From: a virus
Taxonomy: Duplodnaviria; Caudoviricetes
Direction: 5' to 3' (one strand)
Length of the DNA stretch: 64,000 nt
Virus record (IMG/VR): IMGVR_UViG_3300033068_001704
Location: 128,001-192,000 of that record
The position numbers and the translations under genes were made by a program. Below the pieces are notes generated by a model. That model saw only the letters and a list, made by a program, of their open reading frames with translations. It did not search any database and was not told the origin of the DNA. This document shows, one piece after another, positions 1 to 64,000 of this stretch (the first letter of the stretch is position 1; each line of letters opens with the position of its first letter).

Positions 1-3000
1 GTCTACCGCGAGAAGCTCCGACTTCTGGAGAAGCTCCACGACGAGTCGATCGGGGAGGATGCCCTCGTCGAGTCGTTGAAGAAGGCTCACGCTGAGATGG
101 ACTCCCTCGTCGCCGACCAGGCGCGAGCTGCGCGGAGCATGGACCGCGCGACTGAGAAGATGACCCGCGGCTCTCAGCGCGCCGCGGACTTCATGAAGCG
201 GTTCCGCCGAGACGCGACGAAGGGGGCGGACGACTTCGCAGAGAGCCTCCAGGGCAGCCTCTCTGGACTTCAGGGGAAGCTCACCGGCAGCCTCGACCTC
301 GGGTCCATGGTCTCTGGTGGAGCTGGGGCACTCGGGAAGGGTGCCGGGGGTCTGAGCGAGATCCTTGGTGGTGTTGGGGCAGGTGGCGGTGCCTTCGCTT
401 CCTTGGCCAAGGGGGCGTCCGGGCTCTTGATGGTCCTGGGGCCGTTGACTGTTGCTCTCGGGATGTTCGCCTCCCTCATGTTCGAGATGGACAAGGGGAT
501 CAAGGAGTTCAACAAGGGGGCCGTCAACACCTTCGGAACGCGCGGGGTGATGAACCTCGGGATGAAGACGCTCGATGAGAACCTCCGAGTGCTCAGGCAC
601 TCGACGCAGGATCTGACGGCGAGCCTCGGGCTCACAGAGCAGGAAGCCCTCGGTGTCTTCGACGCGTTCGACGCGGGTGGCGTGACGTTCAGGCGCCTGA
701 CGGGAGGGGTCGAGGACGCGACCAAGGCACAGCAGCGTCTCCAGAGCACCCTGCGGGCAACCGCATCGACGGCGAAGGCCCTCGGGGTGGGCGTCAACGA
801 ATTCACCGGGACTCTGACGGAGTACATGGATACCCTCGCGTTCTCCTTGGAGGACGTCACGGGGCAGTTCGCGATGGTCTCCAAGCAGGCGCAGGAGGCT
901 GGTTTCTCGACGCGCCGGTTCTACTCGCTGATCGTTCAGGCGACCTCGGGTCAGGCCTCTCTCAACACGCGCCTCGACCAGACGGCCGAGCTGCTCGTCC
1001 GCATGAGCAAGGTGCTCGGCGAGAAGGGGGCGGCGGAGGCCCTCGGTGGGGCGGCAGGGTCCTTCAAGGACATGGGCACGTCCGATCGCTATCGGATGAT
1101 GATGACCACCGGAACCGGTCGAACGAAGGAGACGATCGCGAGGAGCGCGCAGACCCAGGCGGCGAACTTCCTGACGCGAGACGACCTCGACAAGGGCGCT
1201 CTTCTGAGTGCGATGAAGGACTCGGGGGTCAACCTCTCTGGGGGGGCGCTCTCGGACTCGAAGACCCTTGTGTCCGAGCTGGCCTCGATGACTCGGACCG
1301 ATCAGGCCAAGCTCATCGCAGCGATCACCTCTTCGAGCGACAAGACGATCCAGTCTCAGGGGCGAGCCCTCAGCCAGCTCGTGACCGTCACACGCGGGAC
1401 CTCTGGGTCGATGGCCGACATGAGCGATGCGCTCTCTGCGCTCGACCCTGGGGCTACGATCGCGATGAAGCTCCAGAGCGCGATGGCTGTGCTCGGGAGG
1501 CCCATCCACGAACTCACCGGCGTGCAGCGCATGGCCGCCGAGCAGATCACGGGCATGAGCGGGGCCCAGTTCGAGCAGTACCAGGCGATGGCCGCTCAGG
1601 CGGAGGGGAGCTTCGGGATCCTCACCTCGATCCGCGACAGCGGAGTCGATGCGTCGGATCGAGAGTCGGAGCTTCTTGAGCGCTTCGGGGCGAAGATCGA
1701 GGACGGGAAGATCATCGCGGAGAACGGGCAGGAAGTCACCTCGTCGATGGACCTGCTGACCTCTCTCGCTGAGCGGGACCAGGTCAAGGTCGCCGACGTG
1801 ATGGATGAGAATCTCGGACTCGCCTACGAGTCCTTCGACGCGACCGTCACGATCGCCGACATCCTGGAGAACAAGATCCTGTTCTACCTCCGGGGTCTCT
1901 ACGAAGACATCGGGCAGCCGATGTTGATGTGGATCCAGAAGACCCTCGGGCTCGGTGGTTCCAGCGATGCTCGTCAGGCGTCGATCAGCGCGCGGGCTGC
2001 TCTCCGAAACGAGATCGAGACCCAGCAGGGGAGAGCATCCTCGGCGAGCAAGACCGTGTCCTCCTTGGAGGTCGCGGAGAGGCGGGGTTCGCTCACGGAT
2101 GAGCAGAAGACCGCTCTGGAAGAAGCACGGCGCGTCCAGGCAGAGGCTCAGGCAGTCGTCTCGGCGGGCACGCTGGAACTTCGGAAGCAGTCGTCTGGTG
2201 ACTTCAGCAGCCTGACTGGGACGAAGCAGGTTCGGGTCGAGGGCCGGAGAATCGGGGGGATGGCCGCCGCGCGATCCGGTCTGGACTCCGCTGGGGCTGG
2301 TCCGACGATGCGGTCGGAGTCCTACACGCTCTCCCCCGAAGAACTTCTCAAGCAGGTGCGGTCGAGGGCCGGGGCATCCGTTGCTTCTTCCCATGCAATC
2401 ACGGGGGGCTCTGGGGCAACGCCCACGGCCACCTCGAAGGCCGCCGCAGAGACCACGGCAGAGGTCACGGATGCGATGGTTGCCTCCGGCGACACGGTCG
2501 CTGAGACCACGCGCGAGGAGTCGGTAGAGACGCGGAAGACGCTTGAGGTCGAGGGGAAGGACACCCGAGACCACCTCACGAAGGTTCTTACGAGAGAGAC
2601 CAAGCTCGGGAACGCACTCGCGAGAAGCGATCTGCCGGACGCGATCGTCGCGGCTCAGATGAAGCAGCAGCTCATGTCGCTGGGGTACGCGGCTGGGTTG
2701 GACCAGACCGAGGTGACCGAGGCGATCGACACGTACTTCTCGGAAGGCAAGCTCAGCTCGAAGCTACACGCTGGACTTCAAAGTCAGGGCGGGTTCGAGG
2801 ATGGATCTCCGCTCTCGGGGATGATGTCCTCGCTCGGGATCATGCCGGGCGCGCGGGGTGCTGGCCGGCATGGGTTGGACCGGCACCGGTCTATCGTCGA
2901 GGAAGAGGGCGTCGAGGACTTCATCTACCGTGGGGATGGGATCCGAGGATCGATCACTCCCATCGACTCGGGCGACGAGTTCTTCGGGGCCAAGCGCGGG

Positions 3001-3144
3001 GGTCCGATCGATCGAGCGACAGGCGGTGGCGGTAACGTCGTCAACATCAGCATCCATGGGGATGAAGGCCGAATCTTCTCGGTGGTGAAGCGCGTCCTTC
3101 AGACGTCCGGAATCGGACCGGGAAGAGTGTCCTCACGTGCCTGA
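1..3144 (+). CDS. Tail tape measure protein (5' partial; frame is open from base 1)
   Basis: Over 1000 aa, Ala/Gly/Ser-rich and helical, with a hydrophobic segment (LLMVLGPLTVALGMFASLMF) and a C-terminal GGNVVNISIHG motif; sits directly before baseplate genes. Confidence 0.8.
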   Translation, partial: VYREKLRLLEKLHDESIGEDALVESLKKAHAEMDSLVADQARAARSMDRATEKMTRGSQRAADFMKRFRRDATKGADDFAESLQGSLSGLQGKLTGSLDLGSMVSGGAGALGKGAGGLSEILGGVGAGGGAFASLAKGASGLLMVLGPLTVALGMFASLMFEMDKGIKEFNKGAVNTFGTRGVMNLGMKTLDENLRVLRHSTQDLTASLGLTEQEALGVFDAFDAGGVTFRRLTGGVEDATKAQQRLQSTLRATASTAKALGVGVNEFTGTLTEYMDTLAFSLEDVTGQFAMVSKQAQEAGFSTRRFYSLIVQATSGQASLNTRLDQTAELLVRMSKVLGEKGAAEALGGAAGSFKDMGTSDRYRMMMTTGTGRTKETIARSAQTQAANFLTRDDLDKGALLSAMKDSGVNLSGGALSDSKTLVSELASMTRTDQAKLIAAITSSSDKTIQSQGRALSQLVTVTRGTSGSMADMSDALSALDPGATIAMKLQSAMAVLGRPIHELTGVQRMAAEQITGMSGAQFEQYQAMAAQAEGSFGILTSIRDSGVDASDRESELLERFGAKIEDGKIIAENGQEVTSSMDLLTSLAERDQVKVADVMDENLGLAYESFDATVTIADILENKILFYLRGLYEDIGQPMLMWIQKTLGLGGSSDARQASISARAALRNEIETQQGRASSASKTVSSLEVAERRGSLTDEQKTALEEARRVQAEAQAVVSAGTLELRKQSSGDFSSLTGTKQVRVEGRRIGGMAAARSGLDSAGAGPTMRSESYTLSPEELLKQVRSRAGASVASSHAITGGSGATPTATSKAAAETTAEVTDAMVASGDTVAETTREESVETRKTLEVEGKDTRDHLTKVLTRETKLGNALARSDLPDAIVAAQMKQQLMSLGYAAGLDQTEVTEAIDTYFSEGKLSSKLHAGLQSQGGFEDGSPLSGMMSSLGIMPGARGAGRHGLDRHRSIVEEEGVEDFIYRGDGIRGSITPIDSGDEFFGAKRGGPIDRATGGGGNVVNISIHGDEGRIFSVVKRVLQTSGIGPGRVSSRA

Positions 3145-3790
3145 TCGTCGCTCCGTGGTCCGTTCGGCGTTCAACTCCGCTCAGGATGGGCTCCTGGGTC
3201 TCGGGAAGCGTCCTGTCGTATTCGACATCATCGCCCCGGACAAGCGAACCTCGCTCCTCGGTGATCTGAAGCTCGTGCTTCACGTCAACCCGAGTACGAT
3301 GCAGATCTCCTACACCAAGGTCGTGGAACGCCTCCAGACGATGGGGGGTTTCGTAGAGCAGCACTGGGGCCAGGCCCCTTCGGAGATCAGCCTCACGGGC
3401 GCGACGGGAGGCTTCGTTCGGTTGTTCTCCGGGTTGTCGAACATCACCGGTCCGACTCCCTCGAACCCCGACGTCCTCCCGACGACGATGCAGGCGCAGA
3501 CGGTGGGTGGGACCCGGCGAGACACGATCGCGTACGACAAGTACCTCGACTTCCTCGCGATGTACAAGAACAACGGGTCGATCTACGACACGAACGGGAA
3601 CGTGGCCCTCCAGGGTCAGATCCTGATGATGTTCGACGGCGGGATGTGGTGGGGGTACTTCACTGATTTCGGGGTGGAGGAGACGGCAGAGCAGCCGTAC
3701 CAGTTCTCCATCACCGCCACGTTTCAGGTCGAGAGGGAGAAGCATCTCCTCCGCACGATCAACACTCCCATCTCTCCGACGGGGGGGTGA
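3137..3790 (+). CDS. Tail tube initiator/baseplate-associated protein
   Basis: Follows the tape measure; pattern LHVNP..QISY.K...QT.GGFV..HWG...ISL.G.T and a C-terminal GYF..F...E.AEQPY.FS. Confidence 0.6.
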   Translation: MPDRRSVVRSAFNSAQDGLLGLGKRPVVFDIIAPDKRTSLLGDLKLVLHVNPSTMQISYTKVVERLQTMGGFVEQHWGQAPSEISLTGATGGFVRLFSGLSNITGPTPSNPDVLPTTMQAQTVGGTRRDTIAYDKYLDFLAMYKNNGSIYDTNGNVALQGQILMMFDGGMWWGYFTDFGVEETAEQPYQFSITATFQVEREKHLLRTINTPISPTGG

Positions 3791-3793
3791 TCC

Positions 3794-4996
3794 GTGCCGA
3801 ATCCGACCCAGCCCGCCCGCTACTTCCAGGGGCTTCCGACAGGACCCGCGTTCGAGCGTGAGTACGAGATCCAGGAGACGATCCCGATCGATGGGTCGAA
3901 GGGGAATCTCCGGGGCTACTCGCCGTTCGTCATGCGTACGCTTCCGCCGACGATTCTCGGCGACAGCCTGAACATCCTTCAGGCAAGCCCCCCGTCCTCT
4001 CAGGAGACCCGGGGTCGCCGGGACTTCGCGGGGGCCATCCGATCTCTCGACCAGTCGAGCCCCTCCGCAGATACCTACCGACAGCTCGTCAATCGGGGGG
4101 AGACGATCCCTGGGTTGACCGCAGCGAGTGTCAGGGACATCGACCAGGCGATCTCGAACTCGGCTCGGAACCAGTCCATCGCTCAGACTGCCGGGGCCAG
4201 AGTCGTTCCGGCCGTCACAAATGACGCAACGGCTCTCTCGATCATCCTCCAGCTCAAGAGGCTCATCGAGGTCCCCCCACTCGTGCTCCTGATCAACCCC
4301 ACGAGCTTCTCGGTTCGCCACCAGAAGATCGCTCAGTTCCAGGAGCGGAGCCGGTACGGGTACATCTACCAGGTCTGGGGAGAGGAGCTGGCGAAGGTAT
4401 CGTTCTCTTGCACCATCGGCGCGTTTATCGCGGGGAAGACGTCCCCGACTCAGCGGGTCGCTTCAGGTGTTCAGTACGCGTCGAAGAGAGACTCGGCTTC
4501 GTTCCAGCAGCTCATGGCAGTGCTCGCGGTCTATCAGAGCAGCGGGCAGATCCAGGACCTGAATGGGAACGCAACAGGTCGTGCTTCGAGAGCCAACCTC
4601 ATGGTCGGGAACACAGCCATCGAGTACGACAACAACGTCTACGTCGGACACATGGACTCATTCTCCTACTCGGAGGAAGAGACGCTCCAGGGTGGCGGGA
4701 TGAAGTTCGAGATCGAGTTCACGGCCGTGAAGATGTTCGATGTCGCCGAATCGAAAGTCTCGTTGACCCCACTGAACTCCCCGAACAACGCATACAATCC
4801 GTCTGCTGCGGTGACCGCTTCGCAGGGGTCGCGGTTGTCTCGGACCTTCCTGGGCTCCGGCGGGACGCAGCTCCTCACGGCCCCGACGGTTGGGACTCAG
4901 GGCAGTTCCGATCCCCCGCAGCCTTGGGCGGGGGAGGCCGTGGTGGTGGAAGACACAGAACAGACGGGCGTCGTGGTCACGACCCGACGCAGGTGA
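3794..4996 (+). CDS. Second tube-initiator-like baseplate protein
   Basis: C-terminal half parallels the previous gene (LLINPTSF...YIYQVWGEE...YVGHMDSFSYSEEE...FEIEF). Confidence 0.55.
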   Translation: MPNPTQPARYFQGLPTGPAFEREYEIQETIPIDGSKGNLRGYSPFVMRTLPPTILGDSLNILQASPPSSQETRGRRDFAGAIRSLDQSSPSADTYRQLVNRGETIPGLTAASVRDIDQAISNSARNQSIAQTAGARVVPAVTNDATALSIILQLKRLIEVPPLVLLINPTSFSVRHQKIAQFQERSRYGYIYQVWGEELAKVSFSCTIGAFIAGKTSPTQRVASGVQYASKRDSASFQQLMAVLAVYQSSGQIQDLNGNATGRASRANLMVGNTAIEYDNNVYVGHMDSFSYSEEETLQGGGMKFEIEFTAVKMFDVAESKVSLTPLNSPNNAYNPSAAVTASQGSRLSRTFLGSGGTQLLTAPTVGTQGSSDPPQPWAGEAVVVEDTEQTGVVVTTRRR

Positions 4997-4999
4997 TTC

Positions 5000-7900
5000 A
5001 TGGGACTCCTCGACCGCCCCTATGCCGGCACATGGTCTCCGAACAAGCGGAAGATCGTCCAGTACACGCCCGACGCCCTCGTCTACCTGAACGGGGACAC
5101 GTCCCTCTCAGGATGCCGGCTGTGCCGACACAACATCGACATCCAGCAGTTCGTCACGTCGCTCTCTGTTGATGCGGGGATCGATCCCGGTGCGGCGTCG
5201 GCGAGCGTGACGCTCTCGATCCCGAAGAGCTACGGGGACTCGTTGTTCCGAGATGGGAACACGCTCCTTCGGAACGGGCTGGAGGTCCACATCTACTTCC
5301 GCGGGTACTTCCCGATGGCGGGGATGGCGGACCCGTCCGAAGAGGTCGCCGGGATCAAGCTCGGAGACGTCCCTCAGTACCCGTACTACCCCGGATTCCA
5401 TGGGGTGGTGACCCAGGTTTCCCATGAGTATTCGGGGGGTTACTACTCCGCGTCCCTGACCTGCGCGGGCATGCTGCACTTCTGGCAGTACATGCAGATC
5501 GCGTCGAACGGCGCAGCCTTCGGCGCGCGACCCACGAACTCCGGGGTTCGCACCAACCTCCGTGGCCACGTCTTCACGGGCATGAGCCCGTTCTCAATCA
5601 TCTACAGCCTCTACCGGGACACGGCTGGCGCCGCGGCAGGCGTTGGGTTCGCCCTCCAGAGCCGCACCAACTACCGCACGGTCTCGTCGGCGACCGGGGA
5701 TTCCCTGTACGCGTCGATGCTCCGGTACTGGGAGCGCCGCTTCATGCAGCGGATGTATGGGCTCCGGATGCACGGCGCCTCGGGGCAGCTCTTCAGTGCG
5801 AGCCAGCAGGCGTATCTCGCCCGTCTTGGTGGTGGGGATGCCCGAGTTCTTTCTCTCGTTTCTCAGAGAGCTTCGACGGCGTCCGACCCCCTCGCCAACA
5901 GCGCCGCGGAGCTTGGCCTCATCGATCGTGACGGTGATGGTCGCATCCTGCGCGGGCTCGACGCTCGATTCCTTGCCAGCTCGGGTGGGGGTCGGGGCGA
6001 CTACGGCGTGGTCGTCCCTCAGATGCAGGCCTTCGTCAACGACATCTCCCAGTTCGGGCAGGTCAACCTGTTCGAGTCCACGTACGAATCGAAGCTCGAC
6101 ATCGCGACGCAGGTCGCGAACATCTGCGGCTACGAGTTCTACCAGGACATGGACGGGGATCTCGTCTTCAAGCCGCCTCTCTACAACCTCGACACGTCAT
6201 CCTCTCGGGTCTACCGGATCGAGCCCGAGGACATCATGTCGATCTCCTTCACGGAGAGCGAGCCGGAGGCGACCTACGCGACGGTCAGCGGAGGTCCGTT
6301 CCAGAACCTGCGTGGCGCAGTGGATCAGGCCGAGTGGGGTGTCCGCTCGACGTACGTGGACTACCGTCTCGTCGCCCAGTTCGGGTGGCGCGAGGGGTCT
6401 CTTCAGTCGAACTACTACTCGAACGCCAGGTCCGCCTACTACGCGGCGGTGGCTCAGCTCGACAAGCTGAATCAGGGGATGAACTCGGCTTCGGTGACGA
6501 TCCCCCTCCGTCCGGAGCTTCGTCAGGGGTTCCCGGTCTACATCCCGCACATCGACTGTTTCTACTACGTTCAGTCGATCAGCCATTCGTTCACGTTCGG
6601 CGGGTCGTGCACGACCACGTTGAATCTCGTGGCGCGCCGTCGGAAGTTCATCCCTCCGGGTGAACGGGATGGCGAGAGCATCAACTCGATCAAGCTCGAT
6701 CGCCTCAACCTCGCCCCTCGCGCGCTCCAGTACCTGGACAACAGCGGGGTTCCTCGCATCCTCGGGTTCCCGAACGTCGTGATGGCGTTGGACCCGACGC
6801 GGATCAACCCCCTGTTCTTCGTCTTCGGGCTGGACGCCGAAGAGGCCGGCGTCACGGGGCGTGGTCGAGGTGGGATCGAGACGGCAGAGGCTCGACAGGA
6901 ACAGCTCGCCACGAACTTCTCGCAGCTCCTGATTCAGGAGGGTGTCCTGGGTCTGGGGAGCCCTGAATCAGACCTGGACACGTTCGATGGGGACATCACG
7001 GTCGATGCGGAGGGTCGGATCACGTCCGCCACCGAGATCGCAGGGCGAGAACAGGCTCAGACGGCTGCTCCCGTCACGGGATCATCCGCGTCCGGTCAGG
7101 ATCCCGTGCTCGGCCCCTGGTTCATCCAGGCGGATGACTTCCGAGGGCGGCAGGTCACGGCAGATCAGCTTCGAGAAGGACTGATCAGTCTTGTCCAGGT
7201 TCGAGGACGGGTCCGAGGTCGGATCGCCCGAGTCCAGCGAGATATCCGGAGCCGTGAGGCTCAGCTCTCCAGGAGTGGGACGGCGCCCTCCGCACAGGAA
7301 GGTCTCACGGTCGAGATCGCAGATCTCCGACGCGAGGCGAGCACCCTCAACGAGTTCCTTGCTGGGGAAGCTTCGATCGGAGCTGTTCAGACCGCGAATG
7401 CCGGACTGGTCCAGGGGGTGGCAGACGTGGAGTCGGTCACGCTCGTGAACTTCCTCCTGAGCCGTGTCCGTCAGCCGAACCCTGGAACTGCCAGTCGGGA
7501 CATGTCGGTGGATGCGACGGGGGCGCTCAACGACTCGGCGACCATCCTCGACATCCTCGGAGACCGGAAGGCATCCCTTGGGATCAACGTTCCGGGCTAC
7601 TACAGGTACTACTCCTCGGCTCATCCCGATCCTGTACAGCAGGGCTATGCTCCTCTGACCTCCGCGGACGCAACGTCGGAAGAGGGCGAGATCCCGGAAG
7701 GTTCGGAAGACGACCCGAGTGCTGGGTCCGACCTCCGAACGGTGGGCATCGTGGCTCTGACGGGGGAAGACGCAGAGTCTCTCGGGGAGGATGAGCTTCG
7801 AGACTTCGTACAGCTCCAGAACGTCATCCCGGTCAACGGGCTGAATGTGCGGACGTTCGCGTCCCAGGAGCCGACGCCCACTCCGACGGATCAGATCTAC

Positions 7901-9871
7901 GCGCTTTCCTTCGAGCAGCGTTCATCCCGTCGCTTCGGTCGGACGATGTACTTCGTCGCCCGCACGGGGGATGTCTCGGAGATCCGTCGTGCCTTCGAGG
8001 CCTGCCAGGCCCCCGGAAATGATGTGGGACGTCAGCTCGGGCGGGTTCTCGCAAGCCGCGTGGGGGAGTCTGGTCTCTCGAATGCCGGGCAGACGGGAGG
8101 CGCGCTAGTCGCTGCGGCTCTCTCCAACGTCACGGGGCTCGTGGGCTCCGATGGCAGCAACATCGACAGCGATGACATCTCAGGCGGGACGCCGAACAAC
8201 GTCGCAAGAGCGGATGGCGCGGTCGTCACGGATGCTCCTGTGGGTGGGGCGAACACGGTATCCAGGGCGGAGACGATCCTGACCCTCAAGGCGCAGGCTC
8301 TGGTCCAGCAGGTTTCGATCGCGAACCGAGCCGGGATCATGAGGGCCCTGGAGATCCTCTCGGAGAACCCCCTCACTCGTGAAGGTTCGAGCCCGTCCGC
8401 GACGGGTGGGGCCGCGACGCAGGCGAGCGAGAGTGATGCTTCCTTGGCGCGTCGCGCAGGGATCCCGGCGAACGTCATGCGGGCCATCCGGGCGATCGAG
8501 TCCACGAGCAACCCGAACGTGGTTCGGTTCGAGACGAGACTCTTCCGGGAACGGACGGGGCAGACGATCGAGGGGACGAACAGGACGACCTTCGAGCAGG
8601 CGTTCGCGATCAACCCTCAGGCAGCGGTCGAGTCCACCAGCTTCGGGTCCTACCAGGTGTTGGGCGCCACTCTCCTCCGCCTTGAGTCTGATCCTGCTGC
8701 TGCCCTTCGGCGATTCGATGAGAACCCTCAGGGGGTCAGCGATGACCTTCTCGTCACGTACTTCCGAGAGGCACGCCCTCGTCTTCGAGAGATCGCGAAC
8801 GGGAATCCGCTCGACGTCGCTGCGCTCGCGGAAGGCTACAACGGAAGCTCTCAGACCCGCTGGGCAAGCCGCTTCAGCGCCGCTCTGGCCTCCGGCACCG
8901 GGGCAGCTCGAAGCCAGACGGCAACGCGTGGTGGGGGGACCAACTTCGTGCTCTCTGGCCAGGCCGCCAGGGATCTCAACTCTGCGCTCATGCGCTGGCG
9001 TCAGGACCTGACGAAGCTCTTCGGCGAGGCGCGAGTCTCCGGGCTTCCCTTCTCGTTCGAGCGTCGGACGGGTGTGGTCGAGGAACCCCTCAACATGTTC
9101 TCCCCGGTGTTCCCGGTGTCGGACGCAATCGGGTACGAGCACTACGGCACGTACCAGTACGGGCGTGGGCTCAGCATCGAGGCAGGGGGGAACTACGAGC
9201 GGTTGATGGCGGTGGATCCGTTCGAGTATGTGGATCCGGAGCTGGCATACCGCTTCGCGGATGCACTTCGACGGGAAGGGCGTCTCGGGGACCGCACCCG
9301 TGCTGTGCTTGCGGAGATCGCTTCGGACGCAACGTTCCGGCAAAGCCCCGGTGCAGACATCGCGATCCGCGAGTACACCGAGGGCTCGACTGACGAGGCC
9401 GCCTCTTCCACAGCGATGATCGCAGCCGGGCTCGCCAACTACGTCATGAGCGACCGGGACGCGGTCACGAAGCTCCCCGTCTCGAACTCGGCGTTCCGGC
9501 TCTCGGAGATCCACCCGTACGAGCAGGATGAGACCTGCGAGTGCCGTGGGGCCGAGGCCGACCTCCTGCTGGGGGCCTACATGGCTGGGGCGAGCGCCAC
9601 GACGTTCGTGTCGGTCGATGCACCCGACAAGGCATCTCAGTGGGCGGCACAACAGATGGCCCTCGCAGCGGACTCCTGGTCCCTCTCGCAGGAAGCTCTG
9701 CGGGGGTCGGCGCTGTCTTCGGATGGGCGTCGCTCGCTGTTCGACACGGTGCAGGGCATCGCGGGGATGGCCTCATCCCTCACAGCCCCGGTCGAGCAGC
9801 TCGAAAACCAGTTCGAGGGCGAGACCGAGCGTGGTCTTCGCCGACTCAACGAGCTGGCTGGTCGGGTCTAG
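5000..9871 (+). CDS. Baseplate hub-like protein with internal N-acetylmuramidase (DUF3380-like) domain
   Basis: Hub-like motifs (EFYQDMDGDLVFKPP, IPLRPELRQGFPVY, YYVQSISHSF); muramidase motifs AIRAIES, RFE, ESTSFGSYQVLG and AEGYNG at about 8430-8890. Confidence 0.75.
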   Translation: MGLLDRPYAGTWSPNKRKIVQYTPDALVYLNGDTSLSGCRLCRHNIDIQQFVTSLSVDAGIDPGAASASVTLSIPKSYGDSLFRDGNTLLRNGLEVHIYFRGYFPMAGMADPSEEVAGIKLGDVPQYPYYPGFHGVVTQVSHEYSGGYYSASLTCAGMLHFWQYMQIASNGAAFGARPTNSGVRTNLRGHVFTGMSPFSIIYSLYRDTAGAAAGVGFALQSRTNYRTVSSATGDSLYASMLRYWERRFMQRMYGLRMHGASGQLFSASQQAYLARLGGGDARVLSLVSQRASTASDPLANSAAELGLIDRDGDGRILRGLDARFLASSGGGRGDYGVVVPQMQAFVNDISQFGQVNLFESTYESKLDIATQVANICGYEFYQDMDGDLVFKPPLYNLDTSSSRVYRIEPEDIMSISFTESEPEATYATVSGGPFQNLRGAVDQAEWGVRSTYVDYRLVAQFGWREGSLQSNYYSNARSAYYAAVAQLDKLNQGMNSASVTIPLRPELRQGFPVYIPHIDCFYYVQSISHSFTFGGSCTTTLNLVARRRKFIPPGERDGESINSIKLDRLNLAPRALQYLDNSGVPRILGFPNVVMALDPTRINPLFFVFGLDAEEAGVTGRGRGGIETAEARQEQLATNFSQLLIQEGVLGLGSPESDLDTFDGDITVDAEGRITSATEIAGREQAQTAAPVTGSSASGQDPVLGPWFIQADDFRGRQVTADQLREGLISLVQVRGRVRGRIARVQRDIRSREAQLSRSGTAPSAQEGLTVEIADLRREASTLNEFLAGEASIGAVQTANAGLVQGVADVESVTLVNFLLSRVRQPNPGTASRDMSVDATGALNDSATILDILGDRKASLGINVPGYYRYYSSAHPDPVQQGYAPLTSADATSEEGEIPEGSEDDPSAGSDLRTVGIVALTGEDAESLGEDELRDFVQLQNVIPVNGLNVRTFASQEPTPTPTDQIYALSFEQRSSRRFGRTMYFVARTGDVSEIRRAFEACQAPGNDVGRQLGRVLASRVGESGLSNAGQTGGALVAAALSNVTGLVGSDGSNIDSDDISGGTPNNVARADGAVVTDAPVGGANTVSRAETILTLKAQALVQQVSIANRAGIMRALEILSENPLTREGSSPSATGGAATQASESDASLARRAGIPANVMRAIRAIESTSNPNVVRFETRLFRERTGQTIEGTNRTTFEQAFAINPQAAVESTSFGSYQVLGATLLRLESDPAAALRRFDENPQGVSDDLLVTYFREARPRLREIANGNPLDVAALAEGYNGSSQTRWASRFSAALASGTGAARSQTATRGGGTNFVLSGQAARDLNSALMRWRQDLTKLFGEARVSGLPFSFERRTGVVEEPLNMFSPVFPVSDAIGYEHYGTYQYGRGLSIEAGGNYERLMAVDPFEYVDPELAYRFADALRREGRLGDRTRAVLAEIASDATFRQSPGADIAIREYTEGSTDEAASSTAMIAAGLANYVMSDRDAVTKLPVSNSAFRLSEIHPYEQDETCECRGAEADLLLGAYMAGASATTFVSVDAPDKASQWAAQQMALAADSWSLSQEALRGSALSSDGRRSLFDTVQGIAGMASSLTAPVEQLENQFEGETERGLRRLNELAGRV

Positions 9872-10077
9872 CCGAAGATCCGGCGCAAGACCAGGACGGC
9901 GTACAAGCCTTCCTCGGACCAGAACTCGTCTTCGGAGTCTACCTTGACTCCGCGCATTTCGAGTTCGTCCTCCACATCGGCCTTGATGCTGTCGAGGCGG
10001 TACCCCTTCGTCTTCACCATGACCTCTCTGGTCAGAACGACAACGAGGGTGTTCTTCTTGTGTAGATGGAACTTCAT
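9868..10077 (-). CDS. Hypothetical protein
   Basis: 69 aa ORF with a 4-nt overlap to the upstream minus-strand gene. Confidence 0.5.
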   Translation of the reverse strand: MKFHLHKKNTLVVVLTREVMVKTKGYRLDSIKADVEDELEMRGVKVDSEDEFWSEEGLYAVLVLRRIFG

Positions 10078-10280
10078 TGGTTCCGCCGATTGGGGACGAT
10101 TGCGTATCCCATTCGATCTAGGTGTTCGATGACCTTCATACCGAGGACCCCAGGGTCGCCCTTCGTTAGGGCGGTTGCCGTGGCGGTCGCCGGCTTCTCT
10201 CGCGGGCCCTGAAGATCGAGTTCTTCAAGGGCACGTGCGATGGAGGACGCCAGGGCCATGCAGGCGAACGGGTCGGTCAT
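10074..10280 (-). CDS. Hypothetical protein
   Basis: 68 aa ORF, translationally coupled on both sides. Confidence 0.5.
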   Translation of the reverse strand: MTDPFACMALASSIARALEELDLQGPREKPATATATALTKGDPGVLGMKVIEHLDRMGYAIVPNRRNQ

Positions 10281-10828
10281 CTCTTCTTCTTACCCTTCTT
10301 GGGGGGAGGGGCGGACCCTCTCTTCCCCCCTCGGCGGATCCGATAGGCGTCGTCCCCCCAGCCCTGGGAGATCCGCTTGAGGAGCTGCTTGTACGAGATC
10401 CCGATCCATTTCGCCCAGCCAGTCTTTGTTTTCGTCCGCCCATCGACAGTCACCTTGTGGTGCTTGAAGGTGATGCGGCGGATCGAGAGGCTCTGCTGGT
10501 GGGACGTCTGCCAAGCGCATTCCCCCGGCTCGTAGTGGCTGAAGGGGGTGATCCTGCCGAGCGTCGTGCCCTGAGGACGGGCCCCCATGTCCTCAAGGAA
10601 ATTCGCGAACGTGTGCCATCGGTCTGTGACGATGACCCCTGCTCCGCCGTAGTGCTCGTACGAGGGGTGCTTCTTCGAGTAGCACCGCTGCATCATCGCC
10701 CGCCATGAGGTGTAGGTCGGGGATTCGAGCCGACCGTCTGCGGTCAGCGTGCGGTGGCCGTGGATCTTCTGGAACCGCTGAGGATGACCCGCCGACTTTC
10801 CGTTAGAGGATTCAGGTCGGCGGGCCAT
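10277..10828 (-). CDS. HNH homing-endonuclease-family protein, apparently degenerate
   Basis: YTSWRAMMQRC, YGGAGV.V..RW..F.NF..DMG.RP.G.TL and a downstream T..GWA..IGI DNA-binding repeat; the usual LDRID and NCRW read LGRIT and ECAW. Confidence 0.75.
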   Translation of the reverse strand: MARRPESSNGKSAGHPQRFQKIHGHRTLTADGRLESPTYTSWRAMMQRCYSKKHPSYEHYGGAGVIVTDRWHTFANFLEDMGARPQGTTLGRITPFSHYEPGECAWQTSHQQSLSIRRITFKHHKVTVDGRTKTKTGWAKWIGISYKQLLKRISQGWGDDAYRIRRGGKRGSAPPPKKGKKKR

Positions 10829-10831
10829 TCC

Positions 10832-10850
10832 GGTCGGTAAGTTACCGACC
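10832..10850. promoter_or_regulatory. Perfect 9-bp inverted repeat GGTCGGTAA-g-TTACCGACC, candidate operator/promoter
   Basis: Seen directly; 3 nt upstream of the HNH-like start codon. Confidence 0.45.
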
Positions 10851-10875
10851 CTGACTCAGTAACGAACCGAGCGAA

Positions 10876-11691
10876 TCAACCTCCGAACAGGGTTTCCTCG
10901 ACTTCTGCACGTCTCGGGGCGAGGCGCTCGTAGTGGCGCATGACCGAGCGCCAGTTCGACAGCCGGAACCGCCTCCTCTCGCCGTGGGACGACCAGTACG
11001 TCTGCTCACAGCTCAGCCCAGGTCGGACACGGACACCGGTCGCATCCTCCGACACGGTCCATGGATGTGCCCTACATGCGGCGAGGGACCGTCGCAGGTT
11101 GGTCGCGAGGATCCCCACGGCCCTCTCCGCCTCGAACAGCTCTTGCGGGGAACGGACCCCACGAGAGTAGACCCCCGGAAAACGAACCTGGACGAGGCCG
11201 AAGTCCATCGCGCGGATGTCGTGCTGCCGACGCCACTCCGAACTTCGGACCTGGCGCATCATGTCTCGAACGGAGATCGGGTCTCCCCCAGCCGCTTCAC
11301 GTGCACGGACGACACGACGAACTTCCTGCCGACCCACAGCACATCGGTTGAAGCTGCTCTCCTGGAACGCGATGGAGGCGAGGATCCATGGATCCAGAGA
11401 CACGTCAGGCTGTCCTTGAGGCGTGTCGTAGGCTGCGCTGACGAAGATGCCAGCCAGCTCGGCTGCATGGGCGTTGGCCGTCGTGCCAGCGTGCAGCCGA
11501 TCGCCGCACACTTCCCATCGCAGTCTCCGCTCTGTGCCCATTGCCAGGTCCAGGATCCCTTCCGAGAGGGCTTCCTGAACTCGGGTGCGGTCGGGGAGTT
11601 CCCCGTTCCCGACATCTTGGGCAGTCGATTCTCCGGCCGTCACCATCATGGTGAGGACGAAAAACATGAGTACAATTCCACACTTACGCAT
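10876..11691 (-). CDS. Secreted SLT-type lytic transglycosylase-like protein
   Basis: N-terminal signal peptide; ILASIAFQESSFN (catalytic Glu motif) and DFGLVQV. Confidence 0.6.
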   Translation of the reverse strand: MRKCGIVLMFFVLTMMVTAGESTAQDVGNGELPDRTRVQEALSEGILDLAMGTERRLRWEVCGDRLHAGTTANAHAAELAGIFVSAAYDTPQGQPDVSLDPWILASIAFQESSFNRCAVGRQEVRRVVRAREAAGGDPISVRDMMRQVRSSEWRRQHDIRAMDFGLVQVRFPGVYSRGVRSPQELFEAERAVGILATNLRRSLAACRAHPWTVSEDATGVRVRPGLSCEQTYWSSHGERRRFRLSNWRSVMRHYERLAPRRAEVEETLFGG

Positions 11692-11862
11692 CGAAACTCT
11701 CCTTCAGGGTGTGTATCGGTCGGGGGACCTCTCATCGTCTCGGGCCCCTCAGTCCGTTCGTTCTGTTCGTTCTCCTCGTGGTTTTGGTCCCTCAGGGGAC
11801 GCGGTCCGGCCCGTACAGGGCTGTTATCGCCCTATCCGGGAAAATCTTGTTGTTACGAGGGG

Positions 11863-12522
11863 TTACCCTCTTTTTGCGGTGCGCTGGATCCAGGGGGTGC
11901 ACGAGTGGTGGACCCACCCGATGTTCCCGCCACCCCAAACGACCCTCCCAGGGTCGGCATCTTTGAGGACGGAAAGTCCGCAGAAGACGCAGTGATTGAT
12001 CCCATCCGGGATCCTCTGGGGGGTGTTGGAGAGGGAGGCTTCCTGATGTGAGAGGTACCAGACGCTCCACCCATTACCAAATGGGGGGTGGTGGAACACC
12101 GCCGGGTCGAACAACGGGGTCACCGGGAACCACGGGGAGTCGATCGGGAGGCCGATTCTCGGGTCCAGCTCGAAGAGGTGTGGAGCGAGGGACCGAGCCA
12201 GCGCCGTGAAAGCACTCAAGATGGTCTCCTGGTGGTCCTCATCGGTCTGGCTGAGATTCATCTGCGGCCCGAACCTAGTCCCCGGGATCGTTCTTCGCTG
12301 CCCAAACTGGGTGCTCCCCTTCTTCCAGGGACGTCCTGCGGGGATGTGCTCGGACAGGACGGAGACGGTCAGGCCGATCTGAATGTTGTTCGAGATGCCT
12401 TCTCGGTTGAGCGTCGTGGCCACGGAAATGAAGGGGATGTCCCGTGCCGGAATCCATCCCAAGACGTATTCCTCGATCAGATCCGGGGAGTTCTGGAGGA
12501 TCTCGGTGACCTGGTTGAGCAT
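11863..12522 (-). CDS. Hypothetical protein with C-terminal CxxC...HxxC cluster
   Basis: 219 aa ORF; CVFC and HHSC motifs. Confidence 0.6.
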   Translation of the reverse strand: MLNQVTEILQNSPDLIEEYVLGWIPARDIPFISVATTLNREGISNNIQIGLTVSVLSEHIPAGRPWKKGSTQFGQRRTIPGTRFGPQMNLSQTDEDHQETILSAFTALARSLAPHLFELDPRIGLPIDSPWFPVTPLFDPAVFHHPPFGNGWSVWYLSHQEASLSNTPQRIPDGINHCVFCGLSVLKDADPGRVVWGGGNIGWVHHSCTPWIQRTAKRG

Positions 12523-12647
12523 CTACCTGTCGCCTTTACGCTTCGGACGAGGTGTAGGGTACCCGTCACTGTCAATTCCCGACCCGGTATCAGAACTATC
12601 AATCACCAGGGTCGTACTTCCCCACCCGAGATTCGTCGAAGAAAAGC

Positions 12648-15600
12648 ATGACCGACACCCTCGACAAGCTGAAGAAGGCGTTCGAGCAGACGATCAGCAC
12701 GTCGGCCTCGGTTCAGCCCTGGAACGAGCCTCTTACCCGACGGGACATGGTCCAGTCGAGCCAGGCGCTGGCGGGACCCATTGTCCCCGGTGGCCTTGGG
12801 TCTTGGGTGGCCTCGGGTGGGTTTCCGCTCACTGTTACGACGAGCCTCGGGGTTCAGACCGGTGCCGCGACCCCGAACCGCAACCGGTTCGAGATGGGGT
12901 TGGGGCTGCCTGGAGTTCCGGATGTGGACTTCATCCCGTATGCGGCGAACACGAACCGCTTCGGGGCGAAGGGGCCCTCCCTTCTGGGTCATCCGATCTC
13001 GTGGGAGGTCGTCGGACCGACGCTGAAGTCCCCGTACTGCGACTGGCAGTGGAACGTGATTCCGGCGGACAACGAGATCGTCTTGGAGGCGGGTCCGTTC
13101 CCGCGTCTTGGGGCCGTCCCGACGGTTGAGGAGGCCTACGGGCTGGCGGGTGACGTACCGACCAACTACGACCCGTTCGGCGGCCTTTACGTGTTGTTCT
13201 CGTTCACGGGTGAGGACTTCACGGGCTCACTCGCGGGTGGGCGGACGCCCATCACGGCGACCTACAAGGCGAGGGCACCGTACGAGATCTTCCGCGTCAC
13301 GGACTTCGCGGGCCAGAAGTTCTTCCTCCGGTCTGAGAAGTTGATCGGGGACTACTACGGGTCGGGCAATGGGTGTCGGGCGATCACGGTCATTCGACCG
13401 AAGGTCACGCGCCTGGTTCCGTTCCAGGTGCCTGTGTCTGGGCAGACGCAGCGAAACCGAGTCTTCGTCTTCGTGCCCCCCGAGACGTCGGCAACCTCCG
13501 AGTACATGCCCCCGTTCGACCAGGGTACGCTCGGTCTGGGCACCTGGAAGAACGGTGGTTTCGACGTCTCGGGAACGATCCCCCCGGGAGCGACCTACGG
13601 AACTTCGGTTGCCCTCCCGATCCCCAAGCCGATCGTCCAACTGACGGCAGAGATCGCCTCTGGTGCCACCGGTTTCGATGCCGACACCTGGGAGATCGAG
13701 TTCCCGACCCCGTCTGCTGAGGTCGTCGAGGGGCGCATTGTGCGCATCTCACAGATCACCGACTCGGCCACGACCAACTTCACCGATGGTTCGGCAGCAA
13801 ACGCCCTCGGCTACTTCCAGATCTTGAGCGTCACGGCTGGTCCTCCGGACGTCGTGCTTCTTCAGCGTGTGCCGGAAGCGAACCCCGACACAGGGGCCGT
13901 CTTCTTCGGCAACGGACCCTCGGCGGTCGCGGGGGCCATCAGCATCCGGGTGGAGGTCTACGACGCGATCTCCTCGCTCTTCAGTGGGTCTCTCGACATC
14001 GGGAAGCTGGCTGCTGCCCGGTTGACGAATCTGATCGACCCTAAGACCGTTGGGGCATCGGTCGGTTTCCGGGACACGAACAAGCCTGTCCCCTCCTCGA
14101 AGCCGGACCGGGCAATCTTCGACACGCGTCCGGGTGCGGATCCCGGCAACCTGCTCGACCTGGGCTTCCGGGCTGTCTACTTCCCGGCGAAGGTGGAAGC
14201 TGGGGTCGCCGTCCCGGACTTCGATCACCCGATCGATTCGAACGAGGTCAAGCTCGACCCGGCGGTCAACGAACGTCAGTGGATCGAGACGGACTACGCG
14301 AGCGGGGTCGCGTACCTCTCCCACACCCCGGAGGCAGGGGATCCTGCGTGTGAGGTCGCTCCGGGCCTGGGTCCGTTCTTCGCCTCGAACAACCCGCGTG
14401 GGGAGGTCGTTCTCTTCGCAGCGTGTGTCCCCTTCTCGATGGAGGAGGGGCAGACCGGGGCAGGCGTCCGCGTCATGGCCTCGAACCCTGATTCGGTCAC
14501 GAATGGCCTCGGGGACAACGACTTCGCGGATGTGTATGGGCGTCGAATCATCACGTCTCCGACCGTCAACACGACGATCGAGCCGGGGGTTACGACGGCT
14601 ATCATCACCTCTTTCACCGATCTCTTGGCGATCCCCCCGAGCGGATTCTTCTTCGTCGGGAACGTGGTAGCTGGTGCCCTCACCACGAAGAACGGCCCGT
14701 ACTTCTATCAGTACACGGACCTCTCTGGCCCCAACGTCCGCCTCAACGGGATCACCGGACCGACCGGAGCTGTGGTGGTCAACCCCGCGGCGGGTGGCAG
14801 GATCTTCTTCCAGCGATCGTTGCGTTCGTTCGATCCTCAGAATGCGTCCTCCGACGCGGTTCGTGGGTCTTCGAAGCGAGTCAACACGCTGGCGTTCAAG
14901 AACTTCGGGATTGAGTTCTCAGCGGATGGGTCGGTCATCATCGAGGCCCCCGCCGCGGCTGTGGCTGCCACGCTTCAAAGCGCGTACGTGGCAGGGAACA
15001 CGATCGCGGTAACGGCGGGCGAGGGATCGATCTCGTTCACCAACACGGCTGATACGACCGCTGTCCTTGCCGTGGGCGCGAACTCGACTGGGGCGGCCAT
15101 CCTTACCTCGGTGGAGGATGGTGTCGGTTTCTACACGGATGTGTCTGGGGTTTCATCTTCTGCCAGAGGGGTCGAAATCGAGGTCTCCGACAACGCCTCC
15201 GACGCAATCGGAGTGCTCGTCAATCACACGGGCACTGGCACCGGAATCTCGGTGGACCAGACCGGGGGTGGTAATGCTGTCTCGTTGAACTGCGCCTCGA
15301 CCGGGAGCGGTGTTGTTGCCTTGGTGGAGGAGGGCGTCGGGTTCTACGCGGGGGTGAGCGGCACCACTTCCACCGCGGCTGGCGTCCGCGTAGAGATCAC
15401 TGACGTTGCCTCTGCCTCTGCGGGCGTTCGTGTCACGAACGACGGAAATGGGCCCGGCCTATATGTCCTGACCGATGGGAACGGGCTCGGTCTCTACATC
15501 CGTCAGAGCGGCACTGGGAACGCGATCCGGGTGGACGATCCGGGGGGCGTCGAGGTGTTCGGTGTCACTGAGGCTGGGCGGGTGACAGGGGAGGACTACT

Positions 15601-16055
15601 CGTTCAACACCCCGACCACATTCATCACGCGTATCGATTCCTCCCAGATGAAGGCCGAAGACTCCGCCGACTGGACGTACAAGTACAACCCGGTAGGTGG
15701 TGTTGGTGGTCCTGGGTGGGAGAAGGATACTGCGGCAGGAACCTCCCTCTACGCGTCCATCAGTATCCCGAGAGGTGCGACTATCACCACGGTTTTCGCT
15801 CAGCTCAACAACCCGGGGGCTGGGATGACGGTTGGGATGTTGACGGTCAACGGCACGTCTGGGACCCCTTCGACGTTGATCTTGGGGTCCGCAGCAACGG
15901 CGGGTTTTGGGACGCAGATGTTCTCTGCTGGACTTCCCGTCACCGTGAACACCAACAACAACTACCACATCTACTTCCAGTCCGCGATTGGGAACGCGGT
16001 CCACTGGGTGGACCTCTTCTGGACGTACGATGCCGTCAGGCTTGGCAACTTCTGA
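12648..16055 (+). CDS. Large virion structural/fibre protein
   Basis: 1135 aa, beta-rich, with glycine-rich beta-helix-like repeats in the C-terminal third and an LQSAY.AGNT module shared with 47908..51213. Confidence 0.7.
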   Translation: MTDTLDKLKKAFEQTISTSASVQPWNEPLTRRDMVQSSQALAGPIVPGGLGSWVASGGFPLTVTTSLGVQTGAATPNRNRFEMGLGLPGVPDVDFIPYAANTNRFGAKGPSLLGHPISWEVVGPTLKSPYCDWQWNVIPADNEIVLEAGPFPRLGAVPTVEEAYGLAGDVPTNYDPFGGLYVLFSFTGEDFTGSLAGGRTPITATYKARAPYEIFRVTDFAGQKFFLRSEKLIGDYYGSGNGCRAITVIRPKVTRLVPFQVPVSGQTQRNRVFVFVPPETSATSEYMPPFDQGTLGLGTWKNGGFDVSGTIPPGATYGTSVALPIPKPIVQLTAEIASGATGFDADTWEIEFPTPSAEVVEGRIVRISQITDSATTNFTDGSAANALGYFQILSVTAGPPDVVLLQRVPEANPDTGAVFFGNGPSAVAGAISIRVEVYDAISSLFSGSLDIGKLAAARLTNLIDPKTVGASVGFRDTNKPVPSSKPDRAIFDTRPGADPGNLLDLGFRAVYFPAKVEAGVAVPDFDHPIDSNEVKLDPAVNERQWIETDYASGVAYLSHTPEAGDPACEVAPGLGPFFASNNPRGEVVLFAACVPFSMEEGQTGAGVRVMASNPDSVTNGLGDNDFADVYGRRIITSPTVNTTIEPGVTTAIITSFTDLLAIPPSGFFFVGNVVAGALTTKNGPYFYQYTDLSGPNVRLNGITGPTGAVVVNPAAGGRIFFQRSLRSFDPQNASSDAVRGSSKRVNTLAFKNFGIEFSADGSVIIEAPAAAVAATLQSAYVAGNTIAVTAGEGSISFTNTADTTAVLAVGANSTGAAILTSVEDGVGFYTDVSGVSSSARGVEIEVSDNASDAIGVLVNHTGTGTGISVDQTGGGNAVSLNCASTGSGVVALVEEGVGFYAGVSGTTSTAAGVRVEITDVASASAGVRVTNDGNGPGLYVLTDGNGLGLYIRQSGTGNAIRVDDPGGVEVFGVTEAGRVTGEDYSFNTPTTFITRIDSSQMKAEDSADWTYKYNPVGGVGGPGWEKDTAAGTSLYASISIPRGATITTVFAQLNNPGAGMTVGMLTVNGTSGTPSTLILGSAATAGFGTQMFSAGLPVTVNTNNNYHIYFQSAIGNAVHWVDLFWTYDAVRLGNF

Positions 16056-17342
16056 TCAGGTCGGGGGGGAGACGATGACCGGGACTGCGCTGTCCACAGT
16101 CGTCCCGTTCCCGAGCTGACCAGCGTTGTTCAGACCCCAGCACACGATCTGTCCGGTCGAGCGGATGGTGCAGACATGCTGGCTGGACTGGATGGCGTCC
16201 GCATCCACGATTCCGGTGACCGGGGTCGAGGGGTTGAGGCGCCGACCTTCGGTCGTGTTCCCATCACCCATCTGACCGTAGGTGTTGTCACCCCAGCAGA
16301 GAACCTGGCCCGAGGTCTGGATCACGCAGGTGCTCTCACGCCCTGCCGCGATGAGGACCGCGTCTGCGTCGGGGACCCGCTGCGGGGTGAGGGCGGAGAT
16401 AGCAGCGGACCCAGATCCAATCTGCCCCTGGCGGTTGCGACCCCAGCAGTACACTTCGCCGGCCTGAAGCACACACGAATGGTCGTCTCCGACCGAGAGA
16501 TGGGTCGCACTGGAGATGGAGGACACGGGGCCGGGGGTGGTCGGGCGTGCCAGCATGGTCCCATCACCGAGCTGCCCGAAGGAGTTGTTCTCACCCCAGC
16601 AGGAGACCTGTCCGGTTGCTCGGCGCACACAGGTGAATCCCGAGCCCGCTCCGATTTCCACCGCGTTGGTGATGCCTGCGATCGTCACCGGGACCGTCCG
16701 CTCTAGGCCCATCTGGTAGTACCAACAGGACACACTTCCAGAGATGATGGCGCACACGTGGTAGGCACCTGCCGCGATCTCATCTGCGCCGACGATGCCA
16801 GCCACCAGGGTCGGGGTCAGGGCCCAACCAGCGCCATCCTGAAGCTGGCCCCAGCAGGAGACCGTGCCGTCCGTATGCCGGGCGCAGGTGCCATCATGGA
16901 GGGCTTCGATCTCCACCGCGTCGGTGATGCCGGAGATGAGGCGGGGGGTCTCACCACCCACCCGAGTCCCATCACCGAACTGCCCGGAGCCGTTCCCACC
17001 CCAGCACGCGACCTCACCCGAAGCGTAGAGCGCGCAGGTGTGGACTCGTCCGGTCGCCAGCGAGACGGGATCGAGGCAACGACCCGTGCACGGCATCGTG
17101 CCGCCATCCGGGTCCTCGACCATCATGCCCGCATCGGTGCCAGCATCGGTGCCCGCGTCCGAGTCCTCGACCATGCCGCCATCTTCCATGGGGACCTGGG
17201 CATCGTCGGTGGCAGGGAGACCACCATCGTCGAGGGGCATCTCCATCCCACCGTCGGCGACGGGATTTGCCTGGAGCGTCCCGAGATCGAACGCGCACCC
17301 ACCGAGAACGAACAGACAGGAAACTAGCGTGTTGCGGATCAT
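16056..17342 (-). CDS. RCC1/BLIP-II repeat lipoprotein
   Basis: Lipobox VLGG-C, acidic DAG linker, then about 7 repeats of G..HTC....G.V.CWG.N..GQLG.G. Confidence 0.9.
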   Translation of the reverse strand: MIRNTLVSCLFVLGGCAFDLGTLQANPVADGGMEMPLDDGGLPATDDAQVPMEDGGMVEDSDAGTDAGTDAGMMVEDPDGGTMPCTGRCLDPVSLATGRVHTCALYASGEVACWGGNGSGQFGDGTRVGGETPRLISGITDAVEIEALHDGTCARHTDGTVSCWGQLQDGAGWALTPTLVAGIVGADEIAAGAYHVCAIISGSVSCWYYQMGLERTVPVTIAGITNAVEIGAGSGFTCVRRATGQVSCWGENNSFGQLGDGTMLARPTTPGPVSSISSATHLSVGDDHSCVLQAGEVYCWGRNRQGQIGSGSAAISALTPQRVPDADAVLIAAGRESTCVIQTSGQVLCWGDNTYGQMGDGNTTEGRRLNPSTPVTGIVDADAIQSSQHVCTIRSTGQIVCWGLNNAGQLGNGTTVDSAVPVIVSPPT

Positions 17343-17364
17343 GATGACCTCTCTTCACCTAGGT

Positions 17365-17388
17365 AACGAGCGACCCACCCCGTTTTAC
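17365..17388 (-). promoter_or_regulatory. Candidate ECF-sigma-type promoter GTAA-N16-CGTT
   Basis: Same elements and spacing as at 62017..62040; lies upstream of the RCC1 gene. Confidence 0.45.
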
Positions 17389-17428
17389 CTGTTTCCGGGG
17401 GAGAATCGTACGGTCCCTAGGCGGGGGG

Positions 17429-18223
17429 TCAGTACAGGATCGCGTAGTTCGCCAAGTACCGCTTGGTTCCCGCGGACTTGTTCACGAATGCGAGGCGGAT
17501 GTTCGTCCCGGGGTCACAGGTTCCACACGGGACGAGACGGCGGACCTGGGAGTACCCCGCCCCATCAGAAGCGGAGAGGTACACCTCGAAGTCCGAGGGC
17601 TCCTGATCGACCTCGACAAGGTTCTTGATCGCGGGGGCGTTCTGGTTGGCGTTGGGGCCATCGTACGCCATCACGTCATGTGTGACGCTGTACTCGTGGA
17701 TCTTCCAGTAGACGAGGAAGTTGTCCACCCCGGCCGGGACGTCGGCGGAGATGTCGATCGTGTCCGTGATGAGCACGCCGGGCCGTACGGGGCTGACGAG
17801 GCTGTTCTGAGGGAGCACTGCGACAGAGTTCGCTGCGAGCCCTTCATCCACCCCACCCCCACGTCCGACCTGCGCGCGTGTGGCCCAGGCGATCAAGGGG
17901 GTCGAGCTGGCCGGGAAGGCTGCCGTCAGGTCGAGGAGATCCACATCGGCGGAAGTGAGCAGCCCGTTGTAGTGGATGTAGTTGTAGCGGGGGAACCGAG
18001 CGAGGAGCCCCTCGAAGATGGAGTCCAGGACGTTGTTCGGCCCGAGGAGTCGGGACGTGGATGAGATCGACGGAGGCGTGACCCCATCAGGGACGTCCAC
18101 ATAGAACTTCCCGTTCGACGCCACAGAGGCCCCGACCTCCGGTGTGGGGGCCACCTGGATGATGACCGAGCTGCTCTCGGGACCAGTGTTCGGCAAACGG
18201 TTGATGTCGGCGTAGATTCGCAT
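17429..18223 (-). CDS. Probable virion structural protein
   Basis: 264 aa beta-rich ORF with a CTAT motif 31 nt upstream. Confidence 0.55.
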   Translation of the reverse strand: MRIYADINRLPNTGPESSSVIIQVAPTPEVGASVASNGKFYVDVPDGVTPPSISSTSRLLGPNNVLDSIFEGLLARFPRYNYIHYNGLLTSADVDLLDLTAAFPASSTPLIAWATRAQVGRGGGVDEGLAANSVAVLPQNSLVSPVRPGVLITDTIDISADVPAGVDNFLVYWKIHEYSVTHDVMAYDGPNANQNAPAIKNLVEVDQEPSDFEVYLSASDGAGYSQVRRLVPCGTCDPGTNIRLAFVNKSAGTKRYLANYAILY

Positions 18224-18283
18224 CGGCGGCTACTCTACGTCCTTCGGGCGATAGGGCGAATCACGACAGACCATTGGTAGTGT

Positions 18284-18541
18284 TTGCCCATGAAGAATGA
18301 TCTTGAGGGGGATCCTACCACCTCAACGTTGGCGGTCTCGATCTGCGCGGAGTCCATTGAGGTGGCGAGATTCAGCCCGAAGGCCATCGTGCTCCTGAAT
18401 GGGGCCGGAGGAGAACGGGTTCGGATCGAGGACAACGCCTTCTACGTCGATGGGCAGAAGGTCAACAACGATCCGAACGGCCTCTACCAAGCGATGTGTG
18501 ACTTCTTCAGGCTCCAAGCCGTCACGGACACGATCAGGTAG
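18284..18541 (+). CDS. Hypothetical protein
   Basis: 85 aa ORF filling the gap between two minus-strand genes. Confidence 0.45.
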   Translation: MPMKNDLEGDPTTSTLAVSICAESIEVARFSPKAIVLLNGAGGERVRIEDNAFYVDGQKVNNDPNGLYQAMCDFFRLQAVTDTIR

Positions 18542-18992
18542 CTTCGTCCGGGGGGGTGCTGTCCCGGGAGTCGTCCCCGAGCTTCTTCCGCAACATGCGC
18601 TTGGTGGTCGAGATGATCGTGTCGTACCCGATCTTCGCGAGGATGCCGGCGAAGGTGTAGGTGGCGAGGTGGGCCGCGAACTCGTACCCGGGCTTCACGA
18701 GTTCATCGGCGGCGGGTAGCCACGGGACGAGTCCGAGCAGCATCCCCACGAGGATGGGGTGGGCCGGAAGCGTGACGTAGTACAGACGCTTCCACAGGTC
18801 CGGCTTGTACGGCTCAGGCTCAGGGGGCTTCGCCGAGTCGCGGTAGCCGACCGGGCGATCCCGCCAAGCCACGACCTCGGCCTCTAGCCTCCGAGCGTTG
18901 ACGACGCGCTTTCCAATCTCACCGAGGCTGCCGATGACGAGTGCCGCGATGAGGACAACCGGCGATGTGATCAGAACGTACCAGGTCTGCAT
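18534..18992 (-). CDS. Membrane protein, holin candidate
   Basis: Three hydrophobic segments and a charged C-terminal tail. Confidence 0.5.
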   Translation of the reverse strand: MQTWYVLITSPVVLIAALVIGSLGEIGKRVVNARRLEAEVVAWRDRPVGYRDSAKPPEPEPYKPDLWKRLYYVTLPAHPILVGMLLGLVPWLPAADELVKPGYEFAAHLATYTFAGILAKIGYDTIISTTKRMLRKKLGDDSRDSTPPDEAT

Positions 18993-19003
18993 GGAATGGC
19001 GAC

Positions 19004-19028
19004 GGTATAGAGAAGAACGCTTCTATAC
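19004..19028. promoter_or_regulatory. Back-to-back CTAT motifs between divergent genes
   Basis: GGTATAGAGAAGAACGCTTCTATAC: CTATAC on each strand, each pointing at its gene. Confidence 0.45.
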
Positions 19029-19101
19029 TTGAACGGTGGGGAACACGGTTCCCCCTACATCCGTCGGTACGACCGACAGATCCAGAAGAAGAACGACAAC
19101 A

Positions 19102-22100
19102 ATGGCTGAGAACTGGGGTCCCGGAGTCACTCGAACGCTCTCTGCGCTCTCCCGTCAGTTCATGGGTGTGGTGTGGCATCCCGATGCCCCCCCGCTCGAC
19201 AGCGAACTGAACTTGATGAGCCAGATCGACTGGGAGAACCTGTCGAGTGTGGTCCGCTCTCAGGTCCATTCCGGGTTCTTCCTGGATCCGACCCGGGCGC
19301 GGGAGGACTACGAGGTCAACCCTCTCTGGTCGAACCAGTTCGCGATCGGCGTGCCGGCTGTGGTGGACGGTTCCCCCGAGCAGGAGCCGGTCCTCATCGC
19401 ATCCGTGAACGGGTGGGTCTTTCCCGTTGCTGGGACACGCATCGCTGACTCGGTGCGGAACCGGATCGCTCTGTATCCGCCCCCCTCGACTGACTCCCGC
19501 ACGGATCTCATCTTCCTGGAGGTCTGGCGGACGCTGATCTCTCCGAACCCCTCGACGACCAACAAGCCGACTGCTTCCACGATCTGGAAGTACGGCAACG
19601 TCGAGTTCGGTGGGGTCAACATCACGGACGACATCGAAGATCCGTCCATGGGGTTCCGGACCACCAAGCGTGTCCAGCTCCAGTACCGGATCCGCGTCGT
19701 CGGATCGGGGGACTCGCTGGGTGTCTCGGTCGATCTCTCGAACTACCCGGACGGTCTCGACGACCCGCAGGTCCGTGGGCAGGGCGCCGCTTCGACTCCG
19801 ACCTCCTTCACGTTCGACAACATGCGGGAGACTCTCGGCGACCCGAGTCTCTGGCGTGCAGGTGATGGGGATTCGGAGAACGGTCTCGGGACGATCGACG
19901 GATACGTCTACGCGGTGCCGATCTGCGCGATCTTCCGTCGGAACACGAGTCCCTTCGTCGCGGTGACGAACTCCGGCAACCCGAACCAGAACGGCGCGTC
20001 GGATCGGACTCCTTCCTCCCATGCGCTCCCGGATCCGCGGGATGGTGCCCGAGAACTCACGGAGGCCGTTCTCACGACGGCGATCACCGGGACCCAGTTC
20101 GGTTCGATCAGCATCACCGACCTCGATGATTCCGGGCTCGCCGATCCGGCTCTCTTCCCCGGTGGCGTGACGACCCGGTTCCTGGTCCTCGGGTCCGGCA
20201 TCGATCGCGAGATCATCGCCTACACGGGAACCGGATCGGGAACGATCACCGTCCCCTCTACGGGTCGCGGGCGCGCCGGGACGATGGCGAAGTACCATCC
20301 GGCAGGGACCTCGGTCTCGCTCTACAACTCCCGTCCCGACGAGATCTTCGCGGACGAGATCGTGCGTGATGACATCGCGGACCTCCGACGCGCAGTGAGC
20401 TTCGGTGAGTGGGACTACTCCCGCATGCTTCAGCACGCGGTCGCCTCGCTCGCCCAGGGGTCGCTCAAGACCACCTTCAAGAAGGCTGGCACTGGCGGTG
20501 ACTCGTTCGGCGTGGTCACCACGGAGGTCTCGTACCTCTGGGGTGTGAGCAGCAGCCCGGCCCCGAACCACACCGATCAGATCGATGGTCCGGATGGCAT
20601 TCGGACGGTCTGGTCCGACAGCGCCGCGCTTCAGCCGGACGTCACGGTGATGGTGGACCCGAACGCCCCGACGACCAACGGGTTCGCGGACACCACGTTC
20701 TCTTCATCCGTCGCAGCGAACTGGAGCGTGGGGGCAGACTTCCAGCCCTCAGGGTTCCTGAACAACCCGAGCGGCAACGGCTGGACGAACGGCTCGGTCA
20801 TCCTGATGCACATCGGGGGCACCACGGGTGCTGACGGTGCGCACGCAGGGTTCCCGCAGTCCCCGAACCCGAGGGCGGTCCGCTTCGTATCGCCCTCGGA
20901 GATGTGGCTCTCGGACTCCGGTGAGTCTCTCGGCGAGCAGCGCCCCTGGAAGGTGCGCTTCGAGGGTGGCCCGACCTACGCGCCGACCTTCCCGCTTCCG
21001 ACTCCGGTCTCCCCGCTCGACAACGCATTCCTCGCGGCCCGGATCACCTCCCCTGCTGCGATCGGGGAAGACGAGGAAGAGCACCCGGGACCGATGTTCC
21101 CGCTGCGCGACGCGAACTTCGAGCGCCCGTTCGTCGTGCTGGGTGGGGTCCTGAACCCGTCGCTGGTCTTCTCGGGTGTCCCGAGCACCAGCGCCAACTT
21201 CATCAACCCGACGGGACCGGACACCCGGCATCAGGTTCGGATTCCGGGGGCGAACTGGAACACGTTCGCACTCCCGCTTCTTCGCGGTGAGCGGACGCTG
21301 CGGGACATGCTCACCGACGGCGGCCGAGACCTGTCCGGTGCATCCTCGCTCGTGTACATCGTCGCCTACGGCAACGCGCTGTCGAAGGACAACAACGGGG
21401 CCTTCCGAGTGGTGGGCGCCGGTACGTCGGCAGCGGTGGGTGGGGCCTACACGGATCGTGTCGCAGACACGACCGACGGCATCGTGGTCGAGCCCCTCTC
21501 GGCCGACTTCGCGGCCTTCACCAGCAACGTCGGCCAGTCGGTGTTCGTCGAGTTCCGCTCGCAGTTCATCAACGCGGAGGACGATCAGGGCCGTGTGACC
21601 GGACCGGCCGGTGTGGCACTCGTCTTCACCGACCTCGCGAACATCGAGGGCGGCACGGCGAACCCCTGGAACTCCGCGAACACGGGAGACCTCGCCGTTC
21701 GGGAAGACGCCGGGAAGCTCGTTCCGGTCAACTCCAAGGCGGTCATCACGTCCACCTTGCTGTGGCACCCGAACCGCGGCGCAAGCACCCGTGTCCCCGA
21801 GCAGGTCATGCGCTTCTCCGCGCGTGCTTCCGGGTCCACATTCCTGCGCAACGTCCCCTCGTCGCTCGATGCTGAGTTCTCGACGCTCGCCCCCTACCCG
21901 TCGGGGGAGCGTGAGTTCGATGGGACCCACATCCAGCTCTGGAACCGGCTCGGGTCTCTGGGCCAGTTCGCCCCGTTCGCTCCGGCCTACGGCGGGACGG
22001 TAGTCGGTCGGTCCGAGCAGGATCGAGAGCACGAGCTGTTCTTCGATCCGGGCTCGAAGTCCGTCATCTTCAGGCCCTTCATCCTGAAGAACATGACGTT

Positions 22101-24588
22101 CAAGGCTCTGACGACCGAGGCCTCGCCCTCGCTCCTCGGGCCGCTGACGTATGCGGATGCCGCGACGAAGGATGGCGCGGCCATCTTCACGTCAGGTCTC
22201 AAGATGGGCTATCCGGTTCCTCCGGAGTACATGCCCAGATTCGGGCGCCAGGACATCCCCTACCACGTGCGCACGGGGACGACCGACCCGTTCATGCCGG
22301 GGATCAACCACCTGTTCGCGGATCAGACCGATCCGACCCAGGAGGTCTTCTACATCATCGGCGGGGAGGACAACGGAGGCTCTCCCGCAGCCAACCTCGT
22401 CAACCCGATGCTGTTCGCAACGGGTGCTGGGATCACGTACTGCCACCGTGGGACGGTCGGTGGGGCGCCTCACCCGGCGTACGGAGCGCGGAAGCAGTTC
22501 TACACCGATGTCGTCTCGTCCGACCTGGGTGTTGGCCTGAATGGCATCGAGCTTCCGCCCTACCACGGCGTGGCCCGACTCTATGGGGTGTACGAACTCC
22601 AGGACTTCCTGGCTCACCTCAGCCCGACGTACATCGGGGCCTTCCAGGGTGACCGGCTGACGCCGATCGGAGATCCGCCGAAGAACCTTCTCCGGACGGG
22701 CGCGACCCAGCAGACGTTGTTCGTTCGCCAGAACGGCGGCAACGACGTCACGGAGACCGACGACGCCCACACGTACCTCGTGCCGGAGTCGGCGATCGAC
22801 ATCTCGGGGATCCCGGGGTACCTCGACGGAGACACGTTCACCGACTTCGACTACGTCGTCGAGTGCGTCGTGTTCGGGTTTAGCGAAGGGTTCATCAACA
22901 AGAACAACTTCGTGCTCGCACGTCGCAACACGGGAACGGGAGCGGACATCTCGGACGGTTCCAACCCGGAGCTGACCGACGTCTCGACGGTCCTTCCCTG
23001 CGCCGCCCCCCGAGGGGATGCCCTCTACCAGGCCTACGCCCGCACCGTCTACCAGGGCGACCCCTACATGACGCGGGATGGATCGACGATCCAGATCACG
23101 GACTACGAGTCCCGCTACGGGCAGGTTGCTCAGGGGGATGCGTTCCAGCTCGCGACGTCGATCGAGCAGTTCGATGCCACGACCGGGACGATGACCGTCG
23201 AACGTCCGAACGCTCGGGCGCTCCAGGTCGTCGCGACGATGGACTTCTACACGACGGTGGGGACGGGGAAGATCGGGGGCCGGATGTATGCCGGCACGTC
23301 GATCGACGCCGGGTACATCGATGATGCGACGGCAGGATCTCTCGGAAGGATCCCGTCCAGTTCGTCGGATCTCCCGTGGAGAGTGCTCCCTCGTGCGTTC
23401 ACCGAGGGTCAGAGCCGGAACAGCTCCAGGGCTTCTCTCTCGATCCAGCTCTCGAACGCCAACCTGATCAACGGGACGACCGCAACGGTCTCGGTGGCCG
23501 TTGCGCCTCCGGGTATCACGGCCCCCGCAGCCCTCGTGGGTGGCGTGGACTTCGTCGGGGCGAACACCCTCGACCTCGCGGCCAACCTGGCGGAGGTGAT
23601 CAACAGCAACGCCACGATGGGCCGGTTCGTGACCGCGCTTGCGCTCGCGGACAGAGTCGTGATCGTCGCGAAGGACGTGGGAGTGGCAGGGAACGGGACG
23701 CGCGTCACCGTTCGCTACACGACCGCCCCGACCGCGTTCGTTCCGGTCAACCAGGCGGTTCAGCTCCTCGACGGATACGGTCTCGGCCTGTACCCCTCGT
23801 CGAACAACCATCCGGTCGGCGGGACCGTGACGTCGGCGATGCTGGCTGGGGGATCGGACATCCCGGTCAACGGGGGTTCCGGCGACTCGGCGATCTCCCT
23901 GGGTGGCATGACGGAACGCCTTCCGCTCGGCATTCTCGTCAGCGACTCGGACTTCCTGAGCGAGAACCCGCTCGGGGACAACGCGTCGGCGATGAGGACG
24001 TTCTTCGGCGGTGTCCGTCCGATCTACTCGGATCTCCCGCTGACGAGTGGGGGTGTCGAGTACACCCGGTTCGTCAACGACCCGGGCTCCCTCATCTCGA
24101 TGTCGGACGGGGGCGTCCTTCTCTATGCCCCCTACACGACCACCACCCCCGGCGGGTCGAAGAAGTTCCGCCTGTTCCGTGGCGGTGGAGCTTCGTTCGT
24201 CCTCTCGGGAACGGCTCCTGGTGGTCCGGTGGACTGGGTGAGCGATGCCCTCCCGTCCAGCCTGCGCCCGGTGCTCAAGGGAGCAGCACTCGCGTGCAAG
24301 GCCCTCCTCGTGAGGAACTTCCACGAAGAGGCCTTCTCCGGCGCAGCTCCCCACCGGACTCGGTCGGAGGGTGATGAGCTTCAGCTCGTGATCCTCACGT
24401 ACGCGGTCTACGGCGATGGTGACACCCAGCAGGGTGGTGTGACCCTCTCCGGCCAGATCTCCCCGACTGGGTACGGAGAAGGGTACGCGGCAGCCGATCG
24501 GTATCTCCTTGAAGGCCGCCCGATGGATAGAGGTCGTACTCGCACGACCCCGTCCCCGGATCTTCAGCCCGCCCCCTTCAAAGAGTGA
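19102..24588 (+). CDS. Very large virion structural protein (baseplate/tail associated)
   Basis: About 1828 aa from MAENWGPG; N-terminal PPLDSELNLMSQI and RTDLIFLEVW...RVQLQYRIRVV resemble large-phage baseplate proteins. Confidence 0.7.
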   Translation: MAENWGPGVTRTLSALSRQFMGVVWHPDAPPLDSELNLMSQIDWENLSSVVRSQVHSGFFLDPTRAREDYEVNPLWSNQFAIGVPAVVDGSPEQEPVLIASVNGWVFPVAGTRIADSVRNRIALYPPPSTDSRTDLIFLEVWRTLISPNPSTTNKPTASTIWKYGNVEFGGVNITDDIEDPSMGFRTTKRVQLQYRIRVVGSGDSLGVSVDLSNYPDGLDDPQVRGQGAASTPTSFTFDNMRETLGDPSLWRAGDGDSENGLGTIDGYVYAVPICAIFRRNTSPFVAVTNSGNPNQNGASDRTPSSHALPDPRDGARELTEAVLTTAITGTQFGSISITDLDDSGLADPALFPGGVTTRFLVLGSGIDREIIAYTGTGSGTITVPSTGRGRAGTMAKYHPAGTSVSLYNSRPDEIFADEIVRDDIADLRRAVSFGEWDYSRMLQHAVASLAQGSLKTTFKKAGTGGDSFGVVTTEVSYLWGVSSSPAPNHTDQIDGPDGIRTVWSDSAALQPDVTVMVDPNAPTTNGFADTTFSSSVAANWSVGADFQPSGFLNNPSGNGWTNGSVILMHIGGTTGADGAHAGFPQSPNPRAVRFVSPSEMWLSDSGESLGEQRPWKVRFEGGPTYAPTFPLPTPVSPLDNAFLAARITSPAAIGEDEEEHPGPMFPLRDANFERPFVVLGGVLNPSLVFSGVPSTSANFINPTGPDTRHQVRIPGANWNTFALPLLRGERTLRDMLTDGGRDLSGASSLVYIVAYGNALSKDNNGAFRVVGAGTSAAVGGAYTDRVADTTDGIVVEPLSADFAAFTSNVGQSVFVEFRSQFINAEDDQGRVTGPAGVALVFTDLANIEGGTANPWNSANTGDLAVREDAGKLVPVNSKAVITSTLLWHPNRGASTRVPEQVMRFSARASGSTFLRNVPSSLDAEFSTLAPYPSGEREFDGTHIQLWNRLGSLGQFAPFAPAYGGTVVGRSEQDREHELFFDPGSKSVIFRPFILKNMTFKALTTEASPSLLGPLTYADAATKDGAAIFTSGLKMGYPVPPEYMPRFGRQDIPYHVRTGTTDPFMPGINHLFADQTDPTQEVFYIIGGEDNGGSPAANLVNPMLFATGAGITYCHRGTVGGAPHPAYGARKQFYTDVVSSDLGVGLNGIELPPYHGVARLYGVYELQDFLAHLSPTYIGAFQGDRLTPIGDPPKNLLRTGATQQTLFVRQNGGNDVTETDDAHTYLVPESAIDISGIPGYLDGDTFTDFDYVVECVVFGFSEGFINKNNFVLARRNTGTGADISDGSNPELTDVSTVLPCAAPRGDALYQAYARTVYQGDPYMTRDGSTIQITDYESRYGQVAQGDAFQLATSIEQFDATTGTMTVERPNARALQVVATMDFYTTVGTGKIGGRMYAGTSIDAGYIDDATAGSLGRIPSSSSDLPWRVLPRAFTEGQSRNSSRASLSIQLSNANLINGTTATVSVAVAPPGITAPAALVGGVDFVGANTLDLAANLAEVINSNATMGRFVTALALADRVVIVAKDVGVAGNGTRVTVRYTTAPTAFVPVNQAVQLLDGYGLGLYPSSNNHPVGGTVTSAMLAGGSDIPVNGGSGDSAISLGGMTERLPLGILVSDSDFLSENPLGDNASAMRTFFGGVRPIYSDLPLTSGGVEYTRFVNDPGSLISMSDGGVLLYAPYTTTTPGGSKKFRLFRGGGASFVLSGTAPGGPVDWVSDALPSSLRPVLKGAALACKALLVRNFHEEAFSGAAPHRTRSEGDELQLVILTYAVYGDGDTQQGGVTLSGQISPTGYGEGYAAADRYLLEGRPMDRGRTRTTPSPDLQPAPFKE

Positions 24589-24629
24589 CGGTTTCCTGAC
24601 CCGGTAGTCAGGACAAGGAGTGACCCCCC

Positions 24630-24971
24630 ATGGATCCCATGATGCTTGAAACCCTTCTCACTGCGATCGAGCAGCAGCACTGGCCGATCGTCGCTGCGGT
24701 GCTGATCACCTTCGTGGTCTACGCCGCGAACCGATACGGTCTCAAGGAGAAGGTCGGGGAGAAGTGGGTCCCCTGGGTGGCGGTGGGCCTCGGCCTACTC
24801 TCGGCCATCGGAGCCCAGCTCTCGACCGGCATGGAGTGGCATGAGGCGCTTGGCTCCGGGTTCCTTGCAGGAGCCACGGCAACGGGCATGTGGGAGCTGC
24901 TCCTGAAGAGGGTGCTCCCGGGTGCAGTCAAGACCGAGTCGTCCGTCCCCCCGTCCGACCCGGCTCTCTGA
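24630..24971 (+). CDS. Holin-like small membrane protein
   Basis: 113 aa, three TM-like segments, GFLAGATATGMWE motif, AAGGAG SD. Confidence 0.6.
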   Translation: MDPMMLETLLTAIEQQHWPIVAAVLITFVVYAANRYGLKEKVGEKWVPWVAVGLGLLSAIGAQLSTGMEWHEALGSGFLAGATATGMWELLLKRVLPGAVKTESSVPPSDPAL

Positions 24972-24994
24972 CCGTCAGCTCAGTCTCGTCCCGT

Positions 24995-25029
24995 CTTCGC
25001 CTCCTCACTCTCTGGGTGGGGGGGCGAAG
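24995..25029. terminator. Hairpin between convergent genes, probable terminator
   Basis: CTTCGCCTCCTCAC...GTGGGGGGGCGAAG stem (with G-U pairs on the + strand). Confidence 0.55.
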
Positions 25030-25034
25030 TCGTT

Positions 25035-25334
25035 TCAGTTGTCGTCGGAGGACGACTCTTCCTTGAAGAGTCCGTCCTTCCGCATCCCCTCGGTGACGTA
25101 GAACGCGACCTGGTTGCTCGGGGTTCGGTACTGCTCGACGGAATGCGTCTTGAGTTGTTCGACGATCGACTTGGGAAGGCTGACCGTGATGGCGATCAGC
25201 TCGACCTTGTTCGGGTTCGGCTTTCGGCCCGACTTCTGTCTCTCGGGGGCCTGGGTCACTTCAGCAGCGACGGCACCCTGGACGTTCTTCTTCTTGGGAC
25301 CCGGACGACCTGCCTGAACCTTCGTGTCTTCCAT
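25035..25334 (-). CDS. Ribbon-helix-helix (Arc/CopG-like) DNA-binding protein
   Basis: GRKP motif followed by AITVSLPKSIVEQLK...RTPSNQVAFYV. Confidence 0.6.
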   Translation of the reverse strand: MEDTKVQAGRPGPKKKNVQGAVAAEVTQAPERQKSGRKPNPNKVELIAITVSLPKSIVEQLKTHSVEQYRTPSNQVAFYVTEGMRKDGLFKEESSSDDN

Positions 25335-25477
25335 CTTTGCTATCCTTCTCCAAGCTCCCTCCCCCCTGGAGAGAACCGGTTCCCATTAGCTAGACGCAGA
25401 AGGGTGAAACAAAAGGCCCACCTCACATTTTTTTTGTCTGGGGGCTGTTTGAAGGGCAGCGGTGTAACGTAGAACGC

Positions 25478-25720
25478 ATGCCGACATGGCGTCAGGACTT
25501 CCAGGAAGACCATGGAAGGGTTTGGACCGACTACGTTTCAGGGTGTGGTCGGTGGAGATGCGAGCAGGGTCACTCGACCGACCCGGAAGAAGTCTGGGCA
25601 TTGCTCCGCGTTGAGCCCGGGAAGAAGCACTGGGAGGCTTCCTTCCGGACTTTGCAGGATGCGAAGATGTTCGTGGAGGAGGGAGAGGCATCCGGGCAGG
25701 AGCAGCCCGGAGACGACTAG
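25478..25720 (+). CDS. Hypothetical protein
   Basis: 80 aa ORF ending in the phage-typical F.TL.DAK.FVE. Confidence 0.55.
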   Translation: MPTWRQDFQEDHGRVWTDYVSGCGRWRCEQGHSTDPEEVWALLRVEPGKKHWEASFRTLQDAKMFVEEGEASGQEQPGDD

Positions 25721-26607
25721 AACAGCTCGTGAGCAGGCTTCCCGTTGAGGTCCGGGATGGCGTAGCTCTTCATCTTCTCCCCGATGACGCGAAGCTGAGG
25801 CCCTGAGAGCCGCCGGTTCACGGACACGAACTTCTTCGCTACATCCTCTGCGAACTGCATCGTCCACGCGTCGTTTGCACGACGGGCTGAAACCCAGAGC
25901 TTCCGAAGAGCGTCGAGGCGAAGCTCGCGGACCTCGTCAGGATTCTGGCGCGTGTCGTTGGGGTCTTCTTCGGGGGTCTGGCGTCCGGGGCCCGTACGAG
26001 CCGGCTCCTGACGCTGCTCGATGCGCTGGGGATCGGGGCCTCTGGCAGGCCGACGGTTCTTCGCCTCCGCGATGGCCTCGACCTCTCGGGGCATCAGCAC
26101 GCCCCCGCGCTCGATCTTGCGGTACAGACCGACCATCTCAGCATCGTGATCCCATCCGGGGACTGTCTCGATGCGCTTGATCATGTCCGTCTTGTAGGCG
26201 TCCCGGTCCGCAATGACCGCGATGACATCGTAGAAGTCGGAGGCGCCAAGGTACGCCTTCTTGATGGTCTCGACGCCAGCAGCCCAGGTCTTCTTCCACC
26301 CAACGGTGCGCTTGAAGTGCGACTGGCCCTGGGCCTTCTTGTTCAGCACGCGCCCGGTTACGGTAGAGACGAGGGCGAGCTGCATCGAGGCCTTTCCGAC
26401 CCCCATCGCGTCATCTCTCGATCCGATGGTCGAGGAGAGCTTCACCGCCACCGACGGGGAGAGCTTGAGCAGGTAGACGCCAGCGTACTTCGGGTCACGT
26501 TCCCAGTGGCCTCGGTACCCGATGTCGTTGATCCATTCCTCCAGCTCCTCGCGGGAGATCTGGACGAAGGTGGCGGCGGCAGTTCGACGAGTCATGTTCG
26601 TTTCCAT
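25717..26607 (-). CDS. Hypothetical protein with N-terminal RRTAA tag
   Basis: Start reassigned to METNM (GGGGAG SD), immediately after the UvrD stop. Confidence 0.7.
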   Translation of the reverse strand: METNMTRRTAAATFVQISREELEEWINDIGYRGHWERDPKYAGVYLLKLSPSVAVKLSSTIGSRDDAMGVGKASMQLALVSTVTGRVLNKKAQGQSHFKRTVGWKKTWAAGVETIKKAYLGASDFYDVIAVIADRDAYKTDMIKRIETVPGWDHDAEMVGLYRKIERGGVLMPREVEAIAEAKNRRPARGPDPQRIEQRQEPARTGPGRQTPEEDPNDTRQNPDEVRELRLDALRKLWVSARRANDAWTMQFAEDVAKKFVSVNRRLSGPQLRVIGEKMKSYAIPDLNGKPAHELF

Positions 26608-26608
26608 C

Positions 26609-29600
26609 TCAGATCTCCCCGCTGTCCGCGTAGGTACCCCAGGCGCTCTCCAGATCGTCCGGCTCTTCCGGGGCGAGGGTGGGAAGGACCGGGACCATCT
26701 CTGCGGGAGGCATCTCCTCCGGCAGGTACTCATCGTCCGAGTACGGCATCACGAAGTCGAGAGGGTGAGCAGACTTGAGGTAGTCCTCGAACCCGAGTGC
26801 ACTCGCGCTCGCGCTCTTCTCAGCGTCGGTTTCCGTGGTCCCAGAGAGGGGGACACACGCCTCGTACATGAACTGGCTTGCGGAAATGTCCTTTCCGATG
26901 CCATCCATACGGGGCTCCAGGATCGTGACGCTCTGTTGTCCACGGGTCAGGGCGACATACGCGAGGCGACGCTCCGACTCCATGAGCTTCGGATCACCGG
27001 ACGACCGGCGGTGGGGGAAGCCACCCTGCCACATCGGGACGAAGAGGTTGGCGGTCTCCAGACCCTTCCATCCGTGGACCGTGTCGATCTGGACCGCGTC
27101 GGCCTTGGTGTCCCCGTCGTTCGAGTTCTTCTTGTTCGACTCGACGAGGCTGCTGATGAAGTCCACGAAGGCGATGGCGGTCGGGAAGCGTTCCGCTGCG
27201 CGGCGCAGGGGCTCGATGGGGGCGAGGGCGTAGTTCGCCAGCATCTCCGGGGTGACCTTGCCGTCGTCGTTCTCTTCGGTGGCCTTCATCTGGATCTCTT
27301 CCATCGCCTCGGCATCGTCGAGGAGGGAGGCAGAGAGCGAGTCCACGAAGGTGTCCCCGTCCGGGCCCTTCGAGTTCAGGATGAGGTCGATGACATCCGT
27401 GGCGGAACCGGAAGTCCCAACCTTGACGATCTCCTCCAGGTAGTCCGCGTAGTCCTGAAGCTTGTCCGCCATCTTGCGGTACGAGTAGACCTGGCTCGCC
27501 CCACCTTCCTCGACAAGGAACTTGTAGAAGTCGCGAACCCGCAGCTCCTCCATCTTCCCGCGGATGGTCCGAGCGTTGATGCCGTAGTCAGGTGCCTTCA
27601 GGCCAGCGAGGACACCCTCGTTCCGGGCCTGCACGTCGTCGGTCCGCATGATCGAGAACAGACCGATGATCGGTCCGATCGCGGGGCCCGCCAGGAAGTT
27701 CTTCTTTGACTTGAACGGGATGCCACGCTCGATCATGGCCATCGCGTACCCGTAGACCTCTCGGTTGGTTCGGACAGCGAGCCCGTACCGCGAGTAGAAG
27801 CCCTTCTCGGTGCCGTTCTGCTTCGCTTCCTCGAAGTCGGCGAGGATCGAGTCTGCCATGAACGCGGCGCCATCCTCGGGGGTCTTCACGGAAGCGCGTC
27901 GGATGGTCCCCTCGCCCTTCGCAGGGTCCGTCTTGCAGACCATCGGGATCTGCTTCGAGTTGTAGGCGATGAGCTTGTTGGCAGCCTCGACGATCGCGGA
28001 ACCCGATCGGAAGTTCGTGTCGAGGAGCTTGGTCGCGAACCCTGCGCCGTTCGGGACGAGGTCGCTCTTGTCGATGAACTCGCCCGGGTCAGCGGCGCGG
28101 AACTCGTAGATCGCCTGCTTGTCGTCACCGATGAGGGCGAACGTGTCCGCGCTCATCTTCCCGTCTGCCCTCGGCTTCTGGGTGGCCGGGTCGATGTACC
28201 CAGCGAGCATTCCGAAGAGAAGGTGCTGAGCCTTGTTCAGGTCCTGAGCCTCATCCACGAGGACGCACTTGAACTGCTTCTGGTACTTCGTGAGAAGTTG
28301 CGGGTTCTCGATCAGCTCCCGCGAGGGGATGACGAGCTGGTCGTCGTAGTCGAGGCGTCCCTTGAGCTGGGGGACGTTCCCCTTCAGCCACTCGTACGCC
28401 CCATAGACGGCGGAGAACACGCGCTTCGAGCGAGCCGCGTCGAGCGTCTCCTGGTCGAGCGTGCCCTCCTCGTCCTCGCCGACCCCACTGTCGGTGACGC
28501 TGCCTTCCTTGAAGGCCGCACCGGGAGCGACGAGGCTGTTCTTGCGCAGTCCGACGAACCGAAGGAACTCCCCGACAGGGATGTCCTTCTCTTCGCCCTT
28601 TGCGTCGGTCGTCTTGAAGTCCGCCTCGGTCGCCCCGATGTTGAACCACTGGCTCGCAGGATTGTGCATCCAGTAGTAGAAGGGCGACTTGTCGTGGTCG
28701 AGGTAGCGGAGCTTCCTCTGCGAAGCCGACTCGATCCCCTTCTCGGAGACCGCCCCTGACGTGTCGTCGTCAGCCGCGAAGCGGGGCATGGGCTCTGCCT
28801 CTTCCTCTGAGACGCCCGGCTTCACGAGCACTCCACGGGCAGTGAGGCCGAAGGCGACGGCCGGCTGCGTGATGATGCTCTGGAAGATCTGCTTCTCGTT
28901 CTCCGAGAGCGAGTTCGGATCGCTGCTGGCAGCGAAGACCTCCAGGGCCTTCAGGCCGTTCTCGGCTCTGTCGATTCCGAGGGCTTCACGGACGAACGAG
29001 GTGACAGCCGCCTTGTCGAACGCACGGTTCTTCGCGAACGCCGTGTACCGATCGGGGCTGCGGTAGCGGGGTTCCGCCGGCTTGAACGAGAAGGCCGAGC
29101 TGGATCCGGGGATGCGGATGCGGGCGATCTCGTTGCCGAAGCGCTGGATCCCAGGGCCGAATAGTTCGGCGACGTGCCAGCCAGATCCGGTTGTGATCGT
29201 CTTCACTTCGGGCATCGAGGTGACGATGTCCCGAAGGGTGTCCATCGCGGCCTGGATGATGCTCTTGAAGCGGGCCTCGTCCTGGAAGTAGTAGGCGAGA
29301 GGCGACTTCTCCTCGACGGGGTTGGCGATCGGGGACTTGTCCGCCATCGCCGGGTTCTCGGCGCCCGGCTCGAACGGAGCGCGGTCGGGCTCGTCGATCT
29401 TGTTGGCGCGCGGGGGCGGGTTCGGGAAGAACGTCATCGCATCGTTGGGGATCTCAGGTGCGACCCCGCCCTGGGCGCGCATCTTGACCTGGAGGATTGC
29501 GACCTTGATCAGGTTCGACTGCTCGCTGCCGGTGATCGGCTGGGCGTCCTTGTCGTTCTTGTTCGCCGAGACGCGGTAGCCACGGCCGCTGCGCTTGAGG

Positions 29601-30706
29601 ATGTCCCGCCCGATCGAGTGGGTCGTCCCGATCCCTCGGAACGACTCGTAGGCGCTTCCCGGATCCGGGAGATTCACACCCACGTCCGCGGCGTACTTCA
29701 GGATGCGCTCCCGAAGTTCGGCGGAGGACTTCCGGGTGAACGACACCGCCATCACGTTCGAGATGTTCAGGCCGAGGTCGGAGATGTGGTGGACGACCTT
29801 GCCGGCGAGGACGCGGGTCTTTCCGGACCCGGCCCCAGCGGCCATGACGACCTTGCCGCGCGCCATCATGGCGTCTTCCTGCTCGGGGGTCATCTTCAGC
29901 GTCGCGCCGATGGTGGTCGCGTACCCACCCTTGACCCCATCGCCACCCTTCGCGAGCTTCGATGCGGCGTGGGCCTTCACCGAGGCCGGGTCCTTCGACT
30001 TCTCGGCGACGCGGGTCACCTTGTTCATCAGGTCCGCGTTCTCTTCGGAGACCGCAGCCGCCACGGGGTCGGTCGGGTCGAGAACGTCGAGCTTCCGGTT
30101 GTTCTTCATGACGCGGTCGAGGATCGCGTCGGTGGCAGCAACGTCCACCGCGACCTCTTCGACCTCGGAGACCGGGTTGCCGCAGATCTCGGTGGACTCC
30201 TGGATCCACTTCTTGAGGACCGTGAGCTTCCCACCCGAGGCCATCCGGATCCCAGCCAGCTTGAACAGGCGGGGGATGGGGCTCTCGACCTCGGAAGCCT
30301 GGACGACACGGATCGCCTGCGAGGAGTCATCACCGAAGACGTCACGAAGAACGTTCTGGTGCGACTTCAGTCGCGGGAGGAAGAACTCCAGGAACTGCGT
30401 CCGGTTCGCGTACGCCATGACGCCGCTGCCTCGGAGCGCCTGGTCGAGCCGTGTCTTGATGCGGAGCTTCGCCTTCTCGGCGGCCTCGCGGCAGATCGAG
30501 TCGATCCCTGCATCCACAGACGGGGAAATCCGACGCAGAATGATCGTCGCGTCCCCCCTGTGTGCTCGAAGTCGAGCTGCATCGACCCCCGAGTGGAGCG
30601 CGGGATCTGAGTCCAGATCGGATAGGACCCGGTCTACCGCGGCAACAGCCAGGTAGAAGGAGGTCATGTCGAGGAAGTCGGGGGCCTGGATCTGGTCGTT
30701 TGCCAC
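26609..30706 (-). CDS. UvrD/PcrA-family SF1 helicase with long N-terminal extension and internal insertion
   Basis: AGAGSGKT, VDEAQD, GDDKQAIYEFR, NFRS, TVHGWKGLE, ERRLAYVALTR. Confidence 0.92.
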   Translation of the reverse strand: MANDQIQAPDFLDMTSFYLAVAAVDRVLSDLDSDPALHSGVDAARLRAHRGDATIILRRISPSVDAGIDSICREAAEKAKLRIKTRLDQALRGSGVMAYANRTQFLEFFLPRLKSHQNVLRDVFGDDSSQAIRVVQASEVESPIPRLFKLAGIRMASGGKLTVLKKWIQESTEICGNPVSEVEEVAVDVAATDAILDRVMKNNRKLDVLDPTDPVAAAVSEENADLMNKVTRVAEKSKDPASVKAHAASKLAKGGDGVKGGYATTIGATLKMTPEQEDAMMARGKVVMAAGAGSGKTRVLAGKVVHHISDLGLNISNVMAVSFTRKSSAELRERILKYAADVGVNLPDPGSAYESFRGIGTTHSIGRDILKRSGRGYRVSANKNDKDAQPITGSEQSNLIKVAILQVKMRAQGGVAPEIPNDAMTFFPNPPPRANKIDEPDRAPFEPGAENPAMADKSPIANPVEEKSPLAYYFQDEARFKSIIQAAMDTLRDIVTSMPEVKTITTGSGWHVAELFGPGIQRFGNEIARIRIPGSSSAFSFKPAEPRYRSPDRYTAFAKNRAFDKAAVTSFVREALGIDRAENGLKALEVFAASSDPNSLSENEKQIFQSIITQPAVAFGLTARGVLVKPGVSEEEAEPMPRFAADDDTSGAVSEKGIESASQRKLRYLDHDKSPFYYWMHNPASQWFNIGATEADFKTTDAKGEEKDIPVGEFLRFVGLRKNSLVAPGAAFKEGSVTDSGVGEDEEGTLDQETLDAARSKRVFSAVYGAYEWLKGNVPQLKGRLDYDDQLVIPSRELIENPQLLTKYQKQFKCVLVDEAQDLNKAQHLLFGMLAGYIDPATQKPRADGKMSADTFALIGDDKQAIYEFRAADPGEFIDKSDLVPNGAGFATKLLDTNFRSGSAIVEAANKLIAYNSKQIPMVCKTDPAKGEGTIRRASVKTPEDGAAFMADSILADFEEAKQNGTEKGFYSRYGLAVRTNREVYGYAMAMIERGIPFKSKKNFLAGPAIGPIIGLFSIMRTDDVQARNEGVLAGLKAPDYGINARTIRGKMEELRVRDFYKFLVEEGGASQVYSYRKMADKLQDYADYLEEIVKVGTSGSATDVIDLILNSKGPDGDTFVDSLSASLLDDAEAMEEIQMKATEENDDGKVTPEMLANYALAPIEPLRRAAERFPTAIAFVDFISSLVESNKKNSNDGDTKADAVQIDTVHGWKGLETANLFVPMWQGGFPHRRSSGDPKLMESERRLAYVALTRGQQSVTILEPRMDGIGKDISASQFMYEACVPLSGTTETDAEKSASASALGFEDYLKSAHPLDFVMPYSDDEYLPEEMPPAEMVPVLPTLAPEEPDDLESAWGTYADSGEI

Positions 30707-30770
30707 GTGGGGATCTCCACTCGCCTACGGCGCGCTACCCTAACCCCCTTATCGCAGGAATAGAGCGACG

Positions 30771-31379
30771 ATGCCTTATCGACACGCACCGCTCCCCGAG
30801 CCTGATGTTGCGGGGCTAGACACTGCCTTCTGGCAACAGAAGAATACCGTCTCGGGGGAGGGCTCTGCAATCCGATCGGCGGACACGCAGATCGTCAACG
30901 GTCTTACGCGTTTCGTCCAGGATTGGTACAAGGAAACGCAGCGGCGCTACCCGACGACGTACCACGTCATCCTCCACGACCTGAACCAGGCGGCGAGCGG
31001 GCGCGGTACGTACCTGAAGGTCCGTGGGAAATCGAGGTTCCTCCTTGGGGTCCTCGCCTCGATCGCGGAGCTGGGGGGATGGCTCTCGGTGAACCCCGAG
31101 CTGTTCGACCAGGCGAAGGCCACGCACGCTGAGGTGTCGGCTTCGGTCAAGGAGTCCGCGATCCGGTGGTCCCAGCAGGACCCTCAGATCCGCCGTGTCC
31201 TTTCGGCCGCGTTTCGGTCGAACTCAGCGAAGTTGGACCCGGATCTCCTGTACGGGTACCCCATTCCGCCCGAAGACATCATGGAGGGGGTGTACTTCCG
31301 CTCGGTTGCGCAGTACGACTTCTTGTTCTTCGAGTCCCCCCGGACGGCTCAGAACCTGTTTCTGTACCTGTACGGCTGA
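30771..31379 (+). CDS. Hypothetical protein
   Basis: 202 aa ORF with typical codon usage, divergent from UvrD. Confidence 0.6.
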   Translation: MPYRHAPLPEPDVAGLDTAFWQQKNTVSGEGSAIRSADTQIVNGLTRFVQDWYKETQRRYPTTYHVILHDLNQAASGRGTYLKVRGKSRFLLGVLASIAELGGWLSVNPELFDQAKATHAEVSASVKESAIRWSQQDPQIRRVLSAAFRSNSAKLDPDLLYGYPIPPEDIMEGVYFRSVAQYDFLFFESPRTAQNLFLYLYG

Positions 31380-31404
31380 TTCCCTGGGTCCCTGACCCCC
31401 CTAG

Positions 31405-31425
31405 TGACGGTAACGCTTACCGTCA
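31405..31425. promoter_or_regulatory. 9-bp inverted repeat TGACGGTAA-cgc-TTACCGTCA abutting the SNF2 start codon
   Basis: Seen directly; shares the CGGTAA/TTACCG core with 10832..10850. Confidence 0.45.
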
Positions 31426-33029
31426 TGTCTCAGAATGATCTCGCGGCCCTACACGCCAAACTCAAAGACATCCGGACGCGCACGGACCTCCAGACGCGAC
31501 CCACCCCGCTTCTGAAGCTGAAGTTCATCGCGCTCGACGGGAGCGAGCGCGAGGTCAAGCTCCGCTACTACCAGGTTCAGGGGGTCATGCACCTCCTGGC
31601 CATGAAGCGGTTCCTGCTGGGGGACGACACAGGCCTTGGAAAGACGCTTCAGTCGATCGCCGCCCTCTGCTTTCTTTGGGAGCGGAAGCCCGACCTCAAG
31701 GTTGTGATTCTCACGACGAAGTCGGCGGTCGAGCAGTGGGCCTCGGAGTTCGAGCGGTTCACCACCATCCCTCGACCCCTGGTTTGCCGGGGAAACCCAG
31801 CTCAGCGGACGAAGATCAGGGAGAAGTTCATGGCGACCGAGGGCCCGGCCGTCATGGTCATGGGGTATCGGTCCGCTGTCCAGGATCTCACGGAGATCCA
31901 GGAGTGGGGTGGGTTCATCCTCATCACGGATGAGGCGACGGCCTACAAGAACCAGAAGACGCAGTGCCACCAGGTCATTCGGCACCTTTCGATGCGGGCG
32001 GAGCGTCACTGGGCCCTCACGGCGACCATGATCAAGAACGAGCTGGTCGAGGGGTGGGGGATCTACAACGCCCTCGTCCCTGGGCTCTTTGGGAACCACA
32101 ACAGCTTCCTGAACGAATACTGCATCACCAGGATGGTGAAGTTGCCGAAGTCGAACCGCCAGATCCCCATGATCGTCGGGTACCGGCAGCGCGACATCGA
32201 CGCGTTCAGAGAGAAGATCGACCCCTACTTCCTCGGGAGAGCGAAGTTCGAGGTCGCCTCGGAGCTTCCCCCTCTCTCCACGAAGCACGTCAAGGTCACC
32301 CTCACGAAGTTCCAGCAGGAGAAGTACGCGGAAGCGCTCTCCGGGCTCCTCGCGGTCGGGAAGGGGGACCAGGCAGAAGAGAAGGAGGTCACGAAGCTCA
32401 CCGCCGTGACCTACTGCCAGCAGATCGTCAACCACCCTGAGCTGATCGGGTGCGATGGGGACTCGGACAAGCTCGACACACTGCTCGATCTTCTGACGGA
32501 AGGTGATCTCGCTGACCAGAAGGTCATCGTCTTTTCCCGCTTCAAGAAGATGGTGGACATCATGCTCCTCGCCTTGAAGAAGGCAGGGATCAAGGCCACG
32601 CGAATCACGGGGGATGAGGACGAGAAGGCGCGCAAAGCCAACCAGGACGCCTTCCAGGACCCGAAGTCGGAGATCCGAGTCATCTGCATCACCACCGCAG
32701 CATCGGAAGCGATCAACCTTCAGGCAGCGAAGGCGATCGTGTTCTATGACACGCCGTGGAGTGCCGGGGAGTATCTTCAGCTCCTCGGTCGCATGATCCG
32801 CATCGGGAGCACGCACGACCGCTGCTACGCGATTCACCTCAACGCGGTGGATACGATCGACGAGCGAGTCGCGAAAGTTCTGACGAAGAAGATGGATCTC
32901 GTCGAACGCGTCCTCGGAAAGCGTATCAAGGGGGAGGACGATGCGAACACCATCGTCGGGGTGGAGAACGACATCTCCGACCTGTTCAGCACGCTGGTCG
33001 AGGATGCGAAGCGGAGACAGACGACTTGA
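31425..33029 (+). CDS. SNF2-family SF2 helicase/ATPase
   Basis: GDDTGLGKT, TDEA, TAT, KVIVFS, AINLQ, QLLGRMIRIG. Confidence 0.9.
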   Translation: MSQNDLAALHAKLKDIRTRTDLQTRPTPLLKLKFIALDGSEREVKLRYYQVQGVMHLLAMKRFLLGDDTGLGKTLQSIAALCFLWERKPDLKVVILTTKSAVEQWASEFERFTTIPRPLVCRGNPAQRTKIREKFMATEGPAVMVMGYRSAVQDLTEIQEWGGFILITDEATAYKNQKTQCHQVIRHLSMRAERHWALTATMIKNELVEGWGIYNALVPGLFGNHNSFLNEYCITRMVKLPKSNRQIPMIVGYRQRDIDAFREKIDPYFLGRAKFEVASELPPLSTKHVKVTLTKFQQEKYAEALSGLLAVGKGDQAEEKEVTKLTAVTYCQQIVNHPELIGCDGDSDKLDTLLDLLTEGDLADQKVIVFSRFKKMVDIMLLALKKAGIKATRITGDEDEKARKANQDAFQDPKSEIRVICITTAASEAINLQAAKAIVFYDTPWSAGEYLQLLGRMIRIGSTHDRCYAIHLNAVDTIDERVAKVLTKKMDLVERVLGKRIKGEDDANTIVGVENDISDLFSTLVEDAKRRQTT

Positions 33030-33952
33030 CGACCCCCGGGAAGAAGAAGTCCGCATGCCCCAAGGGGGACGAGTGCCCGGTGTGCTTCGGGCTCGGCTTC
33101 TATGAGGACGGGTCCACGACGAAGGTCGGGGAGACTGTGGTCGGAACACCGGTCACTCGACCGTGCAAGTACGCGCTCGCCCAGGAGATCTCGTACCTCC
33201 TAGACCAAGCGCACCCGGGCCTGTCGGAGGCCAAGAAGGTCAGCTCCTCGGAGCTGTTCGGGCGGGAGGACGACGACCTCTACATCACCGGGTCGATGGC
33301 GGCCTTCCTGTCCCACCTCAAGTTCGTGGCGATCCGCATGGGTCGCACGAGAGGCGTCAAGGTGGTGTCTGATTCGGAACTCGTCACGGCCTGGCTCGGA
33401 AGCGTAAGCCTGGGTGGGGGAGAGATTCTCGACCCGGATGCCGCAGCCGTATCGTCCAAGAAGTTGACGCTGGTCGATCTCATCGAGCCCCCGGACCTTC
33501 TCGTCATCCGTCTCGGCGTCAAGTCGGCCCGGAACGTCGCGATGTGCGAGGTCTTCGAGGAGGCGCTCCGGCATCGGTCTCACCGCAACAAGGCCACCTG
33601 GGTGTACGACCCGGACTGGTACGCTGACTCGTTCGGTTCTGAGAACCTGAAGATCAGGGCTGACCACCGTTGTTACTCGATCCGCGTCGAGGAGTACATG
33701 GCCCCCTGGCCTCACGTGAAGCTCGATGCGGGAGGTCCCAGACTTCAGGTAGAGATGTACACGGGGAAGGAAGAGGGATCCGAGACGGCAGCTTCAGGGG
33801 AGGACACGCCGGCTACGTCGATCACGAATTTCATCCCGACCCTTTCAGGGGCCCACAACTCGGCCAACACCGGAGCGCGCCGTTTCGAGCGAGAGACGCG
33901 CGAACCCAAGCAGAAGAAGACCCCTTACAAGGGTAGCCGCGGGGATTCATGA
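33026..33952 (+). CDS. DnaC/IstB-like helicase loader with degenerate ATPase motifs
   Basis: N-terminal CPVC.G.G...PC, then LYITG, LLVIRLG and R..RNKATWV in DnaC register; coupled to DnaB; TTG start inferred. Confidence 0.5.
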   Translation: MTTPGKKKSACPKGDECPVCFGLGFYEDGSTTKVGETVVGTPVTRPCKYALAQEISYLLDQAHPGLSEAKKVSSSELFGREDDDLYITGSMAAFLSHLKFVAIRMGRTRGVKVVSDSELVTAWLGSVSLGGGEILDPDAAAVSSKKLTLVDLIEPPDLLVIRLGVKSARNVAMCEVFEEALRHRSHRNKATWVYDPDWYADSFGSENLKIRADHRCYSIRVEEYMAPWPHVKLDAGGPRLQVEMYTGKEEGSETAASGEDTPATSITNFIPTLSGAHNSANTGARRFERETREPKQKKTPYKGSRGDS

Positions 33953-35502
33953 AGTTCCTGATCCGTTCCACGTTCCTGTCGGTCCCCTCGGACGACAAGG
34001 AACTCACGTTCCGGAATTTCCTCCTTCTCGATGACTCGGGGCTCGGATTCGATGTCCCTGAGGACCTCATCCTCTGGGAGTTCGTCCGAGACTTCTCCCG
34101 CACACACAACCACTCCCCCGACATCCGCACGATCCGGTCTCACTTCGAGTCGTTGCGGAAGCCTGAGCCGGTGGACCGGCTGGAGATCATCTCCACCCTC
34201 AAGCCGCTCTATCGTGGCGACTTCATCAAGCGCCTGGAAGAGCGGGCGGAAGACCGGCGGACGAAGCGCACCCTGGAGGTCCTGAGGGAGGCTGGGCAGA
34301 TCCTTCAGGTGGGGATCGAGATCCAGGAGGGGAAGGATCGGCGCAACAAGAAGATGCTCCGGGGACCCATCGACGCGGTCCGGTACGTCATCGAGAAGTC
34401 CCACGACATCGTCACCCCCACGAGCAGCGCACGCCTCTCAGGAGAAGCCCTGGGAGACGGTGATGACTTCCAGGCGGAGTACGAGAGGATCAAGAACGAC
34501 CCTCTCGCAGGCATGGGCCAGTTCACCGGCATCCAGCAGCTCGACGAAACGCTCAAGGGGGCGAAGCGGTACGAGCTGTGGACTCACGCAGCTTTCACTG
34601 GTGGCATGAAGTCCACGTTCGCGATCAACTGGTTGTACAACCAGGCCGTCTACATGAAGCACGACGGCTTGATGTTCTCGCTGGAGATGCCGTACAACCA
34701 GGTCCGCCGGATTCTCTTCTCGATCCACTCGATGCACGGCAAGTTCCGCGAGACCCGCATCAAGCTCGGCATCCAGAAGGACGGTAGGAACGTCGGGATC
34801 CCCTACGAGAAGCTGAGGGACGGGGACATGTCCCCGGCGGAAGAACAGTTCCTTCTCCATACGGTCATCCCCGACCTCAAGAGCAGCGAGTACGGCAAGA
34901 TTCATATCGAGGTCGCGGACCCAGACAAGAGCGAGTTCACCGTTCTCGACATGAAGAGCCGCGCGGAGCTGATCTACGCGAAGTCCCCGTTCGCCCTCCT
35001 GATCTGCGATCACGCAGGCCTCATGGCCCCACGTCATCGCATGGGAAGCACGACCGAGAACCTCAACGAGGTGATCCGAGATCTGAAGCGGCTCGCGATG
35101 AACTTCAACAGAGGCGCAGGCATGGCTGTGCTCTCGCTGTTCCAGATCTCCCGAGAAGGCTTCAAGGCAGCGGAGAAGGCCGTCGAGAAAACTGGTGCAT
35201 CCTTCAGCACCGGGCCCTACAACCTGACCCACCTCTCGTACGCCAACGAGTGCGAGCGATCCTCGGACATCGTGACCGCTTCCTACGTCAACGACGATCT
35301 CCGCTCGCAGAATCGTGTCCTCTTCCAGTGCCTGAAGACGCGCGACCAAGCCCCCTTCTCGAACTTCTTCACTCGGGTCGAGTGGACGTCGAGACGAATG
35401 CTCACCTCCCATGAAGTCCCGATGGTTCAAGGGAGACCTGATGGCGATGCTGCCAAGGAAAAGATGAAAGAGACCCTGGACGAGATCATCGAGGCGATGT
35501 GA
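33949..35502 (+). CDS. DnaB-like replicative helicase
   Basis: TGIQQLD, AFTGGMKST (Walker A), FSLEM, ICDHAGL, LFQISR, ERSSDIV, LKTRD. Confidence 0.88.
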   Translation: MKFLIRSTFLSVPSDDKELTFRNFLLLDDSGLGFDVPEDLILWEFVRDFSRTHNHSPDIRTIRSHFESLRKPEPVDRLEIISTLKPLYRGDFIKRLEERAEDRRTKRTLEVLREAGQILQVGIEIQEGKDRRNKKMLRGPIDAVRYVIEKSHDIVTPTSSARLSGEALGDGDDFQAEYERIKNDPLAGMGQFTGIQQLDETLKGAKRYELWTHAAFTGGMKSTFAINWLYNQAVYMKHDGLMFSLEMPYNQVRRILFSIHSMHGKFRETRIKLGIQKDGRNVGIPYEKLRDGDMSPAEEQFLLHTVIPDLKSSEYGKIHIEVADPDKSEFTVLDMKSRAELIYAKSPFALLICDHAGLMAPRHRMGSTTENLNEVIRDLKRLAMNFNRGAGMAVLSLFQISREGFKAAEKAVEKTGASFSTGPYNLTHLSYANECERSSDIVTASYVNDDLRSQNRVLFQCLKTRDQAPFSNFFTRVEWTSRRMLTSHEVPMVQGRPDGDAAKEKMKETLDEIIEAM

Positions 35503-35876
35503 AGATGAGTACGAAGTGGATTTCCGACAGTGAGTGGACGTGTGCTCGACACATCCCGATGACGCGGTTCCCTGTGAACCTGGAGCAGTGCTGGTACTGC
35601 CGAGCGGAGAGACCCCCGCTCGATGGTCGAAACCCGGTCATCCCGCCGCGTGTGGCTCCCCCTCAGCCTCGGATCAAGACCGCGGCGGCGGTGACGGGAA
35701 AGTGCGCCTGGGGACCGTGCAAGAACGCGAGCGCGAGCAACTCGAAGTATTGCAGTCGCACGTGTTCGAACCGGAACGCACGCGCTCGCTTCAGCAAGAG
35801 TCAGGAGCTGACCCCTGAGCCGGCCCCCACCCGTCCGAGAACGTTGCGGGATACCCCCAGAAGGGCAACGACGTAG
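35499..35876 (+). CDS. Small Cys-rich zinc-finger protein
   Basis: C..H, CWYC, CAWGPC and YCSRTC motifs. Confidence 0.6.
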   Translation: MKMSTKWISDSEWTCARHIPMTRFPVNLEQCWYCRAERPPLDGRNPVIPPRVAPPQPRIKTAAAVTGKCAWGPCKNASASNSKYCSRTCSNRNARARFSKSQELTPEPAPTRPRTLRDTPRRATT

Positions 35877-36457
35877 TGAGCCGCTCGCGCGAACGTGCTG
35901 ATCGAATCCGTACTGAGATCCCGATCGTGGATCTGCTGGCTACGTACGGGTACGAGGTCCGTGCCAGCGGGGGTGACCGAGAACAGCAGTTTTCGTGTGA
36001 CCTCCATGGCGACGGAACGGATTCTAAGCCGTCCGCGCGAGTCTATCCTGAGTCGGGTCACTGGTACTGCTTCGCCTGTGCGACGAGTCGGGATGCGATC
36101 CAGACGGTTCGTGAGAAGGAGGGGCTCGACTTCGCTGCTGCGTGCGCGCTCCTCGAACGTCGGTTCAACCTTCCTACGCTCCCTTGGAGCGATGACAACG
36201 ACTCCCCCACGAACGAACTCTCGGCCTCCTTGGAGGCTCCGGTTCCGACGGTCTTGGACGCGCAGAGGCGCGTCTCCTCGCTCCTCAAGGCGTTGACGGA
36301 GGAGAGGTCTCTTTCCCTCCACGAGACCCTGGTGTTCTGGGAGCAGTACGACCGCGTCTCGTTCGCGATGTCGAAGGGTGTCGAGGGCGCGTCGGAGGCC
36401 TTCCTGAAGCTGAGGGACCGGTTGGTCCAGGCGGTTGGGCATCAGGCCGCAGCATGA
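35876..36457 (+). CDS. CHC2 zinc-finger (DnaG primase N-terminal domain) protein without TOPRIM
   Basis: CDLH..D.KPS..VY....WYCFAC...DAI..V...EGLDF..A; only 193 aa. Confidence 0.85.
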   Translation: MSRSRERADRIRTEIPIVDLLATYGYEVRASGGDREQQFSCDLHGDGTDSKPSARVYPESGHWYCFACATSRDAIQTVREKEGLDFAAACALLERRFNLPTLPWSDDNDSPTNELSASLEAPVPTVLDAQRRVSSLLKALTEERSLSLHETLVFWEQYDRVSFAMSKGVEGASEAFLKLRDRLVQAVGHQAAA

Positions 36458-36879
36458 ACGGGGTTGTGGTCACGACCATCCCAGACGCGGCATGGGGCAA
36501 CCCCAAGATCGCTCGGGCCGTGGGGGATGACCGCGATCCGTGGGGCGTCCTCGCCCCGCTGCGTGAGACACCCTGGGAGGACCTCATTCCTATCGTTCCT
36601 GCCTCGATCCTCGATCAGGCATTCCGGGGGCACGCGACGCCCCTGATGAAAATCCTAGGGCCGCCCCCCAGCGCGCTCATGAGGAGACTTCCGGTTCAGT
36701 ACACCCAGTGCCGAGAGAGGCGTTCCTGCATCAACGCGGGGCCCCTGTGCAGGCCGGGTCCGAAGATGCCGGACTGCTGGGAAGGTGAAGGTCTCGACAG
36801 CGCAGCCGTTGCCGTGGCCTCTCAGATCGCCCGTCTTTGGCGGGAAGGCACGATTGTGATCGTCTTGGAGGATTCATGA
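36454..36879 (+). CDS. Hypothetical Cys-containing protein
   Basis: 141 aa ORF coupled within the replication operon. Confidence 0.6.
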   Translation: MNGVVVTTIPDAAWGNPKIARAVGDDRDPWGVLAPLRETPWEDLIPIVPASILDQAFRGHATPLMKILGPPPSALMRRLPVQYTQCRERRSCINAGPLCRPGPKMPDCWEGEGLDSAAVAVASQIARLWREGTIVIVLEDS

Positions 36880-37487
36880 GCATCGTTGCAGAGCAGATCA
36901 GGTACGAGGAAGGCCGTCGCGTTGGGCGGACCACGCAAAGTCTTCGCCATGCACTCAACTTGGCGGCGGAGGGGCGGAAGGTTTCTTACGTCACCCACAC
37001 GACGGATGCTGCGACCGTACTTCGCCAATTCATCATGGGTGACGAGTCCTTCGCAGACATCCGAGCGAAGATCGCTCTCCACTGCAAGAACGAGATCCGC
37101 TTTGAGGGCGGGGGGGTTGTTCGGTTCTTCAGCTTCATGCAGGACCGTCAGGGGAGGATGCGTGGGTACACGACGGCCGTGATCCCCGACCACTACGCCT
37201 ACGAGCAGGCGGTCGAGGCCTTGCGGGCGCAGGACGCTCGGGTCGTCAGGCTGGAGGGGCAGCTACACGCTCAGGATGGGCGTCTCGATGAGTCCCTTTC
37301 CCAGAACCTCCGGCTGATGGATAGGATCCGTGATCTGGAGCGCTCGCTGGCGCAAGCCACGGATGGAAGTGAGGACGAACGCGTCCGCACGGCCTACCTC
37401 AAACTCTCAGAAACCCGCAATGCGCTGAAGGAATCGGAGGAGACCATGTCGCTTCTGCGGGACCTGCTCGGGAGGTCTCAGGGGTAA
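36876..37487 (+). CDS. Hypothetical protein with P-loop-like remnant and C-terminal coiled coil
   Basis: RRVGRTT...GRKVSYVTHT; heptad-rich C-terminus; GGAGG SD before ATG 36876. Confidence 0.55.
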   Translation: MSIVAEQIRYEEGRRVGRTTQSLRHALNLAAEGRKVSYVTHTTDAATVLRQFIMGDESFADIRAKIALHCKNEIRFEGGGVVRFFSFMQDRQGRMRGYTTAVIPDHYAYEQAVEALRAQDARVVRLEGQLHAQDGRLDESLSQNLRLMDRIRDLERSLAQATDGSEDERVRTAYLKLSETRNALKESEETMSLLRDLLGRSQG

Positions 37488-37499
37488 CCTAGGTTCCCC

Positions 37500-40229
37500 A
37501 TGAGTGATGACGGCATCTTCGAGTTCCTCGAACAGGTAAAGGCCCACAAGGTCGAGCCGAAACGCTGGATGACGGATGGTTCTCACCATCTGAAGCGAGG
37601 CACGACCGAGACGCTCCCAGAGATCGTGGACGCGTGCATCGAGTCCGGTCTCTACTCCCTGGACCTGGAAACGACAGGCCTCGACAACCGAGTCTTCGAC
37701 GGGGAAACCGTCTGCAAGATCGTCGGGGCCTGTCTTTCCCCCGACGGGGTCACCGGGTACTACATCCCGGTCCGCCACAAGGTCGGGATCGAGCACAACA
37801 TCCCGTGGAGCGTGTTCAAGCGGGAGATGACGCGTCTCATCGCGTCCCCTGCGCGGGCGATCTTCCACAAGGGCAAGTTCGACCAAGAGTTCCTCCAGTT
37901 CTGCGGGGGTGACGCCCTCGGTGAATGGGATGAGCCTGGGAAGTGGGAGGACACTCTCATCCTCGGATACCTCCGAGACACCCGACAGAAGCGGCTCGGC
38001 CTGAAGTTCATGGCCAAGCAGGAACTCGGGATGGAGATGATCGAGCTGGAGGATCTGTTCCCCGAGGAGAAGCGCAAGGGGAACCTCGACTTCTCGGAGC
38101 TGGATCCCTCGTGGGATCCGGTGATCTGGTACGCCGCGTCGGACGCCATCTGCACCTGGAAGCTGTATCCCGTCCTCTCGAAGCCGGTGCTGGAGCCGGA
38201 CGATGGGAACGCCGGTCAGAAGACGGTCTACCAGTTGGAGAAGCTCTGCGTCGCGGCGACGCGGTGGATGGAGCGCGCACGCATCCTGACCAACCAGGAG
38301 AAGGCCAGGGGCCTGATCCGGCTCGGTCAGAAGGAGTGGATGGAGGCCATCGAGGAGGTCTACCGGTCCGCTTCGGAGATCGTGGGTCGCGACGTACGAC
38401 CTGGGTTCTACCGCCTGATGACTGGTCTGGTCGAGGGTCATGCCTCGCACAAGTTCGACATTGAGGAGGTCTCCCCGTCGTACATGGAGCGTGTGGACAA
38501 CGCGAGGCGCGAGGCGGAGAAGCTGAAGCTCGACCCGACGGCCTCGAACGGGAAGAAGATCGCGATCGAGACGATCTCGAAGCGCGTCCCCTCTCTCGTG
38601 AACAAGGGGCAGACCGAGGAGGTCTCGTTCCCGGTCGTCTACGACATCCTCAGTGCCCAGCAGCTCGGGTCCCTCTTGCGCGAATGCAAGGTTCCCGGAC
38701 TCGGGGTGACCGAGAAGTCGGGTCAGGTCGCAACGGGCAAGGATGAGCTGGACCGCGTGCTCGAAGAGCAGGGGGCCAGATTCCCGTTCGCTGCGAAGAT
38801 CAAGCGCTTCCGAGAGGTGGGCAAGGCTCTCTCCCAGTACCTCGTCCCGCTCATCGAAGACTGTGCCCCCGACCACACGCTGCGGGCGAGCTTCAACGCC
38901 CACAAGCTCGACACGGGGCGGTTCAACTGCGAGTCCTCGAAGCGCCCTGAGGTAGACGGGGGAACGCGCTTCCCGTTCCATGGCACCCCTTCGACGTACG
39001 ACCCGAACCGACCGGAGTGCCTCGCGCGGATCCGAGAGTGCCTCATCTCGCGGCCCGGGAAGAAGATGGTTGCCATCGACTTCTCGGGTGTTGAGCTTCG
39101 GATCGTCACGAACCTCTCCTACGAGCCGAAGTGGCTCCGAGAGTTCTTTCACTGCTCGGGCTGCGATCACATGTTCGAGGGCGGCAACGGGGAAGTGACC
39201 CCGGCGCCCCCTCCTCCCTTCTGCCCCCTCTGCGGATCGGACAAGATCGGAGACCTGCACACGCTCACGGGCATGGCGATCTACGGGGATGAGGCCCCCA
39301 AGCGGGAGGACTGGAAGGTCCTTCGTGGCAACGCAAAGGCCACCAACTTCGCTCTGTGCTACGGCGGCGGCGGGAACGCGGTCGATACAGCGACGGGCTG
39401 CGGAAAGAACGAAGGCTGGCGCATCAAGGACCAGTTCGACAAGGCCTACCGAGGTCTGAAGGCATGGTGGGGGCATCAGCACGCCTTCGCGAAGAAGTAC
39501 AAGTACGTCCTGACGGCATTCGGACGGCGCTACCCACTCCCGGACATCGACAGCGAGCTGGGTGGGTTCCGCTCCAAGGCGGAGCGGAACGCGACGAACG
39601 GGCCCATCCAGGGGACTTCCGCGGACATCACCAAGCTCGCGATGGGCCTGATCTACAAGGAATGCAAGAAGCGCGGGTGGTTGGAGAAGGTGCACCTTCT
39701 CATCACGATGCACGATGAGCTGGTGTTCGAGATCGACGACGACATCCTCGCGGAGGCCATCGAGATCTTTGCGGTTCTCATGAACCGGAACGCCGCGATC
39801 CTGAAGCTGAAGTGGCCGGTGCCCCTCACGTCCGACGTCGAGATTGGGCACGACTGGACGGTGCCGTGGAACCTCAACAAGATCCGCCACTACAAGAAGT
39901 GGCCGGAGGAGTTGCGGACCCTCTTCGTGGAAGCGGCAAACGGGGCTCCCGCAGGGACTTCGGAGAACCCCGAGGCGAAGTCTGAGCCGGTCGCCCCGAA
40001 GCGAGAGAAGGTCGTCTTCGTGTACCGGATCAAGTCCTTCGGGCTCAACGAGGTCCACGAAATCGCCAAGATCCTCGTGTCGGCCAAGGGAGGAGTGAAG
40101 AACCCCGCCACGTTGAAGATCGTGGGTCCGTCTGGGGAGGACCTCACTTCTTCGATGATGATGGTGTGGGGTGGCCCGCTTCCGGAAGTCGAAGCTCCGG
40201 TGGTTTCGGAAGCTGAGGTGGCAGCGTGA
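37500..40229 (+). CDS. polA: Family A DNA polymerase with 3'-5' exonuclease
   Basis: LDLETTGL (Exo I), IDFSGVELR (motif A), RGNAKATNFALCYG (motif B, Phe at the 762-equivalent site), MHDELVFE (motif C). Confidence 0.95.
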   Translation: MSDDGIFEFLEQVKAHKVEPKRWMTDGSHHLKRGTTETLPEIVDACIESGLYSLDLETTGLDNRVFDGETVCKIVGACLSPDGVTGYYIPVRHKVGIEHNIPWSVFKREMTRLIASPARAIFHKGKFDQEFLQFCGGDALGEWDEPGKWEDTLILGYLRDTRQKRLGLKFMAKQELGMEMIELEDLFPEEKRKGNLDFSELDPSWDPVIWYAASDAICTWKLYPVLSKPVLEPDDGNAGQKTVYQLEKLCVAATRWMERARILTNQEKARGLIRLGQKEWMEAIEEVYRSASEIVGRDVRPGFYRLMTGLVEGHASHKFDIEEVSPSYMERVDNARREAEKLKLDPTASNGKKIAIETISKRVPSLVNKGQTEEVSFPVVYDILSAQQLGSLLRECKVPGLGVTEKSGQVATGKDELDRVLEEQGARFPFAAKIKRFREVGKALSQYLVPLIEDCAPDHTLRASFNAHKLDTGRFNCESSKRPEVDGGTRFPFHGTPSTYDPNRPECLARIRECLISRPGKKMVAIDFSGVELRIVTNLSYEPKWLREFFHCSGCDHMFEGGNGEVTPAPPPPFCPLCGSDKIGDLHTLTGMAIYGDEAPKREDWKVLRGNAKATNFALCYGGGGNAVDTATGCGKNEGWRIKDQFDKAYRGLKAWWGHQHAFAKKYKYVLTAFGRRYPLPDIDSELGGFRSKAERNATNGPIQGTSADITKLAMGLIYKECKKRGWLEKVHLLITMHDELVFEIDDDILAEAIEIFAVLMNRNAAILKLKWPVPLTSDVEIGHDWTVPWNLNKIRHYKKWPEELRTLFVEAANGAPAGTSENPEAKSEPVAPKREKVVFVYRIKSFGLNEVHEIAKILVSAKGGVKNPATLKIVGPSGEDLTSSMMMVWGGPLPEVEAPVVSEAEVAA

Positions 40230-40567
40230 GTGACCAGGAAGAGAAACCGACGGATCTGAGCCCCATGGATCGGCTGATGGTTCTGGAGCGAGACCTCAAG
40301 ACCATCGCTGGGGTGGTTTCTGCTACGGCAGACGACACTCTGCGGGTATGTCTCGTCCTCCAAGAGATGGCAGAGGCGGGGTTCCTGCCTGAGCTGCCGT
40401 GGGGGCTGGCCTCAACAATCGTGGACCTCCGATACGCTCAGATGGCCGCGGTGGGTGAGGCGGACCTGGATGGGTCGCTCGCAGCTCGCATCACGGAGCT
40501 GGGGGCTCGGATCGAAGAGCTACGCGAGGAATTCCGGAAGAGGGCGTATGAGCAGCAAGCCGGTTAG
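40226..40567 (+). CDS. Hypothetical protein
   Basis: 113 aa helical ORF coupled to polA. Confidence 0.55.
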   Translation: MSDQEEKPTDLSPMDRLMVLERDLKTIAGVVSATADDTLRVCLVLQEMAEAGFLPELPWGLASTIVDLRYAQMAAVGEADLDGSLAARITELGARIEELREEFRKRAYEQQAG

Positions 40568-41285
40568 GAGTCTCAACCTTCTCCGAGACTGTAACGACCA
40601 GGGAATCCCCCCCGCGGATTTCATGGGCACGTTCTGTCAGCGGTGTCGCAACCCGGAGTGCGTCAACGCAGGGTGGGCGGGCTCAACCTGGTCCGGTCGT
40701 ATGGCCACGCAGGTCGATCGACTGCTAACCTTCCCTTCCTTCGCGAACCCGGATGATCCGAGGTTCGAAAGGCTGCGGGATCTGGAGTTCCGTCAGGTCG
40801 AAGCTCCGATCGTCTGGAACCCGAGTGACCCTTGGGCGGGACCGTCGGTCCATCTCGTGGACCCGGAGCGTAAGACAAGCCACTCCCAGGATGTGGAGGA
40901 GGCCATCAAGTCGCTCGCTGAGACGCGCGTCAAGAAGGCCCCTGAATCTCCGGGGAACCCTGAACCTGAAGCTGCGGCTGAAGCCGCTCCCGAACCCTCA
41001 CCTCAACCCACCCCCGTCCAAGCGCCCGTCGCTGAACGCACCTCCGCCCCCAAGCACTACGTACTCGATACGCTGCCGGCTGTACCGCAAATTCAGGCCC
41101 CCGCCCCGACGCAGAGGGTGGTCAACACCCCGTTCCCTGAGGAAGGGGTGATGCTCGACGGAAGTCCTCTTCCTTCACCTCAGGTGAAGGAAGAGATCGA
41201 TCCGTGGGCCGTCAAGCCTGGTGGAGATGCGGTGAAAGTCCCTGTCGGCGCTAGGGTGCGGATGGGGGGAAACCCGAAGAAATGA
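40548..41285 (+). CDS. Hypothetical protein (N-terminal Cys cluster, Pro-rich tail)
   Basis: FCQRCRNPEC; start reassigned to MSSKPV. Confidence 0.6.
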   Translation: MSSKPVRSLNLLRDCNDQGIPPADFMGTFCQRCRNPECVNAGWAGSTWSGRMATQVDRLLTFPSFANPDDPRFERLRDLEFRQVEAPIVWNPSDPWAGPSVHLVDPERKTSHSQDVEEAIKSLAETRVKKAPESPGNPEPEAAAEAAPEPSPQPTPVQAPVAERTSAPKHYVLDTLPAVPQIQAPAPTQRVVNTPFPEEGVMLDGSPLPSPQVKEEIDPWAVKPGGDAVKVPVGARVRMGGNPKK

Positions 41286-41623
41286 CCCCCAGTTACAGTC
41301 TTGAGCTTCTTTCCGTTCTCAACACCGCCCGCTTCCAGGATGGATGGTCCGTGCTTCTGGTTCCGAGCAGTCGGTACAAGGAGACGCTTCTGACCATCTC
41401 CGCGCTGTGTGACCTTCCGGTCAGTGGTCGGACGATCGTCTGGCCGGACATGGGGAACAAGCTCTCCGTGGTCCACACGGGCCAGGAGAAGATCCTTCCC
41501 GAGGGGCACCCCTACACCCTGTTCGTCGCTGGGTGGTCCCAGTCCAGCCCTGCTGAGTCCGGTACTCTGAAGGAATGGCGGACGGGGGCGAAGGAATTCG
41601 TCTCGATCGAGGCGCGCGCGTAG
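41282..41623 (+). CDS. Hypothetical protein
   Basis: 113 aa ORF with an ATGA overlap. Confidence 0.55.
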   Translation: MTPSYSLELLSVLNTARFQDGWSVLLVPSSRYKETLLTISALCDLPVSGRTIVWPDMGNKLSVVHTGQEKILPEGHPYTLFVAGWSQSSPAESGTLKEWRTGAKEFVSIEARA

Positions 41624-41649
41624 CGAGCCTATAACGCCATGGGGAAACC

Positions 41650-41973
41650 ATGGCGAATTGGTGGTTCGACGCCCAGGGACGCAACACGCTCAAGGGTGTT
41701 GACGACGACCCGACCAACCGACCGGTTCTTCCGGTGGACTCGATCATCGAGTTCCTCCTTGGAAACCCGTTCGCGAGACGGGATTTCCAGCTCATTCTCC
41801 CAGCGATGCTCCCGGCTGAACAGGAGCGCCTGAACGCGATCGTGGAACAGAACCCGAGGTGTCTGAGGGACGATCCAGACCCTGACCCTCAGGTTCTATC
41901 CGATCAGTTCATGGGGGCGCTCAACAAGCCCATCACGTTCTTCGACGCGAACCGACGTACACGACGTCGGTGA
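41650..41973 (+). CDS. Hypothetical protein
   Basis: 107 aa ORF with a CTAT motif 21 nt upstream. Confidence 0.6.
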   Translation: MANWWFDAQGRNTLKGVDDDPTNRPVLPVDSIIEFLLGNPFARRDFQLILPAMLPAEQERLNAIVEQNPRCLRDDPDPDPQVLSDQFMGALNKPITFFDANRRTRRR

Positions 41974-42006
41974 GGTCTGAGCATGTCTGCAACCTGAACG
42001 GAGAAG

Positions 42007-42435
42007 ATGCTGATGAGATCCTTCTTTCTGATCGCCCTTTCGGTCGTCACCCTCTCGGGTTGCGCCACCATCCGAGACAAGAACGTCTATGCGACGGAGA
42101 TCCAGTTCTCGGATCTCACGGTTCAGCGTCAGGCGCCGTTCGTTCGGGACTTCATCTCGGCATCCTGCACGTGTTCGGAGTCCGCATGGACGGCTTCCGC
42201 CGCGGGCGTCACGGATGCGTCGTGCGCCTCGGCCGCGGACTGGTACGCGGTGTACGCCGCTCGCTGGGCCTGGCACATGGAGATGATGCGGTACAACGGG
42301 GGGCTGATCGAAGGCGACCCCGGTGCGGCCCCTGAGATCCCGCAGGGATGCGAGCTTCCGGACATGGATGATCGCGCCCCGGCACCGGAGGCACCGAGCG
42401 TCCCTACGGATCCGACGGCAGGGGGTGAGGCGTGA
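42007..42435 (+). CDS. Lipoprotein
   Basis: Signal peptide with lipobox LSG-C; four further Cys; Pro-rich tail. Confidence 0.7.
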   Translation: MLMRSFFLIALSVVTLSGCATIRDKNVYATEIQFSDLTVQRQAPFVRDFISASCTCSESAWTASAAGVTDASCASAADWYAVYAARWAWHMEMMRYNGGLIEGDPGAAPEIPQGCELPDMDDRAPAPEAPSVPTDPTAGGEA

Positions 42436-42827
42436 CCGACATCCTGAAGGATGGGAGCACGGTGCTCTTCGACCTCCTGAAGAAGGAGGGGATCCCGGCG
42501 GTCACCGACTCACTGGACAAGCTCGCTGGGGAGGCCACCGAGGGGTGGCAGAAGATGCTCCTCAAGCTCGGGACCCAGCTCGTCTCGAAGCACGGCCCCG
42601 ATGGCCTCCATCTCTTGGAGGACTACGTCAGCCGGATGATGGCGGGAAAGCCGGTGGATCTCACCGGGCTCACGATGCGTGAGGCCAGCGACCTCCTCGC
42701 AGTGATGCAGAGGAAGGAAGCGGACACGAAGAACCAGGTCCTCCTCTGGACGAATCTCATCATTGAGGAGATCGGCAAGGGTCTCGCCCTGCTTGTGTCG
42801 GTACTCTTCAAGGAACTTTCTCTGTGA
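42432..42827 (+). CDS. Hypothetical protein with hydrophobic C-terminal helix
   Basis: 131 aa, coupled to the lipoprotein gene. Confidence 0.6.
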   Translation: MTDILKDGSTVLFDLLKKEGIPAVTDSLDKLAGEATEGWQKMLLKLGTQLVSKHGPDGLHLLEDYVSRMMAGKPVDLTGLTMREASDLLAVMQRKEADTKNQVLLWTNLIIEEIGKGLALLVSVLFKELSL

Positions 42828-42848
42828 GAGAGTGAAGGAGATTCACCT

Positions 42849-43250
42849 GTGACCCGTCGCTCCCCCAACCGCGCTTCTCATGGTCCCGCTCACATCTTCC
42901 CCGGGGCAGGCAAGCCTGCCGAGGTCGAGAAGCCCGCGAAGCCCGTGAAGAAGTCCGCCCCCCGATCAGCTCTGAAGGAGCTGAAGGTCGAGAAGACCGA
43001 GGGGAAGTCCAAGGGACAGAAGGCCGAGAAGGCCCCCAAGGAACCCAAGGCCGAGAAGGCCCCCAAGGCCGAGAAGACCGTCGTGACCGAGACGGTCACC
43101 GAAGTCGTCACCGTATCGGAGATCGACATCGAGGTGGATCTCGGTGACGTCGATTCTGACCTGCCGAAGGCCGCGAAGAAGTCGGCGAAGAAGTCGGCGA
43201 AGAAGTCGGCGAAGAAGTCGGCGAAGAAGGCTTCTACGAAGGCTTCGTGA
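42849..43250 (+). CDS. Lys/Ala-rich histone H1-like protein
   Basis: KAEKAPK and AKKS repeats. Confidence 0.55.
   Translation: MTRRSPNRASHGPAHIFPGAGKPAEVEKPAKPVKKSAPRSALKELKVEKTEGKSKGQKAEKAPKEPKAEKAPKAEKTVVTETVTEVVTVSEIDIEVDLGDVDSDLPKAAKKSAKKSAKKSAKKSAKKASTKAS
43173..43229 (+). repeat. 12-bp tandem repeat GCGAAGAAGTCG, four full copies plus one partial (encodes AKKS)
   Basis: Seen directly. Confidence 0.9.
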
Positions 43251-43681
43251 TCCCTGTGATTCTCACTGTCTCCAAGTACGTTCCGGAAGGAATGTACGGG
43301 TTTTTGGAAGGGCAGGGGGAGCGGGCTTTCTTCCACCTCTCGGAGTTCGATCCGAGAGGTGGGCCGCCCCCTATCATCGGTGAGGAAGTCGAAGCCGAAA
43401 GACTGGATCCGAACGGGGACAAGAGCCCTCGTGCGAGATCTGTCGTGCGTCTGCATCCACCGATCCGTCTTGTCGGGGAAGTGACCCGCTTCGACTACAA
43501 CGTCGGATACGGGTTCGTGACTTCTGAGGAACGTCAGTTCTTCTTGCACCGAAGTGACTTGGCGAACGGCGCACTGCCTGCCCTAGGCATGATGGTAGAG
43601 TTCTACGCCAGCCAGGAAACCTCGGACGCCAAAAGGCCGAGGGCTTGCCACGTTCGAATCATGGATCGAGGGGCTCGATGA
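43247..43681 (+). CDS. Tandem cold-shock-domain (2x CSD) nucleic-acid-binding protein
   Basis: RNP1/RNP2-like pairs YGFL...AFFHLS and YGFV...FFLHRS, each followed by a PRA..V strand. Confidence 0.8.
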   Translation: MIPVILTVSKYVPEGMYGFLEGQGERAFFHLSEFDPRGGPPPIIGEEVEAERLDPNGDKSPRARSVVRLHPPIRLVGEVTRFDYNVGYGFVTSEERQFFLHRSDLANGALPALGMMVEFYASQETSDAKRPRACHVRIMDRGAR

Positions 43682-44253
43682 GCAGCAACCGCAACGTCTT
43701 CGGGGGGATGAACCCGTTTGGCGTGTACGTGCCGATGTCGGAGACGGAGCAGGAGCTGCTTCATCGATTGGTCGAGGCGAACGAGCTGGTAGTGATCCTC
43801 CATGGGTGGGGCCACTTCGAGGCTCCGAAGATTGCGATTGGGGACGCGGCCCTCCACATCCCCCTCACGCTTCAGTTCGACCGCCCCGAGAACCCGATCC
43901 CTGTCTATTTCTTCGACCTCGAACTCCAGACCCGCTCTGGGCTGACTCTCTATCGTGAGAAGCAGCCGACCGTGTACGGAGGTCAACCCATCGGGGTTGG
44001 TGCCGGGACGGAGATCCACATGGTGTGGGACATCGGCATCAAGTGCATCGACCCCCAGCTCGTCAAGAGGCTCATGCCTGGGACGAGCGGGTTGACGAGC
44101 CGGCTGCTCGACAAGGATACGGGGGCCCTCACTCTCACCGGCAACATGAAGCTCGACTCCGCGAAGGCGAAGCTCCTGAAGCGGGTTCGTGAAGGTGAGG
44201 CGCGGGTTCGAGCGGACAAGGAAGCCCAGCTTCGCAAGTACGGGAAGCGGTAG
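43678..44253 (+). CDS. Hypothetical protein
   Basis: 191 aa from MSSNRNVF, ATGA overlap. Confidence 0.6.
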   Translation: MSSNRNVFGGMNPFGVYVPMSETEQELLHRLVEANELVVILHGWGHFEAPKIAIGDAALHIPLTLQFDRPENPIPVYFFDLELQTRSGLTLYREKQPTVYGGQPIGVGAGTEIHMVWDIGIKCIDPQLVKRLMPGTSGLTSRLLDKDTGALTLTGNMKLDSAKAKLLKRVREGEARVRADKEAQLRKYGKR

Positions 44254-44288
44254 GGAAGCTATCTCCCGCCTCGGTCGAGGCGTGAGCG

Positions 44289-44900
44289 ATGAGTGAAATC
44301 GGGAGCGGCGAGAGAGTCGTCATTCTCAGCGACCGGATGAGCACCAGCTCTCCGGTCGGGGCGGATCAGAACACCCCTGAAACGGGTCGGGTTCTGATCT
44401 TCCTGGATTCCGCCAGAGATCTGTGGTCGAAGGACTCGGCAGGAGTCGTCAAGCCCCTCAACGGGGGGACGCTGTCGGACGCCTCCTGGGAAGCCGTTCT
44501 TCCTGCCACGGACCCCACGCCCATCGGGGACATCACCCACCGTGGGAATGCCGCAGTGGGTCTCCCCCTTGCGGGTCCGATCCTCGCTGGGATCCGATTC
44601 CAGGTTGTCGGAGACACGGCGGCTCAAGGCTCCCTCTACGTGGGGGAGATGGATGAGTCGGCCGATGTGGCGGACCACAACCAGGTCTTCTCGGACTCGG
44701 TGGACCATGGCCTCTTCGCGAAGCCGGACAGTCTTCCGGCGCGTCGGATCGATGCCCCTGGACTCATCCGCAAGACGCTCCCCGCGTCGGAAACCGTTCG
44801 AGTCCCCAACGGCTCCCAGTACCTCACGTATGGGAGCTTCAGTCTTGGGGCAGGCGCTTCGATCGTCCTCGAAGGCGACGCTGACCTTGTGATTCTGTGA
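44289..44900 (+). CDS. Virion fibre/decoration-type protein
   Basis: N-terminal module shared with the next genes; CTAT 30 nt upstream. Confidence 0.55.
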   Translation: MSEIGSGERVVILSDRMSTSSPVGADQNTPETGRVLIFLDSARDLWSKDSAGVVKPLNGGTLSDASWEAVLPATDPTPIGDITHRGNAAVGLPLAGPILAGIRFQVVGDTAAQGSLYVGEMDESADVADHNQVFSDSVDHGLFAKPDSLPARRIDAPGLIRKTLPASETVRVPNGSQYLTYGSFSLGAGASIVLEGDADLVIL

Positions 44901-44907
44901 GGACTGT

Positions 44908-45882
44908 ATGAGCAAGATCGTACTGACCGATTCCGCTACGAATCCTGACTCTCCCGTCTCTGGACAGTCGGCGGTCTTCACGAAGAGTGATGGCCTCTAC
45001 CTGAAGAACAGCGCGGGGGCGGTCACAGGCCCTCTTGGTGCTGGTGGTGGTGGGAGCCCGTCGGGTTCGGCGGGTGGGTCCCTTTCTGGGACCTACCCGA
45101 ACCCTGGGCTGGCCGATGGTGCCGTCGTCGAGGCGAAGCTCGCGGACGGATCCGTCACGGTCAACAAGATCGGGGCTGGGGCGGTCAACAACGCCAAGCT
45201 CGCAACGGACGCAGTCGCGACCGGCAACATCCAGAACTCCGCTGTGACCACGGCGAAGATCGCGAACGGGAACGTGACAGAGGGGAAGCTCGCCGATGGG
45301 AGCGTGAGCCTCACGAAGCTCGTGGGACCTGGGGGCGGGGCGTTCTCCTATGCTTCCATCCAGGCGGATGGGACCGGGGCCCTGTGGACCATCGGGTACC
45401 CGTCCGAGATCCGTTTCGCCTCACCGGACAGGCTTTCTCTCTCGGGGGATGGGGGGACTGGGACGCCCCTTTTCCTTCAGGCGACGGACTTTTCGATGTC
45501 TCAGCCGGCAGGGTACATCCCTCGCACGCAGACCGTCTACCTGACTCCGGTGTCGTTCCCGACGGTCGTTTCCCTCGATGCGGGACCGTCCACGTTTCAT
45601 GTGAACGGGGCGGCCGAATCTTGGATCTACCTTCCTGACTCCGCCCTCTATCCGCCTGGATTCGAGATCGTGGTGTGGAACGCAGAGGGTTCGGATCTCT
45701 TCATCGGGGCGAACGGGTCGGGGGTACCGGTCATGCCGACGCCCCCCCTCAACCGTCGAATCAACAACGTCACAGGGGACCGTGATCTCGCGGAGAACAC
45801 GGGCCGTCGATTCATGACGCTTGGGACGAGCGTCAACCCTCCCCTGCCTGGCGGCGGATGGATCGAGATCGGAACCTTCTGA
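44908..45882 (+). CDS. Fibre protein
   Basis: AGGSLSGTYPNP motif and VT..KL/IA..AV repeats. Confidence 0.7.
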   Translation: MSKIVLTDSATNPDSPVSGQSAVFTKSDGLYLKNSAGAVTGPLGAGGGGSPSGSAGGSLSGTYPNPGLADGAVVEAKLADGSVTVNKIGAGAVNNAKLATDAVATGNIQNSAVTTAKIANGNVTEGKLADGSVSLTKLVGPGGGAFSYASIQADGTGALWTIGYPSEIRFASPDRLSLSGDGGTGTPLFLQATDFSMSQPAGYIPRTQTVYLTPVSFPTVVSLDAGPSTFHVNGAAESWIYLPDSALYPPGFEIVVWNAEGSDLFIGANGSGVPVMPTPPLNRRINNVTGDRDLAENTGRRFMTLGTSVNPPLPGGGWIEIGTF

Positions 45883-45885
45883 GCC

Positions 45886-46704
45886 ATGGCTGGGAAGTAC
45901 AACTTCAAGGACGTCGGGTCCGTCAGTCTGGCGCAGACGGACGAGCTTCCTGATGTGGATGTGGAAGCTGGGCAGCTTTCCTTCGACGGGGACACCCTCG
46001 TCTTGAGGAAGGTGGATGGTCAGACCACCTCTACGATGAGGTTCGTACGGGATGAGTACGTGGACTACGTGGTGGGTATCGACAACTTCACCGAGCACCT
46101 GTTTGCTGCTTGGTTCGAAGAGGCGAATGGGGGGACGGTCGAGATCGGGCCGGACCCGAACGCCATCTCGATGAGCCCGCAGCTCTGCGCCACGCTCCCC
46201 TTCATGGCAAATGCGGAGTTGCCTTTCTACGCCAGAACGTGGAGAGAGAACACGTGGTTCTATCCCGCACAGAATCCGGACATCGAGTTTCGGTTCTACC
46301 CCTCCCCCAGCAACAACTTCCCCTGGGGGATTGGGCTGTCAAATCCGGACGGGACGGCGGTGATGTTGAAGTCTGTGGACATGAATGGCACTCAGGTATG
46401 CCAGCTCGTGTTTCAACAGAGCGGGGACATCACCTCCGCGGAGAATGTGACGCTTCCGGCGCTGGGAAACGCCACCGCCTATCGGATGCGCCTGATCGTG
46501 ACCGAAGAGGGGGCCACCCTCTTCATGTGTCCGGATGGGGGGACTCTGACAGAGGTGGCAGAGCTGGTGGAGGAGATCGAATCCACCAATTACATGCCCT
46601 ACGTCGAAGCGACGACTGACGAAGGCGTCTCAGATACCTCTTCCCTGGTGGTGGATTACTGTCGGTGGAGAGCCCTTCGAGTGTTCGCGAACGCCCCCAA
46701 GTGA
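45886..46704 (+). CDS. Fibre-associated protein with lectin-like beta-sandwich
   Basis: Beta-rich, ending LVVDYCRW; in the fibre cluster. Confidence 0.5.
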   Translation: MAGKYNFKDVGSVSLAQTDELPDVDVEAGQLSFDGDTLVLRKVDGQTTSTMRFVRDEYVDYVVGIDNFTEHLFAAWFEEANGGTVEIGPDPNAISMSPQLCATLPFMANAELPFYARTWRENTWFYPAQNPDIEFRFYPSPSNNFPWGIGLSNPDGTAVMLKSVDMNGTQVCQLVFQQSGDITSAENVTLPALGNATAYRMRLIVTEEGATLFMCPDGGTLTEVAELVEEIESTNYMPYVEATTDEGVSDTSSLVVDYCRWRALRVFANAPK

Positions 46705-46707
46705 ACA

Positions 46708-47526
46708 GTGCCGAAGATTGTCTTTCAGAACGATGTGGTCTCTCCGCTGTCGAACACGGGGAAGACCATCATCTTCACCAAGGCGGATGGCGTCTACGTC
46801 ATCACGGAGGACGGGGTAGAAGTCGGTCCTCTTGGTGCTGGCATGGGGTCGATTGCGGGGGGTGATCTCTCTGGCACGTACCCGAACCCTCAGGTCTACG
46901 GTCTTGGGGGAATCCCGATCGACCTCTCCGCCCTCGCTGCGTTCGACGTCCTGACCTACGACGGGGCGGAGTGGATCACGATGCCTGGGGGGTCCGGTCC
47001 TCCGACAGGTGCTGCTGGCGGAGACCTGGGAGGTCTGTACCCGAACCCGACGGTCATTCAGATCGGTGGGAACCCGATCTCGAATGATGTCCCCGATGCG
47101 GGGGACGTTCTTCAATGGGACGGGTCGGAGTGGGTCCCCAGCGCGAGTCTCAGCTCGAACGCGGTCACCTCTGGTGCAGGGGCTTGGCTGGCAGGGGAGA
47201 CCCTTGCGGTTGGGGACGTCGTTCGAGCTTCCTCTACACCCAACACGGTCGTCCGAGCCGCTCACACCAGCTTCGCGAATGCGACCCCGGTGGTTGGGGT
47301 GGTCATCGACCTCCCGTCGGTATCGACGGCCACTGTGGCATACCTTGGGGAGATCCTCTGGACTGGTGCGGCCCTGACGCCAGGGGCGACCTACTATCTC
47401 AGCTCGACACCTGGGGGGATGACGCTGACCGCGACGACCACCCCCGGGAACGTCTCCCTTCGGGTCGGATTCGCGAAGAATTCCAACACGTTCGTGATCG
47501 CTCCTGGGGAGCCGATCCGGCTGTAG
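46708..47526 (+). CDS. Fibre/capsid-decoration protein
   Basis: Two AGGDL.G.YPNP...GDVL.[YW]DG.EW units and a C-terminal AGE.LA.G...YYLS domain. Confidence 0.65.
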   Translation: MPKIVFQNDVVSPLSNTGKTIIFTKADGVYVITEDGVEVGPLGAGMGSIAGGDLSGTYPNPQVYGLGGIPIDLSALAAFDVLTYDGAEWITMPGGSGPPTGAAGGDLGGLYPNPTVIQIGGNPISNDVPDAGDVLQWDGSEWVPSASLSSNAVTSGAGAWLAGETLAVGDVVRASSTPNTVVRAAHTSFANATPVVGVVIDLPSVSTATVAYLGEILWTGAALTPGATYYLSSTPGGMTLTATTTPGNVSLRVGFAKNSNTFVIAPGEPIRL

Positions 47527-47568
47527 TCCAGATTCGTCTATACCCCCGACTTCATCGGGATCCCCCCG

Positions 47569-47895
47569 ATGGCTGAAGCACGTCGATACAAGCTCACGCA
47601 GGACGTGATCGACTCCTGGTACACCCAGGATGGGCGGTTTCGGTTCCGCATCGGGTTCGACAAGGACAACGGCCACATCTTCTGCCCTGCCCAGCGTTGC
47701 CCGACGATCGACATCGCGGACACCGACGTCATTCAGACGACCAACGCCATGGCTCAGAAGTGCCTTCGTTTGTACCGCATCCCGCAGGGGGTTCGTCGCA
47801 ACGGGGAGCCTCCCCCCTCTGGTCCGACGTTCGAGGACGTGACGGACTGGACCCATCACGTGGACGTGGATCTCGATCCGTTTTTCACGGGCTAA
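47569..47895 (+). CDS. Hypothetical protein
   Basis: 108 aa ORF with CTAT 31 nt upstream. Confidence 0.55.
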   Translation: MAEARRYKLTQDVIDSWYTQDGRFRFRIGFDKDNGHIFCPAQRCPTIDIADTDVIQTTNAMAQKCLRLYRIPQGVRRNGEPPPSGPTFEDVTDWTHHVDVDLDPFFTG

Positions 47896-47907
47896 CCAGG
47901 CGGAGCC

Positions 47908-50900
47908 ATGGCGAATCAGATCCCCCTTTCTGTTGATGCTGGTCGAGTCATCCGTTTTGGATCGACCGACCAGGTCCTTGCTGATGGCGTCGTTCCCCGG
48001 TCTGGCACGACGCTCAGTCTGGGTGATTCGGACACGACCCTCGTCACCGTGGCTGGGGCTGCGGCAACGGGGATCACGCTCGGTGGCGCTGGGACTCTCG
48101 TAGCAATCCCCGGAGACCTGGAGGTCACGGGATCGCTCACCGTCAACTCGGACTCGATGTTCGACGGAGACACGATCATCGGCGATGCGACCAGCGACAC
48201 GCTGACGCTGACTGCCCGGATGATCACCTCGATCCTCACCACGGGCACTTCCACTGCGACGACGAACGGGTGGGATCTCGGGTCTGGGGCGAACGGATGG
48301 AACAACGTCTTCCTGGCGCGCGATGGCGCTGGGAATGCACTCGCAACGGCTCGTGCTCTGTCGTCCACCAGTGTTGGGGCCTCGGGCGCGACCCTTGTTG
48401 GCGTGGACATCACGGCCCTCGCGGTCTCTCCGGCGAACAGCACGCTTCAGGCGGTTCTGGAGACGCTCTCCACGACGGCAACGGGGGGTTCGTTCCAGAC
48501 CACGTACGACAACGGACCGGATGTCACCCAGGATGCAACCGGCGGCATCGCGATTACGCGGGGGGCCACGAGCGCTGACACGCATGTCCTGCGTCTCGTT
48601 CATGGGCAGACCGGCTCTGATGACGTGCTGGAAATCGACCGCTCTCCCGCAGGCGCGGCGGCGGGTCGTGGCGTCCATGTCGCCATGGGCGCGAACGCGT
48701 CGGATGCAGGTCTTGAGGTCTCTCACTCGGGAACGGCAGCCGGGTCGAGAGCAGCCATCTTCAGCGGTGTCTCCCTCACGTCCAACCGGGGCGTTGTCGA
48801 GGTCACGCATCAGGGGTCCGGTGCCGGTCACGGCGTCGTGGTGAACCTTGGGGCTGCCTCCACCCAGAAGCACCTTCGGCTTGCTCGGGATGCGGGGGCA
48901 ACCGTCACGACCCTCGACGAGGCCGGCATCACCATCAACGGTGACAGTGCTTCTGGGACCATCGCGACCTTCAACATCTCGGCGGAGGTCTCCTCTTCGG
49001 ATGGTGTGGCTGGGACGAACATCGAGATCTCCGCGGCCCCCGGCTCGGCGAGCGCCTCTATCCAGGGTGGTGATGGCGGCAACCTTGTGTTCGCAGCCGG
49101 CGACGGAGCCCTCTCAACAGAGGCTGCCTCAAGCGGTGGTCTGGGTGGTTCGCTTTCCTTCGTGGCAGGTGCGGGGGGTGATTCCGGCGCCTCGGTGGGA
49201 CCTGGGTCGGGTGGCTCGATCTCCTTCGTGGCAGGGTCTGCCTCATCAGTTGGGGCCTTCGGTTCGGCTGCGGGTGGGGGTGTCACCTTCCTGGGCGGGG
49301 ACAGCTCGGGGGGGAACGGGATCGGGGGTGTCGTCTCGCTCGATCCGGGCCTTGGGGCAGGGTCGAACGGTTCGATCCTCCTTGGGGTAACGAACACCCC
49401 TTACGAGATCCAGTCCGGTTCGAATGGTGGGCGGACGGAGTGGACGCACTTCGGTCGGATGGTTGTGGATGGGAGTGCTGACGACTCCCTCCTGACGGTT
49501 CGAGAGGAGTTTGCCAACCGGTTCGTTGTCTCGACCGCGGGGGGCGCTGGGGCACCTCTCGTCACGGTTTACGGTGAGACGGCGGCCAGCTCGAACTACG
49601 CGACCGAATTCGAGTTGGCCGACTCGGAGTTCTTGCTCCAGCCGGTCACGGTCCATCTCGCGGAAGTCAGTCCGGAAGGTGTCATCGCAGCACTTCCTGG
49701 CTCGACCTGTCACGTCCGATTCCCGAGCGCAAACGCAAGCGATGGTCTGTGGGTCAAGCTCACGGGATCGGGAAACACGGGATGGTCCAAGGTCCAGGCG
49801 GGGTCTGGGACCGTTGATTCTCTTCAGTCGGCCTACGAGGCTGGCAACACGGTTTCGGTCACTACCGCGGAGGGTTCTCTCGCGTTCTCGAACTCTGCGG
49901 ATGCCACCGACATCCTGACCCTGACGCGAACCTTCGCGGGAGCGGGGGAGGGCCTGTCGGTTGGGATGGGTCCGAGCAACCAGGCGGTAACGGGTCGAGG
50001 CGTCGAGATCATCTCTGGCACTGGTGCCACTGGGTCGATGCTCTTCGTCAACAACCTCGGGACGGGGAACGCTCTTCAGATTCAGGACGGAAGCAACGAC
50101 GTCTTCACGATCGCCGGGACGGGGGCGGTGGCGTTCACCCCGACGAGCGGGTCCAACCTCTCCGCTACCACGGCAGGGGCCGGGGAGATCACCGTCCAAT
50201 CCGCCGCTGGTGCCCTCAACATCGTCAACGATGTCTCGACGGGGGCGGGTGGTGGGATCTCGATCCGCGCAACGTCGTCGGGCTCAGGCACGAGCGGGGA
50301 TCTGCTTCTGTACTCGGCCACGACTGGGTCTGGTTCGGGGGGCGTCCTTCTCTCTGCTGGTGTGGCGGTCGCGAACCCCTTGACGGGTCAGATCATCATT
50401 CGCGGGAGCGCGGATCTCGATCTCGACGGGGCAAGCGCGACCCTCGACACGACCGGGGCCATCTCTCTGGATGCTGGTGCGGCATCGAACTTCACGACCT
50501 CCGCAGGTGCCCTCACACTGACCAGTGCAGCGGCAGCCACCTGGGGGACGGCAGCAGGTGCCCTGACTCTCAACGGGGTCTCGGGGATCAACCTCCAGTT
50601 CAACGGAAGCACGAAGCTCGCGGTCGCTACCTCCACCCTCACGGTTCAGACAGGAACCGTCCTCGGAACGACCAACACCGGCAACATCAACCTCCCGAAC
50701 AACGGGGCGGCTCGGTTCCAGGTCGAGGGGGCGGCGGTAGGGGCGACCGTAACGGCCGCGAACCTCGACACGCTCACGAACGGGTCGAACGCGGATGCTC
50801 TCCATGTCCATGGGGCATCGGGTCTGTTGGTTACGGCAGGGGAAGCGCTCGCTGCTGGGGCGCCTGCTGTCATCGCTAACAGCGCGGGGAACTCGCGGGC

Positions 50901-51213
50901 CTTCAACGGTGATGCAGACCTCTCGACCCGTTTCGACGTGGTGGGTCTGGCATCTGCCGCGATTTCCTCGGCAGCCACCGGAACCCTCAACATCACGGGC
51001 GAGATGACGATTCCGGATGCGATCTTCGATGTCCCTCCCGTTGCGGCAGACAACGGGAAGCGTGTGTACCTGAGTGCGAACGTCGGGAAGCTCACGCTCA
51101 CGGCTCCGTCCGCAGCGGGCACCTGGACGCAGAAGCTCGGGATCGTGACGCGTCACAGCGTGACTGGGTCCTCCTTGGTCCTCATTCAGATTGGCGATGG
51201 CTACCTGAACTGA
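47908..51213 (+). CDS. Long Gly/Ser/Thr-rich fibre protein
   Basis: 1101 aa; GG.L.F.AG.G repeats, LQSAY module, C-terminal AGE.LA.G...VYLS domain. Confidence 0.75.
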   Translation: MANQIPLSVDAGRVIRFGSTDQVLADGVVPRSGTTLSLGDSDTTLVTVAGAAATGITLGGAGTLVAIPGDLEVTGSLTVNSDSMFDGDTIIGDATSDTLTLTARMITSILTTGTSTATTNGWDLGSGANGWNNVFLARDGAGNALATARALSSTSVGASGATLVGVDITALAVSPANSTLQAVLETLSTTATGGSFQTTYDNGPDVTQDATGGIAITRGATSADTHVLRLVHGQTGSDDVLEIDRSPAGAAAGRGVHVAMGANASDAGLEVSHSGTAAGSRAAIFSGVSLTSNRGVVEVTHQGSGAGHGVVVNLGAASTQKHLRLARDAGATVTTLDEAGITINGDSASGTIATFNISAEVSSSDGVAGTNIEISAAPGSASASIQGGDGGNLVFAAGDGALSTEAASSGGLGGSLSFVAGAGGDSGASVGPGSGGSISFVAGSASSVGAFGSAAGGGVTFLGGDSSGGNGIGGVVSLDPGLGAGSNGSILLGVTNTPYEIQSGSNGGRTEWTHFGRMVVDGSADDSLLTVREEFANRFVVSTAGGAGAPLVTVYGETAASSNYATEFELADSEFLLQPVTVHLAEVSPEGVIAALPGSTCHVRFPSANASDGLWVKLTGSGNTGWSKVQAGSGTVDSLQSAYEAGNTVSVTTAEGSLAFSNSADATDILTLTRTFAGAGEGLSVGMGPSNQAVTGRGVEIISGTGATGSMLFVNNLGTGNALQIQDGSNDVFTIAGTGAVAFTPTSGSNLSATTAGAGEITVQSAAGALNIVNDVSTGAGGGISIRATSSGSGTSGDLLLYSATTGSGSGGVLLSAGVAVANPLTGQIIIRGSADLDLDGASATLDTTGAISLDAGAASNFTTSAGALTLTSAAAATWGTAAGALTLNGVSGINLQFNGSTKLAVATSTLTVQTGTVLGTTNTGNINLPNNGAARFQVEGAAVGATVTAANLDTLTNGSNADALHVHGASGLLVTAGEALAAGAPAVIANSAGNSRAFNGDADLSTRFDVVGLASAAISSAATGTLNITGEMTIPDAIFDVPPVAADNGKRVYLSANVGKLTLTAPSAAGTWTQKLGIVTRHSVTGSSLVLIQIGDGYLN

Positions 51214-51241
51214 CCGGCTCGGTATCGTCTCTCGAAGACGC

Positions 51242-51262
51242 GGGTCGGGAAACTTCCGACCC
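51242..51262 (+). terminator. Intergenic hairpin
   Basis: GGGTCGGGA-AAC-TTCCGACCC; no U-tract, so function is uncertain. Confidence 0.35.
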
Positions 51263-51285
51263 CCCTACTTGAGGGGTTCTACGAG

Positions 51286-51588
51286 ATGACGGCGATCGAG
51301 AAGAAGACCGCGAAGGCGAAGCTTGGGGCGGTCCAGGAGCCGGCGAAGGTCGAAGCACCTGTGGTCGAGGCAGAGGCGGACGCAGGTGAGCCCCTCACCG
51401 AGCTGGAGGCCCACAAGGTGGCGCTCGCCCAGGAACGCATCACGAGCGCACAACTCACTCTTCAGGCTCGGCAGAAGGAGATGGAGGGGCTGATCCTCGC
51501 GCTCAAGGCGAAGTACGAGGAGGGGGGGCGGTACCAGCTTCTCCAGCTCGACCCGTCGCGAGGGACGATCGTCAGGAAGCCTGTCTGA
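51286..51588 (+). CDS. Hypothetical coiled-coil protein
   Basis: 100 aa ORF. Confidence 0.55.
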   Translation: MTAIEKKTAKAKLGAVQEPAKVEAPVVEAEADAGEPLTELEAHKVALAQERITSAQLTLQARQKEMEGLILALKAKYEEGGRYQLLQLDPSRGTIVRKPV

Positions 51589-51968
51589 TGGATCTCGTCA
51601 TCATCGAGAGCCCGTACGCAGGCGCGACCCCGGAGATCATCGCCAGGAACATCGCCTATGCTCGGGCAGCGATGCGTGACGCGCTGGGGCGTGGGGAGGC
51701 CCCTTACGCCTCCCACCTCCTCTACACGCAGCCGGGGGTACTGCGGGACGAGATCCCGGCTGAGAGGGACTGGGGGATCAAGGCCGGGTTCGAGTTCCGC
51801 AAGCTCGCCAAGAGGTCCGCGTTCTACACGGACCTCGGCATGAGTAGCGGGATGGAATGGGGCCTCAAGCATTCCACGGAGAGTGGGATCGAGGTCGTGT
51901 ACCGCTCGATCCCGTTCGTGTGGCCCCTCGACCAGAGTTCGGGGCCTCATCGCAGTCCGGGTTGGTGA
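51588..51968 (+). CDS. Small Rossmann-like protein of the phage 'IESPYAG...ASHLLY' type (nucleoside deoxyribosyltransferase-like fold)
   Basis: VIIESPYAG, GEAP.ASHLLYTQ, ER..GI.AG, YTDLG.S.GM. Confidence 0.6.
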   Translation: MDLVIIESPYAGATPEIIARNIAYARAAMRDALGRGEAPYASHLLYTQPGVLRDEIPAERDWGIKAGFEFRKLAKRSAFYTDLGMSSGMEWGLKHSTESGIEVVYRSIPFVWPLDQSSGPHRSPGW

Positions 51969-52058
51969 GATCACGTTGATTGGTGGGTCCGTAGGACCTA
52001 ACCCCACACGACCGCAGGGGGCATCGGCCCTATCCGGTCTATTCGGAGTGATCCTCGG

Positions 52059-54536
52059 ATGCCTGCGCCTGTATACGGCAATGCTGGACGCCTTCAGCGC
52101 TACTCCACCGAGCAGATGACTCTGGGGGATGGGCTGGTCTCGGGGCCCATCTACACCTTCACCAGCGACCCGGACACGGGCGTGTGGCGCATCGGGACTG
52201 GTGCGGTTGGCATCGCTGGGGACGGCCTCCAGGTCATCCGCTTTCAGGCTCCGGGCGGGGTCAACCCTCAGGTCATCGTCCCGATGGGGACGGCGGCGAA
52301 TCCTCCGATCTCGTTCGATGACACGTTCTCTACGGCGGGGTTCTACCAGCCGGCAGCGGGAACGGTGGGGTTTGTGTCTGGGGCGGCGGAGAGATGGAGG
52401 CTGAATAGCGGGTCCTTCACGGCCATCAGCTCGGATGCGAAGATTCTCTCTGGTGTGGCGAACCAAGCGCTGCGTCTCGTGTCGAGTGTTACGAACGGCA
52501 CGACAGACCCCGCCTTCGTGTTCGACAACAATTCTGTGTCGTACACGGCCTCGACCGGGTTGCAGAGGATTGTTCGGATCCCCGCAACGATCTTGCAGAC
52601 CGGTTCTGCGGGCAGCACGGCCCTTGAGATCGATGTTACGAACACGACTCTCGGGATCGGCGCGCATCGATTCTTGGATCTCAAGATCGGTGGGTCCACT
52701 GTTTTTGCCATCAAGAACAGTAGTTCCACGGACGAACAGGGTCAGGTCCAGCTTGGTTCAGGGGCAGTGGGGTCCCCCTCCCTCTCGTTCATCACCGATA
52801 ACGCCTTGGGCGTTTACCGAATCGGTGCGGGCATCCTTGGGGTGTCGGCGAATGGGTTGGAGGTCGCTAGGTATCAGGCCCCGAGCGGGGCCAACCCCCA
52901 GCTCAAGCTCCCCCTCGGCACTACGGCACTGCCGAGTCTTTCGTTCGGGTCTAGTAATCAGATCGGCCTGAGCGCACCGACCGCGAACCAGCTCAACGTC
53001 ACCACAAACAACATCCTCACTGCTGCGTTCAACTACCTCGGCACCACCATCTACTACAATGGCACCGGGTACGTTACGTTCGGAGCTGCGACAGCAACGT
53101 TCCAGGGGGCTGGGACTTACTCGCTCCACTGCCTCGGCACCCAGATGGGGCTGATCATCGGTGGTCGTCGCGACACCAGCGTCAACGCTGCGTACACCAA
53201 CGACGCGTCGGTTCAGTTCACTCAGTACGCAAACCTCGCGTTCGTCGGTGCTGCATCGACGACCCAGAGGATGCTTCGTGCGTCGGCCGTGGTGAACCAG
53301 ACGAGCACCGCTGCGTTCAACATGCTCGAACTCGACGTGACGAACACGGCGCTCGGCAGCGGTGCTCAGAACTTCCTCGACCTCAAGGTCGCCGGCACGA
53401 CCATCTTCACGATCACGAACGGCACCACCACCGCGAGTCGCGGTCGGATGCTCGCGGGCCCCGGTGCGGCGGCAACCCCCAGCATCTCGTTTTACGGCGA
53501 CCCCGATACTGGTCTCACCAACGTCTCGGCGAACACGGTCTCTGTCGTCACCGGCGGCACGGAGGCCTGGAGGTTCAACGGGGGGGACTTCAACTCCTAC
53601 GTCTCTGGGGCGTACATCCAGCAGCTCGCCGCAGACTCGGGCCTGACGTTCTCTGGCAACATCGGCGCGACGACCTCTCCGAGCTTCGGGTTCGAGAACT
53701 TCAACTCGTTCACGGGTGGTACTGGGGTCAACCAGCGGTTCGCTGTGTTGGGTGCCGCGGTCAACCAGACGAGCACGGCGGGGTTCTCCTTCCTCCAGCT
53801 CAACGCGACGAACACGGCCCTGGGGTCCGGCGCTCAGTATTTCCTCGACGTCAAGGTCGGCGGGACCACTGTCGCAGCCATCACGAACGGATCGACGTCA
53901 GCAACTCAAGGGAGGCTTCTCGCAGGCGCAGGCGCCTCTGCCACCCCGTCGCTGTCGTTCCTCGGCCAGACGGCTGACGGGTTCTACTCTCAGAGCAGCA
54001 CGAACATCGGCGCTACGGGCAACCTCAACCCGGACATCACTGCGACCTGGAGCCTCGGGACTTCTGTGCTGCGGTGGAATCAGGTCCACGCGTCCACCGT
54101 GGTGGTCAACGAGCTGTCGATCAATTCTGGCGGTGAGGTCATCGGTTGGCCCTACACCACGATGCACTTCCACGGGAAGGACATGCTCTTCGACAACGCA
54201 GGTGAAGAGTATTGGATCGACACCGGTGGGCACTTCTACTCCAACAGTGATGTGGCCTATGCAGTCACTCGCAACTCGAAGGTGTACTCTGTCAACGTCA
54301 ACATCTATGTGAACACGTTGGACGACGACGCTGAATTTCGCCTCTGCATCAACGGGTCCTTCTTCGCAGCGGCTCTCATTCCCTTCGGATTTGTTGGGAC
54401 GATCGACATGTCAGGGGACTTTGACGGGGCGGGTCTCACTTACGGGGATGTGTTCAACTGGGCATGCACTGGAACTGAGAAATTCCCGGCGGGGACACTT
54501 TCGCTCACCGTGACTCACCAGCTTCGATCGCAGTAA
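52059..54536 (+). CDS. Tail fibre protein with internal repeats
   Basis: Repeated G....PS.SF..D..TG modules and three NT.LG.GA..FLD.K..G modules. Confidence 0.75.
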   Translation: MPAPVYGNAGRLQRYSTEQMTLGDGLVSGPIYTFTSDPDTGVWRIGTGAVGIAGDGLQVIRFQAPGGVNPQVIVPMGTAANPPISFDDTFSTAGFYQPAAGTVGFVSGAAERWRLNSGSFTAISSDAKILSGVANQALRLVSSVTNGTTDPAFVFDNNSVSYTASTGLQRIVRIPATILQTGSAGSTALEIDVTNTTLGIGAHRFLDLKIGGSTVFAIKNSSSTDEQGQVQLGSGAVGSPSLSFITDNALGVYRIGAGILGVSANGLEVARYQAPSGANPQLKLPLGTTALPSLSFGSSNQIGLSAPTANQLNVTTNNILTAAFNYLGTTIYYNGTGYVTFGAATATFQGAGTYSLHCLGTQMGLIIGGRRDTSVNAAYTNDASVQFTQYANLAFVGAASTTQRMLRASAVVNQTSTAAFNMLELDVTNTALGSGAQNFLDLKVAGTTIFTITNGTTTASRGRMLAGPGAAATPSISFYGDPDTGLTNVSANTVSVVTGGTEAWRFNGGDFNSYVSGAYIQQLAADSGLTFSGNIGATTSPSFGFENFNSFTGGTGVNQRFAVLGAAVNQTSTAGFSFLQLNATNTALGSGAQYFLDVKVGGTTVAAITNGSTSATQGRLLAGAGASATPSLSFLGQTADGFYSQSSTNIGATGNLNPDITATWSLGTSVLRWNQVHASTVVVNELSINSGGEVIGWPYTTMHFHGKDMLFDNAGEEYWIDTGGHFYSNSDVAYAVTRNSKVYSVNVNIYVNTLDDDAEFRLCINGSFFAAALIPFGFVGTIDMSGDFDGAGLTYGDVFNWACTGTEKFPAGTLSLTVTHQLRSQ

Positions 54537-54546
54537 TGAGGCCCGT

Positions 54547-54792
54547 ATGAGTCAGCTTTCGGATGACATCGAAGCGATTGACCGGAAGATTTCGGGCGAT
54601 CCTGCGTGGAAAAGGATTAGACGTCTGCTCCTTTCCGGACATCTCGGACACGCCATCTCAGAAGAGATGGAGTCTCGGAGGTTGTCTCCGGATCCCCGCA
54701 TGGAGGTCACGGACCTTGCGGAGGAGCCGACAAGACGAGAGCGCCACCCTTCGAGCATGACCAAGATCCCCCAGCAGGATCCGAAGAAGTGA
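54547..54792 (+). CDS. Hypothetical protein
   Basis: 81 aa ORF with GAGG SD. Confidence 0.45.
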   Translation: MSQLSDDIEAIDRKISGDPAWKRIRRLLLSGHLGHAISEEMESRRLSPDPRMEVTDLAEEPTRRERHPSSMTKIPQQDPKK

Positions 54793-54986
54793 TGGACCAG
54801 GAACCCACCCAAGAGGCCCCGAAGTACCCTCCGGGAGCACCCTGGCTAGAGATCGGCTTGTTTCTCTTCTTGGGGATCATCCTCCTTTTTGGGTTCAAGA
54901 CCTGCTTCGATGCCTTGACTGAAACCCGACCCGTCACGCACGAGGAATTCCAGGTCGGTAAGGTGTTCGATGGAGGGTTGAGATGA
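54789..54986 (+). CDS. Small membrane protein
   Basis: Single TM segment IGLFLFLGIILLFGF. Confidence 0.5.
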   Translation: MMDQEPTQEAPKYPPGAPWLEIGLFLFLGIILLFGFKTCFDALTETRPVTHEEFQVGKVFDGGLR

Positions 54987-55396
54987 AGATCAAGGTAACG
55001 CGCCCGGACGGGACGGTCATCGAGGCGGAAGGCACCGTCGAGGAATGCGAACGCTTGGTGAGCGGACCGCCCTCGAAGTCCTCTTCCGAGGAGCTTCTGG
55101 AGTTCCTCAAACAGATCAAGCCCGAGACTCAGCCGGATCTCCCGTTCGTCCCGTACGTCCCGGTTCCCTACTACCCCCCGGTCATGCCGTGGGACCCCAC
55201 GGTCCCGTCGCTGCCCTGGTCTCCCGAGTTCCCGTACCGCGTCGGTCCCAACGTGAGGTGGGGATGGACGACGGATCGGATCACGCTCGGGGACAACACC
55301 CAGGGGGTCACGGTTACCTGCGTCGATGACGTTCCGATCACGAGCAGCCACGTCATGCTCTCGACGGTCATGTCGGGCCAGTGCTCGTACACCTGA
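54983..55396 (+). CDS. Hypothetical Pro-rich protein
   Basis: 137 aa, GGAGG SD, coupled start. Confidence 0.55.
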   Translation: MKIKVTRPDGTVIEAEGTVEECERLVSGPPSKSSSEELLEFLKQIKPETQPDLPFVPYVPVPYYPPVMPWDPTVPSLPWSPEFPYRVGPNVRWGWTTDRITLGDNTQGVTVTCVDDVPITSSHVMLSTVMSGQCSYT

Positions 55397-55436
55397 CCCC
55401 CTTCCCTATGACGACTATCCCCGGTCTGGGTGAGAT

Positions 55437-58400
55437 ATGACTGCGGAAATCGTCAAGAGGGTCGCTCTCCTCAAGCTCGCGGAAGACGAAGCTCAAGAGC
55501 TTACGTTCCAGGAGTGGTTGAAGGACCAGCCCGCATCAGGGATGTCCGACCCGATCTCGGAGCGGATCTACCCGCGCTTGCGCTCGAAGCTCGGGCCGAT
55601 GGCGATCCCGTTCTTCCAGCTCTACGGGCAGACCCGTCTCATGATGGAGGGGGCCCCTCCTCCGGAAGAGGGCCTCGTCCAGGCCTGGAAGAACGCCACG
55701 AAGGGACTCACCCGGGTCCTCGCGGCGAAGCTGGGGGACCAGGGTCCCCCGCAGCTCATCAACTCGATCTTCGATCGCATGACCGCGGTTCGCCCGGTAC
55801 TTCGGAAGATCGAGCAGGGGTACGGGCTCTACGCGTTCCGCACCGCCGGTGACCAGATCTCCCAGGTCATCGCGGACGTCTGTCGGGCAGTAGGGCTTCC
55901 GGTCACGATTCGTCCCGGCGTGGATGCGGCGAAGTGGCCCCTGGTTCGTCGTTCGAGCGAGAAGGAGCAGCAGCTCGATCGCCTGAAGGCGGACAACCCG
56001 TCCCTCTACGCTCAGATCGTTGAAGGGCGTGAGAAGCTCCGCAAGATCGACATCCAGGTCGTCGAGTCGATCCAGCGGGCTGGGTTGCTTCCGACCAAGA
56101 CGAAGATCCGTGGCCGGCTCGTGAACCTGGGCGTGGACCCCGTTACGAACGAGCGGATGGTCTACACGAATGATGGTCGTGTGGTCTCGGTCGAGCAGTT
56201 CTCTCAGGAGATGGTCGAGGGTCACGCAGTTCGAGAGCGGTCCTCGAAGATCTTCCCGAATGGTCTCCCGAAGGGAGGGAAGACGGACCCCTCTCTGGAG
56301 GGTCTCCGCATCCTCACGGATGTGCAGGTCTCCGACCCCGACGTCATCCCGCAGCAGGAGATCATCTACCGAGCCCTCACCGACGATCTCGCGGCAGAGG
56401 GTGGCACCCGTGTCTACCCGACGAAGATCGATGCAAAGGGTCGCCCGGTCGTCATCGATGGTCGATTCAAGGGCATCTATCTCGACGACCTCGTGAACCG
56501 TGCAGGCCGCCTCATCGAGGGCGCCGCGTTCGACTTCGACGCACGCGGCAAGATGGTCCGGTTCGAGACCAAGAACCCCGATGGTTCCCCCAACCTCGCC
56601 GCCCGCAAGGAGCCGTACGTGACGGTCACGGCGGATGGGCGGCTCATGGTCAAGGTCCCGTTCAAGGGGAAGAACGACCCGTTCACCAGCGCCCGCCAGG
56701 AGATGGACCGGCTTGCGCGCCCCACGCGCATCCCGACGATCGAGAAGGTCGCGGGGACGATGAACACGACCTTCATCTTCCCCGAGAAGGACTACGCGGC
56801 CGTCCGACGCGCTGTGGGCGGCATGGTCCTCTCGAAGGCCGCGGCCGACAAGCTCAAGGCGTACTTCGATCAGCTCGAACGCCAGGAACGAGCCCTCACC
56901 GAGGAAGCGACGAAGAGCTACACCCTCTCGGCGATCGGTGGCTTCAAGATCGAGGCGCTGATCGACCCGGCCTCTGGGCTTCCGTACGATCCCCCGCGGT
57001 TCAAGCCGGACCTCTTCGGGAAGCAGAAGGAGGCGATCTCCTGGGCGGAGTCGAAGGGCTACCGTGGGCTTCTCGCGCTCGACACCGGCATCGGCAAGAC
57101 GCTGACTTCGATCGCCACCATGAAGAAGATGGAGCGGGACGGGTTCGCCCAGGATGGCACCCGGTTCCTGTACATCTGCCCGACGAAGCTTCGGGGGAAC
57201 TTCGCCAGGGAGGCGCGCGCGAGCCTTCAGGAGGCGGGGGCCTTCCTGAGCAAGGTGGACGTCATCTCCTACCAGCAGTTCGCCAGGAAGCGGAAGGAGA
57301 ACCCCAAGTTCGGGACCGTGGACGGCGACCCGGCAGCGGGGGTCCCCCCGTACGTGGCGGTCTTCTTCGACGAGGCTCACGTCCTCGTGAAGAACCCGTC
57401 GTCGGTCGGCTCACGGGCGGCCCTGAGTCTGAAGCACCCTCGGAAGATCCTGCTCACGGCATCCCCGATGGAGGATGACCCGGACGAGCTGTACATCGGG
57501 GTGGCGATCACCAACAACATCGACCTGAACGAGCGCGGTCCGGATGGCGGGGTCTCCCCGGCGGTTCGAGACATGATGCGGTTCCGGTCCCGGTTCTGTC
57601 AGACGGTCGGCGGACGCACCCTCGGCTTGAAGGCCGCGGACGCAGAAGATCCGACCAAGACGGAGGACTTCTACGCGTGGGCGAAGTCCAACTTCTACGC
57701 CGCGAACAAGCGCGACGTGGTCGAGAAGCCGCTGCCCGAGCTGCGTCGTGAGTCGAAGACCATCACGATGGACCCTGCGGTCGAGACGATCTACCGCGAG
57801 GAAGCCCAGAAGGTCGCCGAGGTCCTCAAGGCCGCCGTGACGGTCTTCCGAGACAAGGGCAAGGTTCGGAGCGATCAGGTTCGAGACCTCTTCGGCATGA
57901 AGCTTCGGAAGTCGTTGGCAACGCTCAACGACCTGTCGAACATGCCTGCGCTCCTCATCCCGGGTTCGCGGTCCCCCAAGGTGGAGGCCTCGGCCGAGAT
58001 CGTGGTGGACCGGATCTCTCGTGGTGGTCGAACGATCCTGTTCACCGACAGCCCGAAGTTCGCCGAGTACACGGTCCTCGAACTGTCGGTTCGGGTCCCG
58101 TCGCTGCTCCATGCTGTCGCGCTCTCCGGTGAGATCGCCGTCTACCAGAACGGTCGCAAGATCGCGAAGTACGGCCAGCGCATCTACCGGAACAAGGACG
58201 GGGTCGAGATCCCGAAGCAGGAGTGGGCGAGCTTCGTCCTGCGCGAGATCATCGGGGCCGACCAGCAGGTGTCGAGCCTCGTGTTGACGAGCGGCTACTC
58301 CTTCGGTCAGAACCTCCAGATGTTCTCGACGGTCGTCCATCTCGATCGAGATGGGTTCTCCTCGGAGACGATGAAGCAGCGGACGGCGCGTGCGTGGCGT

Positions 58401-58724
58401 ACCGGTCAGGATTCAGCGGTGGACGAGATCACCCTGGACATGGCCTACAACGACACCGAGTCCACGACTGACTCGACCCTCGACGAGGTCCGCCGGTACA
58501 TCCAGGAAGTCCAGGAGACCCTCTTCAACGAGATCGTCGGCAAGTCCCAGGCTGCCGCGATCGGTAAGGAGTGGTCCGAGATGGCGAACGTGGACGCGAG
58601 CCTCGTAGCGGTGAACCGGAAGCTCGTGGAGATGACGCTCGCGCCCCTTGCCGCGGCGATGGGTGAAGCAGACGCTGCCGAGCGTTCGGCCGTGGTTGTG
58701 TCCAGGACGGTGATGGTGTCATGA
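55437..58724 (+). CDS. Large SNF2-like SF2 helicase with about 520 aa N-terminal extension
   Basis: LDTGIGKT, FDEAH, TAS, GQNLQ, QRTARAWRTGQ. Confidence 0.85.
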   Translation: MTAEIVKRVALLKLAEDEAQELTFQEWLKDQPASGMSDPISERIYPRLRSKLGPMAIPFFQLYGQTRLMMEGAPPPEEGLVQAWKNATKGLTRVLAAKLGDQGPPQLINSIFDRMTAVRPVLRKIEQGYGLYAFRTAGDQISQVIADVCRAVGLPVTIRPGVDAAKWPLVRRSSEKEQQLDRLKADNPSLYAQIVEGREKLRKIDIQVVESIQRAGLLPTKTKIRGRLVNLGVDPVTNERMVYTNDGRVVSVEQFSQEMVEGHAVRERSSKIFPNGLPKGGKTDPSLEGLRILTDVQVSDPDVIPQQEIIYRALTDDLAAEGGTRVYPTKIDAKGRPVVIDGRFKGIYLDDLVNRAGRLIEGAAFDFDARGKMVRFETKNPDGSPNLAARKEPYVTVTADGRLMVKVPFKGKNDPFTSARQEMDRLARPTRIPTIEKVAGTMNTTFIFPEKDYAAVRRAVGGMVLSKAAADKLKAYFDQLERQERALTEEATKSYTLSAIGGFKIEALIDPASGLPYDPPRFKPDLFGKQKEAISWAESKGYRGLLALDTGIGKTLTSIATMKKMERDGFAQDGTRFLYICPTKLRGNFAREARASLQEAGAFLSKVDVISYQQFARKRKENPKFGTVDGDPAAGVPPYVAVFFDEAHVLVKNPSSVGSRAALSLKHPRKILLTASPMEDDPDELYIGVAITNNIDLNERGPDGGVSPAVRDMMRFRSRFCQTVGGRTLGLKAADAEDPTKTEDFYAWAKSNFYAANKRDVVEKPLPELRRESKTITMDPAVETIYREEAQKVAEVLKAAVTVFRDKGKVRSDQVRDLFGMKLRKSLATLNDLSNMPALLIPGSRSPKVEASAEIVVDRISRGGRTILFTDSPKFAEYTVLELSVRVPSLLHAVALSGEIAVYQNGRKIAKYGQRIYRNKDGVEIPKQEWASFVLREIIGADQQVSSLVLTSGYSFGQNLQMFSTVVHLDRDGFSSETMKQRTARAWRTGQDSAVDEITLDMAYNDTESTTDSTLDEVRRYIQEVQETLFNEIVGKSQAAAIGKEWSEMANVDASLVAVNRKLVEMTLAPLAAAMGEADAAERSAVVVSRTVMVS

Positions 58725-58969
58725 CCCCGAAGACCCTTCAGGAATGGTCGAGCTACATCGACACCCTCTCCGGCCGGGACCTCTACGAGGCGGCAAGGGG
58801 AGCGGGATCGGTGAAGTTCATGCTCAAGCTGCGGGCTGAGGGCAGCGAACCGAACGACGTGACCGAGATCCAGAAGATGTTCGCGATCCGATTCGTGGAA
58901 CTCGGGATCGAACCTCCGGGCCGAGCGAACGGATGTGTCATCGACTTCCGGCGCCTCTCGGGCGTATAG
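58721..58969 (+). CDS. Hypothetical protein
   Basis: 82 aa ORF with ATGA overlap. Confidence 0.55.
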   Translation: MTPKTLQEWSSYIDTLSGRDLYEAARGAGSVKFMLKLRAEGSEPNDVTEIQKMFAIRFVELGIEPPGRANGCVIDFRRLSGV

Positions 58970-58974
58970 GAGGG

Positions 58975-59142
58975 ATGCAGAAGATCTCTCGGTTGGTGGC
59001 TGGGGTCCTGGTCGCGGCGATGGCGTGGCTCCCCGCCAAGGTGCTCGGGGAGTACCCGGCAGTCCTCGGGTCGGCGATGATCGTGAGCGTTCTCTTCAAG
59101 ATGCTCGGGATCGATCTCGGTGTGCGGGAGTACGCGGCATGA
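58975..59142 (+). CDS. Small two-TM membrane protein
   Basis: AGGAGG SD, ATG at 58975, two hydrophobic segments. Confidence 0.55.
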   Translation: MQKISRLVAGVLVAAMAWLPAKVLGEYPAVLGSAMIVSVLFKMLGIDLGVREYAA

Positions 59143-59369
59143 GCCCGTTGGAGAAGGCCCGCAAGATCTGGGACGACCTGGATACCTACGGGAAGTCCCA
59201 GCTTCTAATCTGGGGCACCTCGTTCACGACCTATGAGGACGAGGGTCCTGAGGTGTGTGGGTACTTGGGCGAGATCGTGACAGACATGAGGGCGCAGGTG
59301 AAGGCCCACGGCAACGTGGTGTGCGGAAACCTGCTATGTGAAGTCTGCGGAGAAGCAACGAACCGGTAG
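59139..59369 (+). CDS. Hypothetical protein with C-terminal Cys cluster
   Basis: Start MSPLEK via ATGA overlap; H...CG...CEVC. Confidence 0.55.
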   Translation: MSPLEKARKIWDDLDTYGKSQLLIWGTSFTTYEDEGPEVCGYLGEIVTDMRAQVKAHGNVVCGNLLCEVCGEATNR

Positions 59370-59378
59370 GAGGGTGTG

Positions 59379-60063
59379 ATGGAAAGCGTGATCGTGGAGA
59401 TTCGAGCTGGTGAAGGCGGAGACGACGCCAAGGCCCTGGTCCTCGAACAGTTCGGTGTGTACGGCCGGCTGATCGAGCGGAAAGGTCTTTGACGTCGCTC
59501 TGATTGAGTCTCGCTCCGGGTTCCTTTCCTTCCAGGCGAGCGGCAAGGGAGCCAAGAAGACGTTCGAGCGCGAGTCGGGAGGTCACCGCTGGCAGCGTGT
59601 ACCCCCGAACGAGAAGAGAGGTCGCGTTCAGACCTCGACCGTCACCGTCGCTGTGCTGGAGGAGCCGAAGGAGGCTGACCTTCGCATCGAAGAGCGGGAC
59701 ATCGAGTGGATGACGTGTCGCGGCTCAGGGGCCGGCGGACAGCACCGCAACACGACCGACTCCGCGGTGCAGATGACGCACCTTCCGACTGGGATCCGAG
59801 TCCGAGTCGAGAGCGAGAGGTCTCAGCATCAGAACCGGGACACGGCGTACCGGATCCTTCGCGCGCGTGTGTATGAGGCCCGACAGGCTGCGACGTCAAA
59901 GGCGCGGGATGCGTCTCGACGTCAGCAGATCGGGTCCGGGATGCGCGGGGACAAGATCCGAACGATCCGAGAGCAGGACGGTCAGGTCACTGACCATCGC
60001 TCCGAGACCCGGATCCGGTACAAGGACTACATCCGAGGGAACTGGGAGGGCCTCCTCCCGTAA
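59379..60063 (+). CDS. RF1-like class I peptide chain release factor lacking domain 1, joined by a +1 frameshift (59379..59489 + 59491..60063, 227 aa)
   Basis: Frame 0: MESVIVEIRAGEGGDDA...YGRLIERKGL-stop. +1 frame: DVALI...ESGGHRWQRVPPNEKRGRVQTSTVTVAV...GSGAGGQH.N.TDSAV..THLPTG...ERSQHQNR...G.RGDKIRT. Confidence 0.9.
59475..59493 (+). other. prfB-type programmed +1 ribosomal frameshift site CTT-TGA-C
   Basis: GAGCGGAAAGGT-CTT-TGA-C; CTT at 59487-59489, TGA at 59490-59492; release-factor homology continues in the +1 frame. Confidence 0.8.
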
Positions 60064-60066
60064 GGG

Positions 60067-60243
60067 CTACGCGCCCGAGCCGTGCGGAGGCAGGTTCTCT
60101 GCCTCCGCGTCCTCATCATCAGGGGGTGTGGTGTGCGGCCCGATGTACACGCTCGTGTTCACCCCCGACCCCGGAGCTGAAGTCTCCTTCGAGTCGAAGG
60201 CAGGCCCGAGCTTGATGCGCCTTCGGGTCGGGGGCTCCTCCAT
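60067..60243 (-). CDS. Hypothetical protein
   Basis: 58 aa from MEEPP, coupled to the upstream gene. Confidence 0.35.
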   Translation of the reverse strand: MEEPPTRRRIKLGPAFDSKETSAPGSGVNTSVYIGPHTTPPDDEDAEAENLPPHGSGA

Positions 60244-60503
60244 CACCAGCTCCCGAACTCGTTCTCCGAGTCCACGAAGGACACGGCCCAGGTCGTGACC
60301 TTCTTCAGCTCTTCCTGGGTGAGGGTTCGGGAAGAACCTTCGTGGGTGTCGTAGCACCCCGTCATCTGGAGGACGATCCCCTGGTTGGCGCGGTGGACCT
60401 GGAAGTGGGTGGCGATGACGTGGTCGTCCCCCTGACCAGCCGTCTCCCACGTCACCTTCACGAAGCTTCCATCAGCGAGGAACTCACGGGTCCGAAGATT
60501 CAC
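60243..60503 (-). CDS. Hypothetical protein
   Basis: GTG start with GGAGG SD, overlapping the stop of the previous gene. Confidence 0.5.
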   Translation of the reverse strand: MNLRTREFLADGSFVKVTWETAGQGDDHVIATHFQVHRANQGIVLQMTGCYDTHEGSSRTLTQEELKKVTTWAVSFVDSENEFGSW

Positions 60504-60748
60504 AGGGCCTCCGTTACGGTGAGGGACCCTACCTCGACCATGATGAATCTCCGGACCGTGAACTCCTTCATGTCGTGCCCACCCCTCTTGAGGCGGTCCA
60601 TCTCCATCTCGATGGTCTTGTCGGAGGTGTACGCCGTGGCGTGGAGGGGGCTGCTGACGAAGGTGCACCCGAGACCCTGATCGGAGTACCGGCCGGGGAT
60701 CAGCCACCCCTTCTCGCGGTGGTGGATGTACGCGACATCGAGGCTCAT
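60500..60748 (-). CDS. Hypothetical protein
   Basis: 82 aa from MSLDVAY, GGAGG SD, ATGA overlap with the ComM-like gene. Confidence 0.55.
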   Translation of the reverse strand: MSLDVAYIHHREKGWLIPGRYSDQGLGCTFVSSPLHATAYTSDKTIEMEMDRLKRGGHDMKEFTVRRFIMVEVGSLTVTEAL

Positions 60749-61998
60749 CGGAGGGCCTCCGTCTGCGCGGCCGAGCGCGTGACCGAGACTTGGGGGGTGT
60801 GGTCGCGGTTGTTGTGACGCACGTCTCGGATCGTGATGACGATGTCGAACAGGTCCTGGAGAGGAGCGATCCTGGACTTGAACGCCTCGATCCGAGCCGG
60901 CGTGCACGAACAGGTGTTGATCAGCTCCCCGTGGTAGCCGCACGGGCACGGAGCCATGGACCCGATGACGATCGGTCGTGCCGGCATGGTGGTGTGGGTC
61001 TCCTCTCGGACGACGACCACCTCCCCCTGCTTCAGCGCGTGGGCGAGGGCGTGCAGCGCGGAGAGCTGGAACTCCGGAAGCTCATCGAGAAACAGGACGC
61101 CGTTGTGCGCGAGCGTCACCTCCCCCGGTCGGATCGGGTCCCCTCCGCCGGTCAGGGCCGCCGTGCTGGCGGTGTGGTGAGGGGCCCGGAACGGACGGGA
61201 GAACGTCGAGGCGAGCATCCCCGAAGCGCTGGCGATCGAGGCGATCTCCTTCTCTTCGTCCGGGCTCGGGGTCGCGAGCAGGCTCACGAGGCACCGACCC
61301 AGCACGAGGCGACCCGAACCGGGAGGTCCGACGAGAAGGACGTTGAGCTTGTTCTTAGCCGCGAGCTTCAGCGCCTCCTTCGCCTCGTCGAGGCCGCGGA
61401 TGTCGTCCAGGTTGGGGCCTTCCCGGTCCGGGACCTCTGCCGGGGGTTTCGTTGCCAGCACCGACCCGGGGACCGCGTCCAGGAGCGTCTTGATGGAGAC
61501 CACGTCCTGGAGCGTCTTGACCTCGAAGAGGTCCATGCCCGGAACGAACTTGGCGTACCGAGCCGAGTCGCGTGGAACGAATGCCTGACGGACACCACGG
61601 TCGTAGGCTTCGAGGAGGATCGGGAGGAGACCTCGGACCGGGCGGACGTCCCCCGACAACGAGAGTTCACCCACGTAGATCGCGTCGTCCTCCATGATCC
61701 TGCCGGTTGCGGCGATGCAGGCCACGGCGATCGGGAGGTCGAGACTCGCCGACCCACGCTTCGGCAGATGAGGGCCGTTCACGGTCGCGGTCCACGCCTT
61801 GTCGGCGCGGGAGTCGTAGTAGCCGAATCGGAAAAGAGCCGAGGACACGCGGATCCGGGTCTCGTTGTTCGAGACCTCGGTCAGCTTCGGACCCACGACG
61901 TCGATCGGACCTCGTCTCTGGTCCCCGCCTTCACCTACCTCGATGGTGATCGGATGGCCCTTGACCCCTACCACGAACCCGGACTGAACTCTGAACAC
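60745..61998 (-). CDS. comM: ComM/YifB-family (Lon-C plus AAA+) protein, truncated and with altered Walker A
   Basis: DLPIA, GELSLSG.VRPVRG, GPPGSGR, PFRAPHHTAS, GEVTLAHNGVLFLDELPEF, PCPCGY; start placed at the GTG after GGAGG. Confidence 0.85.
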   Translation of the reverse strand: MFRVQSGFVVGVKGHPITIEVGEGGDQRRGPIDVVGPKLTEVSNNETRIRVSSALFRFGYYDSRADKAWTATVNGPHLPKRGSASLDLPIAVACIAATGRIMEDDAIYVGELSLSGDVRPVRGLLPILLEAYDRGVRQAFVPRDSARYAKFVPGMDLFEVKTLQDVVSIKTLLDAVPGSVLATKPPAEVPDREGPNLDDIRGLDEAKEALKLAAKNKLNVLLVGPPGSGRLVLGRCLVSLLATPSPDEEKEIASIASASGMLASTFSRPFRAPHHTASTAALTGGGDPIRPGEVTLAHNGVLFLDELPEFQLSALHALAHALKQGEVVVVREETHTTMPARPIVIGSMAPCPCGYHGELINTCSCTPARIEAFKSRIAPLQDLFDIVITIRDVRHNNRDHTPQVSVTRSAAQTEALR

Positions 61999-62016
61999 TG
62001 GCACCTCCGGTATATA

Positions 62017-62040
62017 AACGAGTGGGGCGAGGGTTCTTAC
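62017..62040 (-). promoter_or_regulatory. Candidate ECF-sigma-type promoter GTAA-N16-CGTT
   Basis: Matches 17365..17388 in elements and spacing; lies upstream of the comM-like gene. Confidence 0.45.
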
Positions 62041-62085
62041 CCCCCAACGGCTCCGAGGCTGCGTCTATAGCTGCGCGTGGGAGAG

Positions 62086-63315
62086 ATGGCTGAACCGAAG
62101 ATCGACCCGGCATGGGTGAAGGGCATCAGGGCATGGGTCAAGAAGACCTTCGCCCCGAAGACGTACCGCACCCCCGAGGAGGCACAGGCCCACGTCCAAC
62201 GCCTTCTCAGGATCGAGTTCCCTCGGCTGGAGGAGTACCTCCTGCTCAAGAACGGGATGCTCCCTCGCCCCGGGAACGACCCGAAGCTCAAGTCGATCCT
62301 CGACAAGATGCGCGACAAGGTCTCTGAGGAGCTTGCCGCTGCTCGTGAGCAGATCGACGAGGGGGGCGGGAAGATCCGGTTCTACATCGACGCCCTGACC
62401 CCCGGGACGAACGAGTACGAGTACCGCGATGACATGCGCAAGTTCTACGAGGGGAAGGAAGACGCCTACCTGAAGGCGGTGTCGGAGTTCGCTGACGAAG
62501 CGATCAGCAAGGCCGAGGCGATTCTCTCTGGGAAGCTTCTCCGCTTCCTCTCCACGTGGCTCGCGAAGTACAGCGATGGGGTGGCGTTCGAGCCCGATGG
62601 GATCCTCACCGAGTACGCCATCGGGAAGATGAAGTTCGTCTGGGACGCGAACACGTTCCCGAAGAGCCAGCGCAGGGACCCCTACACCCTCAAGGACTAC
62701 GTCCCGCACCTCGCGAAGGCCCATGCTCTCCTCGAACGGAAGGGGCTCGGGTCCGTCTGGTACGGGGTCACCCTCATCTCATGCAAGGGCTGCGGGGGCG
62801 ACAACCCTCATGGTATCCACTTCGGTGTCGGGGGCCACTGGCGCCCCGACCTCGACAGAGTTGTGATCTTCAGCGACCCCAGCCGGTACATCACCGAGCT
62901 GATGGTCCACGAACTGGGTCACCGCTACTTCTACAAGAACATGAGCCAGGGCGACCGAGCCCGCTTCAATTCGTACTTCGGCGAGGTGGGCGCAACGTCC
63001 ACGTATGGTGCGACGGCGAGCGAGGAGGACTTCGCTGAGGTCTTCTCCTCATTCGTCCTCGGCCGAGACATGACCCGCGACCAGATCGAGCGCTTCAAGG
63101 AGTTCCTCGCGGGCGAGGACCGAAAGCGTCTCGCCTCCCAGCAGGATCCGATCGTGAAGTCCGTGCAGGCCGTCTTGGAGCGTCATGGTCATGGAGGTTC
63201 GTACGCAGAGGACATCGCGTACGAGGTTCAGAACCAGCTCGCCGGCCGCATGGCCTCCAGTGTCGCGGCGCGCGCCATCGATAACTACTTTCTGGGACGG
63301 GTAGGATCCGAATGA
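62086..63315 (+). CDS. Zincin-type metallopeptidase domain protein
   Basis: VHELGH (HExxH) followed by TYG....EEDFAEVF. Confidence 0.75.
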   Translation: MAEPKIDPAWVKGIRAWVKKTFAPKTYRTPEEAQAHVQRLLRIEFPRLEEYLLLKNGMLPRPGNDPKLKSILDKMRDKVSEELAAAREQIDEGGGKIRFYIDALTPGTNEYEYRDDMRKFYEGKEDAYLKAVSEFADEAISKAEAILSGKLLRFLSTWLAKYSDGVAFEPDGILTEYAIGKMKFVWDANTFPKSQRRDPYTLKDYVPHLAKAHALLERKGLGSVWYGVTLISCKGCGGDNPHGIHFGVGGHWRPDLDRVVIFSDPSRYITELMVHELGHRYFYKNMSQGDRARFNSYFGEVGATSTYGATASEEDFAEVFSSFVLGRDMTRDQIERFKEFLAGEDRKRLASQQDPIVKSVQAVLERHGHGGSYAEDIAYEVQNQLAGRMASSVAARAIDNYFLGRVGSE

Positions 63316-63983
63316 CTCTTCGTAAGACCTCGGCGGAACGGGTGGCGAGGGTTGCATCCCTCAAGATGGCACTCGATACGAAGCAGTGGGGACCCTTCCG
63401 CTTCGAGATCGACCGTCCGAAAGGCTTCGTCAAGGAGTGGCCTCAGGACGATGGGTCGGTGAAGAAGTACAAGTACCCGGTGGACTACGGGTACTTTGTC
63501 GAGCACACGGGGGAGGACGACGAGGGTCTCGACGCCTTCGTCGGAGACGACCCGACCGGCAAGATCGAGAGCTTCATGAAGATGCGTCGCGACGACGACG
63601 GGAAGCTCATCGAAGACGAGACCAAGTTCCTCATCGGCCTGACTGCGGAAGAACGCAAGAAGGTCATGGGGCTGTATGAGAAGGGCGAGATCGTTGATCT
63701 CCGTGAGTACGAGGATTTCTACGAATTGGTGAACACTCTCAAGGGCTTCAGGGACAAGACTGCGTCCCGCGTGGCTTCCCGCTTCATTCAGGCACGCGCA
63801 TCGGTGCCGGACCGCCTCCGAGTCAACGGGATCGCGTTCGACGTGATCTCCACGACCTCCAACGGGCTGTTCATCTACCTCTCGGACCCTGCCTCCCCCA
63901 AGGAGAAGCACGTCCTCGCGTACCACGAGCGAGCCGGCTGGACGCTCGACCGGAAGCCCGTGAAGACGATGACCGCAGGCTGA
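63312..63983 (+). CDS. Family I inorganic pyrophosphatase-like protein
   Basis: EIDRPKG, YPVDYGY, GEDDEGLDAFV, DETK. Confidence 0.75.
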   Translation: MTLRKTSAERVARVASLKMALDTKQWGPFRFEIDRPKGFVKEWPQDDGSVKKYKYPVDYGYFVEHTGEDDEGLDAFVGDDPTGKIESFMKMRRDDDGKLIEDETKFLIGLTAEERKKVMGLYEKGEIVDLREYEDFYELVNTLKGFRDKTASRVASRFIQARASVPDRLRVNGIAFDVISTTSNGLFIYLSDPASPKEKHVLAYHERAGWTLDRKPVKTMTAG

Positions 63984-64000
63984 TCCTTTTCGGGAAGTAA

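Follow-up and report, generated by a model that had tools for sequence, protein, structure and literature searches.

A short RF1-type release factor gene with a prfB-like frameshift gate in a large phage contig, and the possible stop-codon range of its family

The DNA analysed here, a window of 64,000 nucleotides, is part of a 222-kb virus contig with 63% GC, an estimated completeness of 50%, and 38 tRNA genes together with a tmRNA. In this window lies a gene which is read through an internal CTT TGA into the +1 frame and encodes a short release factor (Table 1), and of which the gene caller gave merely a 136-aa piece. Upstream of the release-factor gene cluster there is a SNF2-like helicase of 1,095 aa (window 55437-58724, plus strand), and beyond it follow a ComM/YifB-like AAA+ ATPase of the Mg-chelatase family with an N-terminal Lon-C-like domain (60745-62004, minus strand) and an inorganic-pyrophosphatase-like protein (PF18823; 63312-63983, plus strand). 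The last of these has in common with several other ORFs of the genome a short segment resembling RVASR(F/Y)L or LRSKLIRLAH, which may be a sorting or packaging signal. The small ORFs upstream and downstream of the release factor gene gave no PHROG or Pfam match, a scan for promoters and terminators gave no signal beyond chance, and neither rtcB (PF01139) nor prmC was found in the contig, which is estimated as 50% complete; for rtcB this confirms and extends the remark of the initial annotation that the gene is not adjacent. Outside the window, the contig holds 37 tRNA genes in an array with ORFs between them (G000:C1:9273-20013), one of these ORFs resembling HNH-type genes near other members of the family described below, and also an additional tRNA-Arg and a phage tmRNA with the tag ANDNSYAQAIAA (contig positions 74947-75329).

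Table 1. Features of the short release factor gene, in window positions.
Feature	Position	Strand	Details and basis
Short release factor gene	59379..60063	+	227-aa joined product; ATG at 59379, TAA stop at 60063
AGGAGG ribosome-binding site	59368..59373	+	From the sequence; start ATG 5 nt downstream
0-frame ORF of 37 codons, ending CTT TGA	59379..59492	+	First strand of domain 2 and helix 5; no domain 1 ahead
Helix-5 tip G-E-G-G-D-D	59409..59426	+	Alignment profile; G13 = RF1 G120, E12 = T119, D16 = E123
GEGG	59409..59420	+	Inside the 0-frame ORF, upstream of the interval 59581-59760
Internal Shine-Dalgarno-like stimulator CGGAAA, weakened	59478..59483	+	Duplex energy with E. coli-type anti-SD
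prfB-type +1 frameshift gate CTT TGA C	59487..59493	+	Motif definition as in PMC12421855
+1-frame ORF, residues 38-227, stop TAA	59491..60063	+	Rest of domain 2, domain 3, shortened domain 4
Six-residue deletion site between F48 and L49	59521..59526	+	Loses RF1 156-161 / RF2 173-178; alignment
Stop-codon recognition loop Q72-S86, of RF1 length	59593..59637	+	Q72 = Q185, R73 = R186, Q84 = H197, T85 = T198
P-P-N tripeptide (PxT position)	59602..59610	+	N one base away from T
Catalytic GGQ, intact	59734..59742	+	G119, G120, Q121 in 100% of the family

The initial annotation drew attention to the interval 59581-59760, which on translation encodes the protein from G68 through the recognition loop to just beyond GGQ, and described a P-P-N in place of the RF1 PxT motif, a GEGG and an intact GGQ; all three are borne out by translation and alignment. 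The recognition loop has the length of E. coli RF1 Q185-S199, and P75, P76 and N77 align with P188, A189 and T190. The 227-aa protein exceeds the cut-offs of both Pfam RF-1 (109 bits) and PCRF (67 bits), the PCRF match being restricted to model positions 101-194, and its NCBIfam scores fall in the order prfA (219 bits), prfB (143) and prfH (93), each under the curated cut-off (423, 370 and 167 bits, respectively). Its predicted structure (pLDDT 88) superposes on ribosome-bound RF1 with a TM score of 0.92-0.93 by query, and with a GGQ domain and the domain 2/4 fold the protein belongs to the class I release factor superfamily. Measured against canonical RF1, it has a PxN loop of RF1 length with Q185, R186 and T198, but it lacks domain 1 and the length of about 360 aa, stays below the prfA cut-off, and carries D16 in place of E123, a deletion in place of the GG(F/Y)KE hairpin and IREQD in place of YNFPQ. 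The predicted model looks like open RF1; as a single model with no control structure beside it, it is not counted here as a sign of an unstable closed state.

That domain 1 is absent, as the initial annotation held, is confirmed by the PCRF coverage and by a domain-1 HMM, which recovered canonical RF1 with E values of 1e-22 to 1e-30 and also E. coli RF2; neither in the 222-kb contig nor ahead of the genes of 262 relatives did it find a match, so that no hidden or split domain 1 was met there. In published experiments neither release nor specificity needs domain 1, and RF3 does (PMC1586002), and by this analogy its loss supports the proposed RF3-independence for the family as a whole. The GEGG had been set against GTGG as the RF1 reference; the reading itself is correct, but position 119 in our RF1 sample is A in 73%, T in 18% and E in 5%, so GTGG is not the norm of RF1, and E is rare in RF1 and fixed in the short family.

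The best 120 database matches of the protein are all short, from 136 to 245 aa, with an identity of at least 52%, and 262 distinct genes of this kind were rebuilt from viral, metagenome and genome collections. On an IQ-TREE tree, made by a quick search with no bootstrap and few outgroups, a branch with an SH-aLRT of 92 sets off 183 family representatives, which are joined to canonical RF1 (92), while RF2 and PrfH fall outside this clade, PrfH on a long branch of its own. The phylogeny that had been proposed as a check thus places the family as sister to RF1 and apart from RF2 and PrfH, and with the absence of PrfH signatures it upholds the view that the protein is not PrfH. The family was found in large phage contigs, in many Myxococcota and in some other bacteria, and in 5/5 cellular genomes checked the short factor comes in addition to a pair of full-length ones. 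Of the gene families in its neighbourhood none is seen again in more than 9 of 183 loci, which indicates that the short factor works alone, as a single gene. Myxobacterial genomes, complete chromosomes included, commonly carry the gated short factor (e.g. L090, L425, L447), and relatives are present in Archangium gephyra and Nannocystis exedens; this is a hint that Myxococcota may be hosts to such phages, and provides cultivable hosts for the study of the factor. Some early-branching and mostly ungated members (L053, L056, L063, L064, L187, L251, L252, L257, L278) have Arg at the position of RF1 I196, like RF2 R213, a residue that discriminates against third-position G. This Arg occurs in about 12/20 ungated and 8/235 gated genes, a comparison confounded by kinship, and it may mark a different specificity. 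There is also a divergent actinobacterial subgroup, ungated and with PRN, PKN or PNN loops (L251, L252, L257, L274, L278, L289, L294). No description of the short family was found in the literature searched, to which theses and most subscription papers did not belong; a thesis is said to name a frameshifted phage release factor 'bRFU', and a search on this name within the same scope, theses outside it, returned nothing relevant. A 2019 survey of bacterial release factors covers just four kinds, namely RF1, RF2, PrfH and ArfB (PMC6514570). The present phage gene belongs to a widespread family of short class I release factors of RF1 descent, which appears to be undescribed in the searched literature and, as judged from its sequences, combines an RF1-like fold with a prfB-like regulation outside canonical RF1, RF2, PrfH and ArfB.

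The most constant feature of the short family is the gate. After removal of one canonical RF1, the 262 distinct rebuilt genes comprise 151 with a frameshift at TGA, 56 at TAG and 6 at TAA, 22 with a single in-frame stop, 20 with no gate and 7 irregular ones. The CTT-stop sits at codon 37-38 in 201/213 frameshifted genes, usually behind GGAGG, and CTT stands before the shift stop in 210/213 of them as against 0/176 gene ends in the present genome, so CTT TGA C is not there by chance. Substitutions with respect to six close relatives fall mainly on third positions, of frame 0 before the gate and of frame +1 after it, which means that both parts of the gene are coding and under purifying selection. 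On a tree built without the loop and gate columns, TGA and TAG were exchanged in the gate at least 34 times. Among 691 residue tests no residue of the reading head was found to track the gate codon; the best association elsewhere, at Q151, has p=1e-4 with the 691 tests uncorrected and the rows related. The internal SD has the consensus CGGAGG in 100/213 frameshifted relatives and reads CGGAAA in the present copy, with duplex energies to an E. coli-type anti-SD of -10.0 and -4.7 kcal/mol, respectively. With this SD two G's short of the closest relatives, a lower frameshift efficiency is predicted, and the present copy is possibly made at a low level.

Published surveys reported no programmed shift in prfA, and TAG in none of 8,164 prfB gates, the prfB product being unable to read UAG; from this absence it was concluded that gate codon and codon range of a factor go together (PMC12421855). 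According to a review, UAG or readthrough counterparts in bacterial release factor genes are unknown (PMC5009743). Some relatives have, in place of a frameshift, a single in-frame TGA at codon 37-38, near the conserved W144 of RF1, or at 46-52 (L016, L055, L061, L263, L280, L281, L310, L401, L482, L486, L584:4974-5678); since some of them end in TGA or sit in standard-code bacteria (a Variovorax plasmid), gating by readthrough is suggested. Five low-GC ones with two TGA may come from code-4 genomes, and coding density is of little use as a code-4 test in that removal of a stop raises it in any case. We also observed an RF2-like match in a Prevotellaceae MAG (G007:C214:2275-3270) with TAA where the gate usually has TGA, a possible CTT-TAA prfB site.

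The family departs from RF1 at a set of positions outside the tripeptide. At the helix-5 tip, T119E is seen in 100% and E123D in 97% of the members with G120 kept, the figure for E119 being partly circular as E was used in picking members, although the tree and the domain-1 test agree with the picks. In RF1, G120 and E123 contact U1 (PMC3974865). The hairpin of RF1 156-161 / RF2 173-178 is absent in 93-100% of the family, the loop consensus is PPxE[KR][RK]GR, YNFPQ is replaced and the last helix lost, and the median net charge is +10 (RF1 -2.5, RF2 -5, PrfH +7). At the codon-contact positions of RF1 the residues are the same or conservative replacements (G120, Q185, R186, T/N190, H/Q197, T198). 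The RF2 mutants which gained UAG reading map to E167, E172 and K177, are thought to destabilise the closed form, in which K177 and E172 make a salt bridge, and hence to allow opening without exact codon recognition (PMC7530605). K177 falls among the residues deleted in the short family.

The explanation we favour, with a confidence just short of even, is that the protein would be a self-limiting and RF3-independent terminator which reads UAA, UAG and UGA. By analogy with established work, a ribosome pausing at the internal UGA when termination is slow would let tRNA-Leu slip by +1, from CUU to UUU, and the full protein would be made; having no domain 1, it would release peptides with no use of RF3 (by analogy, PMC1586002). 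The product would terminate at UAA and UAG and also at UGA, and would then turn off its own synthesis at whichever stop fills the gate. Candidate causes of the UGA reading are the E119/D123 helix-5 tip, the loss of a 156-161 hairpin that aids the closed state, and the basic charge. For the phage, whose 176 rough gene calls end in TGA 118 times, in TAG 38 and in TAA 20, the benefit might be a one-gene, self-limiting top-up of termination when host RF1 or RF2 is scarce. Of the initial proposal that a UGA-inclusive specificity closes a loop with the frameshift, this retains the loop, as the leading hypothesis and by way of the gate codons and the family-wide changes, and drops the Asn as its cause. 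The wider statement, that a natural bacterial-type factor for all three stops has been spread by huge phages and myxobacteria, RF3-free and self-limiting, and owing its breadth to the helix-5 tip and the hairpin deletion rather than the tripeptide, we put forward somewhat more tentatively; broadened specificity is a possibility at the level of the family.

The main rival, a rather less likely explanation, is that the protein is an ordinary UAA/UAG RF1 that lost domain 1, its UGA gate giving no feedback and either sensing host RF2 or generally slow termination, or keeping expression low; a gate can sense host factors, or just dampen expression, with no feedback involved. UGA reading is open to doubt because the contact residues of the RF1 type are conserved, the tested PxT and PxN factors, as far as PMC3472500 relates them, read UAA/UAG, and a Pro at the first tripeptide position weakens UGA reading, as RF2 S205P does (PMC11903333); a truncated RF1 is, moreover, functional in vivo (PMC1586002). 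On the other side, this explanation requires that one protein be regulated in two different ways, with at least 34 switches between them; in a genome where about 67% of the genes end in UGA, a UAA/UAG factor would do nothing for slow termination at that codon; and no reason is given for the fixed E119/D123 or the loss of the hairpin.

It is improbable that the protein is a codon-independent rescue or anti-defence factor like PrfH or ArfB, which would free ribosomes stalled by host nucleases acting on tRNA, mRNA or rRNA and whose gate would be a sensor of stalled termination. The lack of domain 1, a basic charge close to that of PrfH, the carriage by huge phages, among them the present one with its tRNA genes and tmRNA, the extra paralogue in cells, and a degenerate tripeptide in close relatives (PKG, PKH, SKT, SPS) would all suit such a factor. 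However, rtcB was not found in the contig and no neighbour family recurs beyond the 9 of 183 loci given above; neither the GP tip nor the SxY-R loop that mark PrfH is present, and on the tree the short family stands apart from PrfH; ArfB resembles the short factor weakly and in the GGQ half alone, and the full codon-reading domain is conserved. For the rescue or anti-defence option of the initial annotation we met no positive evidence, the signatures and partners of PrfH and ArfB being missing.

Very improbable is the idea that the change from T to N itself switches specificity, with PPN members reading UGA and PPT members not. It draws on the contact of T190 with the first and second stop bases (PMC3974865) and on the rarity of PxN in canonical prfA, as a nucleotide pattern written for a PxN version of the RF1 loop has 52 matches in 185,579 genomes, of which 3 are full-length RF1, 4 are not release factors by score and the remainder are of the short family. 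That PPN might be a common variant among canonical prfA, which would have made the loop ordinary, is therefore ruled out. The three full-length genes, with PVN, PQN and PAN (L268, L275, L299), belong to Opitutia, Prevotellaceae and Acidobacteriota MAGs, each is the sole over-cut-off prfA of its own MAG, and two of the three adjoin prmC, so PxN is very rare but compatible with a housekeeping job. PxN is in fact a described non-canonical RF1 motif, and models put its Asn on U1, as they do Thr (PMC3472500); the PVN factor of C. elegans is specific to UAA/UAG and full-length PxN loops show codon-specific release, in the account of Young et al. 2010 given in PMC3472500. Among 223 family genes not selected for N the tripeptide is PPT in 161 and PPN in 28, others including SPT, PPS and PPG and, among the closest relatives, also PKG, PKH, SKT and SPS; a tree from which the loop columns were left out calls for at least 32 changes between N and T. 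Were N the source of UGA reading, it would be expected with UGA gates, and no such association appears: the counts of TGA to TAG are 47:15 for N and 116:40 for T (Fisher p=0.86), TGA making up 74% of the gates of PPT members and 76% of those of PPN members. A sign test on independent pairs, of little power, has a median p of 0.5; the pairs that differ favour N with TGA by 2.7 to 0.5 on average, and are too few for a test. The claim that a novel PPN loop alters specificity is rejected on these grounds, and PPN would seem to be a functionally near-equivalent spelling of the usual PPT of the family. Equally remote is a broken RF1 remnant, i.e. a frameshifted pseudogene or an inactive A-site decoy, which the need for a frameshift, the missing domain 1 and last helix, the weak internal SD and the 136-aa call might suggest, and against which stand the third-position-biased divergence on both sides of the shift, the same CTT-stop at codon 37-38 in 201/213 frameshifted genes, an invariant GGQ and a confident RF1 fold.

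Bacteria are held to need two release factors. Laboratory evolution of a single all-stop factor is limited by toxicity; the collateral toxicity that limits broadened RF2 mutants (PMC7530605) also speaks against the all-stop reading of the short factor. PPN by itself is of small weight, as PxN is already described. If the all-stop reading is true, a natural factor of 227 aa would reveal specificity residues outside the tripeptide, would put to the test the divergence of RF1 and RF2 from their common ancestor, and would be a tool for genome recoding. Even if the factor reads only UAA/UAG, an RF1-type gene with a UGA/UAG frameshift gate goes beyond the published surveys, with their lack of a prfA shift and of a UAG prfB gate.

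Comparison with known systems sets the family in place. With the PxN variants of RF1 (C. elegans mtRF1a PVN, Cryptococcus PAN, Plasmodium plastid PKN; PMC3472500) it shares the Asn at the third tripeptide position, and the full-length loop type of the present protein matches the Cryptococcus and Plasmodium cases; those variants are otherwise canonical, whereas in the short family N is one of several states and the differences from RF1 lie elsewhere. PrfH (RFH; TIGR03072; PMC1586002, PMC6514570) likewise has no domain 1, about 200-230 aa, a GGQ and a net basic charge, but it has a GP tip, an SxY-R loop and linkage to rtcB, where the short factor has a GG tip, a PPN-E loop and no rtcB found in its contig; the BLASTP similarity is limited to the GGQ half, and the score against the prfH model is 93 bits with a cut-off of 167. 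From RF2 (prfB) the short factor differs by the lack of SP(F/Y), D143, R213 and domain 1, by 143 bits against 370, and by its separate branch. ArfB (YaeJ) shares the GGQ domain and RF3-independence, with 28% identity in the GGQ half only; the stand-alone GGQ domain, the basic C-terminal tail and the lack of a codon-reading domain that mark ArfB are not seen in the short factor. Release factors of giant viruses have the eRF1 fold. Their genes (PMC3521657; noted in PMC5009743) are, like the present one, viral release factor genes broken by stop gates, of both readthrough and frameshift kind, and are unrelated to the present bacterial-type protein. Recoded phages are a known source of phage release factors (10.1101/2021.08.26.457843), but the present phage has no suppressor tRNA among the 38 tRNAs of its contig. 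Nearest stands RF1 itself (prfA; TIGR00019, NF001859), with about 40% identity over domains 2-4, a TM score of 0.92-0.93, the same loop length and a sister position on the tree; equivalents of G120, Q185, R186, P188, T198 and GGQ are retained, while the short factor has no domain 1, a C-terminus shorter by about 20 residues, E119/D123, the 156-161 deletion, a replaced YNFPQ and a basic charge, and its gene has an internal stop gate, no adjoining prmC and the standing of an extra rather than a housekeeping copy. In its regulation the family resembles prfB with its +1 frameshift SD-N3-CUU-UGA-C (PMC12421855, PMC5009743): the layout of an SD-like element, a 3-nt spacer, CTT, a stop, usually C, and a remainder in the +1 frame is the same, the SD being weak in the present copy. 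It differs in that the gate of the short family lies in an RF1-like gene after helix 5 and that of prfB within domain 1, in that some relatives carry an in-frame stop, which is unknown for bacterial release factor genes according to the review (PMC5009743), and in that UAG fills 26% of the short-family frameshift gates as compared with 0/8,164 in prfB.
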